In this document: positions 1-64,000 of the stretch, piece by piece | How the letters are laid out: every line of letters begins with the position of its first letter | Position numbering within the stretch: position 1 is the first letter of the stretch | Origin: Candidatus Daviesbacteria bacterium | GTDB taxonomy: Bacteria; Patescibacteriota; Microgenomatia; Daviesbacterales; UBA10151 | Reading direction: 5' to 3' | NCBI GenBank assembly: GCA_016183265.1 | Contig: JACPEX010000019.1 | Coordinates: 15,441 to 79,440, forward strand | Length of the DNA stretch: 64,000 nucleotides | Notes under the pieces: model-generated | The model's input: the letters and a program-made list of their open reading frames with translations, nothing else | Databases searched by the model: none | What the model was told of the DNA's origin: nothing | Translations under genes and position numbers: made by a program

Positions 1-720
1 CAAATCGCCGCTAAAACCTTGAAGCGGGCACTTGAGGCAGTTAAAGTTGGGGTTACAGAGCTTGAAGTTGATGAGGTTGCTAAAAGAGAAATTTATAAAT
101 TAGGTGGGGATTTATCATATAAAACCGTGCCGGGGTATAAGTATGCTACTTGCATTACAGTTAATGAACAAGTTGTACATGGTATACCAACTAGCAGAAA
201 GTTTGTTGATGGTGATATAGTCAGTATTGATTTGGCAGTCATGTATAAAGGTTGGCATACGGATTGCGCCTGGAGTATGTTAGTAAGGGGAAAGGGGAAA
301 GGGGAAAGGGGAAAGTCAGAAAAGACAAAATTTTTGAAAGTTGGAGAGGAAGCTTTATGGTTGGGAATAGACCAGGCAGTGGAAGGGAATAAAGTAGGGG
401 ATATATCAGCTGCTATTGGGGGCAAAATTGAAGGAAGCGGATATAGTGTGGTGAGAAGTTTGGTAGGGCATGGGGTAGGTAGAAGCTTGCATGAGGATCC
501 GCAAATACCCGGAGCAGGAGTAGCTGGTACTGGGCCGGTTTTAACAAACGGAAATACTTTGGCTATCGAGGTAATTTATGCTAAAGGAGCAAAAGAGGTA
601 GTATTAGATAGTGATAATTGGACATTTAAAACAGCAGATAATTCATTGGCTGGGTTGTTTGAGATGAGTGTAATCGTAGATAAGGAGGCTCAAGTTTTAA
701 CAGACTGGAGAAAAGTCTAA
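1..720 (+). CDS. map: Methionine aminopeptidase type I, 5'-partial (starts upstream of window)
   Basis: Frame-1 translation from nt 1 (QIAAKTLKRALEAVK...) runs into the listed ORF. MetAP-I metal-ligand context (DIVSIDL..., HG(I/V)P, VGHGVG, EV) is present. It sits before infA as in the spc/alpha operon tail. Confidence 0.9.
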   Translation, partial: QIAAKTLKRALEAVKVGVTELEVDEVAKREIYKLGGDLSYKTVPGYKYATCITVNEQVVHGIPTSRKFVDGDIVSIDLAVMYKGWHTDCAWSMLVRGKGKGERGKSEKTKFLKVGEEALWLGIDQAVEGNKVGDISAAIGGKIEGSGYSVVRSLVGHGVGRSLHEDPQIPGAGVAGTGPVLTNGNTLAIEVIYAKGAKEVVLDSDNWTFKTADNSLAGLFEMSVIVDKEAQVLTDWRKV

Positions 721-774
721 TTCTATGGGTTGTAATATGAAGCTGGATCTGCTAAACTACTTTAGTTTTAATTT

Positions 775-1017
775 ATGGTAAAAGATGTTATTGAAGTAGA
801 AGGAAAGATTAAGGAGGTTTTGCCCAGCACATTATTTCGGGTAGAGATTGACCGAAGTGATGATTTGCCAGAACTGGTAGGGAGAGTGATTTTGTGCCAT
901 ATCTCAGGTAAGATGAGGATGCACTATATCAGGCTTTTAGAGGGTGACCGGGTTAAGATAGAGATGAGTCCGAAATACGATTTAGACAAAGGAAGGATCA
1001 CATTTAGGCTAAAATAA
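775..1017 (+). CDS. infA: Translation initiation factor IF-1
   Basis: 80 aa with S1-like IF-1 sequence ([30 protein letters not shown]). Canonical position between map and rpmJ. Confidence 0.95.
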
Positions 1018-1133
1018 TGAAAGTACAAGCATCTATAAAAACCAGGTGTAAGTTTTGTAAAATAGTTAAGCGCGAAGGCATATTGTATGTCATTTGCCCT
1101 CGTGACCCAAGACATAAGCAAAGACAAGGATAA
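1017..1133 (+). CDS. rpmJ: 50S ribosomal protein L36
   Basis: Not in the ORF track because it is under 60 aa. Hand translation of ATG at 1017 (TAATG overlap with infA stop) gives [38 protein letters not shown], the C-x2-C...C-x-H zinc ribbon of L36. Stop TAA is at 1131-1133. Confidence 0.9.
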
Positions 1134-1144
1134 AAATAAAAAAT

Positions 1145-1564
1145 ATGGCTAGAATTGCAGGGGTAGATTTACCGGAGAATAAAAGAATAGATATCGGACT
1201 TACCTATATATTTGGTATCGGTAGGTCAAATGTGGTAAAAATCATTGAGGAAACGAAAGTTGCGGCTGATAAAAGAATTAAGGACTTAACAGAAGAAGAA
1301 ATAAATAAATTACAAAAATCGGTTGAACAATTTAAAGTAGAAGGAGACTTAAGGCAAGAGATTGAACAGAATATTAAAAGATTGGAAGAAATAGGCAGCT
1401 ATAGGGGAATTAGACACAGAAAAGGCTTGCCGGTCAGAGGACAAAGAACCAGGTCTAATGCCAGAACCAAACGGGGCAAGAGGAAAACTGTGGGTACAGT
1501 TAGGAAAGAAGTTGCTCAGCCAAGCGCAGCACCAGTCTCAAAGCCCGGAGAGGTTAAGAAATAA
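1145..1564 (+). CDS. rpsM: 30S ribosomal protein S13
   Basis: [10 protein letters not shown]...GLTYIFGIG...[17 protein letters not shown] is the S13 signature. It has a basic C-terminal tail. Confidence 0.95.
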
Positions 1565-1566
1565 CT

Positions 1567-1962
1567 ATGGCAAAAAAACAGATAAAACCTAAATCAGTTA
1601 AGAAAGTTGAAAGAAAAGTTAGCAGCGGCAGGGTATATGTGACTGCAACTTTTAATAATACTTTAATTACTCTAACAGATGCTTCGGGTAATACTTTAAC
1701 TTGGGGCACTTCCGGTGTAGCAGGTTTCAAGGGAGCCAGAAAAGCCACCCCATATGCTGCAATTTCAGCCATGGAAAAAGTAGCCCAGAAAGCTAAAGAG
1801 ATTGGAATAAGCGCTGTTGAGGTTTATATTAAAGGTCCTGGATCAGGTAGGGATGCCACCATAAAAGCGCTACGCGGGGCTAATATTAATATTACTATGA
1901 TTGCTGATGTCACTCCGATACCGCATAATGGCCCAAGACCCAAAAAACGGAGGAGAGTGTAA
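1567..1962 (+). CDS. rpsK: 30S ribosomal protein S11
   Basis: GRVYVTATFNNTLITLTD...GFKGARKATPYAA...VYIKGPGSGR is S11. Confidence 0.95.
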   Translation: MAKKQIKPKSVKKVERKVSSGRVYVTATFNNTLITLTDASGNTLTWGTSGVAGFKGARKATPYAAISAMEKVAQKAKEIGISAVEVYIKGPGSGRDATIKALRGANINITMIADVTPIPHNGPRPKKRRRV

Positions 1963-2564
1963 TGGCAAGGTACACCGGTCCAAAAAGAAGATTATCAAGA
2001 AGGGAGGGCGTGGCTTTATCTGCCAAAGATTTAAAGGCAATAGAGCGAAAAGGGGCAGTTCCTCCGGGACAACATGGTTTAGGCAGAAGACGCAGATTAT
2101 CAGAATATGGGCTGCAGCTTAGAGAAAAGCAAAAAACCAAAAGAATTTTTGGACTACTGGAGAAACAATTCAAACGATATTATGATATGGCTTCTAAAGT
2201 TAAAGGCGCAACAGGGATTGCTTTGCTCCAGATCTTAGAGACCAGGCTCGATAATGTAGTATACAGATTAGGTTTTGCTAAAAGTCGTAATTTCGCAAGA
2301 CAGTTAGTCGGTCATGGTCATATTCTGGTGGATGATAAAAAAGTGACTATACCCTCTTTTAACGTGAATATGAATCAAACTATTGCAATCTCGCCTCAGA
2401 TGAGAGATAATACACAGGTTAAAAAGAGTTTAGAAGAAGCTACAACCTTGCCAGGATGGCTTGAAAGGAAAGCCACAGTTGGCAAGGTTTTAAGAATACC
2501 GGATAGGGAAGAGATGGAACAATCAGTTAACGAACAGCTGATTGTAGAATTTTATTCACGATAA
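1962..2564 (+). CDS. rpsD: 30S ribosomal protein S4
   Basis: MARYTGPKRRLSRREG N-terminus and S4 domain (VVYRLGFAKSRNFARQLVGHGHILVD). Start overlaps the rpsK stop. Confidence 0.95.
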   Translation: MARYTGPKRRLSRREGVALSAKDLKAIERKGAVPPGQHGLGRRRRLSEYGLQLREKQKTKRIFGLLEKQFKRYYDMASKVKGATGIALLQILETRLDNVVYRLGFAKSRNFARQLVGHGHILVDDKKVTIPSFNVNMNQTIAISPQMRDNTQVKKSLEEATTLPGWLERKATVGKVLRIPDREEMEQSVNEQLIVEFYSR

Positions 2565-2578
2565 GTCCAAAAAATATT

Positions 2579-3484
2579 ATGTTCAAAATAAAAGTAGATA
2601 AAGAATTAGAAAATTATGCCAGAGTAACTATTGAACCGCTTGAAGCAGGCTTTGGTCATACGCTGGGGAATAGTTTAAGGAGAGTACTATTAACTTCCTT
2701 ACCGGGTGCTGCTGTTACTTCGATTAAGATTGATGGTGTTTCTCACAGATTTTCAACTATTGATGGTGTTTTGGAAGATGTAATTGAAATTATTTTAAAC
2801 ATTAAAAAGATTCGTTTGAATGTCCATTCTGATAAGGGAATAAAATTAACTCTTAAGGCATCCGGCAAAAAGGAAGTTACAGCCCAAGATTTACAAATCG
2901 AAGGGGATGGGGAAATTGTCAATCCCGAGCAACATATTGCTACATTAACCGATACCAAATCCAAACTTAATATTGAAATGGAAGCTTCGCAAGGTAAGGG
3001 CTATTCGGTAGCTGACGAGCGAAAGTCGAATGAAATTGGTCAAATTGCTGTAGATGCCTTATTTAGTCCTGTAATATCAGTTAACTACAGTGTCGAACCC
3101 ACACGGGTTGGACGAAAAACAGATTTTGATAAGTTAATGTTGGATATTACAACTGATGGAACTGTTACACCTTTAGAATCTGCTAATATGGCTGCGAGGA
3201 TTTTATCAGATACTTTTCACAGGATTTTTGAGCCTGTGATGGAGGAAGAAGAAATAGAATCAGGCTCCAAAATTTCCGATGAGGTTTTGAAATTAACTAT
3301 TGAAGAATTAGATTTACCAGTCAGAATTACGAATGCTTTAAAGGCTATAGAGATTAATGTAATTGAAGATCTGATTAATACCCCACGGCCACAACTACTT
3401 AAAGCCAAGAATTTAGGGGCAAAATCTATCAATTTGATATCGGAAAAGCTTTTGGAGAGGGGGCTAAGCTTGCGTGAGGCATAG
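2579..3484 (+). CDS. rpoA: DNA-directed RNA polymerase alpha subunit
   Basis: Alpha NTD motifs (GFGHTLGNSLRRVLLTS, SIKIDGV) and a CTD (DLPVRITNALK...). Canonical position after rpsD. Confidence 0.95.
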   Translation: MFKIKVDKELENYARVTIEPLEAGFGHTLGNSLRRVLLTSLPGAAVTSIKIDGVSHRFSTIDGVLEDVIEIILNIKKIRLNVHSDKGIKLTLKASGKKEVTAQDLQIEGDGEIVNPEQHIATLTDTKSKLNIEMEASQGKGYSVADERKSNEIGQIAVDALFSPVISVNYSVEPTRVGRKTDFDKLMLDITTDGTVTPLESANMAARILSDTFHRIFEPVMEEEEIESGSKISDEVLKLTIEELDLPVRITNALKAIEINVIEDLINTPRPQLLKAKNLGAKSINLISEKLLERGLSLREA

Positions 3485-3932
3485 AGTTTATGGTAAACAC
3501 CTGGGAAGAAATAAAGATGCTCGCAGGAACCTCTTTAAGGGGTTAGTATATTCTCTTGTTACTTCCGGCACTATTCAAACTTCTGAAACTAAAGCCAAAG
3601 CAATTAAGGGTTTAGTTGATAAAATTATTAATTTAGCAAAAGAGAAAAATATACACGGGCTTCAATCATATATTTCAGATAAAAGTTTACAAGAAAGATT
3701 GATTAATGAAATTTTGCCAAAACTTGGCACCCGGACTTCAGGTTATACTTCAATGGTTAAAGTTGGGACCAGATTGGGCGATCAAACCAGGGTAATTAAA
3801 ATGAGTATTATTGGGGCAGAAGAATTAAAGCCAATCAAAAAAGAAGTTCCAAAAACCGAAAAAGCAGCAGAACCAAAAGAGGTAAAAGAAGTAAAGAAAA
3901 CTCCGGTAAAAAGAAAGACTGTTAAAAAATGA
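3474..3932 (+). CDS. rplQ: 50S ribosomal protein L17 with Lys-rich C-terminal extension
   Basis: MRHRVYGKHLGRNKDARRNLFKGL is the L17 N-terminus. The extended KE-rich tail is a lineage-specific addition. Confidence 0.93.
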   Translation: MRHRVYGKHLGRNKDARRNLFKGLVYSLVTSGTIQTSETKAKAIKGLVDKIINLAKEKNIHGLQSYISDKSLQERLINEILPKLGTRTSGYTSMVKVGTRLGDQTRVIKMSIIGAEELKPIKKEVPKTEKAAEPKEVKEVKKTPVKRKTVKK

Positions 3933-4321
3933 GTACTAATGTAGTATCAGCCAAAGATATTAAAAGAGAGACTCGTACTATTGATGCTTCTGGTAAAATT
4001 TTGGGAAGGTTAGCCGGAGAAATAGCCACTATTTTAATGGGAAAGAAAAAGAGGGAATTTGTGCCGTATTTGGATATGGGTGACTTTGTAGTAGTAACTA
4101 ATGCCAGTAAAATAAAAGTAACCGGTAAAAAGTCAAAAGACAAACTTTATATTTCCCATTCCGGCTATCCGGGTGGCTTAAAACAGGAAAGTTTTGATAA
4201 GATGATAGTGAGAAAACCGGCATATGTCATTGAGCATGCTGTAAAAGGTATGTTGCCGTCTAATAAATTAGGCAGACAAATGATTAAGAAATTAAAGGTA
4301 TTTGGAGGAGAATCTAAATAA
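3929..4321 (+). CDS. rplM: 50S ribosomal protein L13
   Basis: GKILGRLAGEIATILMGK...HSGYPGGLK is the L13 signature. Confidence 0.95.
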   Translation: MSTNVVSAKDIKRETRTIDASGKILGRLAGEIATILMGKKKREFVPYLDMGDFVVVTNASKIKVTGKKSKDKLYISHSGYPGGLKQESFDKMIVRKPAYVIEHAVKGMLPSNKLGRQMIKKLKVFGGESK

Positions 4322-4713
4322 TGACAGAAAATATCTCAACTGTGGGACGGCGTAAAGAAGCAGTAGCCAGAGTAAGGATTTCTTCCGGCAATGGCCAAAT
4401 TACTGTAAATGGTAAACCAATCGGCACATATTTTTTAGGGCCCATGCTGCAAAAACGATATAGCAGGCCTTTAGAAGTTACTAAAACTTCCGGCAAATAT
4501 TCAATTTCAGTGAAAGTTGAAGGTGGTGGTCAGGTTTCTCAACTGGATGCAGTAGTTCATGGGATAGCCAGGAGTTTAGCCAAAATTGATCCGGCTTTGC
4601 GGCCGGTTTTAAAAAAAGCAGGTTTGCTAACCCGTGACCCACGGGTAAAAGAACGTAGGAAATACGGCAATGCCCAAAAAGCCAGGGCAAAGAAGCAATC
4701 ACCAAAAAGGTAA
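4321..4713 (+). CDS. rpsI: 30S ribosomal protein S9
   Basis: GRRKEAVARVRI...GGGQVSQLDAVVHGIARSL...RDPRVKERRKYG with the terminal ...KR is S9. Confidence 0.95.
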   Translation: MTENISTVGRRKEAVARVRISSGNGQITVNGKPIGTYFLGPMLQKRYSRPLEVTKTSGKYSISVKVEGGGQVSQLDAVVHGIARSLAKIDPALRPVLKKAGLLTRDPRVKERRKYGNAQKARAKKQSPKR

Positions 4714-4728
4714 GTCCTGGGGAACTCT

Positions 4729-5154
4729 TTAACACAAGTCTAATTTGCGTGATCTAGTTACCTGTGTATTGTTCACGTCAACAGCTTGGAATTCGGTAAT
4801 TACCTTCTGGTATTCTTCTAAATCCTGTGGATTGATCGGTCTTGTTGATGCGGGACCTAAATGTATGGCGCTTCCGATCGGGAATTGGATTCGAGGTCTT
4901 CTCTGTCTTTCCCTTGATTCAATCCATGCGGCTACTCCTGTTGCTCCCAATAAGGAGTCCTCCCTTTTTATATCAACATAATAAACTGGTCTGGGATCAA
5001 ATACATCAACCCATTCTTCGCTGATCTCGACAGTGCCTCTGCTAGGAATCAGGGCTTCTAGAGAAATGGTAACTTCATCTATATCATCGTTTCGTTTCCT
5101 GTAAGGATCGAAAAGAATACCTAATGTTTCGCTGAAGAAGGGTTGCTCAACCAT
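4729..5154 (-). CDS. Hypothetical protein (141 aa), no recognisable family. Local GC is visibly higher than the flanks.
   Basis: Longest ORF in this stretch. Two shorter plus-strand ORFs overlap it, so the strand call is by length only. No motif I can place. Confidence 0.5.
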   Translation of the reverse strand: MVEQPFFSETLGILFDPYRKRNDDIDEVTISLEALIPSRGTVEISEEWVDVFDPRPVYYVDIKREDSLLGATGVAAWIESRERQRRPRIQFPIGSAIHLGPASTRPINPQDLEEYQKVITEFQAVDVNNTQVTRSRKLDLC

Positions 5155-5198
5155 TAGATCTATTTATAGACCAGACTATCGGTTTTGTCAACAACACG

Positions 5199-5456
5199 CT
5201 AAGGCGTAAGTGGTATTAATTTCCAAGGATTACTTCTATTCTTGGTTTCTTCTGCTTTAACTACCACTTTACCTTCCTTGATAAGCGATCTTGCTAATTT
5301 AAGATTGTTTTTATTAAGCAATTGATCTGTTGCCGAGAAAAATACATATGAAATATCTTTAGCTGTTTTTTCCTCAATGTCTTGGTTTTTAGCTAGGTAA
5401 TCCGCCAGTTTAGCTGAAAGTTCGAGATTCTTTTTAACTTGTTGTTTCTTGCTCAT
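5199..5456 (-). CDS. Hypothetical small protein (85 aa), Lys/Glu-rich
   Basis: ORF only. It continues the minus-strand block between rpsI and the phosphohexomutase gene. Confidence 0.45.
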   Translation of the reverse strand: MSKKQQVKKNLELSAKLADYLAKNQDIEEKTAKDISYVFFSATDQLLNKNNLKLARSLIKEGKVVVKAEETKNRSNPWKLIPLTP

Positions 5457-5525
5457 AGGAAAGAGATTATACTCCTATTTTGAAAAATATGTTAAATTAA
5501 TGTAAATCTACTGTAATATTTTTTC

Positions 5526-5972
5526 TTATTGATTGTCAACAATTTTACTTCTTTTCATAAATCCCCTTCGATAGATAATGTAATTTTTCTTTATATCATT
5601 AATTGCCCAAGTGAACCAAGTATGAGGTGTACCTTTTTTGATGACACGAGTGGTTGTTACAGTTTCCGAAGGATTTTGCATAGATATCCTCATATGGCAA
5701 TGCAAATAACCGTGTTCACTATCGTATCTCCAAATAGTCGTCCATAAATTATTGATTTTTATTTCATAAGATACATTAACAACTTCTATAATGATACCTT
5801 CATTATTAACACCTCTGGTATATGTTATTTTATCCGTATCAGATAGATTAAACTCGTGAGTTATGGTTTGAAAACATTGTATTTTCTCCTGCTTCTTTTT
5901 CTGGCTTTCCTTTACAAGTCTAATAATTTTATAAATTGAATTTAACCGATTTCGTGTTTTTCTCTTTCTCAT
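5526..5972 (-). CDS. Hypothetical protein (148 aa) with a His-rich motif (SEHGYLHCHM)
   Basis: ORF, basic N-terminus, conserved-looking H-x-Y-x-H-C-H stretch. No secure family assignment. Confidence 0.5.
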   Translation of the reverse strand: MRKRKTRNRLNSIYKIIRLVKESQKKKQEKIQCFQTITHEFNLSDTDKITYTRGVNNEGIIIEVVNVSYEIKINNLWTTIWRYDSEHGYLHCHMRISMQNPSETVTTTRVIKKGTPHTWFTWAINDIKKNYIIYRRGFMKRSKIVDNQ

Positions 5973-6090
5973 CTATATTAAGATAACATCCTATGTGGGT
6001 GTGTTTGCAAGTAGAGAATTATATTGATAGTGAGTTTAAAGCAGTTGAATTTAAGCTAAAAGTTTTGTATAGTAAAAACCTCCGCAAAAT

Positions 6091-7485
6091 ATGCCGATCT
6101 TAAAAAAAACCATGTTCCGCGAATACGATATGCGCGGACGCGAAGCTCCAGATGAATTAAATGAGGATTCAATGTATCATGTCGGTAGAGGTTTTGGTAC
6201 CTTTTTGATAAAAAGAGGTGTAACAGAGGCAGTGGTCGGACATGATGCCAGAGGAACTTCAGCAAGCTTTCATGCCAGGGTTATCAAAGGTTTGACAGAG
6301 TGCGGTATTAATGTGATTGATATCGGCACTATTACTACTCCGATGGGATATTGGGCACAATATCATTTAAAAGTTAAAGGTTTGGTGATTGTTACTGCCA
6401 GCCATAATCCGGTTGGATGGAATGGGGTTAAGCTGGGATCAGATTTATCTTATACTCTTTTAACTGATGAACTTCAGGAAGTCTATAACATCATTGTTAA
6501 AGAGGATTATGTTAGTGGCCAAGGGTCAGTGAAGAAAGAAGATATTTTGGAAGCTTATATAAAAGATCTTTTATCCCGGGCCAATATCACCAAAAAATTC
6601 AAAATCCTGATTAATACAGGAAACGGTACAGCCGGGATAGTCGAGCCGGGGATTTTTAGACGGGCCGGCTGTGAAGTGGTGGAACATTTCACCAATATTG
6701 ACCCGACTTACCCTAATTATACGGCAAATCCGGACGGGACTGCCATGATGGAAGATACCGGAAAGCAAACTGTTGCCAATAAGTGTGATTTAGGGTTTGC
6801 TTTTGACGGTGATGGAGACAGGCTAGGTTTGGTAGATGAAAAAGGGGAAATAATCTGGCCGGATAGATATATTATTTTATTGTCCCGTCTGGTATTGTCC
6901 AAAAAGCCCGGGGCAAAAATAATCTTTGATGTAAAAGTCTCAGAGGCTTTGCCGGAGGATATTAAAGCCCATGGCGGGGAACCGATTATGTGGAAAACCG
7001 GACATTCGCATATTAAAGCAAAATTAGCATCCGAAAAGGCTGCCATGGCTGGAGAAATGAGCGGGCATATCTTTTTTGAACATGATTTTTATGGTTTTGA
7101 TGATGCGACTTTTGCGGCATTAAAAATGCTGGAATATTTATCAACCCAAGATGGGCCGCTCTCTAAAGTTATTGCCACCACCCCTTATTATATTTCAACG
7201 CCAACCATTCAAGTTACTGCTACTGATGAACATAAATACCAAATAGTAGAAGAACTGACTCAGGAGTTTAAGGATGAAGGCTACAAAGTGGTAGATATAA
7301 ACGGCGCCAGGGTTTATACCGAACACGGCTGGGGTCTGGTCCGCGCTTCTTCCAATACTCCGACTTTAGTTTTAAGGTTTGAATCTAAGACTAAAGAAGA
7401 TTTAGAGAAAATCCAGAGAATTTTTAAAGAAAAATTAGACAAGTTTCCTATTGTCAGTAAAGAATGGGATTCCAGTGGTCATTAG
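6091..7485 (+). CDS. Phosphohexomutase (phosphomannomutase/phosphoglucomutase family)
   Basis: Active-site serine loop TASHNP, Mg loop DGDGDR, sugar-binding GEMSGH. Length 464 aa. Confidence 0.9.
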   Translation: MPILKKTMFREYDMRGREAPDELNEDSMYHVGRGFGTFLIKRGVTEAVVGHDARGTSASFHARVIKGLTECGINVIDIGTITTPMGYWAQYHLKVKGLVIVTASHNPVGWNGVKLGSDLSYTLLTDELQEVYNIIVKEDYVSGQGSVKKEDILEAYIKDLLSRANITKKFKILINTGNGTAGIVEPGIFRRAGCEVVEHFTNIDPTYPNYTANPDGTAMMEDTGKQTVANKCDLGFAFDGDGDRLGLVDEKGEIIWPDRYIILLSRLVLSKKPGAKIIFDVKVSEALPEDIKAHGGEPIMWKTGHSHIKAKLASEKAAMAGEMSGHIFFEHDFYGFDDATFAALKMLEYLSTQDGPLSKVIATTPYYISTPTIQVTATDEHKYQIVEELTQEFKDEGYKVVDINGARVYTEHGWGLVRASSNTPTLVLRFESKTKEDLEKIQRIFKEKLDKFPIVSKEWDSSGH

Positions 7486-7526
7486 CGCTACTTGCCAAAA
7501 TAAGTCATTTATGGTTTACTAGTTAG

Positions 7527-7656
7527 TACATCAAGAGTATCCGACGTAATGTCGGATCGGCAACCTTAAAGTTTAAGGTGCCAAATCCTAAGAGGAAGAT
7601 GTGTCCCGAGCGTAGTCGAGGGAAAACTTTAAACCTCTCTTGATGAGAGGTTTTTT
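7527..7656 (+). promoter_or_regulatory. Compact SAM-I (S-box)-like riboswitch aptamer plus intrinsic terminator that includes the metK SD
   Basis: Contains UCAAGAG, CCGAC/GUCGG P2, GGCAACC, GGUGCCAAAUCC and AGAUG closing P1. The hairpin AACCUCUC-UUGAUG-AGAGGUU plus U6 ends 1 nt before the metK ATG. GAGAGG inside the hairpin is the only SD-like element. Confidence 0.7.
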
Positions 7657-7657
7657 C

Positions 7658-8773
7658 ATGATTAAAACAAATGGTATTACCACTTTTACTTCAGAGTCTG
7701 TCTGCGCCGGGCATCCGGATAAAATTTGCGACCAAATTTCCGATGCAATTTTAGATACAGTGTTGGCTCAAGACAAGTTTGGTCATGTGGCTTGTGAAAC
7801 ATTGGTAGGTTTTAACAGGGTAATAATTTCCGGGGAAATTACTGCTAATGCTAAAGCAGATTTTAAAAGTATTGCCAGAGAGCAAATAAAAAGACTAGGG
7901 TATGTAGATTCTATGTACAATTTCTCTGATAAATCCCCTATTGATGTATACGTGCACGAACAGTCTCCGGAAATTGCAGTAGGGGTTGACCATCAGGGGG
8001 CCGGCGACCAAGGTATTCAATTTGGTTACGCTTGCAGGGAAACCAAGGAACTGATGCCAATGGCAATTATGTTGACTCATGGTTTAACTAAAAGAATGGA
8101 TCAGGTAAGAGAAGAAGGGTTAATTCCGTATTTACGGCCGGACGGTAAAAGCCAAGTGACTGTGGAGTATAAAAATGGTACCCCAACAAAAGTTGTTCAA
8201 GTGGTGATTGCCATTCCCCATAAGGAGACAGTTAAGTTAAATAGAGTTAAAGAAGATATTTATGAAATAGTGGTTATACCTGTTTTAGAGCAATATGGTT
8301 TTAAAATAGATATTAAAGATTTAATTGTTAATGGGACAGGTGTTTGGCATCATGGCGGGCCGGCTGCTGATTGCGGGGTAACAGGCAGAAAAATAGTAGT
8401 TGACGGTTATGGAGGTTATGCCAGGGTTGGAGGAGGGGCATTTAGCGGTAAGGATCCGACAAAGGTGGACAGGTCCGGGGCCTACGCAGCCAGGTTTTTG
8501 GCTAAAAATATAGTTGCACAGGGATTAGCCCAAAAGGCAGAAGTGCGATTAGCATATTTTATCGGGGCCAAAAAGCCTACCATGCAGGATGTAGAAACTT
8601 TTGGGACAAATAAAAAAAGCCACAAAGCCATACTTTCTTTCATGAATAAAATTCTGGATACTTCTGTATCAGGAATTTTAAAGGGTTTAGATTTGCAAAG
8701 GCCGATCTATTTACCAACAGCTGCTTACGGCCACTTCGGCCGCGAGCAGTTCCCCTGGGAAAAGATAGTTTAG
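7658..8773 (+). CDS. metK: S-adenosylmethionine synthetase
   Basis: GHPDKICDQISDAILD, GGGAFSGKDPTKVDRSGAYAAR, bacterial MAT. The track ORF starts at 7640 inside the terminator, so the start is moved to ATG 7658 (MIKTNG...). Confidence 0.93.
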   Translation: MIKTNGITTFTSESVCAGHPDKICDQISDAILDTVLAQDKFGHVACETLVGFNRVIISGEITANAKADFKSIAREQIKRLGYVDSMYNFSDKSPIDVYVHEQSPEIAVGVDHQGAGDQGIQFGYACRETKELMPMAIMLTHGLTKRMDQVREEGLIPYLRPDGKSQVTVEYKNGTPTKVVQVVIAIPHKETVKLNRVKEDIYEIVVIPVLEQYGFKIDIKDLIVNGTGVWHHGGPAADCGVTGRKIVVDGYGGYARVGGGAFSGKDPTKVDRSGAYAARFLAKNIVAQGLAQKAEVRLAYFIGAKKPTMQDVETFGTNKKSHKAILSFMNKILDTSVSGILKGLDLQRPIYLPTAAYGHFGREQFPWEKIV

Positions 8774-8777
8774 ATTT

Positions 8778-17614: not shown

Positions 17615-18833
17615 ATTTGAATAGGATAATACTAATTAAGATAAAAATGAAGGTTGAAATTAAAGAGAGACTTTTTTCGTTGTCAGATAAAAAATTATAA
17701 AGAACAGGATTATAGAGTAACTTCGGTAGTTTCAGATAAATCTCATTATAATAAATGTATACATAGTATAAATTTAGCAGATATGACAAACTTAATATTC
17801 CGGTGAGTATTATTACTAATCTAGATTTTAAGTAGATAGCTGTGAGGATCAGAAATACTAAAGCAGGATACAAATATCTTTCATGAACTCTGGTTGGGAG
17901 GAAGAAGAATCCCAATGTTGCAAGAGCTGCTAAAGTATATAAAGATAATTTATTTTTAAAATAAAAGTATCCTAAGATAAGCCAGTATAATGTCAGTAAA
18001 ATATATCCCCAGGTTTGGTAAGATATGTTATTAAAAAATTGACCATCATTGATCCAAAACCCTACTACCCCCCAGACATTATAGGCAAACAATGAGGTAT
18101 AAGGGTATTCATTGGCAGTATTGATAACGTGTTGTATTAAGTTGATAATTGTTTGATTTGGAAAGAAAGGGAAGCTTAGGATAAATGTTGTTAAAACTCC
18201 CGGTAAAGTTAGCTTGAATAAAGTTGATAAACTAAAGTTAAAAATTAAGAAAATAGCAAGTAGCGGCATTAGGGCGATAGCCTGGGGTTTTACCAGTAAA
18301 GCCAAGGCAAAGAAAATTGAACTAAGTATAAGGTTGTTTTTCTTTAAAGTAATAATTACAACCAACATCAGTAAGGCTAAGATGCTGTCAATTTGTCCCC
18401 ATATGGCACTATTAAAAATCAAAGCAGGATTAAATAAAATAAAAATGAAAACTAAGACAGCCCATTTTTTTGAAACAATTTTTTTAGTTTCTTTATATAT
18501 CAATAACCCAATAATTAATTCTGAAATTATTGCAGGTATTTTAAGTAATAAATAAAAAAAAGAATCATTTATAGATAATAGATTTTTTAAAAATCCTAAT
18601 ATACTAAGAATATACAGATATCCGGGTGTATAGTCGGAGAAATAATCTTTGCTGTAAAAATGGATAAAGTCAAAATGTTCAAGTCTTAATGCCCAGGCAA
18701 ACCAGTCATTCATATCAATCTGAAATCCTGGTAAAAATATTAAAATAATTCTGAGTAAAAATGCTGAAAAAAAGAGTAAAAAAAGAAAATGTTTTTTTGT
18801 GAAACTACTTAAAATTTTGTAGAAATTTACCAT
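17586..18833 (-). CDS. Polytopic membrane protein, probable GT-C glycosyltransferase (DUF2029/GT87-like)
   Basis: More than 10 TM helices. Operonic (overlapping) with the PMT-like gene. Confidence 0.55.
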   Translation of the reverse strand: MVNFYKILSSFTKKHFLFLLFFSAFLLRIILIFLPGFQIDMNDWFAWALRLEHFDFIHFYSKDYFSDYTPGYLYILSILGFLKNLLSINDSFFYLLLKIPAIISELIIGLLIYKETKKIVSKKWAVLVFIFILFNPALIFNSAIWGQIDSILALLMLVVIITLKKNNLILSSIFFALALLVKPQAIALMPLLAIFLIFNFSLSTLFKLTLPGVLTTFILSFPFFPNQTIINLIQHVINTANEYPYTSLFAYNVWGVVGFWINDGQFFNNISYQTWGYILLTLYWLILGYFYFKNKLSLYTLAALATLGFFFLPTRVHERYLYPALVFLILTAIYLKSRLVIILTGILSLSYLLNLYYVYIYYNEIYLKLPKLLYNPVLYNFLSDNEKSLSLISTFIFILISIILFKYAISEKAQV

Positions 18834-18834
18834 A

Positions 18835-20028
18835 GTGATATTATACCTTTTACCTATGTATAAAAAAGCTTTTCTGCTTTTCTTAATTACTTTAGTAGTC
18901 TATCATTTGTCCAGCAGAGGAGAAGGAGCACACTGGAACTATTTTGTGTTACTTGCTGATGCTTTTTTGCATGGCAGATTAGATCTTTTACAAAACCCTC
19001 TTTGGCTAAATGAACTGGTAAATTGGCAAGGGAGATATTATGTGGTTTTCCCGCCTATGCCCGCGGTTCTTTTAGTGCCTTTTGTTTATATATTCGGAAC
19101 TTCTTTTTCTCAGCCTTTTGCATCTGTATTTTTTGGTAGTATTAGTGCCGCAATATCATATCTTGTCTTTCTTAATATCTTTAGAGATAAAAAAATAGCC
19201 ATCTGGTCCAGCCTGCTTTTTGCTTTTGGAACCATATTTTGGTTTCATGCAGAAGTTGGCTCGGCTTGGTATTTTGCCCAAATTGTAGCCAACTTATTTT
19301 TATGGATAATGTTACTTGAGGTGACGACAAAAAAGAGATTATTTTTGGTAGGTCTTTTTATCGGGGCAGCTTATTTATCCCGAATACCTACTATATTAGC
19401 GGCAATTTTTCCAGTGATATATCTGCACGATAAGTTCTTTTTGTTCCAAAATAATAAAATACGAAATATTAATTGGCAGAATATATCTCTGTATGCATTT
19501 GGCTTGATTGCGGCCCTGTTTTTGAATGCGCTCTACAATTATTTCAGATTTGGAGTTGTATATGACATTGCCTACCAACTATTACCCGTATTTAACGAAC
19601 CCTGGTACAAATACGGATTAGTCAGTTTTTATTATATTCCTGTTCATTTAATTGAAATGTTTACGGCGTTGCCAAGAATTGTGAATTATCCGCCTTTTAT
19701 GATTCCTTCTATGTTTGCAATGGCTGTCTGGTTTACTACGCCAGCTTTTCTTTTGATTGCTTTTGCCAGATATAAAACAAAAATTATATTTGCCTCAGCG
19801 GTTACCGCAATTGCTATAGCGATACCTAGTCTAATGCATGGAGGAAATGGGTTTACCCAGTTCGGTTATAGACACACCTTAGATTATTTGCCTTTTTTAC
19901 TGATTCTTGTAATTAGCGGAATGAGGGAGAATCTAAAATGGTGGATAAAGGCCTTAATTATACTTAGCATAGTAGTTAATCTTTGGGGAGTTATAATGAT
20001 TAGTTTTTTAAGTATTTGGACAATGTAA
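18835..20028 (+). CDS. GT-C glycosyltransferase, PMT_2/ArnT-like
   Basis: Multi-TM protein with an early periplasmic loop (YYVVFPPMPAVLLVP). Divergent from the other two GT-C genes. Confidence 0.6.
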   Translation: MILYLLPMYKKAFLLFLITLVVYHLSSRGEGAHWNYFVLLADAFLHGRLDLLQNPLWLNELVNWQGRYYVVFPPMPAVLLVPFVYIFGTSFSQPFASVFFGSISAAISYLVFLNIFRDKKIAIWSSLLFAFGTIFWFHAEVGSAWYFAQIVANLFLWIMLLEVTTKKRLFLVGLFIGAAYLSRIPTILAAIFPVIYLHDKFFLFQNNKIRNINWQNISLYAFGLIAALFLNALYNYFRFGVVYDIAYQLLPVFNEPWYKYGLVSFYYIPVHLIEMFTALPRIVNYPPFMIPSMFAMAVWFTTPAFLLIAFARYKTKIIFASAVTAIAIAIPSLMHGGNGFTQFGYRHTLDYLPFLLILVISGMRENLKWWIKALIILSIVVNLWGVIMISFLSIWTM

Positions 20029-20035
20029 ATTTTAT

Positions 20036-20938
20036 ATGCAAAAGTTATTGGTAATTTTGGGACCAACATCAACCGGGAAAACTGATTTAGCTTTAAGATT
20101 GGCAAAGAAATTCAATGGTGAACTAGTGGCTTGTGATTCAAGGCAAGTATATACAGGATTAGATATTGGGACGGGAAAGTTGCCTGGTCAAGAAGTGACA
20201 GTAAGGAAGGGTAAAGGGCTTTGGGAGATGGATGGGGTAAAAGTTTGGATGTATGATGTGGCAGATTCAAAAAAACAACATACGGTTTATAACTATGTTA
20301 AAGATGCAAATAAAGTAATAGATAGCATAGTAAAGAGAGGAAAACTGCCTATTGTAGTTGGAGGGACAGGATTATATTTAAAAGCCTTACTTGAAGGGTT
20401 GCCAAATTTGGCGATACCTATTGACTTAAAGTTAAGAAAAAAATTAGAAAAACTATCTTTAGAGGAATTGCAAAAAAAGCTTCAGGAAATAGCTTCTAAA
20501 AGATGGGAAGAAATGAATAATTCTGATAGGCAAAACCCCAGGAGGTTAATTAGGGCAATAGAGATACTACAGAATTCAAAAGTCAAAATTCAAAAGTCAA
20601 AACTACAACTTAAAATTCAAAACTACCATACTTTAAAAATTGGGTTAATGGCTCCAAGGGAGGTTTTATATCAAAGAATTGATCAAAGAGTTGTTGATAG
20701 GATAAATCAGGGAATGATCGACGAAGCAGAGAAATTACACAAAAACGGCCTAAGTCTTAAGAGGATGAGACAATTGGGATTAGAATATGGGGGTTTGGCA
20801 GATTTTTTGGAAGGTAAAATTCAAGATCAACAAAAATTGATTAAGATTCTTCAGGGGAAAATTCATGGATACGCCAGAAGGCAGATAACCTGGTTTAAAA
20901 AAGAAAAAAATGTAATTTGGTTTGATATAACCCATTAA
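20036..20938 (+). CDS. miaA: tRNA dimethylallyltransferase
   Basis: P-loop GPTSTGKT, ACDSRQVY, GGTGLY. Contains an internal 12-mer tandem repeat (see finding). Confidence 0.92.
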   Translation: MQKLLVILGPTSTGKTDLALRLAKKFNGELVACDSRQVYTGLDIGTGKLPGQEVTVRKGKGLWEMDGVKVWMYDVADSKKQHTVYNYVKDANKVIDSIVKRGKLPIVVGGTGLYLKALLEGLPNLAIPIDLKLRKKLEKLSLEELQKKLQEIASKRWEEMNNSDRQNPRRLIRAIEILQNSKVKIQKSKLQLKIQNYHTLKIGLMAPREVLYQRIDQRVVDRINQGMIDEAEKLHKNGLSLKRMRQLGLEYGGLADFLEGKIQDQQKLIKILQGKIHGYARRQITWFKKEKNVIWFDITH

Positions 20939-20955
20939 TTCATGGTACTATTCTC

Positions 20956-21930
20956 TTGATGACTAGAAGAATTGATATATCCTACAAAACAGTTATTTTT
21001 ATTGCCATCTTCATATTGGCAATTTGGGTGACTTATTTAATTCGTGATCTTTTGATAATTTTATTTGTGGCAGTAATCTTGACATCTGCCTTATCGCCGC
21101 TGGTTGGATTATTAACTAGGTTTAAACTCCCAAAATCTCTAAGTATTGCCGTTGTTTACCTGACTTTAGTAGCTATTGTCGCAAGTTTATTGGCAATTAT
21201 TTTGCCGCCACTGGTTGAAGAAACCCGTAGACTTTTTTTAACAATCCCTCCCTATCTTGATCAGCTTTTGGATCAAGCTGCAATTGATAAATCAGTTTTG
21301 CAGTCACAATTAAGCAGCATATCCGGAAATGCTTTTTCTATCACCCTATCTATTTTTAGTAACTTGTTAACGATCATTTTTCTACTGGTTTTGACATTCT
21401 ATTTGCTGTTGGAACGGGAAGATGTGGAAAGGAGATTGGCTGCTCTTTTTGTCGGGAAAGAAGAAATGGTTAGGAAATTAATTATACAAATAGAAGAAAA
21501 ATTGGGTGGATGGCTGAGAGGACAGCTTTTCTTAAGTTTAATCATTGGAGTACTGACATACATTGGCCTGCTGATTTTAGGAATCCCATATGCTTTGCCG
21601 CTGGCAGTTATAGCCGGAATTTTGGAAGTAGTGCCGACAATCGGACCGATTATTTCAGCTATCCCTTCGGTTTTGATTGCATTAACCCTGTCTCCGGTTT
21701 TAGGCATAGTAGTGGGAGTTTTGTATTTTGCAATTCAACAGTTGGAAAATCACCTGATAGTGCCACAGGTGATGAAGCGGGCAGTTGGTTTAAATCCTCT
21801 GATAGTGATTCTGGCAATAGCAATAGGAGGAAGACTATTAGGTGTAGCAGGCGCGTTATTGGCAGTGCCAATGGCTGTTGTCATACAAATTATAGCTACA
21901 GAAATAATTAAAGAGAGAAAAATTGCCTAG
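20956..21930 (+). CDS. AI-2E family transporter (PerM/UPF0118)
   Basis: 8-TM profile and typical AI-2E sequence (GWLRGQLFLSLIIG, ILEVVPTIGP). Confidence 0.85.
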   Translation: MMTRRIDISYKTVIFIAIFILAIWVTYLIRDLLIILFVAVILTSALSPLVGLLTRFKLPKSLSIAVVYLTLVAIVASLLAIILPPLVEETRRLFLTIPPYLDQLLDQAAIDKSVLQSQLSSISGNAFSITLSIFSNLLTIIFLLVLTFYLLLEREDVERRLAALFVGKEEMVRKLIIQIEEKLGGWLRGQLFLSLIIGVLTYIGLLILGIPYALPLAVIAGILEVVPTIGPIISAIPSVLIALTLSPVLGIVVGVLYFAIQQLENHLIVPQVMKRAVGLNPLIVILAIAIGGRLLGVAGALLAVPMAVVIQIIATEIIKERKIA

Positions 21931-22220
21931 GAAAAGAATAAGCCAGATTCAGTTCGGTGAATATTATCTGAGTCTATTCACTTGATGATCATTTATCTGA
22001 TGCTCCTCACTTCGACAATCAAGCAAGCAGCTCTGTCGGTTCTAGGATTGCAGCGGGGAGGATTGCCACGTTTCATCCGAGCTTTACCCCGGTTCGTCAC
22101 TGTTGCTCTAACTAGGCCTTACGGCTGTCCGCTTACGCGGACCACCCTGCTTTATGCTGTCTGGACTTTCCTGAGCGTACCGTACGGTACACCCCGATCA
22201 TCCTTCTTCCTAGGCATGCA
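21922..22220 (-). ncRNA. rnpB: RNase P RNA (bacterial, reduced form)
   Basis: Minus strand reads ...GCUCAGGAAAGUCCAGACAGCAUAAAGCAGGGUGGUCC... (P4 5' strand, then the CAUA-GGGCAGGGUG-like block). It continues to ...ACUGAAUCUGGCUUAU (the ACAGAA-CCGGCUUA P4 3' block). P1 candidate is GCCUAGGAA/UUCCUAGGC. About 300 nt. Confidence 0.8.
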
Positions 22221-22443
22221 TATTATACCACGAAAAATCCCACAGAGTTTGACGCTTGTGGGACTCTTCGAAATGGTTTCGTTTTAACCACCAATTCTAA
22301 ACATAGAAGTGCCGCAAGATGGGCAAGTGCCTTTTGAGGCTTTTTTGCCGTTTTTCATAGTTACCTCTTGGACATTTTGCGCTTCCTGTTTTTGGCGGCA
22401 TTTCACACAATACATTTGTGCCATAAATAAGCTCACCCCCCTT

Positions 22444-22734
22444 CTATAAGAAATTAAGATTTAAGATGTGATTTTTTAAAAGAAAGAATAAAATAATTTG
22501 CGCACCAATCGCAAGCGAAGAGAGAGTAAAGATTTTGAACAGATCTTGATTTAAGAAAGAGATATCGGTAGAAGAGTCTGTAATAATTTTGTCTTTAACT
22601 CTGAACTCTTTGCCATAGACCTGCCGGCGGAGTAATTGCAAACGTTTTTCCAAATCGCTTTGATGCTTGGTCTGATGGATGGCCATACGCTCAGTTGAGC
22701 CTAGCACGCACAGAGTAGCTTTGTCAAGCACCAA
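22444..22734 (-). CDS. Hypothetical protein (96 aa)
   Basis: ORF only. Confidence 0.4.
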   Translation of the reverse strand: MVLDKATLCVLGSTERMAIHQTKHQSDLEKRLQLLRRQVYGKEFRVKDKIITDSSTDISFLNQDLFKIFTLSSLAIGAQIILFFLLKNHILNLNFL

Positions 22735-22776
22735 CTGAAGCTAAAATTATAGGTTTATGTTAATATTTAACTATCT

Positions 22777-23457
22777 ATGACTAAAAATGATGTAAAAATT
22801 ACCAGGTGCAAAGATAAAAATGAAGCTTCGCAAAAAGCTTTGGACCTTTTAATAACTAGCGTAGATTCCAATACCCTACTTCTTTTGTCCGGTGGCGCTT
22901 CTCCTGATTTGTTGTATCAGTTAATTGTTCAGGATAACACTTTAAGGCCGGGAGCAGTGGCATTAATCGATGAAAGGTTTGGAGTGCCGATGCATGATAA
23001 TAGTAATGAAAAGATGATTGCAGGGACTGGTTTGTTAGCGTATATAAATAATGAAGGAATTCCCTTCTATGGTATTTTAAAAAACAGCGATATGGAGATT
23101 GCTGCTAGAGCATATGAACAGATTACTAAAGATCTTTTCCGGAAGTTTTCCAAGAAAATTGCCATCATGGGGATCGGCAGTGACGGCCATACGGCCGGCA
23201 TTAAACCTGATCTGGAATATAATCATGCTAGGTGGGTAGTAGCATATGATGATACCGCTGGGTCTTTTGGCAAAAGGGTTACTTTAACTTTTGAAGCGCT
23301 TTCGGAGATTGATGAGTTTACGATTTTAGTATTCGGAGAAAATAAAAAAGAGGCATTTGAGAAGATGTTTGAAGAGTCAGATGAAAAGAAAGTACCTATG
23401 GCTTTTTATACAAATCATCCGACAAAGTCAACTATATTGACAACATTAGAAGCATAA
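22777..23457 (+). CDS. pgl: 6-phosphogluconolactonase/glucosamine-6-P deaminase family protein
   Basis: GIGSDGHTAGI and LLLSGGASP motifs of the Pgl/NagB fold. Confidence 0.8.
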   Translation: MTKNDVKITRCKDKNEASQKALDLLITSVDSNTLLLLSGGASPDLLYQLIVQDNTLRPGAVALIDERFGVPMHDNSNEKMIAGTGLLAYINNEGIPFYGILKNSDMEIAARAYEQITKDLFRKFSKKIAIMGIGSDGHTAGIKPDLEYNHARWVVAYDDTAGSFGKRVTLTFEALSEIDEFTILVFGENKKEAFEKMFEESDEKKVPMAFYTNHPTKSTILTTLEA

Positions 23458-23478
23458 AGTATATTGAAAGAGTAACTT

Positions 23479-23910
23479 ATGTATCCGGATTGGGTTAGTC
23501 CTGCCATTGCGGGATTTTTAGTAGTATGGCTAGGGTTTTTAAGCTTATTGATTTGGCAGCAAGAAAAAAACTTAAAATCACTTTTTCCTAAATCGGGCGA
23601 AAGGGATATTAGAAAAAAGTTTGCAGAGATTATAAAAATTATTGAAAGTTTTAAGAGTGAGTTATCTGTTTTGGATAAGAGTATAACGAGGGTAGAAATT
23701 TTGCGCTTTAACCCTTATGATGATACAGGAGGAGATCAAAGTTTTACAATATGTTTGTTGGATAATAAGGGATCAGGAATGGTGATAACCAGTTTGCATG
23801 CCAGGTCTGGAACTAGGGTATTTGGAAAAGAGATAATTTTAGGAAAAAGTAATAAATATAAATTATCAAAAGAAGAAGAGTCGATTATCAAAAAAGCAAT
23901 GGGAAATTAA
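23479..23910 (+). CDS. DUF4446-like membrane-anchored protein
   Basis: N-terminal TM, then the conserved RFNPYDDTGGDQSFTICLLD / ITSLHARSGTRV blocks. Confidence 0.6.
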   Translation: MYPDWVSPAIAGFLVVWLGFLSLLIWQQEKNLKSLFPKSGERDIRKKFAEIIKIIESFKSELSVLDKSITRVEILRFNPYDDTGGDQSFTICLLDNKGSGMVITSLHARSGTRVFGKEIILGKSNKYKLSKEEESIIKKAMGN

Positions 23911-23912
23911 GC

Positions 23913-25121
23913 ATGAAAAGAATAACAGAAATATTTGTAGGTTTAACAAATTTACAGAGGGTTTTAGCGTTAGTTATATTGGGAGTAATACTGTATGGTT
24001 TTTCCGCTTCCGTATCGTATGCACTGTTTAGCCGAGTTGGCCCTATTACTTCTGGTAAAGAAGAAGCAGTGCCTGTAATTCCTACAGCATCAAATATTTT
24101 AATTGAAGACCCGAATGAACCTAAGACTGAAACTTGTCCGTTAAATGGCAGTAAACATACCAAAAAGGCTGAGGAATCTTGGAGCAAACGAAGACCGCTG
24201 GCTGTAATGATTGAAAACCACGTAGAAGCCAGACCTCAATCAGGGCTTTCTTTCGCTGATGTGGTATACGAGGCAGTGGCAGAAGGGGGAATTACCCGTT
24301 TTATGGCGATATATTATTGTAACTTGGCTGATGTTCAAGTCGGACCTGTCAGATCAGCAAGAACATATTATCTGGATTGGTTAGTAGAATATGATGCTTT
24401 GTATGCCCATGTTGGAGGAGCAAATACTCCAGGACCAGCTGATGCTCTGGGACAGATTATTAAATATGGAGTAAAAGACTTAAATCAATTTAGTATTGGT
24501 TTTCCTGTCTTTTGGCGGGATTATCAAAGATTGGGTCGTTCAGTTGCTACCGAGCATACTATGTATTCTACTACTGCTAAACTATGGGAAGTCGGAGCAA
24601 AACGTGGTTGGACAGCTACAGATTCGGCTGGATTGAAATGGGATAAAAACTTTGTGTCTTGGAAGTTTAAAGACCCTTCGGCAGGTTCGACAAGCTCACT
24701 GCAAGCAAGCTCAGGACAGGCGACTAATATTAAGGTTAATTTTTGGGAATCCCAACCGGGATATGAGGTTAACTGGAATTATGACCAGGCTTCAAGCTCC
24801 TACAAAAGGAAAAATAACGGTTCGCCTCACATGGATTTGGATAACAATACCCAGCTGAGTCCGCAAGTAGTAATTGTCCAATTCAAAAGAGAATCTAATG
24901 CCAATGATGGTTACCCGGGGAATGTCCATCTTTTGTATGGAACAACCGGTTCTGGTAAAGCTTTAATCTTCCAGGATGGTAATGCAATAGAAGGCAAATG
25001 GATTAAAAATTCAAGACTTTCAAGAACAAAATATGTTGATAAGAGCAATAAAGAAATAGAGTTAGATGCAGGCCAAATCTGGATCCAGACTGTCCCGGAG
25101 GGATCTAAAGTTAGTTATTAA
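23913..25121 (+). CDS. DUF3048 domain protein (secreted/lipoprotein-like)
   Basis: Signal/TM, then RPLAVMIENH...RPQSGLSFADVVYE..AEGGITRFMAIY, characteristic of DUF3048. Confidence 0.65.
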   Translation: MKRITEIFVGLTNLQRVLALVILGVILYGFSASVSYALFSRVGPITSGKEEAVPVIPTASNILIEDPNEPKTETCPLNGSKHTKKAEESWSKRRPLAVMIENHVEARPQSGLSFADVVYEAVAEGGITRFMAIYYCNLADVQVGPVRSARTYYLDWLVEYDALYAHVGGANTPGPADALGQIIKYGVKDLNQFSIGFPVFWRDYQRLGRSVATEHTMYSTTAKLWEVGAKRGWTATDSAGLKWDKNFVSWKFKDPSAGSTSSLQASSGQATNIKVNFWESQPGYEVNWNYDQASSSYKRKNNGSPHMDLDNNTQLSPQVVIVQFKRESNANDGYPGNVHLLYGTTGSGKALIFQDGNAIEGKWIKNSRLSRTKYVDKSNKEIELDAGQIWIQTVPEGSKVSY

Positions 25122-25129
25122 TCCGCCAG

Positions 25130-25753
25130 TTGGCGGATTTCTGTCCAGAAAGGTGGTGTAAAAATATGCTTGAGGAACTTTTTGTCTCAAGAGTCCGGGT
25201 AAAAATACTACAGCTTTTTTTATCTTCAGGTGAGTCGCTTTTTCATGTCCGAGAGATAGTCAGGCGCGTTTCCGAAGAGATTAATGCAGTACGCCGCGAA
25301 CTGGCCAGAATGGAAAAATTCGGGATGGTTAGCTCAGAATGGCGGGCAAACCGGAGACTATACCGTTTTCGCAAAGACTATATCTATTACCAGGAACTCT
25401 TAAGTTTGGTGACTAAGTCAACCGGTTTAGGAGGAGCAATTATTAAAGGCAAAGGTAGATTAGGGCGGATTAAATATGCCATGATCGCCACCCGTTATCT
25501 GAATAATCAGTCTTCTGAGAGTGAGAATGTTGATCTATTGGTGGTCGGGCAGATAGTTTTGCCGGAGCTGCAGGCAATTATTGCTGATGAACAGGCTAAA
25601 AAAGAAAGGGAAATTAACTATTCTTTCATGGATGAAGCAGAGTTTCAATTTAGGGTTAAAAGACGTGACCCCTTTATTTTACGGGTTGTTACCCAACCAA
25701 AAATAATGCTTTTAGGTACGGAGGAAGATTTACTTTCCGGTGTGGTAATCTAG
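25130..25753 (+). CDS. Winged-helix (ArsR-like) transcriptional regulator with C-terminal domain
   Basis: RVKILQLF..LFHVREIV..VRRELARMEKFGMV is a wHTH. The likely true start is the internal MLEEL. Confidence 0.6.
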   Translation: MADFCPERWCKNMLEELFVSRVRVKILQLFLSSGESLFHVREIVRRVSEEINAVRRELARMEKFGMVSSEWRANRRLYRFRKDYIYYQELLSLVTKSTGLGGAIIKGKGRLGRIKYAMIATRYLNNQSSESENVDLLVVGQIVLPELQAIIADEQAKKEREINYSFMDEAEFQFRVKRRDPFILRVVTQPKIMLLGTEEDLLSGVVI

Positions 25754-25778
25754 GCTCTTTTTAGAGTATAATTTTTTA

Positions 25779-27095
25779 ATGCGGCCCCGAGTTACCTTGT
25801 GGATAATTTTAATTTTAACCATCTTAGCATTATGGGCAGATTCTCCTCCTTTTAAACAGGTCCCGGCTTTAAAAGTTTTAGATAAAAAAATTAATATTTT
25901 AGGAGTTTTTCCTTTAAAGTTAGGGCTTGACCTGCAAGGAGGAACTGAGCTTATTTTGGAAACTCAGATGGATAAAATTGAGCCCAAGGATAGGGATAAC
26001 GCTTTGGAATCTGCCAAAAATGTGATAGAACGAAGAGTTAATCTTTATGGTGTTTCGGAAGCCATCGTACAGACTTCTAAATTAGGGGAACAAAGAAGGA
26101 TTTTAGTAGAAATACCGGGACTTAAAGATGCTTCAGCTGCTGCTAATTTGGTGGGGAAAACTGCCCAATTGGATTTCCGGGAATTGCCTGCCACATTATC
26201 TGCCCAAGAACAAGAGGCTACGGAGTCAGGAGTGCCGATATTGGCTTTTGCTACCTCAACCGGTTTAACTGGCGCCGATTTAAAAAAAGCCCAAGTCACT
26301 TTTGGTTCCGGACAAGGAGGATCTGGACCGCAGGTATCAATTGAGTTTACTGCCGAGGGCAGCAAAAAATTTGCCGAAATTACTAAAAGGAATATAAATA
26401 AGCCATTGGCGATATTTTTGGATAATCAACCTGTTTCTGCACCTACAGTTCAGCAAGAAATTGTCGGGGGTAATGCTGTAATTACCGGCCAATTTACTAC
26501 CCAGGAGGCAAAAGAGTTGGTTATTCAGCTTAACGCAGGAGCATTACCTGTGCCAATTAAAGTAATAAGCCAGCATTTTATTGGACCGACTTTAGGCCAG
26601 GAATCAATTAATAAAAGTTTAGCGGCAGGAATAATTGGTCTTACCATAGTCATTATATATATGGCTGCGTATTATGGTATTTGGGGACTAATAGCGAATG
26701 GAGCTTTGATAATTTATGCTCTTTTAGTTCTGGCAATTTTTAAGACCGGTTTTTTTATTCCACAATTACAGTTTACTCTAACTTTGGCAGGAATTGCCGG
26801 GTTTATTTTATCAATCGGGATGGCGGTTGATGCCAATATTTTAATCTTTGAAAGAATGAAAGAAGAAATACGGTGGGGTAAGAGTAAATCGCTTGCTTTG
26901 GAATTAGGGTTTAAGCGGGCTTGGTCTTCAATTTGGGCATCCAATGTTTCCTCGCTTATGACTGTTGCTATTTTGTATGGGTTTGGCACATCTTTGATTC
27001 GCGGTTTTGCTATAACTTTAGCAATCGGGGTATTAGTTTCAATGTTTACGGCTATAGTTGTAACAAAAACCTTTTTAAAACTATTGATTAAATGA
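25779..27095 (+). CDS. secD: Protein translocase subunit SecD
   Basis: LGLDLQGGTELILE, a periplasmic domain and a C-terminal 6-TM bundle. Confidence 0.92.
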   Translation: MRPRVTLWIILILTILALWADSPPFKQVPALKVLDKKINILGVFPLKLGLDLQGGTELILETQMDKIEPKDRDNALESAKNVIERRVNLYGVSEAIVQTSKLGEQRRILVEIPGLKDASAAANLVGKTAQLDFRELPATLSAQEQEATESGVPILAFATSTGLTGADLKKAQVTFGSGQGGSGPQVSIEFTAEGSKKFAEITKRNINKPLAIFLDNQPVSAPTVQQEIVGGNAVITGQFTTQEAKELVIQLNAGALPVPIKVISQHFIGPTLGQESINKSLAAGIIGLTIVIIYMAAYYGIWGLIANGALIIYALLVLAIFKTGFFIPQLQFTLTLAGIAGFILSIGMAVDANILIFERMKEEIRWGKSKSLALELGFKRAWSSIWASNVSSLMTVAILYGFGTSLIRGFAITLAIGVLVSMFTAIVVTKTFLKLLIK

Positions 27096-27964
27096 ACCTT
27101 AAAAGTAAAAGACCTCATTACGAATATCTAAAAAATAAATGGACGCTTCGCCATAGGGCTATCCAAAATAATTTTTGGGATAAACACGGAGAGTCTTTCA
27201 AGCATTTTGCCTTAGGGTCCTTGGGAGGAATTTTGTTGTTGTCTGCTCCTCATCAGGACCGGTTGCCTACCCCGAACTTAATAGTAAGCCGTGATGATGT
27301 GTTGAAAGGTTATGACCAGAATGTATTATTAGCTCAAAGCTTATCCGATAAAATACCAAAGCAGGTGCAGCCGTTAGATTCTTTAGGCGAAAAGGATATA
27401 GCTGATATTTTAACTCAAAACTTTGGTTTTAAAGTGACTGCAGAAGTAGATGGCATAAGGTTGAACAGAAATTATGGTCTAATCGGAGGGGAGCAGCATT
27501 TGTATCGTTATCCGGGTGATAATTTATATGCTCATGCAGATTCTGCAGTAGATTGGGCAAAGTATGGGGATGCAGGAATTGCTCCGGGTTTGGGGGCTTG
27601 GGGATATTTTTCGCCTTCCCAACAAGAGTTTAAGGGAGTTGATAAAGAGAGGGAGAGATATTATTTGGCAATCCAGACTTTTTTAGTGCCGGGCTATGCT
27701 GAAAATGCAGCAGAATACAGGGGGTTTTTTAAATTTAGAAAAATGCTGGTGGTAAATCCTCAAACAGGCCAGGCTGTGGTGGCAGTAATTGGCGATGTTG
27801 GTCCATCTGAGTGGACAGGGAAACACTTAGGCGGTTCGCCTGAGGTAATGGATGCTTTGGGATTGGCAGATGGCCCCAGAAAAGGACCGGTGTTATACTT
27901 TTTTATTGATGACCCGGAGAATAAAATTCCGTTAGGCCCAGTTAAAGTAAAGGATAGGGCATGA
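27092..27964 (+). CDS. RlpA-like double-psi beta-barrel (3D/DPBB) domain protein
   Basis: C-terminal VNPQTGQAVVAVIGDVGPSEW...GGSPEVMDALGL resembles the DPBB core (V.N..NG.SV.VR..DRGP...IDLS..A...LG). Inserted between secD and secF. Confidence 0.5.
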   Translation: MNLKSKRPHYEYLKNKWTLRHRAIQNNFWDKHGESFKHFALGSLGGILLLSAPHQDRLPTPNLIVSRDDVLKGYDQNVLLAQSLSDKIPKQVQPLDSLGEKDIADILTQNFGFKVTAEVDGIRLNRNYGLIGGEQHLYRYPGDNLYAHADSAVDWAKYGDAGIAPGLGAWGYFSPSQQEFKGVDKERERYYLAIQTFLVPGYAENAAEYRGFFKFRKMLVVNPQTGQAVVAVIGDVGPSEWTGKHLGGSPEVMDALGLADGPRKGPVLYFFIDDPENKIPLGPVKVKDRA

Positions 27965-28284
27965 AGCAATTTTATAGCCACTTAATTCAAATAGAGTCTG
28001 TAATTACTGAGCTTGATATGCTAGATTTAGATCCGGAGCAGAAAATTCACCTGACGACTTTGATGGATTCTTCTTTGCACCACACAATTTTAGATGCGGT
28101 TTTATCTGAACTACCCTTATCTGATAAGCGGGTTTTTTTAAATCATTTAAAAGAAGATAATCATGATAAAATTTGGCAGTTTTTGAATGAGAGAATTGAT
28201 AATATTGAAGGGAAGATTAAAAAAGCAGCTGATGATTTAAAGTTTAAACTACACAAGGATTTAAAGGTGGCAAGAAGCAAATGA
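27961..28284 (+). CDS. Hypothetical protein (107 aa)
   Basis: ORF translationally coupled between the DPBB gene and secF. Confidence 0.45.
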   Translation: MKQFYSHLIQIESVITELDMLDLDPEQKIHLTTLMDSSLHHTILDAVLSELPLSDKRVFLNHLKEDNHDKIWQFLNERIDNIEGKIKKAADDLKFKLHKDLKVARSK

Positions 28285-29168
28285 ATAATTTAATGAGGTT
28301 TAAAATTTGGTATTTTGTTTTTTCTTTATTAATTATTTTACCGGGATTATATTTTTTAATTACCTCAGGACTTAAATTAGGAATAGATTTTACCGGAGGT
28401 GCTTTACTTGAATACAAATTTGAAAAAACTGTGGATCCAGTGGATTTAAGAAAACAGGTTTCCTCACAAGAAATTGAAGTTGGTCAGATTATACCTTCTT
28501 CGGATAATGTTTATATCATCAGGACAAAGCCGGTAGAGCAGGAGAAAATAAGTAAGCTGAAATCTTTTTTGGATGAGAAGTTTGGTAAAGTTGACGAAAG
28601 AAGAGTGGAGTTTGTGGGACCGGTTATTGGTTCGGAGCTCCGGCAAAAAGCGCTGATTGGAGTGACTCTAGCATCCTTAGTCATTGTTTTATATATTGCT
28701 TTTTCTTTTAGAAAGGTACCTAAGCCGCAATCTTCCTGGAGGTTTGGCATTGCTGCAGTTGTGGCGCTTGCCCATGATATCTTGGTGGTAGTTGGTGTAT
28801 TTGCAATTTTGGGAAAATTTTTAAGCATTGAAGTAGATACTCTTTTTGTAACAGCCCTGCTAACAGTAATTGGGTTTTCGGTGCATGACACTATTGTGGT
28901 TTTTGATAGGATCAGGGAGAACTTAACAAAGCACATTGGCAAAAAATTTATCGATGTTGCAAATTTATCTGTAATCCAAACTTTAGGACGTTCTTTAAAT
29001 ACCTCTTTGACAGTAGTATTTGTGCTTTTGGCAATGCTGTTATTTGGCGGAGAAACAATCAGGTGGTTTGCGGTGGCGCTTTTGGTAGGTATTATCTCCG
29101 GGACTTATTCTTCAATCTTCAACGCCACAGCATTACTTGTCTGGTGGGAAGAACGCCTAGGCCACTAA
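28281..29168 (+). CDS. secF: Protein translocase subunit SecF
   Basis: GIDFTGGALLEY and a 6-TM SecF profile. Confidence 0.92.
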   Translation: MNNLMRFKIWYFVFSLLIILPGLYFLITSGLKLGIDFTGGALLEYKFEKTVDPVDLRKQVSSQEIEVGQIIPSSDNVYIIRTKPVEQEKISKLKSFLDEKFGKVDERRVEFVGPVIGSELRQKALIGVTLASLVIVLYIAFSFRKVPKPQSSWRFGIAAVVALAHDILVVVGVFAILGKFLSIEVDTLFVTALLTVIGFSVHDTIVVFDRIRENLTKHIGKKFIDVANLSVIQTLGRSLNTSLTVVFVLLAMLLFGGETIRWFAVALLVGIISGTYSSIFNATALLVWWEERLGH

Positions 29169-30488
29169 TTGTTTGATTCTTTCAAGTAAATATTCCCGGT
29201 TATTTTTGGAGGCATCTTCCAAAACCTCTTCAAAAAGTTTTTGTAGGATTTCACCGACTTTTTTGCCGGGCGGAATATTTAAAGTCTCCATTACATCTTT
29301 TCCGTTTACCTTTAGATCAGAGATAGAAAATGGTTTTTTAAGTACTTCGTTGATTCTTTTTTGAAACTCTTCCATCCGCCAGGAAACCGCTTTTTGGGTA
29401 CCGCCGCCTAACCTGTCTCCAATCCGTAAGGCCATCATATCATCAACGTTTTCTACCCCGACATTTTTAATAAATCTTCTGATAGCAGAATCAGTTTGAC
29501 GCTCATCAACCGTAAATAAATGCCATCTAACTAATCGGTATAGTTTATCAGTTTGTTTTTTTGATAAATTGAATCTTCTGGCAATTTTTAGAACCAGTTT
29601 TCCGCCGACCAGGTCATGATTATAAAAAGTGACATTCCCGGTTGCATCGGTTCTGACAGTCTCAACTTTGCCGGTGTCATGTAAAAGTGAGGCCAGTTTT
29701 ACTAATGAATCTTGGGACGGCGTTTCTTTTAAAGCAAGTAAAGAGTGTTCACCGATATCATAAACCCTATCATGTTTAGGTCCCTCCTGGACAATACCAA
29801 AACATTGTTCCAGTTCAGGTAAGATGATCTGTAGAATTTTTGCCTCACGTAATTTTATTATCCCTGCATAAGAGTTTGCAGATGCCAGTATTTTAAGTAA
29901 CTCGTCCCTGATTCTTTCCCAGGCAATCTCTTTGATTAAGGGGGCATTTTTTAAAATTGCCTGAGAAGTATTTTTTTCAATCTCAAATTCTAATTCTGTT
30001 GCTATTCTGATAGCTCTCATTAAGCGCAGGGCATCCTCTTTAAATCTTTGATCCGGATTGCCAACTGCCCTGATAATTTTATTTTTAATATCATCCCGTC
30101 CGTGAAATGGATCAACAATAGTATTACCTAAAGCAATGGCGTTAATAGTAAAGTCCCGCCTTGCCAAGTCCTCCTCGATTTGATTGGTCCAGACTACATT
30201 ACCGGGGTGGCGGAAATCTGCATATTTTCCTTCCCTCCGCATAGTAGTGATTTCTAAAATTCCTAAATCGGAAGAGATACCTACTGTGCCAAATTTATTA
30301 TCGTAAAATCCTTTTGGTAATAATTTCAAAATCTCCTCAGGGGATGCATCGGTGGTAAAATCCCAATCAGAAACTTCCTTTTTCATTAATAAATCACGGA
30401 CCGCCCCTCCTACAATATAAATTTGGAAATCCGCTTCTTTAAATTTATCTAACATATTTTTTACTTCTTTAGGTAGTGTATAATCCAT
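29157..30488 (-). CDS. cca: CCA tRNA nucleotidyltransferase (class II, with HD domain)
   Basis: GGAVRDLL..D.D head motif, RDFTINA, and the HD domain (LLHDTGK). Confidence 0.88.
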   Translation of the reverse strand: MDYTLPKEVKNMLDKFKEADFQIYIVGGAVRDLLMKKEVSDWDFTTDASPEEILKLLPKGFYDNKFGTVGISSDLGILEITTMRREGKYADFRHPGNVVWTNQIEEDLARRDFTINAIALGNTIVDPFHGRDDIKNKIIRAVGNPDQRFKEDALRLMRAIRIATELEFEIEKNTSQAILKNAPLIKEIAWERIRDELLKILASANSYAGIIKLREAKILQIILPELEQCFGIVQEGPKHDRVYDIGEHSLLALKETPSQDSLVKLASLLHDTGKVETVRTDATGNVTFYNHDLVGGKLVLKIARRFNLSKKQTDKLYRLVRWHLFTVDERQTDSAIRRFIKNVGVENVDDMMALRIGDRLGGGTQKAVSWRMEEFQKRINEVLKKPFSISDLKVNGKDVMETLNIPPGKKVGEILQKLFEEVLEDASKNNREYLLERIKQLVA

Positions 30489-30505
30489 GATGTAATTCTA
30501 CCATT

Positions 30506-32083
30506 ATGAAATGGAAAGTGGCACCAAGAAAAACTGATGATTTAATTAAACAACTTCTGATTAATCGGGGTATAAAAAGTATCAAAGGGAAAGAACAATT
30601 TTTTCATCCAAAGATTTCTGATTTTACTTCCGATTTGCAAATTCCTAATATTGATAAAGCAAGTAGAAGAATCTTGCAGGCAATTGAAAAAGGCGAACAA
30701 ATTATAGTTTATGGGGATTATGATGTGGATGGAATTTGCGCTTCAGCAATTTTATATAAAGGACTAACTTCGATCGGAGCTAAAGTTTTGCCATATATTC
30801 CGCACCGGGAAAAAGAAGGATATGGATTATCAAAAGTCGGATTAGAATTTGCCAGGGATAGCGGTGCATCTTTGGTAATTACTGTTGATAACGGAATAGC
30901 AGCATTAGAACAAGCGAGGTTTGCCAAAGAATTAGGTTTAGATTTAATAATTACAGATCATCATATCCCGTCAAAAGAAAAACCGGAAGCTTTTGCAGTA
31001 GTTCATTCTACCAAAATGTGTGGAGCAGCAGTTGCCTGGTGTTTAATAAAAGACTTAATTAAAAAAGAATTGGCTGAAGACTTAAAACAGTTTGCGGCAG
31101 TAGCGACGGTTTGCGATTTAATGCCGCTTATTGGTTTGGGCAGGGCTTTTGTTTCTGAGGGATTAAAAGTTCTTAAAAAAACTACAAATCCCGGAATACT
31201 GGCCCTTATTGATAGTGCCGGTATTAATGCGCCTGACATCGGGTCATACGAAATAGGCTATATGATTGGCCCCCGGCTAAACGCCATGGGGCGATTAGAA
31301 CATGCTATAGATAGCTTGCGTTTACTTTGTACCAAAGATCCGGTTAAGGCAAAAAAATTAGCGCAGCTTTTATCTGATACGAATGTTGCCCGTCAGAATA
31401 TGACAATGGAAGCGCTGGATCAGGCAAAATTATTAGTTGATAAGGATAAAAAGATTCATGTTTTAGCAAGTGAGTATTGGTCGCCGGGGATTATCGGACT
31501 TGTGGCAGGCAGGATTTGTGATGAGTATTCTCACCCAACAATTGCCATATCAATAGGGGAGGAAGTTTCCAAGGGTTCGGCCCGTTCTATAGATGGAGTA
31601 AATATTATTGAAGTAATAAGAAAGCATATTGATATTTTAGTTGATGCCGGCGGGCATCCGGGAGCAGCCGGGTTTTCCATTTTAACTAAACATATAGAGG
31701 TTTTTAAAAAAAGATTAGAAAGTGATCTATCGGATCTTCCGGAAACTGAAAAAGTCCTGGAAGTCGAAGCAGAAATTGAAAGTCAAAAGCTAACCAAAAA
31801 TTTAGTTTTAAGTTTGCAAAAATTTGAACCATTTGGCATGGATAATAGAAGACCTGTTTTTGCTACAAAAGATATGACAATTTCTGATATCAGGACAGTG
31901 GGCAGCGGCAAGCACCTAAAATTTAAAGTCGATAACATTGATGCCATTGCTTTTGGGATGGGCAGTCTGGAAACTTCATTGCAAAAGGGGCAGTCAATGG
32001 CCTTAGCTTATACGCCGGAACTTGACACCTACAACGGCTCCGAAAAACTACAGCTTAAAGTTAAAGATATTAAAATAATTTAA
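30506..32083 (+). CDS. recJ: Single-stranded-DNA-specific exonuclease RecJ
   Basis: DHH motifs (GDYDVDG, ITDHH), DHHA1 (GGHPGAAGFS) and a C-terminal OB fold. Confidence 0.9.
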   Translation: MKWKVAPRKTDDLIKQLLINRGIKSIKGKEQFFHPKISDFTSDLQIPNIDKASRRILQAIEKGEQIIVYGDYDVDGICASAILYKGLTSIGAKVLPYIPHREKEGYGLSKVGLEFARDSGASLVITVDNGIAALEQARFAKELGLDLIITDHHIPSKEKPEAFAVVHSTKMCGAAVAWCLIKDLIKKELAEDLKQFAAVATVCDLMPLIGLGRAFVSEGLKVLKKTTNPGILALIDSAGINAPDIGSYEIGYMIGPRLNAMGRLEHAIDSLRLLCTKDPVKAKKLAQLLSDTNVARQNMTMEALDQAKLLVDKDKKIHVLASEYWSPGIIGLVAGRICDEYSHPTIAISIGEEVSKGSARSIDGVNIIEVIRKHIDILVDAGGHPGAAGFSILTKHIEVFKKRLESDLSDLPETEKVLEVEAEIESQKLTKNLVLSLQKFEPFGMDNRRPVFATKDMTISDIRTVGSGKHLKFKVDNIDAIAFGMGSLETSLQKGQSMALAYTPELDTYNGSEKLQLKVKDIKII

Positions 32084-32286
32084 CTCTTAAAAGTTATTGC
32101 GCCATTCATCTCGAACTTAGCTTGTCGATATCTATCTACAGCATCTGGTCCCCAGTTCTGTTTTATGATATCTGGATGAATACCTATACCGCTTTTAGCC
32201 AATTCTTCAGGGCTGTCTATAACCTTTATTTGTCCATGTGGTCTAAAAACCATTATTGGTTCTTTATCAATTCCCATTATATACAC
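32080..32286 (-). CDS. Hypothetical small protein (68 aa)
   Basis: ORF only. Followed by a second small minus-strand ORF (about 32300-32458, 52 aa, MVERIEIKK...). Confidence 0.35.
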   Translation of the reverse strand: MYIMGIDKEPIMVFRPHGQIKVIDSPEELAKSGIGIHPDIIKQNWGPDAVDRYRQAKFEMNGAITFKS

Positions 32287-32702
32287 CTCCTTTCAAAATT
32301 AATGTTGTCCACTTCCGTTCTTCTTAAAATTAATATTCTTTACTATTCCCGGATAGCGGTCATTATTATCAGGTATCAAAACAGGTAAATCTTTGCAGAA
32401 TTCTGCTAATTTCTCTTTTATTGTTGGTGATTTTTTAATTTCTATGCGTTCTACCATATTTAAAAAGCATTAAAAAACCTCCCGATTTGGGAGGCCTTAA
32501 TTCCTTTCAATTTTAGATAAATCTTATCTAAAAAGACCCCCCAGAAATGCCCCAATAAGGAGCACTATAAGGAGGACGGCTAAACTTTCAACTCTTTTTA
32601 AATCAATACTGATAACTTTTGACATAAACTTAGATTATATTATAATGCTTACAAGGCTGTTGTCAACAGGTGATTGAACTGAATAACTATTTCTTTTATA
32701 AA

Positions 32703-33788
32703 CTAAGCCGTTGTATATCTTTTGGGTCGTATCGCTCGAGCAGACTTTAATAATAGGATTTCAGTTTCTTTCCAACCAATACAGCCATCAGTGAATGAAA
32801 CTCCACGTGTAGGAGTTTTACCTGGAACAAAACTTTGTTGACCTTCGACTAAGTTGCTTTCAATCAGAAGTCCCATGATTCGTTGCTGTCCGGTTTTAAT
32901 TTGATCTAAAACATTTTCGGCGACTTCTGATTGTCGTCTATAATCTTTTGTTGAGTTCCCATGTGAACAATCGATCATTATAGGGCGGTTGGATTCAGTA
33001 AGTAAGCCTGCTCTTTTGATCAAATTGACTGCTTCATTAACAGATGCTGCATCGTAATTTGTACCTTTATTACTTCCTCTTAAAACTATATGGGTGTCAG
33101 GATTGCCCGTTGTTTTTACCTCTGCTACTCTTCCATCAGTATCGATACTATAGAATGTATGACCGCTAGCAGCTGTAATTATAGCATCGACGGCAACTTT
33201 GATATTTCCTTCCATGGAGTTTTTGAAACCAATTGGCATTGATAGTCCGCTCGCTAGCTGCCTGTGGGGTTGGCTTTCCGTTGTTCTGGCTCCGATAGCT
33301 GCCCAGGAAACCAAATCAGCATAATATTGGGGAGTAATAGGGTCTAAAAATTCTACGGTACAAGGAGAACCTAAGTTATTGATATCGGCTAATAATTGAC
33401 GTGTTACCAGTAAACCGCTCCCGGCATCAAAGGACATTCCATGTAGATGTGGGATATATGCTAATCCTGTCCATCCGATAGTTGTCCGGGGTTTCTCCGG
33501 ATAGGTCCGCATAGCAATTACTAATTCATCCTCCAGTCTAATTCTTAACTGACTTAATTTGGCAGCATATTCTAAGGCAGTTTCGGGATTGTCTATTGAG
33601 CAGGGTCCAATAATCATCACTAATCTTTTGGTGTCGCATCCGTGTAATATATCGCGGATTTCTTGCCGAGTTTTTGCAACGAGATCCTTATTCTCATTTG
33701 GAATATCCTCCTTTAGTTTAGAGGGTGATTTAATTAGCTCAATTGAGTTTATGTTTCTATCTTCAAGAGGACTTCTTAAGTATTCCAT
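32703..33788 (-). CDS. 3-deoxy-7-phosphoheptulonate (DAHP) synthase, class I (AroG/F/H type)
   Basis: IIGPCSID...KPRT..GWKG... class I-alpha DAHPS sequence. Length 361 aa. Confidence 0.88.
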   Translation of the reverse strand: MEYLRSPLEDRNINSIELIKSPSKLKEDIPNENKDLVAKTRQEIRDILHGCDTKRLVMIIGPCSIDNPETALEYAAKLSQLRIRLEDELVIAMRTYPEKPRTTIGWTGLAYIPHLHGMSFDAGSGLLVTRQLLADINNLGSPCTVEFLDPITPQYYADLVSWAAIGARTTESQPHRQLASGLSMPIGFKNSMEGNIKVAVDAIITAASGHTFYSIDTDGRVAEVKTTGNPDTHIVLRGSNKGTNYDAASVNEAVNLIKRAGLLTESNRPIMIDCSHGNSTKDYRRQSEVAENVLDQIKTGQQRIMGLLIESNLVEGQQSFVPGKTPTRGVSFTDGCIGWKETEILLLKSARAIRPKRYTTA

Positions 33789-33994
33789 ATTTTCTTCAAT
33801 AAAAAACCCCGCTGTGGCGGGGTTCAGATTGGTAAAAACCTTTATATCAGGTTATCCCAATATACCCCCCTCCTTTTGGAAGGTAAAGTAAAACCAAAAA
33901 TAATTTTTTTGTAAACTCATATAATTTAAGTACTTTAGCATTAAGTTTCTATCTTGTCAATATTTAAGCTTTACTGTTATGATGGGTTAAATTC

Positions 33995-35329
33995 ATGGAA
34001 CGCATATTAATACTAGATTGTAACAATAATGTTGGTATGGAAGTTAAAATTTGCGGTTTTGTTCATACCAGGCGCGACCATGGCAAAATTTTGTTTTTAG
34101 ATATAGCTGACAGGTCCGGCATGATCCAGGTTGTAGTTACAAAAGTAAAAGAAGAATTACATCCTCAGGATGTGGTTTGTATAACAGGAAGAGTTAATAA
34201 AAGACCCGAACACTTAATTAATAAAAATATCCTCACCGGGGAAATAGAAATTTTAGCAGACAATATTGAAGTTTTATCTAAAGCCGAAGAATTACCCTTT
34301 GATATGGGAGGCAAAGATCTGAATTTGCAATTACCCACATTGCTTGACTACCGTTCTTTGACTCTGCGCCATCCCAAGGTCAAAGCAATTTTTGAAATTC
34401 AAGCATGCCTTCTGGACGGATTTAGAAAAGCAGCTCAGGAATTAGGTTGCAGCGAGATTGTGGTGCCGACAATCGTAGCCGGAGCAACCGAAGGTGGGGC
34501 AGAAGTTTTTAAGGTAGATTATTTTGGACACAAAGCTTATATGTCCCAAAGCCCTCAACTTTACAAGCAAATGTTAGTGCCGGTTTTAGAAAGAGTTTTT
34601 ACTATTGCCAAAGCTTACCGGGCCGAACCTTCGGTAACAACCAGACACTTAACAGAAATAACCCAAATGGATATTGAAATTGGTTTTGCAGAATTTGCAG
34701 ACTTATTAGATTATTTGGAAGAAACAGCGGTGAAGATGTTAAAGGCAACTGAAGAAAGTTGCAAAGATATTTTTGATGAGTTTGACATTGAAAAAATTAA
34801 TTTTGGCTCGCCTCGCTCCGCGGGCGGAGCGGGAAAAATTCCCCGATTAACTTTAAGAGAAGCACAAGAATTAATACTTAAAGAATATGGTCGTGATAAC
34901 AGGAAAGAGAAGGATTTAACTCCGCAGGATGAAATTGATTTATGTGACTGGTCTTTGAAAAATCATAACAGTGATTTTGTGACAGTGACACATTTTCCGA
35001 CTTCAGCCAAACCATTTTATACTATGCCTGATCCTAAAGATCAGGAATATTCTTTAAGTTATGATTTGTTATTTCGGGGGGTAGAGGTAATGAGCGGCAG
35101 CCAGAGAATTAATGATTATAATCAACTTCTTGAAAGTATTAAAGATAGGAGAATGGATCCTAAAAATTTTGAAATGTATTTAATGGCTTTTAAATATGGC
35201 ATGCCGCCTGAGGGAGGATTTTCATTTGGTTTGGAAAGGGTCACGATGCATGTATTAGGACTTATCAATATTAGGGAAGCCAGCCTTTTCCCAAGAGACA
35301 TGGAAAGAGTGGATATTAGATTGAAATGA
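33995..35329 (+). CDS. aspS: Aspartyl-tRNA synthetase, archaeal/type-2 (short, class IIb, possibly non-discriminating)
   Basis: 444 aa with an N-terminal OB fold, class II motifs (YRAE, ...GGFSFGLERVTMHVLG..NIRE..LFPRD). Carries an in-frame GC-rich palindromic insert (see finding). Confidence 0.8.
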   Translation: MERILILDCNNNVGMEVKICGFVHTRRDHGKILFLDIADRSGMIQVVVTKVKEELHPQDVVCITGRVNKRPEHLINKNILTGEIEILADNIEVLSKAEELPFDMGGKDLNLQLPTLLDYRSLTLRHPKVKAIFEIQACLLDGFRKAAQELGCSEIVVPTIVAGATEGGAEVFKVDYFGHKAYMSQSPQLYKQMLVPVLERVFTIAKAYRAEPSVTTRHLTEITQMDIEIGFAEFADLLDYLEETAVKMLKATEESCKDIFDEFDIEKINFGSPRSAGGAGKIPRLTLREAQELILKEYGRDNRKEKDLTPQDEIDLCDWSLKNHNSDFVTVTHFPTSAKPFYTMPDPKDQEYSLSYDLLFRGVEVMSGSQRINDYNQLLESIKDRRMDPKNFEMYLMAFKYGMPPEGGFSFGLERVTMHVLGLINIREASLFPRDMERVDIRLK

Positions 35330-36249
35330 GGCCCTACTTTTATTCTGCAGGATTTATTTTGTTTGGTCTGTTAATTGCGACCGTAATTCCATTTTTGCTC
35401 GAGTTTACAGATGATTTTTTAATCAGTTTGCAAATTCCTCAAAATAATGCCCAAGTGGCCGGTATCCAAAAATACAATACTCCGCCTATTAGTAGGAATT
35501 TGCCTATGCCAACAATTGGAGCCCGGGCAGTTTTAATTAAAGATTTAGCAACTGGCACTATTCTCTTTGAAAAAGATAGTAATATTCCTGTTCCGATTGC
35601 TTCTATTACCAAAATTATGACAGCACTGGTGGCAAGTGAGTATTTTAAACAAAACTCAGTGCTTACTGTGGGTAACAGTGCTACTGTTGCCGGATCAAGG
35701 GTAGGATTGGCGCGCGGCGAGGATTTAACTTTTAGGTCGTTACTTTATGGGATGTTATTAAATTCCGGTAATGATGCGGCTTTTACTGTTGGAGAGAATT
35801 ATCCTGGAGGCGTGTTAGGTTTTGTATCAGCAATGAATAAAAAGGCTCTTTCGTTAGGACTAAAAAATACCCATTTTGATAACCCGGCCGGTTTTGACAG
35901 CGTAAAACATTATTCATCTGCAGCAGATTTGGCTGAAGTTACGGAAGAAGCATTAAAAAATCCGCAACTTTCAAAAATTTTTGCTACCAAAGAAACAAAT
36001 ATAGTTTCCTTGGATAAAAAATATACCCATCAGTTGTTAAATTTAAATAAACTTTTATCAGATGTTAAGGGAGTTTTGGGAGTTAAAACCGGTACTACTG
36101 AAGAAGCTAAACAAAATTTAGTGACTTTAGTTAAAAGAGACGAACATAGGGTTTTATTAGTTCTTTTGGGAAGTAATAATAGGTTTTCGGAAACTACGAA
36201 ACTTATTGACTGGACGTATTCAAACTTTGAGTGGCCCCAGATACAGTAA
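35326..36249 (+). CDS. D-alanyl-D-alanine carboxypeptidase (peptidase S11, PBP5-like)
   Basis: SITK (SxxK), SGN and KTG motifs. N-terminal TM. Confidence 0.85.
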   Translation: MRPYFYSAGFILFGLLIATVIPFLLEFTDDFLISLQIPQNNAQVAGIQKYNTPPISRNLPMPTIGARAVLIKDLATGTILFEKDSNIPVPIASITKIMTALVASEYFKQNSVLTVGNSATVAGSRVGLARGEDLTFRSLLYGMLLNSGNDAAFTVGENYPGGVLGFVSAMNKKALSLGLKNTHFDNPAGFDSVKHYSSAADLAEVTEEALKNPQLSKIFATKETNIVSLDKKYTHQLLNLNKLLSDVKGVLGVKTGTTEEAKQNLVTLVKRDEHRVLLVLLGSNNRFSETTKLIDWTYSNFEWPQIQ

Positions 36250-37243
36250 TTTCACTGATGGCACTGACATAGGCCACAAAATGAGCACCCTCAAAAATAA
36301 ATATTGGTTGTAAATATGGGCTGTAATCTGGTGGTAAATAGTATCCTAAAGAGATAGAACTAATTGAAACTTGCGGTTTTTCTGGTTCAACTACGATCAC
36401 GCCTTTGCCATTTTTCAAATCATCAAAAGCTGCCTCAGGAGTTTTAAGGGCATAGGTAGCAAAGGTTGAGGTGTCAATTGGGTAATAATTAACATTTAAG
36501 GTTACATAATTATCTAATGCATTAGATCTGCCAACAACTAGTGCATTTACCTCAGATTTATTAAAATCTGCAGTAACAATGGGCTTTTTATCTATTGAAT
36601 CCGGCCATAAGGAAATTCGGGCAACTGTTGCTTCTGAAATTTTGGAAAAATTGACTTTAGACCGGCCGTTTCGCAGGTTCTCTTTGAGCACTCCCAAATT
36701 TAAGAGTATTTGCTTAAAGTCAGAAACTAATTTATTATCCTCATCTATATTTGCTTGCGCCGAAATAGTGGCTTCATTAAGATAAGTAAAATTGCCATTA
36801 TCTAAATCAACTGTTAAAGTTTTATAGCTATCTTTAAATCTATACTTAGTCTCGCTTATGATTTCCGGGCTGGAGCTAATGCCAAATTTTCCGGCTAAAT
36901 TTTGAGATTTTTCCGGTGATAGGAAAGTGGCAAAAGTTTGAGTCACAAAATAAACTTTAATGATTTTTTCAAATCCCGGATCAACTCCTACTTTAGGTAA
37001 GCCTCCTGTGGTGGTATCCAAAGAATAAGTAAAATTTGAGCTTGAAACATTACTTTTTGGGAAATCAATTTGCGGCAGCGGCCCGAATTTAATGTCAGGT
37101 TTTTCTTCAACAGGAGGTAAGTTTTTAAGGTAATTTGCATACCAGATCCGGTAACCGGTAAAGCTTAATATTCCCAGTATCAGGGCAACTGCAGAAATTA
37201 TGATAGCCTGTTTTACCAAAATGGCAGTTTGGGTCAGTGTCAT
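36203..37243 (-). CDS. Hypothetical membrane-anchored extracytoplasmic protein (346 aa)
   Basis: N-terminal TM, then a soluble domain. No family recognised. Confidence 0.5.
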   Translation of the reverse strand: MTLTQTAILVKQAIIISAVALILGILSFTGYRIWYANYLKNLPPVEEKPDIKFGPLPQIDFPKSNVSSSNFTYSLDTTTGGLPKVGVDPGFEKIIKVYFVTQTFATFLSPEKSQNLAGKFGISSSPEIISETKYRFKDSYKTLTVDLDNGNFTYLNEATISAQANIDEDNKLVSDFKQILLNLGVLKENLRNGRSKVNFSKISEATVARISLWPDSIDKKPIVTADFNKSEVNALVVGRSNALDNYVTLNVNYYPIDTSTFATYALKTPEAAFDDLKNGKGVIVVEPEKPQVSISSISLGYYLPPDYSPYLQPIFIFEGAHFVAYVSAISEITVSGATQSLNTSSQ

Positions 37244-37256
37244 ATTAGTTCCTTAA

Positions 37257-38459
37257 TTGTATAATAGGTGCATGATTAAAACCAGGTTTGCGCCATCACC
37301 AACAGGGATGATGCATATTGGCGGAGTCAGGACTGCTTTATATGCTTTTTTGGTTGCCCGTAAAAATAAGGGGGAATTTTTGTTAAGGATTGAGGATACT
37401 GATAGAAACAGATTTGTTCCGGAAGCCGCAGAAGATATTATTAAAAACCTTAGGTGGTTAGGATTAGATTTTGACGGTGAACCGATTATCCAATCCGAGC
37501 GAAAAGAAATTTATCAAAAATATGCCAAAGAGTTAATTGATAAAAACTTTGCTTATGAGCAGGATGGAGCTATTTGGTTTAAGGTGCCAAAAGAAGGGCA
37601 AATCAAATTTACTGATTTGATTGGCAACAGGGAAATCTCGTTTAACCTAATAGACCAAAAAGATTTTGTGTTACTTAAGTCTGATGGTTTTCCCACATAT
37701 CATCTGGCGCATGTTGTAGATGATCATGAAATGGAAACAGACCCGGTCATTAGAGGGGATGAGTGGCTTTCTTCTATACCCAAGCATATTTTGACTTTTC
37801 AAGCCTTTGGTTGGGAAGCGCCCCAGTATGCGCACCTGCCATTAATTGTAGGGACTGACCGTTCAAAGTTATCTAAAAGGCATGGGGCTAAAGCAGTAGG
37901 AGAGTTTCGTTCAGACGGATTCCTGCCTGAAGCAATCTTAAACTATATGGTTCTTTTGGGATGGACGCCTCCAGAAGACAAGGAGATAATTAGCTTAGAT
38001 GAAATGATTGAAGCTTTTGATTTAAAAAATGTCCACCTTGCATATTTAGTTGGCCGTCTTGCTAAAGAGAAAATTGCGCCGGTAGTACCTTTAATTAAAG
38101 ATAGAATTAAAAAACTCTCAGATTTTATTCCCTTAACTAATTTTTTGTGGGAGAAACCAGATTATGACATCGAAGTATTTAAAAAGCTAAACACCAAAAA
38201 TAAAAAAGAGATTTTAAGTAAGATTTTGGAACAACTGGAATTAATGGAAAAGCCCTGGAGAACAGAAATTTTTGAAAAAACATTTAGAAAATTAGCAGAG
38301 GATTTAGGGGTTAAAGCCGGTGATATATTCCAATTAATTCGAGTGGCAGTTTCAGGTCAGACTGTGACGCCGCCTCTTTTTGAAAGCATTCAAATTTTAG
38401 GAGAGGAAGAAGCTATTAAAAGAATAAAAGAAGCTGCCAAATTCTTACAATATTCTTAA
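37257..38459 (+). CDS. gltX: Glutamyl-tRNA synthetase (short form)
   Basis: HIGG-type motif (PSPTGMMHIGGVRTA) and KLSKRHG (KMSKS). The probable start is MIKTRF at 37272. Confidence 0.88.
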   Translation: MYNRCMIKTRFAPSPTGMMHIGGVRTALYAFLVARKNKGEFLLRIEDTDRNRFVPEAAEDIIKNLRWLGLDFDGEPIIQSERKEIYQKYAKELIDKNFAYEQDGAIWFKVPKEGQIKFTDLIGNREISFNLIDQKDFVLLKSDGFPTYHLAHVVDDHEMETDPVIRGDEWLSSIPKHILTFQAFGWEAPQYAHLPLIVGTDRSKLSKRHGAKAVGEFRSDGFLPEAILNYMVLLGWTPPEDKEIISLDEMIEAFDLKNVHLAYLVGRLAKEKIAPVVPLIKDRIKKLSDFIPLTNFLWEKPDYDIEVFKKLNTKNKKEILSKILEQLELMEKPWRTEIFEKTFRKLAEDLGVKAGDIFQLIRVAVSGQTVTPPLFESIQILGEEEAIKRIKEAAKFLQYS

Positions 38460-38494
38460 TTGCATATCTTATAGCCTTATGATAATATGCTGTC

Positions 38495-38851
38495 ATGGAA
38501 GATTCAAGATGGTTAAGACTGGTGACTATCGGATTAGTCTTGGCAGCTTTGGCAGTTGGTTACTTTTTATTTACAGGCAGGTTTTCTCAAGAATCTAAAA
38601 AGAGTGAAACTCAAATTTCTCAAGCCACTCCGACTGCTAGTATTACTGCTACCTTAAGGCCAACTGTTTTAGGTCAAAATACCGGAAGCTCACCTAGTCC
38701 AACACCTACTTCTGCTTACCAGGCAATAATCAGCCGTAACCAGCAAGGTACACAAGTCTTACCTAAGACAGGTTTTCCGGCAGGGCTAACAGCAATCTTG
38801 GCAATTTCAGCCTTAATCTCCGGCTGGGGACTGCGCCGATTTCCGCATTAG
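38495..38851 (+). CDS. Small LPXTG-anchored surface protein
   Basis: N-terminal TM/signal, low-complexity S/T/P region, then LPKTG plus a hydrophobic stretch plus the RRFPH tail. This is the classical sortase sorting signal. Confidence 0.65.
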   Translation: MEDSRWLRLVTIGLVLAALAVGYFLFTGRFSQESKKSETQISQATPTASITATLRPTVLGQNTGSSPSPTPTSAYQAIISRNQQGTQVLPKTGFPAGLTAILAISALISGWGLRRFPH

Positions 38852-38887
38852 TTTCCATACTTAAAAATTGGTATAATTTCACTGCAT

Positions 38888-38958
38888 TGCGGGATCATCT
38901 AATGGTAGGATACATGCCTCTGGAGCATGGCATCTTGGTTCAAATCCAAGTCCCGCAA
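38888..38958 (+). tRNA. tRNA-Gln (anticodon CUG), CCA not encoded
   Basis: Hand fold: U1-A72 acceptor (UGCGGGA/UCCCGCA) typical of bacterial tRNA-Gln. Anticodon stem CAUGC/GCAUG with loop CU-CUG-GA, T arm CUUGG-UUCAAAU-CCAAG. Confidence 0.75.
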
Positions 38959-38975
38959 CTAGGCACAAAAATATT

Positions 38976-39617
38976 GTGAAACGGAGATATTTTTTGTCAT
39001 TCTTACTTTTTCTTGTGGGTTTTTTCTTAATTACGGTTTTGGTAACTAGAGGAGTATTTTTGCAGATTGATAGGTATATTGACCAAAATTTGCCATATGT
39101 AGCTTGGCTTTATTATATTGCCAAAGCCGTAGATTATCTTTATTTGCCTGTAGTAGTGATAATGTTTGTATTGATATGGCATTTTTGGCAAAAAAAACAA
39201 AAATTTGAAACTTTTATGCTTTTTTTAACTTTTGCCGCTTTTGTAATTCCTGAATTAATTATTAAACCAGTATCACAAGTGCCTTGTCCGCCCAGCTTTT
39301 ATGCTGGTGTTCTGGCTAGTAAAGGGCTATTTCAATATCCGCTTTTTCAAAAGATTGCCCTTTTAGAAACATGCTATCCTTCTACCCATACTACCTCATA
39401 TGTGGTTTTTTTTGGTTATTTCATTTATTTAAGCTTGCGATATATTAAAAAACTTATGCTACGTCGGTTAATTATTGCCATTTTTATAATGATGATTGTT
39501 TTAGTAGGTCCTGCCATGGTTTATGTGCATGGCCATTGGCTGTCTGATGTAATAGCAGGATATTTCTTGGGTTTTGCTTTACTAAATTTTGTTCTTTGGT
39601 TGCGGATTAAGGCTTAA
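38976..39617 (+). CDS. PAP2-family membrane phosphatase
   Basis: PAP2 motifs: ...PSTH (C2) and ...HWLSDV (C3). 5-6 TM. Confidence 0.75.
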   Translation: MKRRYFLSFLLFLVGFFLITVLVTRGVFLQIDRYIDQNLPYVAWLYYIAKAVDYLYLPVVVIMFVLIWHFWQKKQKFETFMLFLTFAAFVIPELIIKPVSQVPCPPSFYAGVLASKGLFQYPLFQKIALLETCYPSTHTTSYVVFFGYFIYLSLRYIKKLMLRRLIIAIFIMMIVLVGPAMVYVHGHWLSDVIAGYFLGFALLNFVLWLRIKA

Positions 39618-40302
39618 TTGTACCTTTGGTATCATGGGCTAAATATTTTTTAAACCAATCCCTGGAAATTTCAGCCACTTTTCGTAAAGTACCGGGTTCT
39701 TCAAATAGATGAGTTGCTCCGGGGATAATTTCCAATTTTTTGGTAGTATTAAGTTTAAGATAAGCCTCCTGGTTTAACTTGATTACCTCCGGATCATTCT
39801 CACCTACAATCAGTAAAGTAGGAGATCTAACATGGTTTATTTCATCTATAGCCAGATCAGGCCTGCCGCCCCGCGATACTATTGCTCTTACTTTTGATCC
39901 AAATCCGGCTGCAGCTTTTAAAGCTGAGGCAGTGCCGGTACTGGCTCCAAAATAGCCGATTAATAAGTTTTTGGTTTGAGGTTGACTTAGAATCCATTCA
40001 GATGCTTTAATTAATCTTTGGGTAAGGAGCTTTATATTAAAACGGTTTTCAAAAATTAAATCTTCCTCCTCAGTAAGCAAATCAAAAAGCAAAGTGGCCA
40101 CCCTGGCCCGCCTTAATATGCCGGCTACAAAATTATTTCTGGGGCTGAATCTGCTGCTGCCGCTGCCATGGGCAAACAGGACAATGCCTAAAGGATTATG
40201 TGGTATCTTTAAGATACCCTCTGTTTTAAGCCCATTTAAGGAGATTGTAACAAGATAGTTTTTATCAAGGTTATCTTTTGGAATATTAAGATTTTTTACC
40301 AT
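39607..40302 (-). CDS. Alpha/beta hydrolase (dienelactone hydrolase-like)
   Basis: VLFAHGSGSS, a nucleophile-elbow-like GASTG, and a C-terminal His. Confidence 0.75.
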   Translation of the reverse strand: MVKNLNIPKDNLDKNYLVTISLNGLKTEGILKIPHNPLGIVLFAHGSGSSRFSPRNNFVAGILRRARVATLLFDLLTEEEDLIFENRFNIKLLTQRLIKASEWILSQPQTKNLLIGYFGASTGTASALKAAAGFGSKVRAIVSRGGRPDLAIDEINHVRSPTLLIVGENDPEVIKLNQEAYLKLNTTKKLEIIPGATHLFEEPGTLRKVAEISRDWFKKYLAHDTKGTIKP

Positions 40303-40436
40303 GTTGGTTTAGTATGTACTGCCCGTATTAAAACATCATCTGAAATTGGTAAGTCTTAAGTAAAAAACCTTGCCTGACTCTTACTTATCTATTAGGAAAT
40401 TTTAATTCTTCAATCTTAGAATTAGGTTAGAGATTT

Positions 40437-40850
40437 ATGATTTTTAAACTGACAGCAAAAAATTGCCAGGTATCAACACATACCCGGGAGTATATAAATC
40501 AGCGCTTAAAAAAAATTATTCAAAATCTTCCTGATATTGAGGAAGATTTGATAGTATTTCGATTAACAATTAGAAAAAATATTGATAAATATCACCCACC
40601 CAAAACTCACCCGCTTGTCCATAAAAATTATGCTAAAATTAAACCAGCCTTAGCTTATTTTGAGGGCTCGATGGCTTTTAGGCTTGATAAAAGACAGCTT
40701 TATGTGCATTTTAAAGGCCGGACTATTGATGAATGTATTGATCGGGGTTTCCACTTGATTTTTAAGGAATTGGAAAAATATAAGGATTTGCATTTGTCTT
40801 CTGAAAGTAAATATCCGGACCATAGTTCAATTAGAGCTAGATTTGCATGA
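40437..40850 (+). CDS. hpf: Ribosome hibernation-promoting factor / RaiA (YfiA) family protein, short form with insert
   Basis: N-terminus follows the M-x-I-x-I-x-x-KN-x-x-V-T-x-x-hydrophobic-R-x-Y-I-x-x-(K/R)-L-x-K HPF pattern. C-terminal TIDECIDRGFHLIFKELEKYKD matches AID.A.DKLERQL.KYK. Confidence 0.6.
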   Translation: MIFKLTAKNCQVSTHTREYINQRLKKIIQNLPDIEEDLIVFRLTIRKNIDKYHPPKTHPLVHKNYAKIKPALAYFEGSMAFRLDKRQLYVHFKGRTIDECIDRGFHLIFKELEKYKDLHLSSESKYPDHSSIRARFA

Positions 40851-41581
40851 AAGACGTACAAGTTTTGTCTGTTTATTTAAGCAGTGATAATAAACAAACC
40901 CCGTTGCCTGATTACTTATTGACTCAGTTTCATTCTTTAATCCATCAAAATCTAACAGGGACCCAAAAGAATAAATGGAGTAGGGGTATTTCTAGTATAG
41001 AAAGGTATATACGTGAGTCTTTTGACAGGAGTAATACCCGGACTTTAGTTTTCTTCACTGGTAAAAATCTTTGGCAAGTTTTAAATTTTGAATTCTATAT
41101 TCCGCCGGCATGCAGGATTTTATCTGCTGCTTACCTTAAACCGCTTGAGGAAATTTTAGATAGATACCAAAAGTATCTGGTTTTATTAGTTGACCGCAAA
41201 AAAGCTAAGTTGTTTACAGTTCATTTAGGCAAGATTGAAGAGCAAAAAGAGGTTTTTGACGGGGAAGTTCCCCAAAGAGTTAAGGCCGAAACCATAAATT
41301 TAGGCAGGACAGATAAAATTATGAGGGATATTGAATACCATGTGCATCATCATTTGCAGATAATAGCGGAGTCAACCAAAGAATTCATCAAAGGCAAGAA
41401 TATCCATTCTATAATATTAGGCGGGCATGCCGACCAGTTGCATAAACTTAAAAAGCATCTTACTTACCCTTTAAACCAAATGATTAAAGGTGAGTTTGTT
41501 ACTGAGTTAAATATTCCCTTAAATAAGATTTTAGCGCTTAGTAAAAAAGTGGCTTTAGAAATTTATACAAGTCAAAGATAA
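40847..41581 (+). CDS. eRF1/Pelota-like (baeRF-type) protein lacking the GGQ motif
   Basis: LVLLVDRKKAKLFTV...EVPQRVKAET...DIEYHVHHHLQIIAES...IHSIILGGHADQLHKL aligns block-for-block with eRF1 domain 2. GGQ is replaced by RVK. ATGA overlap with hpf. Confidence 0.55.
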   Translation: MKDVQVLSVYLSSDNKQTPLPDYLLTQFHSLIHQNLTGTQKNKWSRGISSIERYIRESFDRSNTRTLVFFTGKNLWQVLNFEFYIPPACRILSAAYLKPLEEILDRYQKYLVLLVDRKKAKLFTVHLGKIEEQKEVFDGEVPQRVKAETINLGRTDKIMRDIEYHVHHHLQIIAESTKEFIKGKNIHSIILGGHADQLHKLKKHLTYPLNQMIKGEFVTELNIPLNKILALSKKVALEIYTSQR

Positions 41582-42573
41582 CCGGTCGTAAGAAAGTTAT
41601 CATCAAATTTTTTGAGGGAAACATTTTTTAAATGCAGTGCTTTCTCAATAGTTTGAGTACCCTTTCCTCCAATACTGATTGCTGTTTTGCCCCCAATTAA
41701 TATAGGAGCATAAAATGCATACACTTTATCAATAATCCCGTCATCCAAAAAGTGGCCTAAGGTTTCTCCGCCGCCCTCAACTAAAACACTGATAATCCCT
41801 TTTTCTTTCAAGGCTGATAAAAGATCGGGGATTGCTTTAGCAGATATAATAAGGATATTCTGATCCCGTAAAACTTGACAATTTGTTGGAATTTGCTTTT
41901 TGGAACCTAAGATTATCCGCAAAGGATCTTTTTTTCCTTTTATGCGTACTCCTAAGTTGGGGTCATCTTTGAGGATAGTATTTACTCCTACCAGCACTGC
42001 CTGGTACTCATTTCGTAAACTCCTTGCATAAATTCTCGCTTTTTCGTTTGTGATCCATTTTGAATCTCCTGTTTTGGTAGCTAGTTTTCCATCCAAAGAA
42101 GCGGCAAATTTGATGGCTACAAACGGACGTTTTTTTTCATGAAATGTAAAAAAGGTTTCATTTAATTTACGTGCTTCTGTTTCTAAGATTCCGACTGATG
42201 TTTCTAAACAGGCTTCTTTTAATCTAGCTAAACTCTTACCATGATTTTTGGGGTTGGGATCTAGAGTGCAAAAGACTACTTTTTTAATTTTGGATTGGAT
42301 AATAGCATCAACGCAGGGAGGTGTTTTGCCAAAAACAGCACAGGGCTCCAAGTTTACATACATAGTTGCATCTTGAGGACTTTCTATAGCATTATTTAAA
42401 GCCTCGATTTCTGCATGAGGCAAACCTATCTTATGGTGGAAGCCTTTACCAATAATACGACCATTTTTGACAATTACTGCTCCCACCATTGGATTAGGAT
42501 TAGTCCAGCTCAAGCCTTTTTTGGCAAGATTAAGTGTTTCTTTTAAGAATTTAATGTCTTTATTCATAATCAA
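41572..42573 (-). CDS. ribD: Bifunctional riboflavin-biosynthesis deaminase/reductase RibD
   Basis: CMP/dCMP deaminase zinc motifs (HAEIEAL, PCAVFGKTPPC) plus a C-terminal RibD reductase domain. Confidence 0.9.
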   Translation of the reverse strand: MIMNKDIKFLKETLNLAKKGLSWTNPNPMVGAVIVKNGRIIGKGFHHKIGLPHAEIEALNNAIESPQDATMYVNLEPCAVFGKTPPCVDAIIQSKIKKVVFCTLDPNPKNHGKSLARLKEACLETSVGILETEARKLNETFFTFHEKKRPFVAIKFAASLDGKLATKTGDSKWITNEKARIYARSLRNEYQAVLVGVNTILKDDPNLGVRIKGKKDPLRIILGSKKQIPTNCQVLRDQNILIISAKAIPDLLSALKEKGIISVLVEGGGETLGHFLDDGIIDKVYAFYAPILIGGKTAISIGGKGTQTIEKALHLKNVSLKKFDDNFLTTGYL

Positions 42574-43151
42574 ACTAAGTTCAGCTTATGGCTCATTTTA
42601 TATTTTTTGGTTTTTAGGTAAGTTTTGTTGTTACGGTTTGGGGCAATCTCAAGAGGAATACACTCTTTTATGATTATCCCAAAATTCCTAAGTTGGCTAA
42701 TCTTATCAGGATTATTAGTTAACAAGTTAATTTGGTTAATTTCTAATTCTTTGAGTATTTGGGCGGCTACATTATAACTGCGCTGGTCAGCGGTAAATCC
42801 TAATTGTTCGTTAGCGGTAACTGTATCAAGACCATTTTCTTGTAAAGCGTAAGCCTTGATTTTATTGGTTAAACCAATCCCTCTTCCTTCTTGGTTCAAG
42901 TATATCAATACTCCATTTCTAGCTTGCCCGATTTTTTTTAAGCTTTGCTGCAGTTGTTCATGACAGTCACATTTTAGTGAGGAGAAAGTATCACCAGTCA
43001 GGCACCACGAATGGATTCTAACCAAAACCCCACTTTTAAAATTTCCCCCCTTTACTAAAGCAACATGTTCTAAATTATCTTCTTTTGTTTTAAAGACTAT
43101 AATTTTGAAAATGCCGTATTTTGTTGGTAAAGTAGCTGAAGCGGCTTTCAT
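42570..43151 (-). CDS. ribA: GTP cyclohydrolase II
   Basis: Zinc Cys triad context (C..GD...C.C) and RGIGL, NKIKA. Confidence 0.88.
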   Translation of the reverse strand: MKAASATLPTKYGIFKIIVFKTKEDNLEHVALVKGGNFKSGVLVRIHSWCLTGDTFSSLKCDCHEQLQQSLKKIGQARNGVLIYLNQEGRGIGLTNKIKAYALQENGLDTVTANEQLGFTADQRSYNVAAQILKELEINQINLLTNNPDKISQLRNFGIIIKECIPLEIAPNRNNKTYLKTKKYKMSHKLNLV

Positions 43152-43624
43152 AGCTTTGATAAAACTTTAATGGTTTCAAGCAGCGTTCGGGCTGCTTCTA
43201 TGCCTCTGTTATATTTTCCCATGCTTCTTTTTTCTGCCTGTTTAAGGTTGTAGACGGCCAATACCTCAAGGGTAACCGGGATATTAAATTCTAAGGAAAT
43301 ATCCATCAGGGCCCGGGCGCATTCATTGGCGATCATCTCAAAATGATAAGTTTCCCCTTTAAGGATGATTCCGAAAGTAATAATTCCGTCAAACTTTTTA
43401 CTTGAAGCAGCCTTTTTAACCGTTAAAGGGATTTCCCATGATCCGGGCACTGTATATGTGGATATATTACTTTCTTTAACTCCATTGGCAAGTAAATAAT
43501 CTTTGCAGGCTTTTTCTAAATTTTCTGTTAAATCCGGATAATAATTGCTTTTAACAATGGCAATTTTAAGCTTAGAATTAGCTGTGCTGTATTCTTTTGC
43601 ATTTTTAGAAAAATCTTTTATCAT
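43148..43624 (-). CDS. ribH: 6,7-dimethyl-8-ribityllumazine synthase
   Basis: Typical RibH length and sequence (GSWEIP, GIITFG.I.KGET.HFE). Confidence 0.9.
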   Translation of the reverse strand: MIKDFSKNAKEYSTANSKLKIAIVKSNYYPDLTENLEKACKDYLLANGVKESNISTYTVPGSWEIPLTVKKAASSKKFDGIITFGIILKGETYHFEMIANECARALMDISLEFNIPVTLEVLAVYNLKQAEKRSMGKYNRGIEAARTLLETIKVLSKL

Positions 43625-44202
43625 TTTTTTAATAATTTTTCTATGTATTTTGCCAAAATGTCAACTTCGATATTGACAAAATCGCCTATTTTGATGGTAT
43701 TTAACATAGTATTTTTCCAGGTATAAGGAATTATGCCTACAATGAAATATTTTCTTTTAGCTTCAATTATTGTAAGAGAGATGCCGTTAACAGCAATCGA
43801 CCCCTTTTCCGTAATATATTTAGAAAGATTATCAGGGATAGAGAATTGAAGGATGTGGCTATTTTTATTTCTTTCGATACGAACTAATTTAGCAATTCCA
43901 TCAATATGACCCTGGACGATATGGCCAGACAGTAAAGTTGTGGGCGTAACAGGGAGTTCCAGGTTTGTCAAATCATTGATTTTAAGATGTCCTAACATTG
44001 TCTTTTTCTGTGTTTCAGGCATAACTTCAACAGAAAAAGAATTTTGGGCAGGTTTTGCAAAAGCAGTTAGACATACGCCATTTACAGCAATACTAGTACC
44101 TTTGCTGATTTTTTTACAAAATGCAGGATTTGCAATGAAGGTAAAAACGGATTTTTTTATTCCAATAAATTTCCCTAAATGGGTAATAATTCCTGTAAAC
44201 AT
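43621..44202 (-). CDS. ribE: Riboflavin synthase alpha chain
   Basis: MFTGII..LG (start set at ATG 44202; the track ORF extension overlaps the riboswitch). Duplicated lumazine-binding halves. Confidence 0.88.
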   Translation of the reverse strand: MFTGIITHLGKFIGIKKSVFTFIANPAFCKKISKGTSIAVNGVCLTAFAKPAQNSFSVEVMPETQKKTMLGHLKINDLTNLELPVTPTTLLSGHIVQGHIDGIAKLVRIERNKNSHILQFSIPDNLSKYITEKGSIAVNGISLTIIEAKRKYFIVGIIPYTWKNTMLNTIKIGDFVNIEVDILAKYIEKLLKK

Positions 44203-44320
44203 ATTCTCTCTTTCATCCCGACTGTACGGTCGGCTTTGGAATTTCACCAAATCATGTCTTATGGACTCGTGGGCTATACCACCGATTTTGACTTACACAA
44301 AATCCCCGAAAGAATGTTTA
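44203..44320 (-). promoter_or_regulatory. FMN riboswitch (RFN element) ending at the ribE start codon
   Basis: Minus-strand leader has UUCUUUCGGGG..., GGUGGUAUAGCCCACGAG, GGUGAAAUUCC..AAGCCGACCGUACAGUCGGGAUGAAAGAGAGAAU-AUG. This matches the FMN aptamer 3' half (GCCGACAGUGAAAGUCUGGAUGGGAGAAGGA). The 3' strand of P1 spans the SD region. Confidence 0.75.
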
Positions 44321-44449
44321 TATTATAGCATTTATGGTTCAAAAAAACTCGCACAAGGCGAGTTTTCTTGAAAAGCTATCTTTCGATAACCATATATTTT
44401 ATATCAAAAAGTTCTGAGCTTGGTCAAGTAGTACAAAATGTATCAAAAG

Positions 44450-45823
44450 CTATTTAGAACTGGAAATGATTTTAGTTTGGCAAAGTTCCCGAAAGCCTAA
44501 GATGCCATGCTCTCTACCCATGCCGGAATCTTTATAACCGCCAAAAGGATTGCAAGATAACCATCGGTTTCCTTGATTGATCTCAACGGTTCCAGCTTCT
44601 ATTTTCGAAGCTACTCTTTCTGCTCTTTTTTGATTTTGGGAAAGTACTTTGCTACCTAAGCCGTATGGAGTATCGTTCGCAAGCTCTACGGCTTCCTGCT
44701 CGGTCTTGAAGGTAACAATAGGTAGAACTGGTCCGAAGACTTCTTCTTGCCAAACTCTCATGTTTTTGGTGATATTACCTAAAATCGTTGGCGGGTAATA
44801 TGCCCCTTTTAAGTTTTTCGGTAGGGTTAATTGAGCAATGACTTTAGCGCCTTTTTGAAGAGCATCGCTTACTTGTTTTTGTAGAAGATCCAACTGTCTT
44901 TTTGCCGCCAAGCAGGCAATATCCGTTTTCCCGTTTTCTGGATTGCCAACTTGTTTTGATTCAAGAATTGTTTTAAGTTTTACAGATAACTTGGCTACAA
45001 CCGATTCATGAACAATGAGACGTTTAATTGACATACAAACCTGGCCGCAATTCTTAAACCTGCCCAAATAGATGGTTTCTGCAGCTTGGTCTAAATTAGC
45101 ATCATCAAAAACTATGCAAGGATTAGAACCACCCATTTCCAGCATGACTTTAATAAATTTATCAGCAGCAGTTTTGTATAAAGATTTGCCAGTTTTAGTG
45201 CTGCCGGTAAACCAAATAAAATTGATATTGCTTTCAGATAATTTTTTGCCTACTTCACCGGATCCGTAAACTTCTGCAAATACCCCCTTTGGAAGACTGT
45301 GGTTTTGAAATACTTCTTCGATAAGCTTACCGACTAGCGGGCATTCCTCAGAAATTTTAAAAACCACGGTGTTGCCGACCAGTAAATTGGGGATAATACC
45401 CCAAACAGCCATACCAAAAGGAAAATTCCAGGGAGTAATGACTTCTGCTACACCAAAAGGCTCATAAACAATCTTATTAATTGAATTTTTGTCCTCATGA
45501 GTAATTTCATCAGCAATGGCAGATTCGACATTTCTCAAAAACCACCCAAAGTCTTTAATATAGCCTGTTACTTCCAATCGGCTTTGTGAAATAGGTTTGC
45601 CAATTTCTTTGGTAATAAGTTGAGCTATTTCTTCTTGGCGTTTAGTAAATTCTTCGCATATTGGTCTTAGTAATTCAATGCGCTTTTTAACGCCTAATTC
45701 TTTCCAGGTAGTTTTAATATCGTGAGCCTGTTGTACTTTTTGAGTAATCTCCTTTTTGTCGGAAATTATTACCTCGCCGACAATTGAATAATTATCCGCC
45801 GGATTAGTAGAAACAAGTTGCAT
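44450..45823 (-). CDS. NAD(P)-dependent aldehyde dehydrogenase
   Basis: ALDH Glu/Cys active-site context (LEMGG, ...NCGQVCMS), FTGSTKTGK. Confidence 0.85.
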   Translation of the reverse strand: MQLVSTNPADNYSIVGEVIISDKKEITQKVQQAHDIKTTWKELGVKKRIELLRPICEEFTKRQEEIAQLITKEIGKPISQSRLEVTGYIKDFGWFLRNVESAIADEITHEDKNSINKIVYEPFGVAEVITPWNFPFGMAVWGIIPNLLVGNTVVFKISEECPLVGKLIEEVFQNHSLPKGVFAEVYGSGEVGKKLSESNINFIWFTGSTKTGKSLYKTAADKFIKVMLEMGGSNPCIVFDDANLDQAAETIYLGRFKNCGQVCMSIKRLIVHESVVAKLSVKLKTILESKQVGNPENGKTDIACLAAKRQLDLLQKQVSDALQKGAKVIAQLTLPKNLKGAYYPPTILGNITKNMRVWQEEVFGPVLPIVTFKTEQEAVELANDTPYGLGSKVLSQNQKRAERVASKIEAGTVEINQGNRWLSCNPFGGYKDSGMGREHGILGFRELCQTKIISSSK

Positions 45824-45877
45824 GGGTTTATTATATCAGGCTTCGCGGGAAGAACAACTTATGGTATATTATCTTAA

Positions 45878-46363
45878 ATGAAAGTTTCTTTTTCGAAGAA
45901 AAATAGTCCTACGGTTTATCTAGCCACAGACCATGCAGGATTTGAATTGAAGGAAAAGATTAAAGAAGCTCTAATTAGAGATGGCTATGAGGTAAAAGAT
46001 TTTGGGGCAGCAAAATATGATGCCGAGGATGATTATCCTGACTTTATTTCCAAGGCTGCAGAGACTATATCACAAGACCCCGGCAACAGAGCTATTATTT
46101 TCGGGGGTTCAGGCCAGGGAGAGGCCATCGTAGCCAATAAATTTCCCGGGGTCAGGGCTGCGGTATATTACGGAAATGCGGAAGAAATGCCAAAACTGAC
46201 CCGTCAGCATAATGATTCCAATATTTTATCTTTAGGCGCCAGATTTTTAACTCCGGATGATGCAATCGCTGCTGTGAAAGTATTTTTAGAGACCCCATTT
46301 TCAGAAGAACAACGCCATATCAGAAGAATTGAAAAGATCAAAAAAATAGAAGAAACTATCTAA
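45878..46363 (+). CDS. rpiB: Ribose-5-phosphate isomerase B
   Basis: RpiB/LacAB fold (VYLATDHAGFELKE, GSGQGEAIVANK). Confidence 0.88.
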   Translation: MKVSFSKKNSPTVYLATDHAGFELKEKIKEALIRDGYEVKDFGAAKYDAEDDYPDFISKAAETISQDPGNRAIIFGGSGQGEAIVANKFPGVRAAVYYGNAEEMPKLTRQHNDSNILSLGARFLTPDDAIAAVKVFLETPFSEEQRHIRRIEKIKKIEETI

Positions 46364-47020
46364 ATGGCGCAAATTATCCCGGCAATACTGGCAACTAAAG
46401 AGGAGGATTATAGAAGAGACATCGGCCGCATAGAGCGTTCCTTGTTATTCAAGGAAGGTTGGGTACATATTGACCTCATGGATAATTTATTTGTTCAAAA
46501 CAAGAGTATCAAGCCGTCAGCAATAGCTAATAATCATACAGCTCTATATAAAGAAGCGCATCTGATGGTTAGTCACCCTTTAGAGTGGATCGATGATTTG
46601 ATTAGCGCTGGTTTTAAGAGGATAATTTTTCATTTAGAAGCGCAAGACGTTGTTATAAATGTAATAAATCAGATAAAAAATCAGGGGTTAGAGGTAGGAT
46701 TGGCCATTAAAAACGATACATCTTTAGAAAAATTACAGCCATTTTTGGAAAAGCTGGATGTAGTGTTGCTGATGGGAGTAGTGCCGGGCTTTCAGGGACA
46801 AAAGTTTATTCCGGAAACTATTAATAGAATTAAAGAAGTTGTTAATTTACGCTCGCAAGGCAATTATAATTTTAAAATTGGGGTAGACGGGGCGGCAAAA
46901 GATGATAATATAAAAGGCATTGTGGAAGCAGGAGCAGATTTTGTGGCAGTTGGCTCTTTTCTTTTAAAAGGTGATATTGATGAAAATTTGGAAGCGCTCT
47001 GGGAGGCAATAAATGGATAA
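46364..47020 (+). CDS. rpe: Ribulose-phosphate 3-epimerase
   Basis: IIPAILA...HIDLMDN..., ...MGV.PGF.GQKF. TIM-barrel RPE. Confidence 0.85.
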   Translation: MAQIIPAILATKEEDYRRDIGRIERSLLFKEGWVHIDLMDNLFVQNKSIKPSAIANNHTALYKEAHLMVSHPLEWIDDLISAGFKRIIFHLEAQDVVINVINQIKNQGLEVGLAIKNDTSLEKLQPFLEKLDVVLLMGVVPGFQGQKFIPETINRIKEVVNLRSQGNYNFKIGVDGAAKDDNIKGIVEAGADFVAVGSFLLKGDIDENLEALWEAING

Positions 47021-47636
47021 TTTTAAAGTTAAATCTATTGACCAGGTGGCAATTTTTGGGTCTTCTCATATTAATGAAAAAAATGCCTTATTTGAGGAGG
47101 CTTTAGAAGTTTGCAAAAAAATGGCTGAGGCAGGATATACCATAGTTAACGGCGGCGGGCCGGGGGTAATGAGGGCAGCCAGTTTAGGAGCCAAGGCCGG
47201 CGGAGGCAAAGTGATCGGGGTAACTTTCCAAGCAGATAGTCGGATGCATTTTGAAGGAAAAGATCCTCTTAATAAAATGGATATAGAAATAAAAACAAAA
47301 AATTATGTGGAAAGAACTTTGATGCTACTTAAAGAAGGTCAGGTTTATGTAATTTTTAATGGCGGCACCGGCACAATTTCCGAGTTTGGTATGGCTTGGG
47401 GGTTGGCTAAGCTTTATTTCGGACATCATAAACCATTAATTTTATACGGCAAGTTTTGGGAGGATATTATCCGGACATTTAAAGATAATATGATTCTGCG
47501 GCCGGAAGAACTTGAGGTCTATAAAATTGTGGATAGCGCAAGCGGCACGCTGCAGGCAATTTTGGATTTTGAGAAAGATTTAAAAACCAAGCGATATTCA
47601 CAAATTAAAGCTGATACCAATCATACATTAGTTTAG
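47013..47636 (+). CDS. LOG-family (TIGR00730) nucleotide phosphoribohydrolase
   Basis: AIFGSS..., VNGGGPGVM, GGTGTISEFGMAW are LOG/'lysine decarboxylase-like' motifs. Confidence 0.8.
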   Translation: MDNFKVKSIDQVAIFGSSHINEKNALFEEALEVCKKMAEAGYTIVNGGGPGVMRAASLGAKAGGGKVIGVTFQADSRMHFEGKDPLNKMDIEIKTKNYVERTLMLLKEGQVYVIFNGGTGTISEFGMAWGLAKLYFGHHKPLILYGKFWEDIIRTFKDNMILRPEELEVYKIVDSASGTLQAILDFEKDLKTKRYSQIKADTNHTLV

Positions 47637-47646
47637 ATCCGTATTT

Positions 47647-48453
47647 ATGTCACTTACAATCAAAGCTAATTTAATACGCCAGCATGTTATCCGGATGCTT
47701 TTAGAGGCTGGTTCCGGGCATACTGCCGGGTCTTTAGGGATGGTGGATATATTTACTGCCCTTTATTTCCATATTTTAAACCATGATCCTAAAAAGCCGG
47801 ACTGGAACCAACGAGATAGATTAATTTTATCCAACGGTCATATTTGCCCGGCTCTTTATGCAGCTATGGCTGAATCAGGTTATTTTCCGGTTTCTGAGCT
47901 TATGACTTTGCGTAAATTAGGCAGCAGATTGCAAGGCCATCCTCACCGGGCTTCTTTGCCCGGAATTGAAAATACTTCAGGGCCTTTGGGTTCTGGCATA
48001 TCCCAGGCTGCTGGTTTGGCTTTAGCCGGTAAAATGGATAAAGCTAAATGGCAAGTCATTTGTTTAACTTCAGACGGCGAACATGATGAAGGGAATACTT
48101 GGGAAGGGGTAATGCTGGCCGGTAAATATAAATTAAATAATTTAGTAGCTTTGATGGATCGAAATAATATTCAAATTGACGGGTTTACCGAGGATGTCAT
48201 GCCACTGAATGACATAAAAGCAAAATATGAAGCATTTAATTGGCACGTTTTGGAAATTGATGGGCATAATATGAATGAAATTATCAAAGCCTTTGACAAG
48301 GCCAGAACAATTTTAGATAAACCAACTATAATTATTGCTAATACGATCCCTGGCAAAGGGGTTAGTTTTATGGAAAATAAATACCAATGGCATGGTAAAG
48401 CGCCAAATCAGGAGGAGGCGGAAAAGGCGTTAGCTGAACTTAAGAGTAAATGA
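47647..48453 (+). CDS. Transketolase, N-terminal (TPP-binding) subunit
   Basis: GSGHTAGSLGMVDI, GHPHR.., TSDGEHDEGNTWEG. Split-tkt arrangement. Confidence 0.9.
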   Translation: MSLTIKANLIRQHVIRMLLEAGSGHTAGSLGMVDIFTALYFHILNHDPKKPDWNQRDRLILSNGHICPALYAAMAESGYFPVSELMTLRKLGSRLQGHPHRASLPGIENTSGPLGSGISQAAGLALAGKMDKAKWQVICLTSDGEHDEGNTWEGVMLAGKYKLNNLVALMDRNNIQIDGFTEDVMPLNDIKAKYEAFNWHVLEIDGHNMNEIIKAFDKARTILDKPTIIIANTIPGKGVSFMENKYQWHGKAPNQEEAEKALAELKSK

Positions 48454-49433
48454 TTAACCCAAAAGCATATTTGAACCCAAAACTGTTTGATCAAGATATT
48501 GATCAAGTAGCATCCAGGAATGGATTTGGTGAAGGTTTGGTTTTAGCAGCAGAAAATAATGAGCAGGTAGTAGGGCTTTGTGCGGATTTGACTGAATCTA
48601 CTAAAATGACAGCTTTTGCCCAACAATTCCCGCATAGGTTTATTCAAGTGGGGGTGGCTGAACAAAGTTTGGTAACAGTGGCAGCCGGTATGGCCTTGGC
48701 AGGGAAAATTCCTTTTGCTGGAGCTTTTGCTACTTTTTCGCCTGGCAGAAATTGGGAACAGATCAGGACTACTATTTGTTATAACGACGTGCCGGTCAAA
48801 GTGATCGGTTCCCATGCCGGTATTTCGGTTGGGTCAGATGGTGCTACTCACCAAGCTTTAGAGGATATTGCTATTATGCGGGCTTTGCCTAATATGATAG
48901 TTATTTCTCCTGTAGATGCAGTTGAGGTTAAAAAAGCGACTATAGCAATGGCCAAATTATCTAAACCTTGTTATATGAGGTTGTCCCGGGACAAAATACC
49001 GGTGGTGACAACTGAAAAAACTCCTTTTGAAATAGGAAGAGCAGAAGTTTTTTATGAAGGTGCGGATGTAGCTGTGATTGCTACCGGATTGATGGTTCAT
49101 CGGGCACTGCAGGCAGCCGAACAGCTAAAATCGCACAATATATCTGTTCGAGTAATAAATTGTCACACTATTAAACCTTTAGATAAAGAGGTAGTAATAA
49201 AAGCGGCTAAAGAATGTAGGGCGATTGTAACAGCAGAAGAGCATCAAATAACTGGGGGGTTAGGTGGGGCAGTGGCTGAAGTTTTATCGCAGAATTTTCC
49301 AGTGCCTTTAAAAATTATTGGAGTAAAAGATAAATTTGGGGAATCCGGTGAAGGAAATCAGTTGCTTGATAAGTTTGGATTGACAAAAGACGCTATAATT
49401 AAAGCTATTAAAGATGTTACTGCGCTTTTGTAA
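48450..49433 (+). CDS. Transketolase, C-terminal (pyrimidine-binding) subunit
   Basis: Pyr and C-terminal domains (GVAEQSLVTVAAGMALAG, SHAGISVGSDGATHQ). Confidence 0.9.
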   Translation: MINPKAYLNPKLFDQDIDQVASRNGFGEGLVLAAENNEQVVGLCADLTESTKMTAFAQQFPHRFIQVGVAEQSLVTVAAGMALAGKIPFAGAFATFSPGRNWEQIRTTICYNDVPVKVIGSHAGISVGSDGATHQALEDIAIMRALPNMIVISPVDAVEVKKATIAMAKLSKPCYMRLSRDKIPVVTTEKTPFEIGRAEVFYEGADVAVIATGLMVHRALQAAEQLKSHNISVRVINCHTIKPLDKEVVIKAAKECRAIVTAEEHQITGGLGGAVAEVLSQNFPVPLKIIGVKDKFGESGEGNQLLDKFGLTKDAIIKAIKDVTALL

Positions 49434-49842
49434 CCGCCTAATTTTTATTTTAAGTTTACTAGGGTTGACTGTATCAGCTTTTTTGTTTTATGAATACAGC
49501 TTAAGCGGCCCGATGAATTGTCCGGTTGGTAACGGTTGCGACATTGTCCGCGCCAGCCCATATTCTAAATTTTTAGGTATCTCCCTGCCTATTTTGGGAA
49601 TTATTTTTTATGCTTTTATGGCCGGGCTCTCAATTTGGCGCACTAAAAATATACAGGATACCAGGTTTACCGGATTACAACTTTTATCTGCATTAGCAGG
49701 TTTTGCTTTCGGAGTTTATTTAACCCTTTTAGAAGCTTTTGTGATTGGGGCTTATTGCTTTTGGTGTGTATTATCATTTATTATCTCAGGTGTAGTTTTA
49801 CTGTTTGCCGTATTCTCTTGGAGAAAAAGACATGAAAACTGA
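49414..49842 (+). CDS. Vitamin K epoxide reductase (VKOR) family protein
   Basis: 4-5 TM protein with loop cysteines (CPVGNGC) and the active-site CFWC. Confidence 0.8.
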   Translation: MLLRFCNRLIFILSLLGLTVSAFLFYEYSLSGPMNCPVGNGCDIVRASPYSKFLGISLPILGIIFYAFMAGLSIWRTKNIQDTRFTGLQLLSALAGFAFGVYLTLLEAFVIGAYCFWCVLSFIISGVVLLFAVFSWRKRHEN

Positions 49843-50476
49843 AACTAAGGTTTTAGGGATAATTTTAATTATTACGATTGCGCTTTTGTTTGGTGGTATT
49901 TTCTTATTGAGCAGGAATAGTTCTGGGTCAGCCGAAGAGAGAGTAGCGCAGATTGATTATACAAAAGGGCAAAAGATCGGCAGTGACAGCGCTAAAGTAA
50001 AATTAGTGGAATTTTCCGATTTTCAGTGTCCGGCCTGCCGTGCTGCTGAACCAGTTTTGCAGAGAATCAGATCTACTTATTCTGATAGAATCCAGCTGAT
50101 TTATCGCCATTTTCCGCTCTATCAACACCAAAATGCCAGGCGGGCAGCCTATTTATCAGAAGCTGCCGGGCAGCAGGGTAAATTTTGGGAAGTGCATGAT
50201 AAGATTTTCGAAACCCAAACCCAGTGGTCTAATTTAGGAAATAATGAGGCTACTGTATTGTTTTTGGATTTGGCTAAACAGTTAGGTTTGGATGAGGATA
50301 AAGTTAAGCAGGAGATTAGCGCAGATACCTTCAAAACCTTAATTGACACGGATATTGCTGAAGGCCGCCGTTTAGGGGTAAATTCGACCCCCACCTTCTT
50401 TTTAAATGGGCGAAAACTTAACTTGCAAAATTTTAACGATTTAGTTACAGTAATTGATGAAGAGCTAAAAAAATGA
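49805..50476 (+). CDS. DsbA-like thioredoxin-fold thiol:disulfide oxidoreductase
   Basis: N-terminal TM, FSDFQCPACR (CxxC), and a thioredoxin-like fold. The likely start is the internal MKTETK at about 49832. Confidence 0.8.
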   Translation: MPYSLGEKDMKTETKVLGIILIITIALLFGGIFLLSRNSSGSAEERVAQIDYTKGQKIGSDSAKVKLVEFSDFQCPACRAAEPVLQRIRSTYSDRIQLIYRHFPLYQHQNARRAAYLSEAAGQQGKFWEVHDKIFETQTQWSNLGNNEATVLFLDLAKQLGLDEDKVKQEISADTFKTLIDTDIAEGRRLGVNSTPTFFLNGRKLNLQNFNDLVTVIDEELKK

Positions 50477-51243
50477 CTGATGTTACACCAATGAATAAAC
50501 TGCTTGATCTTACCGGCAAAGTGGCTATTGTCACAGGCGGTGCCATGGGGATTGGTTTAGGAATAGTCAACAGGTTACAAGAGGCAGGGGCAAAAGTTTA
50601 TAGCGCTGATAAGCAAAGCTTGCCACTTCGTGGTAAAACTACCGGTGTTGATGTGTCTAAAGAAGAAGATGTTAAGAAAATGGTTTCTGAGGCGGTTTCA
50701 AAGTTTGGGGGTATAGATATTTTGGTTAACAATGCCGGCATTTATCCCAGCATCCCTGTTGAGCAGATGACTGTAGCGGATTTTGATAAAGTCATTGCTG
50801 TTAATTTGCGGGGAGTATTCCTTTGCACCAAATATGTATCTGAAGAAATGATTAAACAGGGAAGAGGAGGGAAGATTATTAATATTACCTCGATTGATGC
50901 GCTTCATCCGTCCTCAGTTGGTTTAGCTCACTATGATGCTTCAAAACACGGAGTCTGGGGTTTTACCAAAAATGTGGCTTTGGAGCTGGCCCCCCATAAA
51001 ATTTGGGTCAATGCCATTGCCCCGGGCGCTATTGCCACCCCCGGGGTGGCAGAGATGCAAAAAAATGCACCAGCAGGCGTTGATATGTCTAAAGTGCTGG
51101 AAGGATTTTTGGCCAAAATCCCCATGCACAGGATAGGAGAACCGGATGACATTGGCAAGGTAGCCTTGTTTTTAGCCTCAGACATGTCTTCTTATATGAC
51201 AGGAGCGCAAATTGTGGTAGATGGCGGAGTGTTGCTGTCATAG
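50473..51243 (+). CDS. SDR-family oxidoreductase
   Basis: TGGAMGIG, NNAG, and the YDASKHG catalytic Tyr-Lys. Confidence 0.88.
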   Translation: MTDVTPMNKLLDLTGKVAIVTGGAMGIGLGIVNRLQEAGAKVYSADKQSLPLRGKTTGVDVSKEEDVKKMVSEAVSKFGGIDILVNNAGIYPSIPVEQMTVADFDKVIAVNLRGVFLCTKYVSEEMIKQGRGGKIINITSIDALHPSSVGLAHYDASKHGVWGFTKNVALELAPHKIWVNAIAPGAIATPGVAEMQKNAPAGVDMSKVLEGFLAKIPMHRIGEPDDIGKVALFLASDMSSYMTGAQIVVDGGVLLS

Positions 51244-51262
51244 TTAGAGGAGGTGAGGATTT

Positions 51263-51409
51263 ATGATGAATTGGGGAATGAATGGGGGAGGATATGGCGG
51301 GATGATGAATTATGGTTTTGGTGTTTTGGGGACAATTTTGTGGCTGGTAATTTTAATTGATTTAATTCTTTTGGGTTTTTGGCTTTGGAAGCAGGTAAAC
51401 AAAAAATAA
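51263..51409 (+). CDS. Small Gly-rich membrane peptide (48 aa)
   Basis: Below the track size cut-off. Strong SD (GGAGGTGAGG) 7 nt upstream. MMNWGMNGGGYGGMMNYGFG, then one TM helix, then KQVNKK. Confidence 0.5.
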   Translation: MMNWGMNGGGYGGMMNYGFGVLGTILWLVILIDLILLGFWLWKQVNKK

Positions 51410-51431
51410 TCTGTTGTTATATACTGGATTA

Positions 51432-52415
51432 ATGGCCTTTGATTTAATCTCCATAGGTGATGCCAGGATTGATAATGTAGTTCATCTTCCTAAAGCCCAC
51501 TTAAACTGTACTTTGAATAAAGAAAAATGCGAACTCTGTTTGAGTTACGGGGATAAAATCCCGATAGATGATATTAAAATTTTGCCGGCTGGCAATAATA
51601 ATAATAACGCTATTGGGGCTGTCAGGTTAGGTTTGAAAACCGCCCTATTTGCCAATATTGGCGAGGACGCCAACGGTAAAACCGTTCTTGATCATTTAAA
51701 GAAAGAGGGTGTGGATACCAGGCATATGGTAATTAATAAAGCCGCTACTGAGCAGTCAATTGTGATAAATTTTGAAAGTGAAAGAACTATTTTAGTGTAT
51801 CATTATCCTTGGGACTACAATTTGCCGGATTTGGAAAAAACAAAATGGATTTATTTTAGTTCTGTATCTTATTCATTTCCCAAAACACCTTTAATTTCTC
51901 AAATAGAAAGATATATTGAAAGGACAGGGACAAATTTAGTGTATACACCCGGAACTCACCAGCTAAATTTTGGGGTGAAAAATTTTCCCAAATTGCTTTC
52001 ATTAGTTAAGCTCTTAATCCTAAATCTGGAAGAAGCTAAAAAGGTTTTAGAAATAGACCAGGATAAAAAAACAGATATAAAAAAATTACTTTCTGGTTTA
52101 TCGGATTTGGGGCCAAAATTTGTGATAATCACTGACGGTAAAACAGGTTCTTTTGGATATGATGGGGATAGATTTTATCAGATAGGCATTTTTCCGGCCA
52201 ATTTAGTGGAAATGACCGGGGCAGGGGATGCCTATGCTACTGGCGTGCTGGCCGGGCTGTTTTATGGGCAAGATTTAATGGGGGCAATGCGGTGGGGTGC
52301 AGCTAATGGGGCGGCGGTGGTTGAACAAATCGGCCCCCAGGCAGGTCTCTTAACTTATGATCAAATGCAGGAAAAATTAAAAGAACATTCAAAAATTAAC
52401 GCACAACCACTTTAG
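51432..52415 (+). CDS. PfkB-family carbohydrate kinase (ribokinase-like)
   Basis: MAFDLISIGDA (GG-like N-terminal motif) and the C-terminal MTGAGDAYATGVLAG anion hole. Start set at ATG 51432 rather than the track's TTG at 51414. Confidence 0.85.
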   Translation: MAFDLISIGDARIDNVVHLPKAHLNCTLNKEKCELCLSYGDKIPIDDIKILPAGNNNNNAIGAVRLGLKTALFANIGEDANGKTVLDHLKKEGVDTRHMVINKAATEQSIVINFESERTILVYHYPWDYNLPDLEKTKWIYFSSVSYSFPKTPLISQIERYIERTGTNLVYTPGTHQLNFGVKNFPKLLSLVKLLILNLEEAKKVLEIDQDKKTDIKKLLSGLSDLGPKFVIITDGKTGSFGYDGDRFYQIGIFPANLVEMTGAGDAYATGVLAGLFYGQDLMGAMRWGAANGAAVVEQIGPQAGLLTYDQMQEKLKEHSKINAQPL

Positions 52416-53091
52416 TGCCTGGATTATCTGCTGATGCATGAGCGGTATTTTCTCCGGCAGGCACCACCGGTCCGGCCCATTCGAAAAGCTGGGCGATTGA
52501 AGCAAGCGGTGAGTTAACACATCCATGGCTCATCGGATGGCCGAAATTATTGTGCCAGTAAGCTCCATGAATAGCATAACCCTTGTAAAAAAACATATTA
52601 TTAGGTACATTAGGCAGGCTGTAATAAGTGCCCAGCTCTTTTGAGCCGCCGGTCATCTTTTGATTTCTGGTTTTATGCCAAATGTTAAAAGTTCCTTTCG
52701 GGGTAGGAGCCCACAGGCCGGAAGATATGGGAAATTCCATGAATAATTTATTACCTTCCCAAGCGCGCAGTTTTTGCTCGTCTAAAGATACTTCGATCCA
52801 CTTTTCCGCCCCTGTATCGCTGGTGGTAGCGCCTAAAACAGCTTGGGAATTGGCATAAGCTAGAGATGTTTTAGGATAATCAATCACCTGGCTGTTAAAA
52901 ATAGCCATATCCGCATTTTCTTCAAATTTTCCGTCTGATTTTGCGATCATATCTTCGTCACAGCAGGAAGTAGTCGGATCCCCGGAAATATTCAGTTTAT
53001 AAACAATAGTCCGCCTGACCGACTGGAAATTAAAAGCTACAAAGATAATGACGGCAATTAGCAGTAGTAGAGGTATCAGACGGTGCCACAT
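52396..53091 (-). CDS. L,D-transpeptidase (YkuD domain), membrane-anchored
   Basis: YAIHGAYWHNNFGHPMSHGCVNSP is the L,D-TPase catalytic His/Cys. Confidence 0.85.
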   Translation of the reverse strand: MWHRLIPLLLLIAVIIFVAFNFQSVRRTIVYKLNISGDPTTSCCDEDMIAKSDGKFEENADMAIFNSQVIDYPKTSLAYANSQAVLGATTSDTGAEKWIEVSLDEQKLRAWEGNKLFMEFPISSGLWAPTPKGTFNIWHKTRNQKMTGGSKELGTYYSLPNVPNNMFFYKGYAIHGAYWHNNFGHPMSHGCVNSPLASIAQLFEWAGPVVPAGENTAHASADNPGTKVVVR

Positions 53092-53183
53092 AGAATTTTA
53101 GCGTGCCGTCTTTCACACTATTTTCATTGTCAATCAATTTCTGTATAGACGTCAAGAGGGAGTTTCGGTAAGATATTAAATTC

Positions 53184-54095
53184 ATGAAAAAATTAAGTTT
53201 TTCAGTGGCGGTTTCAGCGCTGATGTTGTTGGTAGTAATTTATACTCTAAAAAATAAACCGCCAATCCAGCTAATTTCTCCACTGTCAAAACAGGCTAAT
53301 GTTTTAGGGATTAGCCAGTGGTTTCCAAAACCAGCTAATATCCAATCAGATGTTCCAGAAATTAGCGCCAAGGCGAGCTTGTTTGTAGAGACCAAATCCG
53401 GGGAAGCGCTTTATTCAAAAAATATTCATGAAAAATTACCGATTGCTTCTTTGGTTAAAGTGATGACGGTTTTGATTGCTTTGGAAAATAAACAAATGAA
53501 TGACACATTTTTAGTGTCTAAGAAAGCAGCCTCGGTTGAACCTGACAAGATGTTTTTGGTTGAAGGGGAAAAATTAAATTTAAAAGAGCTGTTGTACGGC
53601 ATCTTTTTGCTCTCTGCCAATGATGCGGCAGAAGTGTTGGCAGAAGGCACAACAGGCAGCAGGGAGGAATTTATTAAATTAATGAATAATAAAGCCAAGC
53701 AATTAGGTATGAATGATACATATTTTGCCAATCCTACAGGTTTTGATGAGGATATTAATAATTCGTATTCTACAGCTTTTGATTTGGTTATTTTGACAAG
53801 ATATTTGATCCGTCGTTTTCCGCAAGTGGTTGATATTTCCCAGTCAGAACATATATATCTGCCCCAGACAGAAGATCATGACTTTTATGATATGTATTCA
53901 CAGATCAATTTGTTGACTACATATCCCGGGGTGGTTGGGTTTAAAACAGGCTATACCCCGGAGGCAGGACTCACTTTAATTACTTTGGCCAGAAAAGATG
54001 GGTTGGAGATAATAGGGGTTTTGCTGGGTTCAGGGAACAGGAGGGATGAAGCCAGAGAACTTTTAGATTATAGTTTTAATAAATTAGGCAATTAA
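53184..54095 (+). CDS. D-alanyl-D-alanine carboxypeptidase (peptidase S11), second copy
   Basis: ASLVKVMT (SxxK), SAND (SxN) and KTGYT (KTG). Confidence 0.85.
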   Translation: MKKLSFSVAVSALMLLVVIYTLKNKPPIQLISPLSKQANVLGISQWFPKPANIQSDVPEISAKASLFVETKSGEALYSKNIHEKLPIASLVKVMTVLIALENKQMNDTFLVSKKAASVEPDKMFLVEGEKLNLKELLYGIFLLSANDAAEVLAEGTTGSREEFIKLMNNKAKQLGMNDTYFANPTGFDEDINNSYSTAFDLVILTRYLIRRFPQVVDISQSEHIYLPQTEDHDFYDMYSQINLLTTYPGVVGFKTGYTPEAGLTLITLARKDGLEIIGVLLGSGNRRDEARELLDYSFNKLGN

Positions 54096-54460
54096 AAATA
54101 CCTTTCTCCTTTAGATTTTGAGGAGATTTGGTCCACGATATCAATGCCTTGGGCAAAATCTGATAAAAGTTTTTTTCTGGCTTGGGTTAGAGCAACAGCC
54201 ATCCTGTTAATTTTTACTCCTTCCGGGTGGGTAGATGAAACTTTCATTAAAGTTAAAGACATTTGGTCGAGTTGGTGAATCAGATGGCCTAAAGCATCAG
54301 AGAGGGCACCTACTTGGCCTGCTTTATCTAAAGACTGGAAAAAAGGATTTTTAACTAGCCTGGTTACCTGGCCATACTGAACTAACTTTTCAAACCTTTG
54401 CACGGGGGTTAATCCCTTTTCCCATTCTTCAATTTTGTCTTCCAAAGGGTCCAGTTTCAT
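54092..54460 (-). CDS. Hypothetical protein (122 aa)
   Basis: ORF only. Confidence 0.4.
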   Translation of the reverse strand: MKLDPLEDKIEEWEKGLTPVQRFEKLVQYGQVTRLVKNPFFQSLDKAGQVGALSDALGHLIHQLDQMSLTLMKVSSTHPEGVKINRMAVALTQARKKLLSDFAQGIDIVDQISSKSKGERYF

Positions 54461-54525
54461 AAGCGGATTATATACTTGTGTTCTAAATTTTGGAATCCTG
54501 GGGTGGAAGTTTGAAGCTAAGATAG

Positions 54526-55002
54526 CTACACTAGGATTGTTACATTAAATTTATCTATTCGTTTTGAATAAAGTTCTTTAGGAAACCTTAATACAAGTGG
54601 ATCTGTTTCTATTTGTAAGTAATATACTTCTTTCATTTCACGGGCAATTGCAGAGGTTACCCTTCCTATGTGTGTTCTTATGGTCGGGGAAATTTCTCCG
54701 GGTTGTTCGAAAAATACACAACGGGGTTCAGGGGACTCATAGACTAACTTACCATCTTTTATCAATGGGCGCGGTTCTAAAAATCCTGAAAATTTTAGTT
54801 CCATACCTTTTGTTGCCCAAGTAATCTCGTATGGAGTCTGCTCTTCTATGAGTGATAATAATTGATATTGCATGGTTGGCCAAATTTCTGTTCCAGCTAT
54901 TCCGGAATAGAAGGCAAAATTGCGGATTAGTATTCTAGTTGCATGTTTAATATCGTGTGTTTTATATTGAACGACTTCCAGTTCTGCACCACGTAAACTC
55001 AT
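54526..55002 (-). CDS. Hypothetical protein (158 aa)
   Basis: ORF only. Confidence 0.4.
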   Translation of the reverse strand: MSLRGAELEVVQYKTHDIKHATRILIRNFAFYSGIAGTEIWPTMQYQLLSLIEEQTPYEITWATKGMELKFSGFLEPRPLIKDGKLVYESPEPRCVFFEQPGEISPTIRTHIGRVTSAIAREMKEVYYLQIETDPLVLRFPKELYSKRIDKFNVTILV

Positions 55003-55075
55003 AGTGGTATTATATGCAATTTTTGGTCTATGAAAGCAAGTAGAAAAAGGATTCAGATAGTAGTATGCTTAAAAT

Positions 55076-55351
55076 ATGTTTGGATTTAGTTGGAAAAGAT
55101 TTTTGGTTACTTTGGGGATAAGTGTAGGGATATGGGTTATCAGTAATTTTATTCAATTACTTAACTCTAATTATTGGCCAGGAGGTTTTTCCTTGCTGGG
55201 CGGGTCATGCACGGTAACTGGTTATCCTATTGCTCTTTGTTTGTCAGAATACGAGAGAGTAAAGCTGATATTAGTTTACTTCGTTAATATAACGATTTGG
55301 TTTTGGGTGCTACATTTTGTGTGGAACTTTTTTGAAAAGCGTGGCAAGTAA
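55076..55351 (+). CDS. Hypothetical small membrane protein (91 aa)
   Basis: Two predicted TM helices. Overlaps the 3' end of the large minus-strand gene, so the call is uncertain. Confidence 0.3.
   Translation: MFGFSWKRFLVTLGISVGIWVISNFIQLLNSNYWPGGFSLLGGSCTVTGYPIALCLSEYERVKLILVYFVNITIWFWVLHFVWNFFEKRGK

Positions 55352-64000: not shown

Follow-up and report, generated by a model that had tools for sequence, protein, structure and literature searches.

Do two small, overlapping genes of a bacterium of the Candidate Phyla Radiation (CPR) encode proteins that act together to silence the ribosome? The genes, here called ORF A and ORF B, lie in the window (the whole stretch of 64,000 nucleotides that was analysed) from a Candidatus Daviesbacteria genome. 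A sequence-only reading had described them as a fixed operonic pairing of a hibernation factor with a Pelota-like A-site factor, forming a ribosome silencing or rescue module not described experimentally. That last claim is outdated: an operon link between HPF and baeRF-1 genes was published in 2019 by Burroughs and Aravind (PMC6514570), and Balon and RaiA have since been found together on 70S ribosomes, raiA being the most frequent neighbour of Balon genes (Helena-Bueno et al. 2024, PMC10901736). Here we use family profiles, predicted structures and gene neighbourhoods to place the pair among these systems. We consider it probable that ORF A and ORF B form an operon for ribosome hibernation in Candidatus Daviesbacteria (CPR/Microgenomates), its two genes being coupled in translation.

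Gene pair and genomic context

Both genes start with ATG, and the sequence-only reading had placed them, together with the ATGA in which the stop of one overlaps the start of the other, correctly to the nucleotide (Table 1). The overlap suggests translational coupling, by which the two genes would be translated jointly. Upstream, a gene for a DLH-family hydrolase runs divergently from ORF A (39607–40302, minus strand; Pfam match). The interval between the two genes presumably holds the promoter and 5′ untranslated region of the pair; a sigma-70 consensus scan of this interval gave no match on the plus strand. The end of ORF B overlaps a convergent ribD gene, and a terminator scan 3′ of ORF B found none. 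The same divergent DLH, phosphoribosyltransferase and YjbQ synteny is kept at a second locus, L054.

ORF A and ORF B are genuine conserved genes, with 52 and 107 homologs, respectively, at the cluster level, nearly all of which belong to CPR bacteria of the Microgenomates type. ORF A and HYU94_01865, from a metagenome-assembled genome of Candidatus Daviesbacteria, are 100% identical. Both proteins are basic, with a pI of 9.50 for ORF B and of 9.67 for ORF A; the latter value is the one observation here that speaks for the putative 30S binding of ORF A.

Table 1 Features of the ORF A/ORF B locus, in window coordinates
Feature	Coordinates	Strand	Basis
Intergenic region between the divergent DLH-family hydrolase gene and ORF A	40303..40436	.	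ORF map and DLH Pfam match
ORF A, short HPF/RaiA-fold ribosome hibernation factor (predicted), 137 aa	40437..40850	+	AF2 model, Foldseek, family profile
ORF A beta2–beta3 insertion, aa 48–74, NIDKYHPPKTHPLVHKNYAKIKPALAY	40578..40658	+	Two-block alignment to E. coli HPF
ORF A C-terminal tail, aa 115–137	40779..40847	+	pLDDT, conservation
ATGA start/stop overlap	40847..40850	+	Read from sequence
ORF B, two-domain (N+M) baeRF-1 family 10 protein, Balon-like, 244 aa	40847..41581	+	Pfam, profile, AF2, Foldseek
ORF B N-domain, aa 1–95	40847..41131	+	AF2 model, profile alignment to Balon from residue 18
ORF B M-domain, RNase-H-like release-factor core, aa 96–244	41132..41578	+	Pfam match 96–228, model
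ORF B degenerate catalytic loop, aa 138–154, DGEVPQRVKAETINLGR	41258..41308	+	Alignment, conservation, model

ORF A and the HPF/RaiA fold

Taken singly, ORF A resembles known hibernation factors only weakly and is too divergent for the curated thresholds of PF02482 (Ribosomal_S30AE; 17.3 bits, cut-off 23.7, E = 0.008, the match being confined to the N-terminal half) and TIGR00741 (yfiA; 14.9 bits against 40.9, E = 0.027). Searches of the PDB with the single sequences of ORF A and ORF B (phmmer) returned only noise, such as the His-tags of malate dehydrogenases and Balon at E = 0.23, and family profiles were therefore needed for both proteins. With the ORF A family profile, E. coli HPF is recovered (6h4n_x, E = 8e-4) as two aligned blocks, residues 1–43 to 1–43 and 80–118 to 53–91. 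Two members of the family, P0113 and P0119, carry a precomputed PF02482 match, and NCBI labels the latter ‘HPF/RaiA family’.

The AF2 model (pLDDT 77) has the element order beta1 (residues 2–8), alpha1 (14–30), beta2 (40–47), insert, beta3 (75–83), beta4 (86–94), alpha2 (97–114) and tail. All of the best 37 Foldseek matches of this model in the PDB are HPF, RaiA or pY, with TM-scores of 0.6–0.83 (normalised to target length), and the best is the RaiA of the Psychrobacter urativorans Balon–RaiA ribosome (8rd8_D, E = 7e-6). The HPF/RaiA fold predicted for ORF A is thus confirmed by model and family profile together, which bears out the earlier HPF/RaiA-like call. ORF A shares its beta-alpha-beta-beta-beta-alpha fold, small size and basic charge with E. 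coli HPF (95 aa) and the short HPF/RaiA (YfiA) proteins and would be expected, by homology, to bind the 30S decoding channel and inhibit translation. The C-terminal dimerisation domain of long HPF is absent, as ORF A ends 23 aa past alpha2; family members range from 129 to 146 aa in length.

Two elements set ORF A apart from E. coli HPF: an insertion of 27 aa in the beta2–beta3 connection and a C-terminal motif of 23 aa. The insertion, which had been put at about 40 aa, is real but shorter, at around 27 aa in the model or around 36 aa when measured between the aligned blocks. It is basic and His/Pro-rich and forms a low-confidence loop in the AF2 model, and conservation within the family reaches at least 93% at N48, D50, Y52, P54, Y65 and K69; homologs of the Levybacteria and Curtissbacteria type also carry an insertion at this site, but its sequence differs. 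The tail carries the motif YK[DG]xHF..SEYPDHSSIR, with Y126 and R133 invariant; a pLDDT of less than 50 at residues 121–137 suggests that the tail is disordered in the free protein. This lineage-specific basic insertion and the conserved tail probably add contacts to rRNA. We also considered them as docking sites for ORF B, an idea weakened by the presence of both elements in ORF A-type genes that have no adjoining baeRF gene.

ORF B as a two-domain relative of Balon

ORF B matches PF18854 (baeRF_family10) well above threshold (73.4 bits, cut-off 27.1, E = 3e-20, residues 96–228) and TIGR03676 at E = 5e-8 (residues 91–215 to model positions 115–240). The block-by-block alignment with eRF1 domain 2 that had been made by eye agrees with both matches and with the HMMER profile alignment to aRF1 (4af1). 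The ORF B family profile also detects Balon from Mycobacterium (MSMEG_1130, 8v9j_z, E = 3e-7) and from P. urativorans (8rd8_B, E = 2e-4), the matches spanning approximately residues 22–236 of Balon’s 375. Against three NCBIfam families of Balon-type ribosome hibernation factors (NF052287, NF052288 and NF052289), ORF B gives weak but specific matches of 23.2, 16.4 and 19.1 bits, far below the equivalog cut-offs of 330, 480 and 320.

The predicted structure (AF2, pLDDT 88, pTM 0.75) points the same way. An aeRF1-superfamily fold was found by Foldseek, with Balon chains best (E = 6e-13, TMq 0.71), followed by aRF1/eRF1; Pelota chains were far weaker (E = 1e-4 to 1e-3). The predicted arrangement of the domains lies at an rmsd of 4.2 Å from ribosome-bound Balon, compared with 8–14 Å from eRF1. 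In the model, the N-domain, whose counterpart in aeRF1 and Balon is the domain that binds the decoding centre, consists of the elements E6-12, H21-35, H38-43, H45-57, E66-71, E76-81 and E88-92; no NIKS motif was found in this domain on direct reading of the sequence. Balon is also marked by an HP motif at the decoding centre, a lasso loop around A2602 and a bL27 trap. In ORF B, P19 (79% conserved), in the loop after beta1, lies no more than one alignment position from the ‘EHP’ of the P. urativorans protein, but there is no His. Neither Pfam nor the model gave a match to an eRF1_3/Pelota-type C-domain in ORF B, which stops about 15 aa after the M-domain match; a full-length relative at L043 has PF18854 plus eRF1_3 at residues 256–373.

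The loop that carries the GGQ motif in release factors is degenerate in ORF B, and the earlier description of the protein as GGQ-less holds. The Gly-Gly and the Gln are both gone, R154 occupies the Gln position, and a conserved VPQ (V141, P142 and Q143 at least 90% conserved, Q143 at 90%) lines up with the VPG/LPK ahead of GGQ. The ORF B loop reads VPQRVKAETIN-LGRT, compared with VPGKHxQGG-WSQ in full-length family 10 relatives, and it has the lowest pLDDT of the model (55–68). In the helix that follows, R160, E163 and H169 are near-invariant, and R160 matches positively charged residues noted as rRNA-contacting in baeRF-1 proteins (PMC6514570). In a tally over 150 representatives, a motif of the GGxSQ/GGQ type is found in 1 of 53 short forms and in 14 of 86 long forms. 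The idea that loss of GG..SQ goes with loss of the C-domain was rejected, as so few long forms keep the motif; one loss does not closely track the other.

The baeRF-1 family 10 prototype is full length (around 370–390 aa, with eRF1_3) and a subset keeps a GGxSQ-type motif with a conserved Gln, whereas ORF B, a truncated CPR derivative, no longer has this motif. Balon has around 360–375 aa in an N-M-C arrangement with an EF-Tu-binding beta-hairpin, against 244 aa and N+M only in ORF B. Classical aRF1/eRF1 and Pelota/Dom34 have the N- and M-domain folds in common with ORF B, in which there is neither GGQ nor NIKS nor a C-domain. Reduced forms are already on record among baeRF-1 proteins: one family keeps the N-domain but no longer the C-terminal Pelota domain, and there are families consisting of the core domain only (PMC6514570). 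We infer that ORF B is a reduced factor of the Balon type derived from baeRF-1 family 10.

Linkage of the two genes in related genomes

The pair recurs in related genomes, an HPF-type gene lying directly upstream of the baeRF gene at 17 of 28 informative short-form loci. The 4-nt overlap is present at 10 of 18 junctions, the window included, and most of the others fall between −1 and +19 nt. Adjacency, order and strand are kept across loci of the Daviesbacteria, Curtissbacteria and Levybacteria types, although divergence among the ORF A homologs reaches E values of about 1e-20, and the HPF gene remains adjacent even where the counterpart of ORF B is an M-domain alone (L024, L025 and L027). In the reverse direction, a baeRF gene lies downstream of the ORF A-type gene at 3 of 7 informative loci, several of them picked among more divergent members of the ORF A family; the number of loci is this small because a metagenome scan with the ORF A profile gave only 4. 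At L052, L056, L058 and L060, the ORF A-type gene has the insertion and tail of ORF A yet no adjoining baeRF gene. Tight coupling and recurrence of the pair thus stand, but the pairing is not ‘fixed’.

Alternative readings

The solitary genes bear on the possibility that ORF A is an ordinary housekeeping HPF of Microgenomates and that ORF B has an independent ribosome-associated role, in which it might protect the A site or the peptidyl-transferase centre against toxins or nucleases, the two having no joint action. ORF A-type genes stand alone at 4 of the 7 informative loci, one of them (L056) on a contig of 1.02 Mb; in loci of the Saccharibacteria type, short baeRF genes stand without a neighbouring HPF gene, and at L010 such a gene adjoins Hsp20, with no HPF gene; and gene overlaps are common in small genomes. 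We nevertheless regard this reading as unlikely, given the same order and strand and the mostly overlapping or abutting junctions across diverged Microgenomates-type loci, as well as the adjacency that survives reduction of ORF B to its M-domain. An association with HPF is also seen in unrelated baeRF-1 families (PMC6514570), and Balon and RaiA co-bind in structures (PMC10901736).

Two further readings concern the role of ORF B. As a Pelota/Dom34-like factor it would rescue or split stalled ribosomes, and it would indeed be a non-catalytic A-site protein of the aeRF1 superfamily, with Pelota chains among its weaker fold matches. Pelota, however, ranks far below Balon and aRF1/eRF1 in the fold search, the C-domain that serves aeRF1 and Pelota alike as the contact to a GTPase (Hbs1/aEF1alpha for Pelota) is absent, and an HPF neighbour speaks for silencing rather than rescue. 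Pelota-dependent splitting also needs ABCE1, which is not known from bacteria. The N-domain of ORF B, moreover, is modelled as mixed alpha/beta with three helices, unlike the Sm-like beta-barrel of Pelota (PMC6514570). We consider a rescue role highly improbable; the ‘Pelota-like’ label is not supported, the structural neighbours being Balon and aRF1/eRF1. Somewhat less remote, yet still quite improbable, is that ORF B works as an alternative release factor or peptidyl-tRNA hydrolase, with the Gln of VPQ as catalytic residue and ORF A silencing the ribosome only afterwards. Burroughs and Aravind proposed a special-circumstance release or hydrolase role for baeRF-1 family 10, which they singled out for its conserved Gln (PMC6514570); a subset of full-length family 10 proteins has VPGKHxQGG-WSQ, and Q143 of ORF B is both well conserved and placed in a flexible loop. 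Q143, however, aligns around 7–11 residues upstream of the release-factor Gln, at whose position ORF B has R154; the Gly-Gly pair has vanished, the motif survives in a single short-form representative, and it is not evident how a protein with neither C-domain nor NIKS could tie hydrolysis to a signal.

Proposed mechanism

The favoured reading, a hibernation operon, draws on the closest known system. The Balon–RaiA pair (P. urativorans Balon; Mycobacterium Msmeg1130/Rv2629) likewise joins a GGQ- and NIKS-less protein of the aeRF1 superfamily to a neighbouring HPF/RaiA gene, and it supplies the best structural matches for both proteins here, Balon chains for ORF B and the co-bound RaiA for ORF A. 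By analogy, its mode of occupying the A site and the decoding channel would be expected for ORF A and ORF B as well. Non-catalytic A-site blockers have also been proposed for baeRF-1 proteins (PMC6514570). ORF A would sit in the 30S decoding channel and block the mRNA plus the A- and P-site tRNA positions. ORF B would place its N-domain at the decoding centre and its M-domain, with a loop without the GG..Q hydrolysis motif, towards the peptidyl-transferase centre; it would thereby fill the A site and, because that motif is lost, would not release the peptide, although Q143, at 90% conservation, may still have a chemical role. Lacking a C-domain, ORF B could not make the contact with EF-Tu known from Balon, and its occupation of the A site beside HPF would be independent of EF-Tu, resembling the ‘state 1’ ribosome of Balon with RaiA. 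Simultaneous occupancy of this kind may serve dormancy.

A more specific version, which we consider doubtful, is a minimal EF-Tu-independent module in which an N+M (or, in some genomes, M-only) factor of the Balon type depends on its co-translated HPF partner, whose insertion and tail replace the contacts of the C-domain. The His/Pro-rich insertion and the SEYPDHSSIR tail might then bridge to the baeRF protein or bind CPR-specific features of the rRNA. The C-domain of Balon binds EF-Tu, and the C-domain/EF-Tu hairpin is regarded as conserved and important (PMC10901736); if the minimal module were real, A-site hibernation factors would not need this link to the GTPase centre and EF-Tu, which in Balon is taken to be conserved.

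A further precedent for a hibernation role comes from the one genetically tractable CPR bacterium, the cultured S. epibionticum, whose canonical RaiA is rated essential (ES) by two of the three Tn-seq columns. A required ‘ribosome release factor’ in the same Tn-seq data was considered as a possible baeRF and rejected, as it is an ordinary RF1.

Implications

The ORF A/ORF B pair is mainly a further member of the known Balon/RaiA-type system and, to that extent, confirms known biology. It places a hibernation pair of this type in the Candidate Phyla Radiation, ultrasmall and mostly uncultured bacteria with unusual ribosomes, for whose lifestyle dormancy is probably central. The two-domain CPR subclade has gone unstudied because the Balon survey dropped homologs of less than 300 aa (PMC10901736). 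The CPR form is a natural minimal Balon without the EF-Tu-binding domain, which makes it well suited to testing cleanly whether A-site hibernation needs contact with EF-Tu.

Two overlapping genes and their relatives

In the Candidatus Daviesbacteria window, an HPF/RaiA-type gene (ORF A) is followed directly by a baeRF/Balon-type gene (ORF B), and the stop codon of the first overlaps the start of the second (ATGA). The sequence-only reading had placed both ORFs and this overlap exactly. Both genes are conserved, with 52 cluster-level homologs for ORF A and 107 for ORF B; named homologs of both are nearly all from Candidatus Daviesbacteria, Curtissbacteria, Levybacteria or 'Patescibacteria group', and HYU94_01865, from a Candidatus Daviesbacteria MAG, shares 100% identity with ORF A. 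These homologs assign the window to a CPR bacterium of Microgenomates type. Both proteins are basic (pI 9.67 for ORF A and 9.50 for ORF B).

Coordinates of the gene pair, comparison loci (L0xx) and other window features
Feature	Position	Strand	Details
ORF A	40437-40850	+	137 aa
ORF A beta1, alpha1, beta2	residues 2-8, 14-30, 40-47		AlphaFold2
ORF A insert	residues 48-74		AlphaFold2, low-confidence
ORF A beta3, beta4, alpha2	residues 75-83, 86-94, 97-114		AlphaFold2
ORF A tail	residues 115-137		AlphaFold2, disordered
ORF B	40847-41581	+	244 aa
ORF B N-domain, M-domain	residues ~1-95, 96-244		AlphaFold2
ORF B M-domain flexible loop, then long helix	residues 138-154, 155-181		AlphaFold2
M-domain-only baeRF	L024:3998-4444		directly after ORF A-type gene
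M-domain-only baeRF	L025:3992-4417		directly after ORF A-type gene
M-domain-only baeRF	L027:4004-4465		directly after ORF A-type gene
M-domain-only baeRF	L047:3980-4399
ORF A-type, no adjacent baeRF	L052:125-544
ORF A-type, no adjacent baeRF	L056:2989-3435		contig Ga0209514_10000005, 1.02 Mb
ORF A-type, no adjacent baeRF	L058:3001-3426
ORF A-type, no adjacent baeRF	L060:1440-1829
Split baeRF after ORF A-type gene	L050:463-1229		ORFs of 185 and 70 aa
SAM-I/IV riboswitch match	7523-7639	+	45.7 (gathering 41.1)
RNase P class A RNA	21923-22213	-	108 (gathering 100)
Glutamyl-tRNA-synthetase-like ORF	37257-38459	+	400 aa
LPKTG ORF	38495-38851	+	118 aa
tRNA-Gln(CTG)	38888-38959	+
Riboflavin run, four ORFs	41572-44250	-	named from translations only
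FMN riboswitch	44201-44317	-	93 bits

The 3' end of ORF B has a convergent 10-nt overlap with a ribD-like gene, the last of a run of apparent riboflavin-synthesis genes that lies downstream of the FMN riboswitch. Elsewhere in the window, the bacterial RNase P RNA spans all 367 model positions in 291 nt and appears shortened; both its score and that of the SAM-I/IV match are barely above threshold. The glutamyl-tRNA-synthetase-like ORF is called from TTG, although the true start is likely to be the Met right before IKTRFAPSPTG, and the tRNA-Gln gene lies about 430 nt 3' of it. The 118-aa ORF has a Ser/Thr/Pro-rich middle; at its end, LPKTG is followed by hydrophobic residues and then by basic RRFPH, a sequence that resembles an LPxTG cell-wall sorting signal for sortase.

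Folds and domains

As a single sequence, ORF A misses the PF02482 threshold (17.3 versus 23.7 bits) and scores below the curated threshold of TIGR00741 (E 0.027). A match to E. coli HPF (6h4n_x, E 8e-4) emerges with the profile of its family (47 members); two blocks align, ORF A 1-43 to HPF 1-43 and ORF A 80-118 to HPF 53-91, separated by 9 residues in E. coli HPF and by around 36 in ORF A. The AlphaFold2 model (pLDDT 77) has HPF topology, and its best 37 Foldseek matches in the PDB are all HPF, RaiA or pY proteins, headed by 8rd8_D, the RaiA that shares the P. urativorans ribosome with Balon. The insertion, NIDKYHPPKTHPLVHKNYAKIKPALAY, has a basic, His/Pro-rich composition, with N48, D50, Y52, P54, Y65 and K69 near-invariant, and the tail carries a conserved motif, YK[DG]xHF..SEYPDHSSIR, in which Y126 and R133 are invariant. 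Distant homologs of Levybacteria and Curtissbacteria type have an insertion of other sequence at this site and keep the tail motif. The long-HPF dimerisation domain is absent from ORF A.

ORF B belongs to baeRF-1 family 10 and is Balon-like, with two domains. It matches Pfam baeRF_family10 over residues 96-228 (E 3e-20; 73.4 bits, cut-off 27.1), and residues 91-215 correspond to positions 115-240 of TIGR03676 (aRF1/eRF1), which is the M-domain; matches to three NCBIfam 'ribosome hibernation factor' (Balon) families are weak, far below threshold. The family profile (53 sequences) aligns residues 18-229 with residues 22-236 of MSMEG_1130 Balon (8v9j_z, E 3e-7), and also matches P. urativorans Balon (8rd8_B, E 2e-4) and aRF1 (4af1, E 6e-3). 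Foldseek ranks Balon first for the confident AlphaFold2 model (pLDDT 88, pTM 0.75), with E 6e-13, TMq 0.71 and an rmsd of 4.2 A, followed by aRF1/eRF1 (E 1e-11 to 1e-8, rmsd 8-14 A). Profiles, models and Foldseek thus bear out the initial fold calls, HPF/RaiA for ORF A and aeRF1-type for ORF B.

Whereas full-length family-10 relatives such as that of L043 (374 aa) have an extra eRF1_3 C-domain, ORF B ends about 15 residues past the M-domain. Across the 2632 representatives that an exhaustive search with the profile returned at E <= 1e-3, the family falls into long forms of 360-400 aa and a short group, a coherent clade of roughly 250-275 aa with a few M-domain-only proteins near 145 aa in length. 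Burroughs and Aravind (2019, PMC6514570), who defined the baeRF-1 families, described one that lacks the C-terminal Pelota domain and keeps the N-domain, and three cut down to the core domain.

Linkage across genomes

With one genome per species, we recovered 49 loci. An ORF A-type gene lies directly upstream on the same strand in 17 of 28 informative short-form loci, and 0.7 kb away in one more. Ten of the 18 junctions, that of the window included, overlap by 4 nt, and most others fall between -1 and +19 nt; translational coupling, as originally proposed, is well founded. Adjacency to an HPF-type gene persists with the M-domain-only baeRF genes of L024, L025 and L027; such genes (139-153 aa) occur in some Daviesbacteria-type and related genomes, and three of four share 4 nt with the HPF-type gene ahead of them. 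As baeRF is reduced there to the M-domain alone, the N-domain appears dispensable in those lineages.

Saccharibacteria-type short forms have no adjacent HPF gene (neighbours DUF5666, PheRS or acyltransferase), and one further short form (L010) follows Hsp20 instead. Nor do full-length family-10 genes show HPF linkage; they neighbour PCMT, sigma-70, MerR or PIG-L genes. A PCMT (protein-L-isoaspartate O-methyltransferase) gene precedes the full-length baeRF, which bears GGxSQ, in L032, L033 and L035, and L036 and L040 have an upstream ORF of matching size. The setting may be one of protein repair or stress, separate from the linkage to HPF.

In the reverse direction, three of seven informative ORF A-type loci, several from more divergent members, have a downstream baeRF gene (L050, L051, L054), and four have none adjacent. 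The gene in L050 is split, which reflects either a frameshift or pseudogene, or else faulty assembly of a short metagenome contig. The solitary HPFs have the same insertion and tail as ORF A and are followed by beta-lactamase-fold, convergent epimerase or P-type ATPase genes; a divergent phosphoribosyltransferase gene recurs upstream (L054, L056, L060). ORF A looks like the regular HPF of the clade.

Hibernation, release or rescue

Some full-length family-10 proteins carry VPGKHxQGG-WSQ, a GGxSQ-type release motif, where Curtissbacteria-type short forms read VPQRVKHGDDTWDQQ and ORF B reads VPQRVKAETIN-LGRT. ORF B has lost the Gly-Gly pair and has Arg154 at the Gln position, so it is GGQ-less, as first noticed; the Gln of VPQ, which aligns to VPG/LPK ahead of GGQ in aRF1/eRF1, is nevertheless conserved (V141 and P142 98%, Q143 90% in the family). 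Among 150 representatives, GGxSQ/GGQ occurs in 1/53 short forms, 0/12 fragments or M-only proteins and 14/86 long forms, and [VIFL]PQ in 35/53 short and 3/86 long forms. The following helix has near-invariant R160, E163 and H169, which fits the positively charged rRNA-contacting positions of baeRF-1 (PMC6514570). That study proposed that family 10 might be catalytic and that baeRF-1 members without the Gln are non-catalytic A-site blockers acting with HPF; with the loop seen here, we regard an active alternative release factor as unlikely. A Pelota-like rescue factor, the character first given to ORF B, is very improbable: Pelota does appear in the Foldseek ranking, far behind Balon and aRF1/eRF1 (E 1e-4 or weaker).

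The forward and reverse counts indicate that the pairing is frequent and tightly coupled within Microgenomates, not fixed as had been claimed. Solitary genes on both sides are what functionally independent neighbours would leave, and the recurrent 4-nt overlaps speak for coupling; we consider independence somewhat less improbable than release activity, though still doubtful. The pair is probably a bicistronic hibernation operon. ORF A would bind the 30S decoding channel in the manner of HPF and RaiA, and ORF B would fill the A site, with the N-domain placed close to the decoding centre and the M-domain pointing to the PTC, leaving peptidyl-tRNA unhydrolysed. Because ORF B lacks the C-domain, the contact that Balon makes with EF-Tu through it would not be usable. 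The data show folds, domain content, loss of the motif and linkage, from which binding to ribosomes, joint occupancy and the physiological role are inferred.

Although first taken to be undescribed, the HPF/RaiA and Balon/baeRF-1 pairing was already known (PMC6514570, PMC10901736): cryo-EM (Helena-Bueno et al., 2024, PMC10901736) showed one 70S ribosome carrying RaiA together with Balon, the latter in the A site and touching the decoding centre and PTC. The homolog survey in that study removed sequences of <300 aa, so two-domain forms fell outside its analysis, and our literature search turned up no publication that deals with Balon-like factors from CPR. In S. epibionticum, a cultured Saccharibacterium, two of the three Tn-seq columns mark a canonical RaiA as essential (ES). 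The pair is a CPR-lineage addition to the known hibernation pairing, in which, judging from alignments and models, the lineage-specific elements would be the C-domain loss in ORF B and the insertion and tail of the HPF. As a naturally minimal Balon, it is chiefly useful for asking whether the EF-Tu link is needed.
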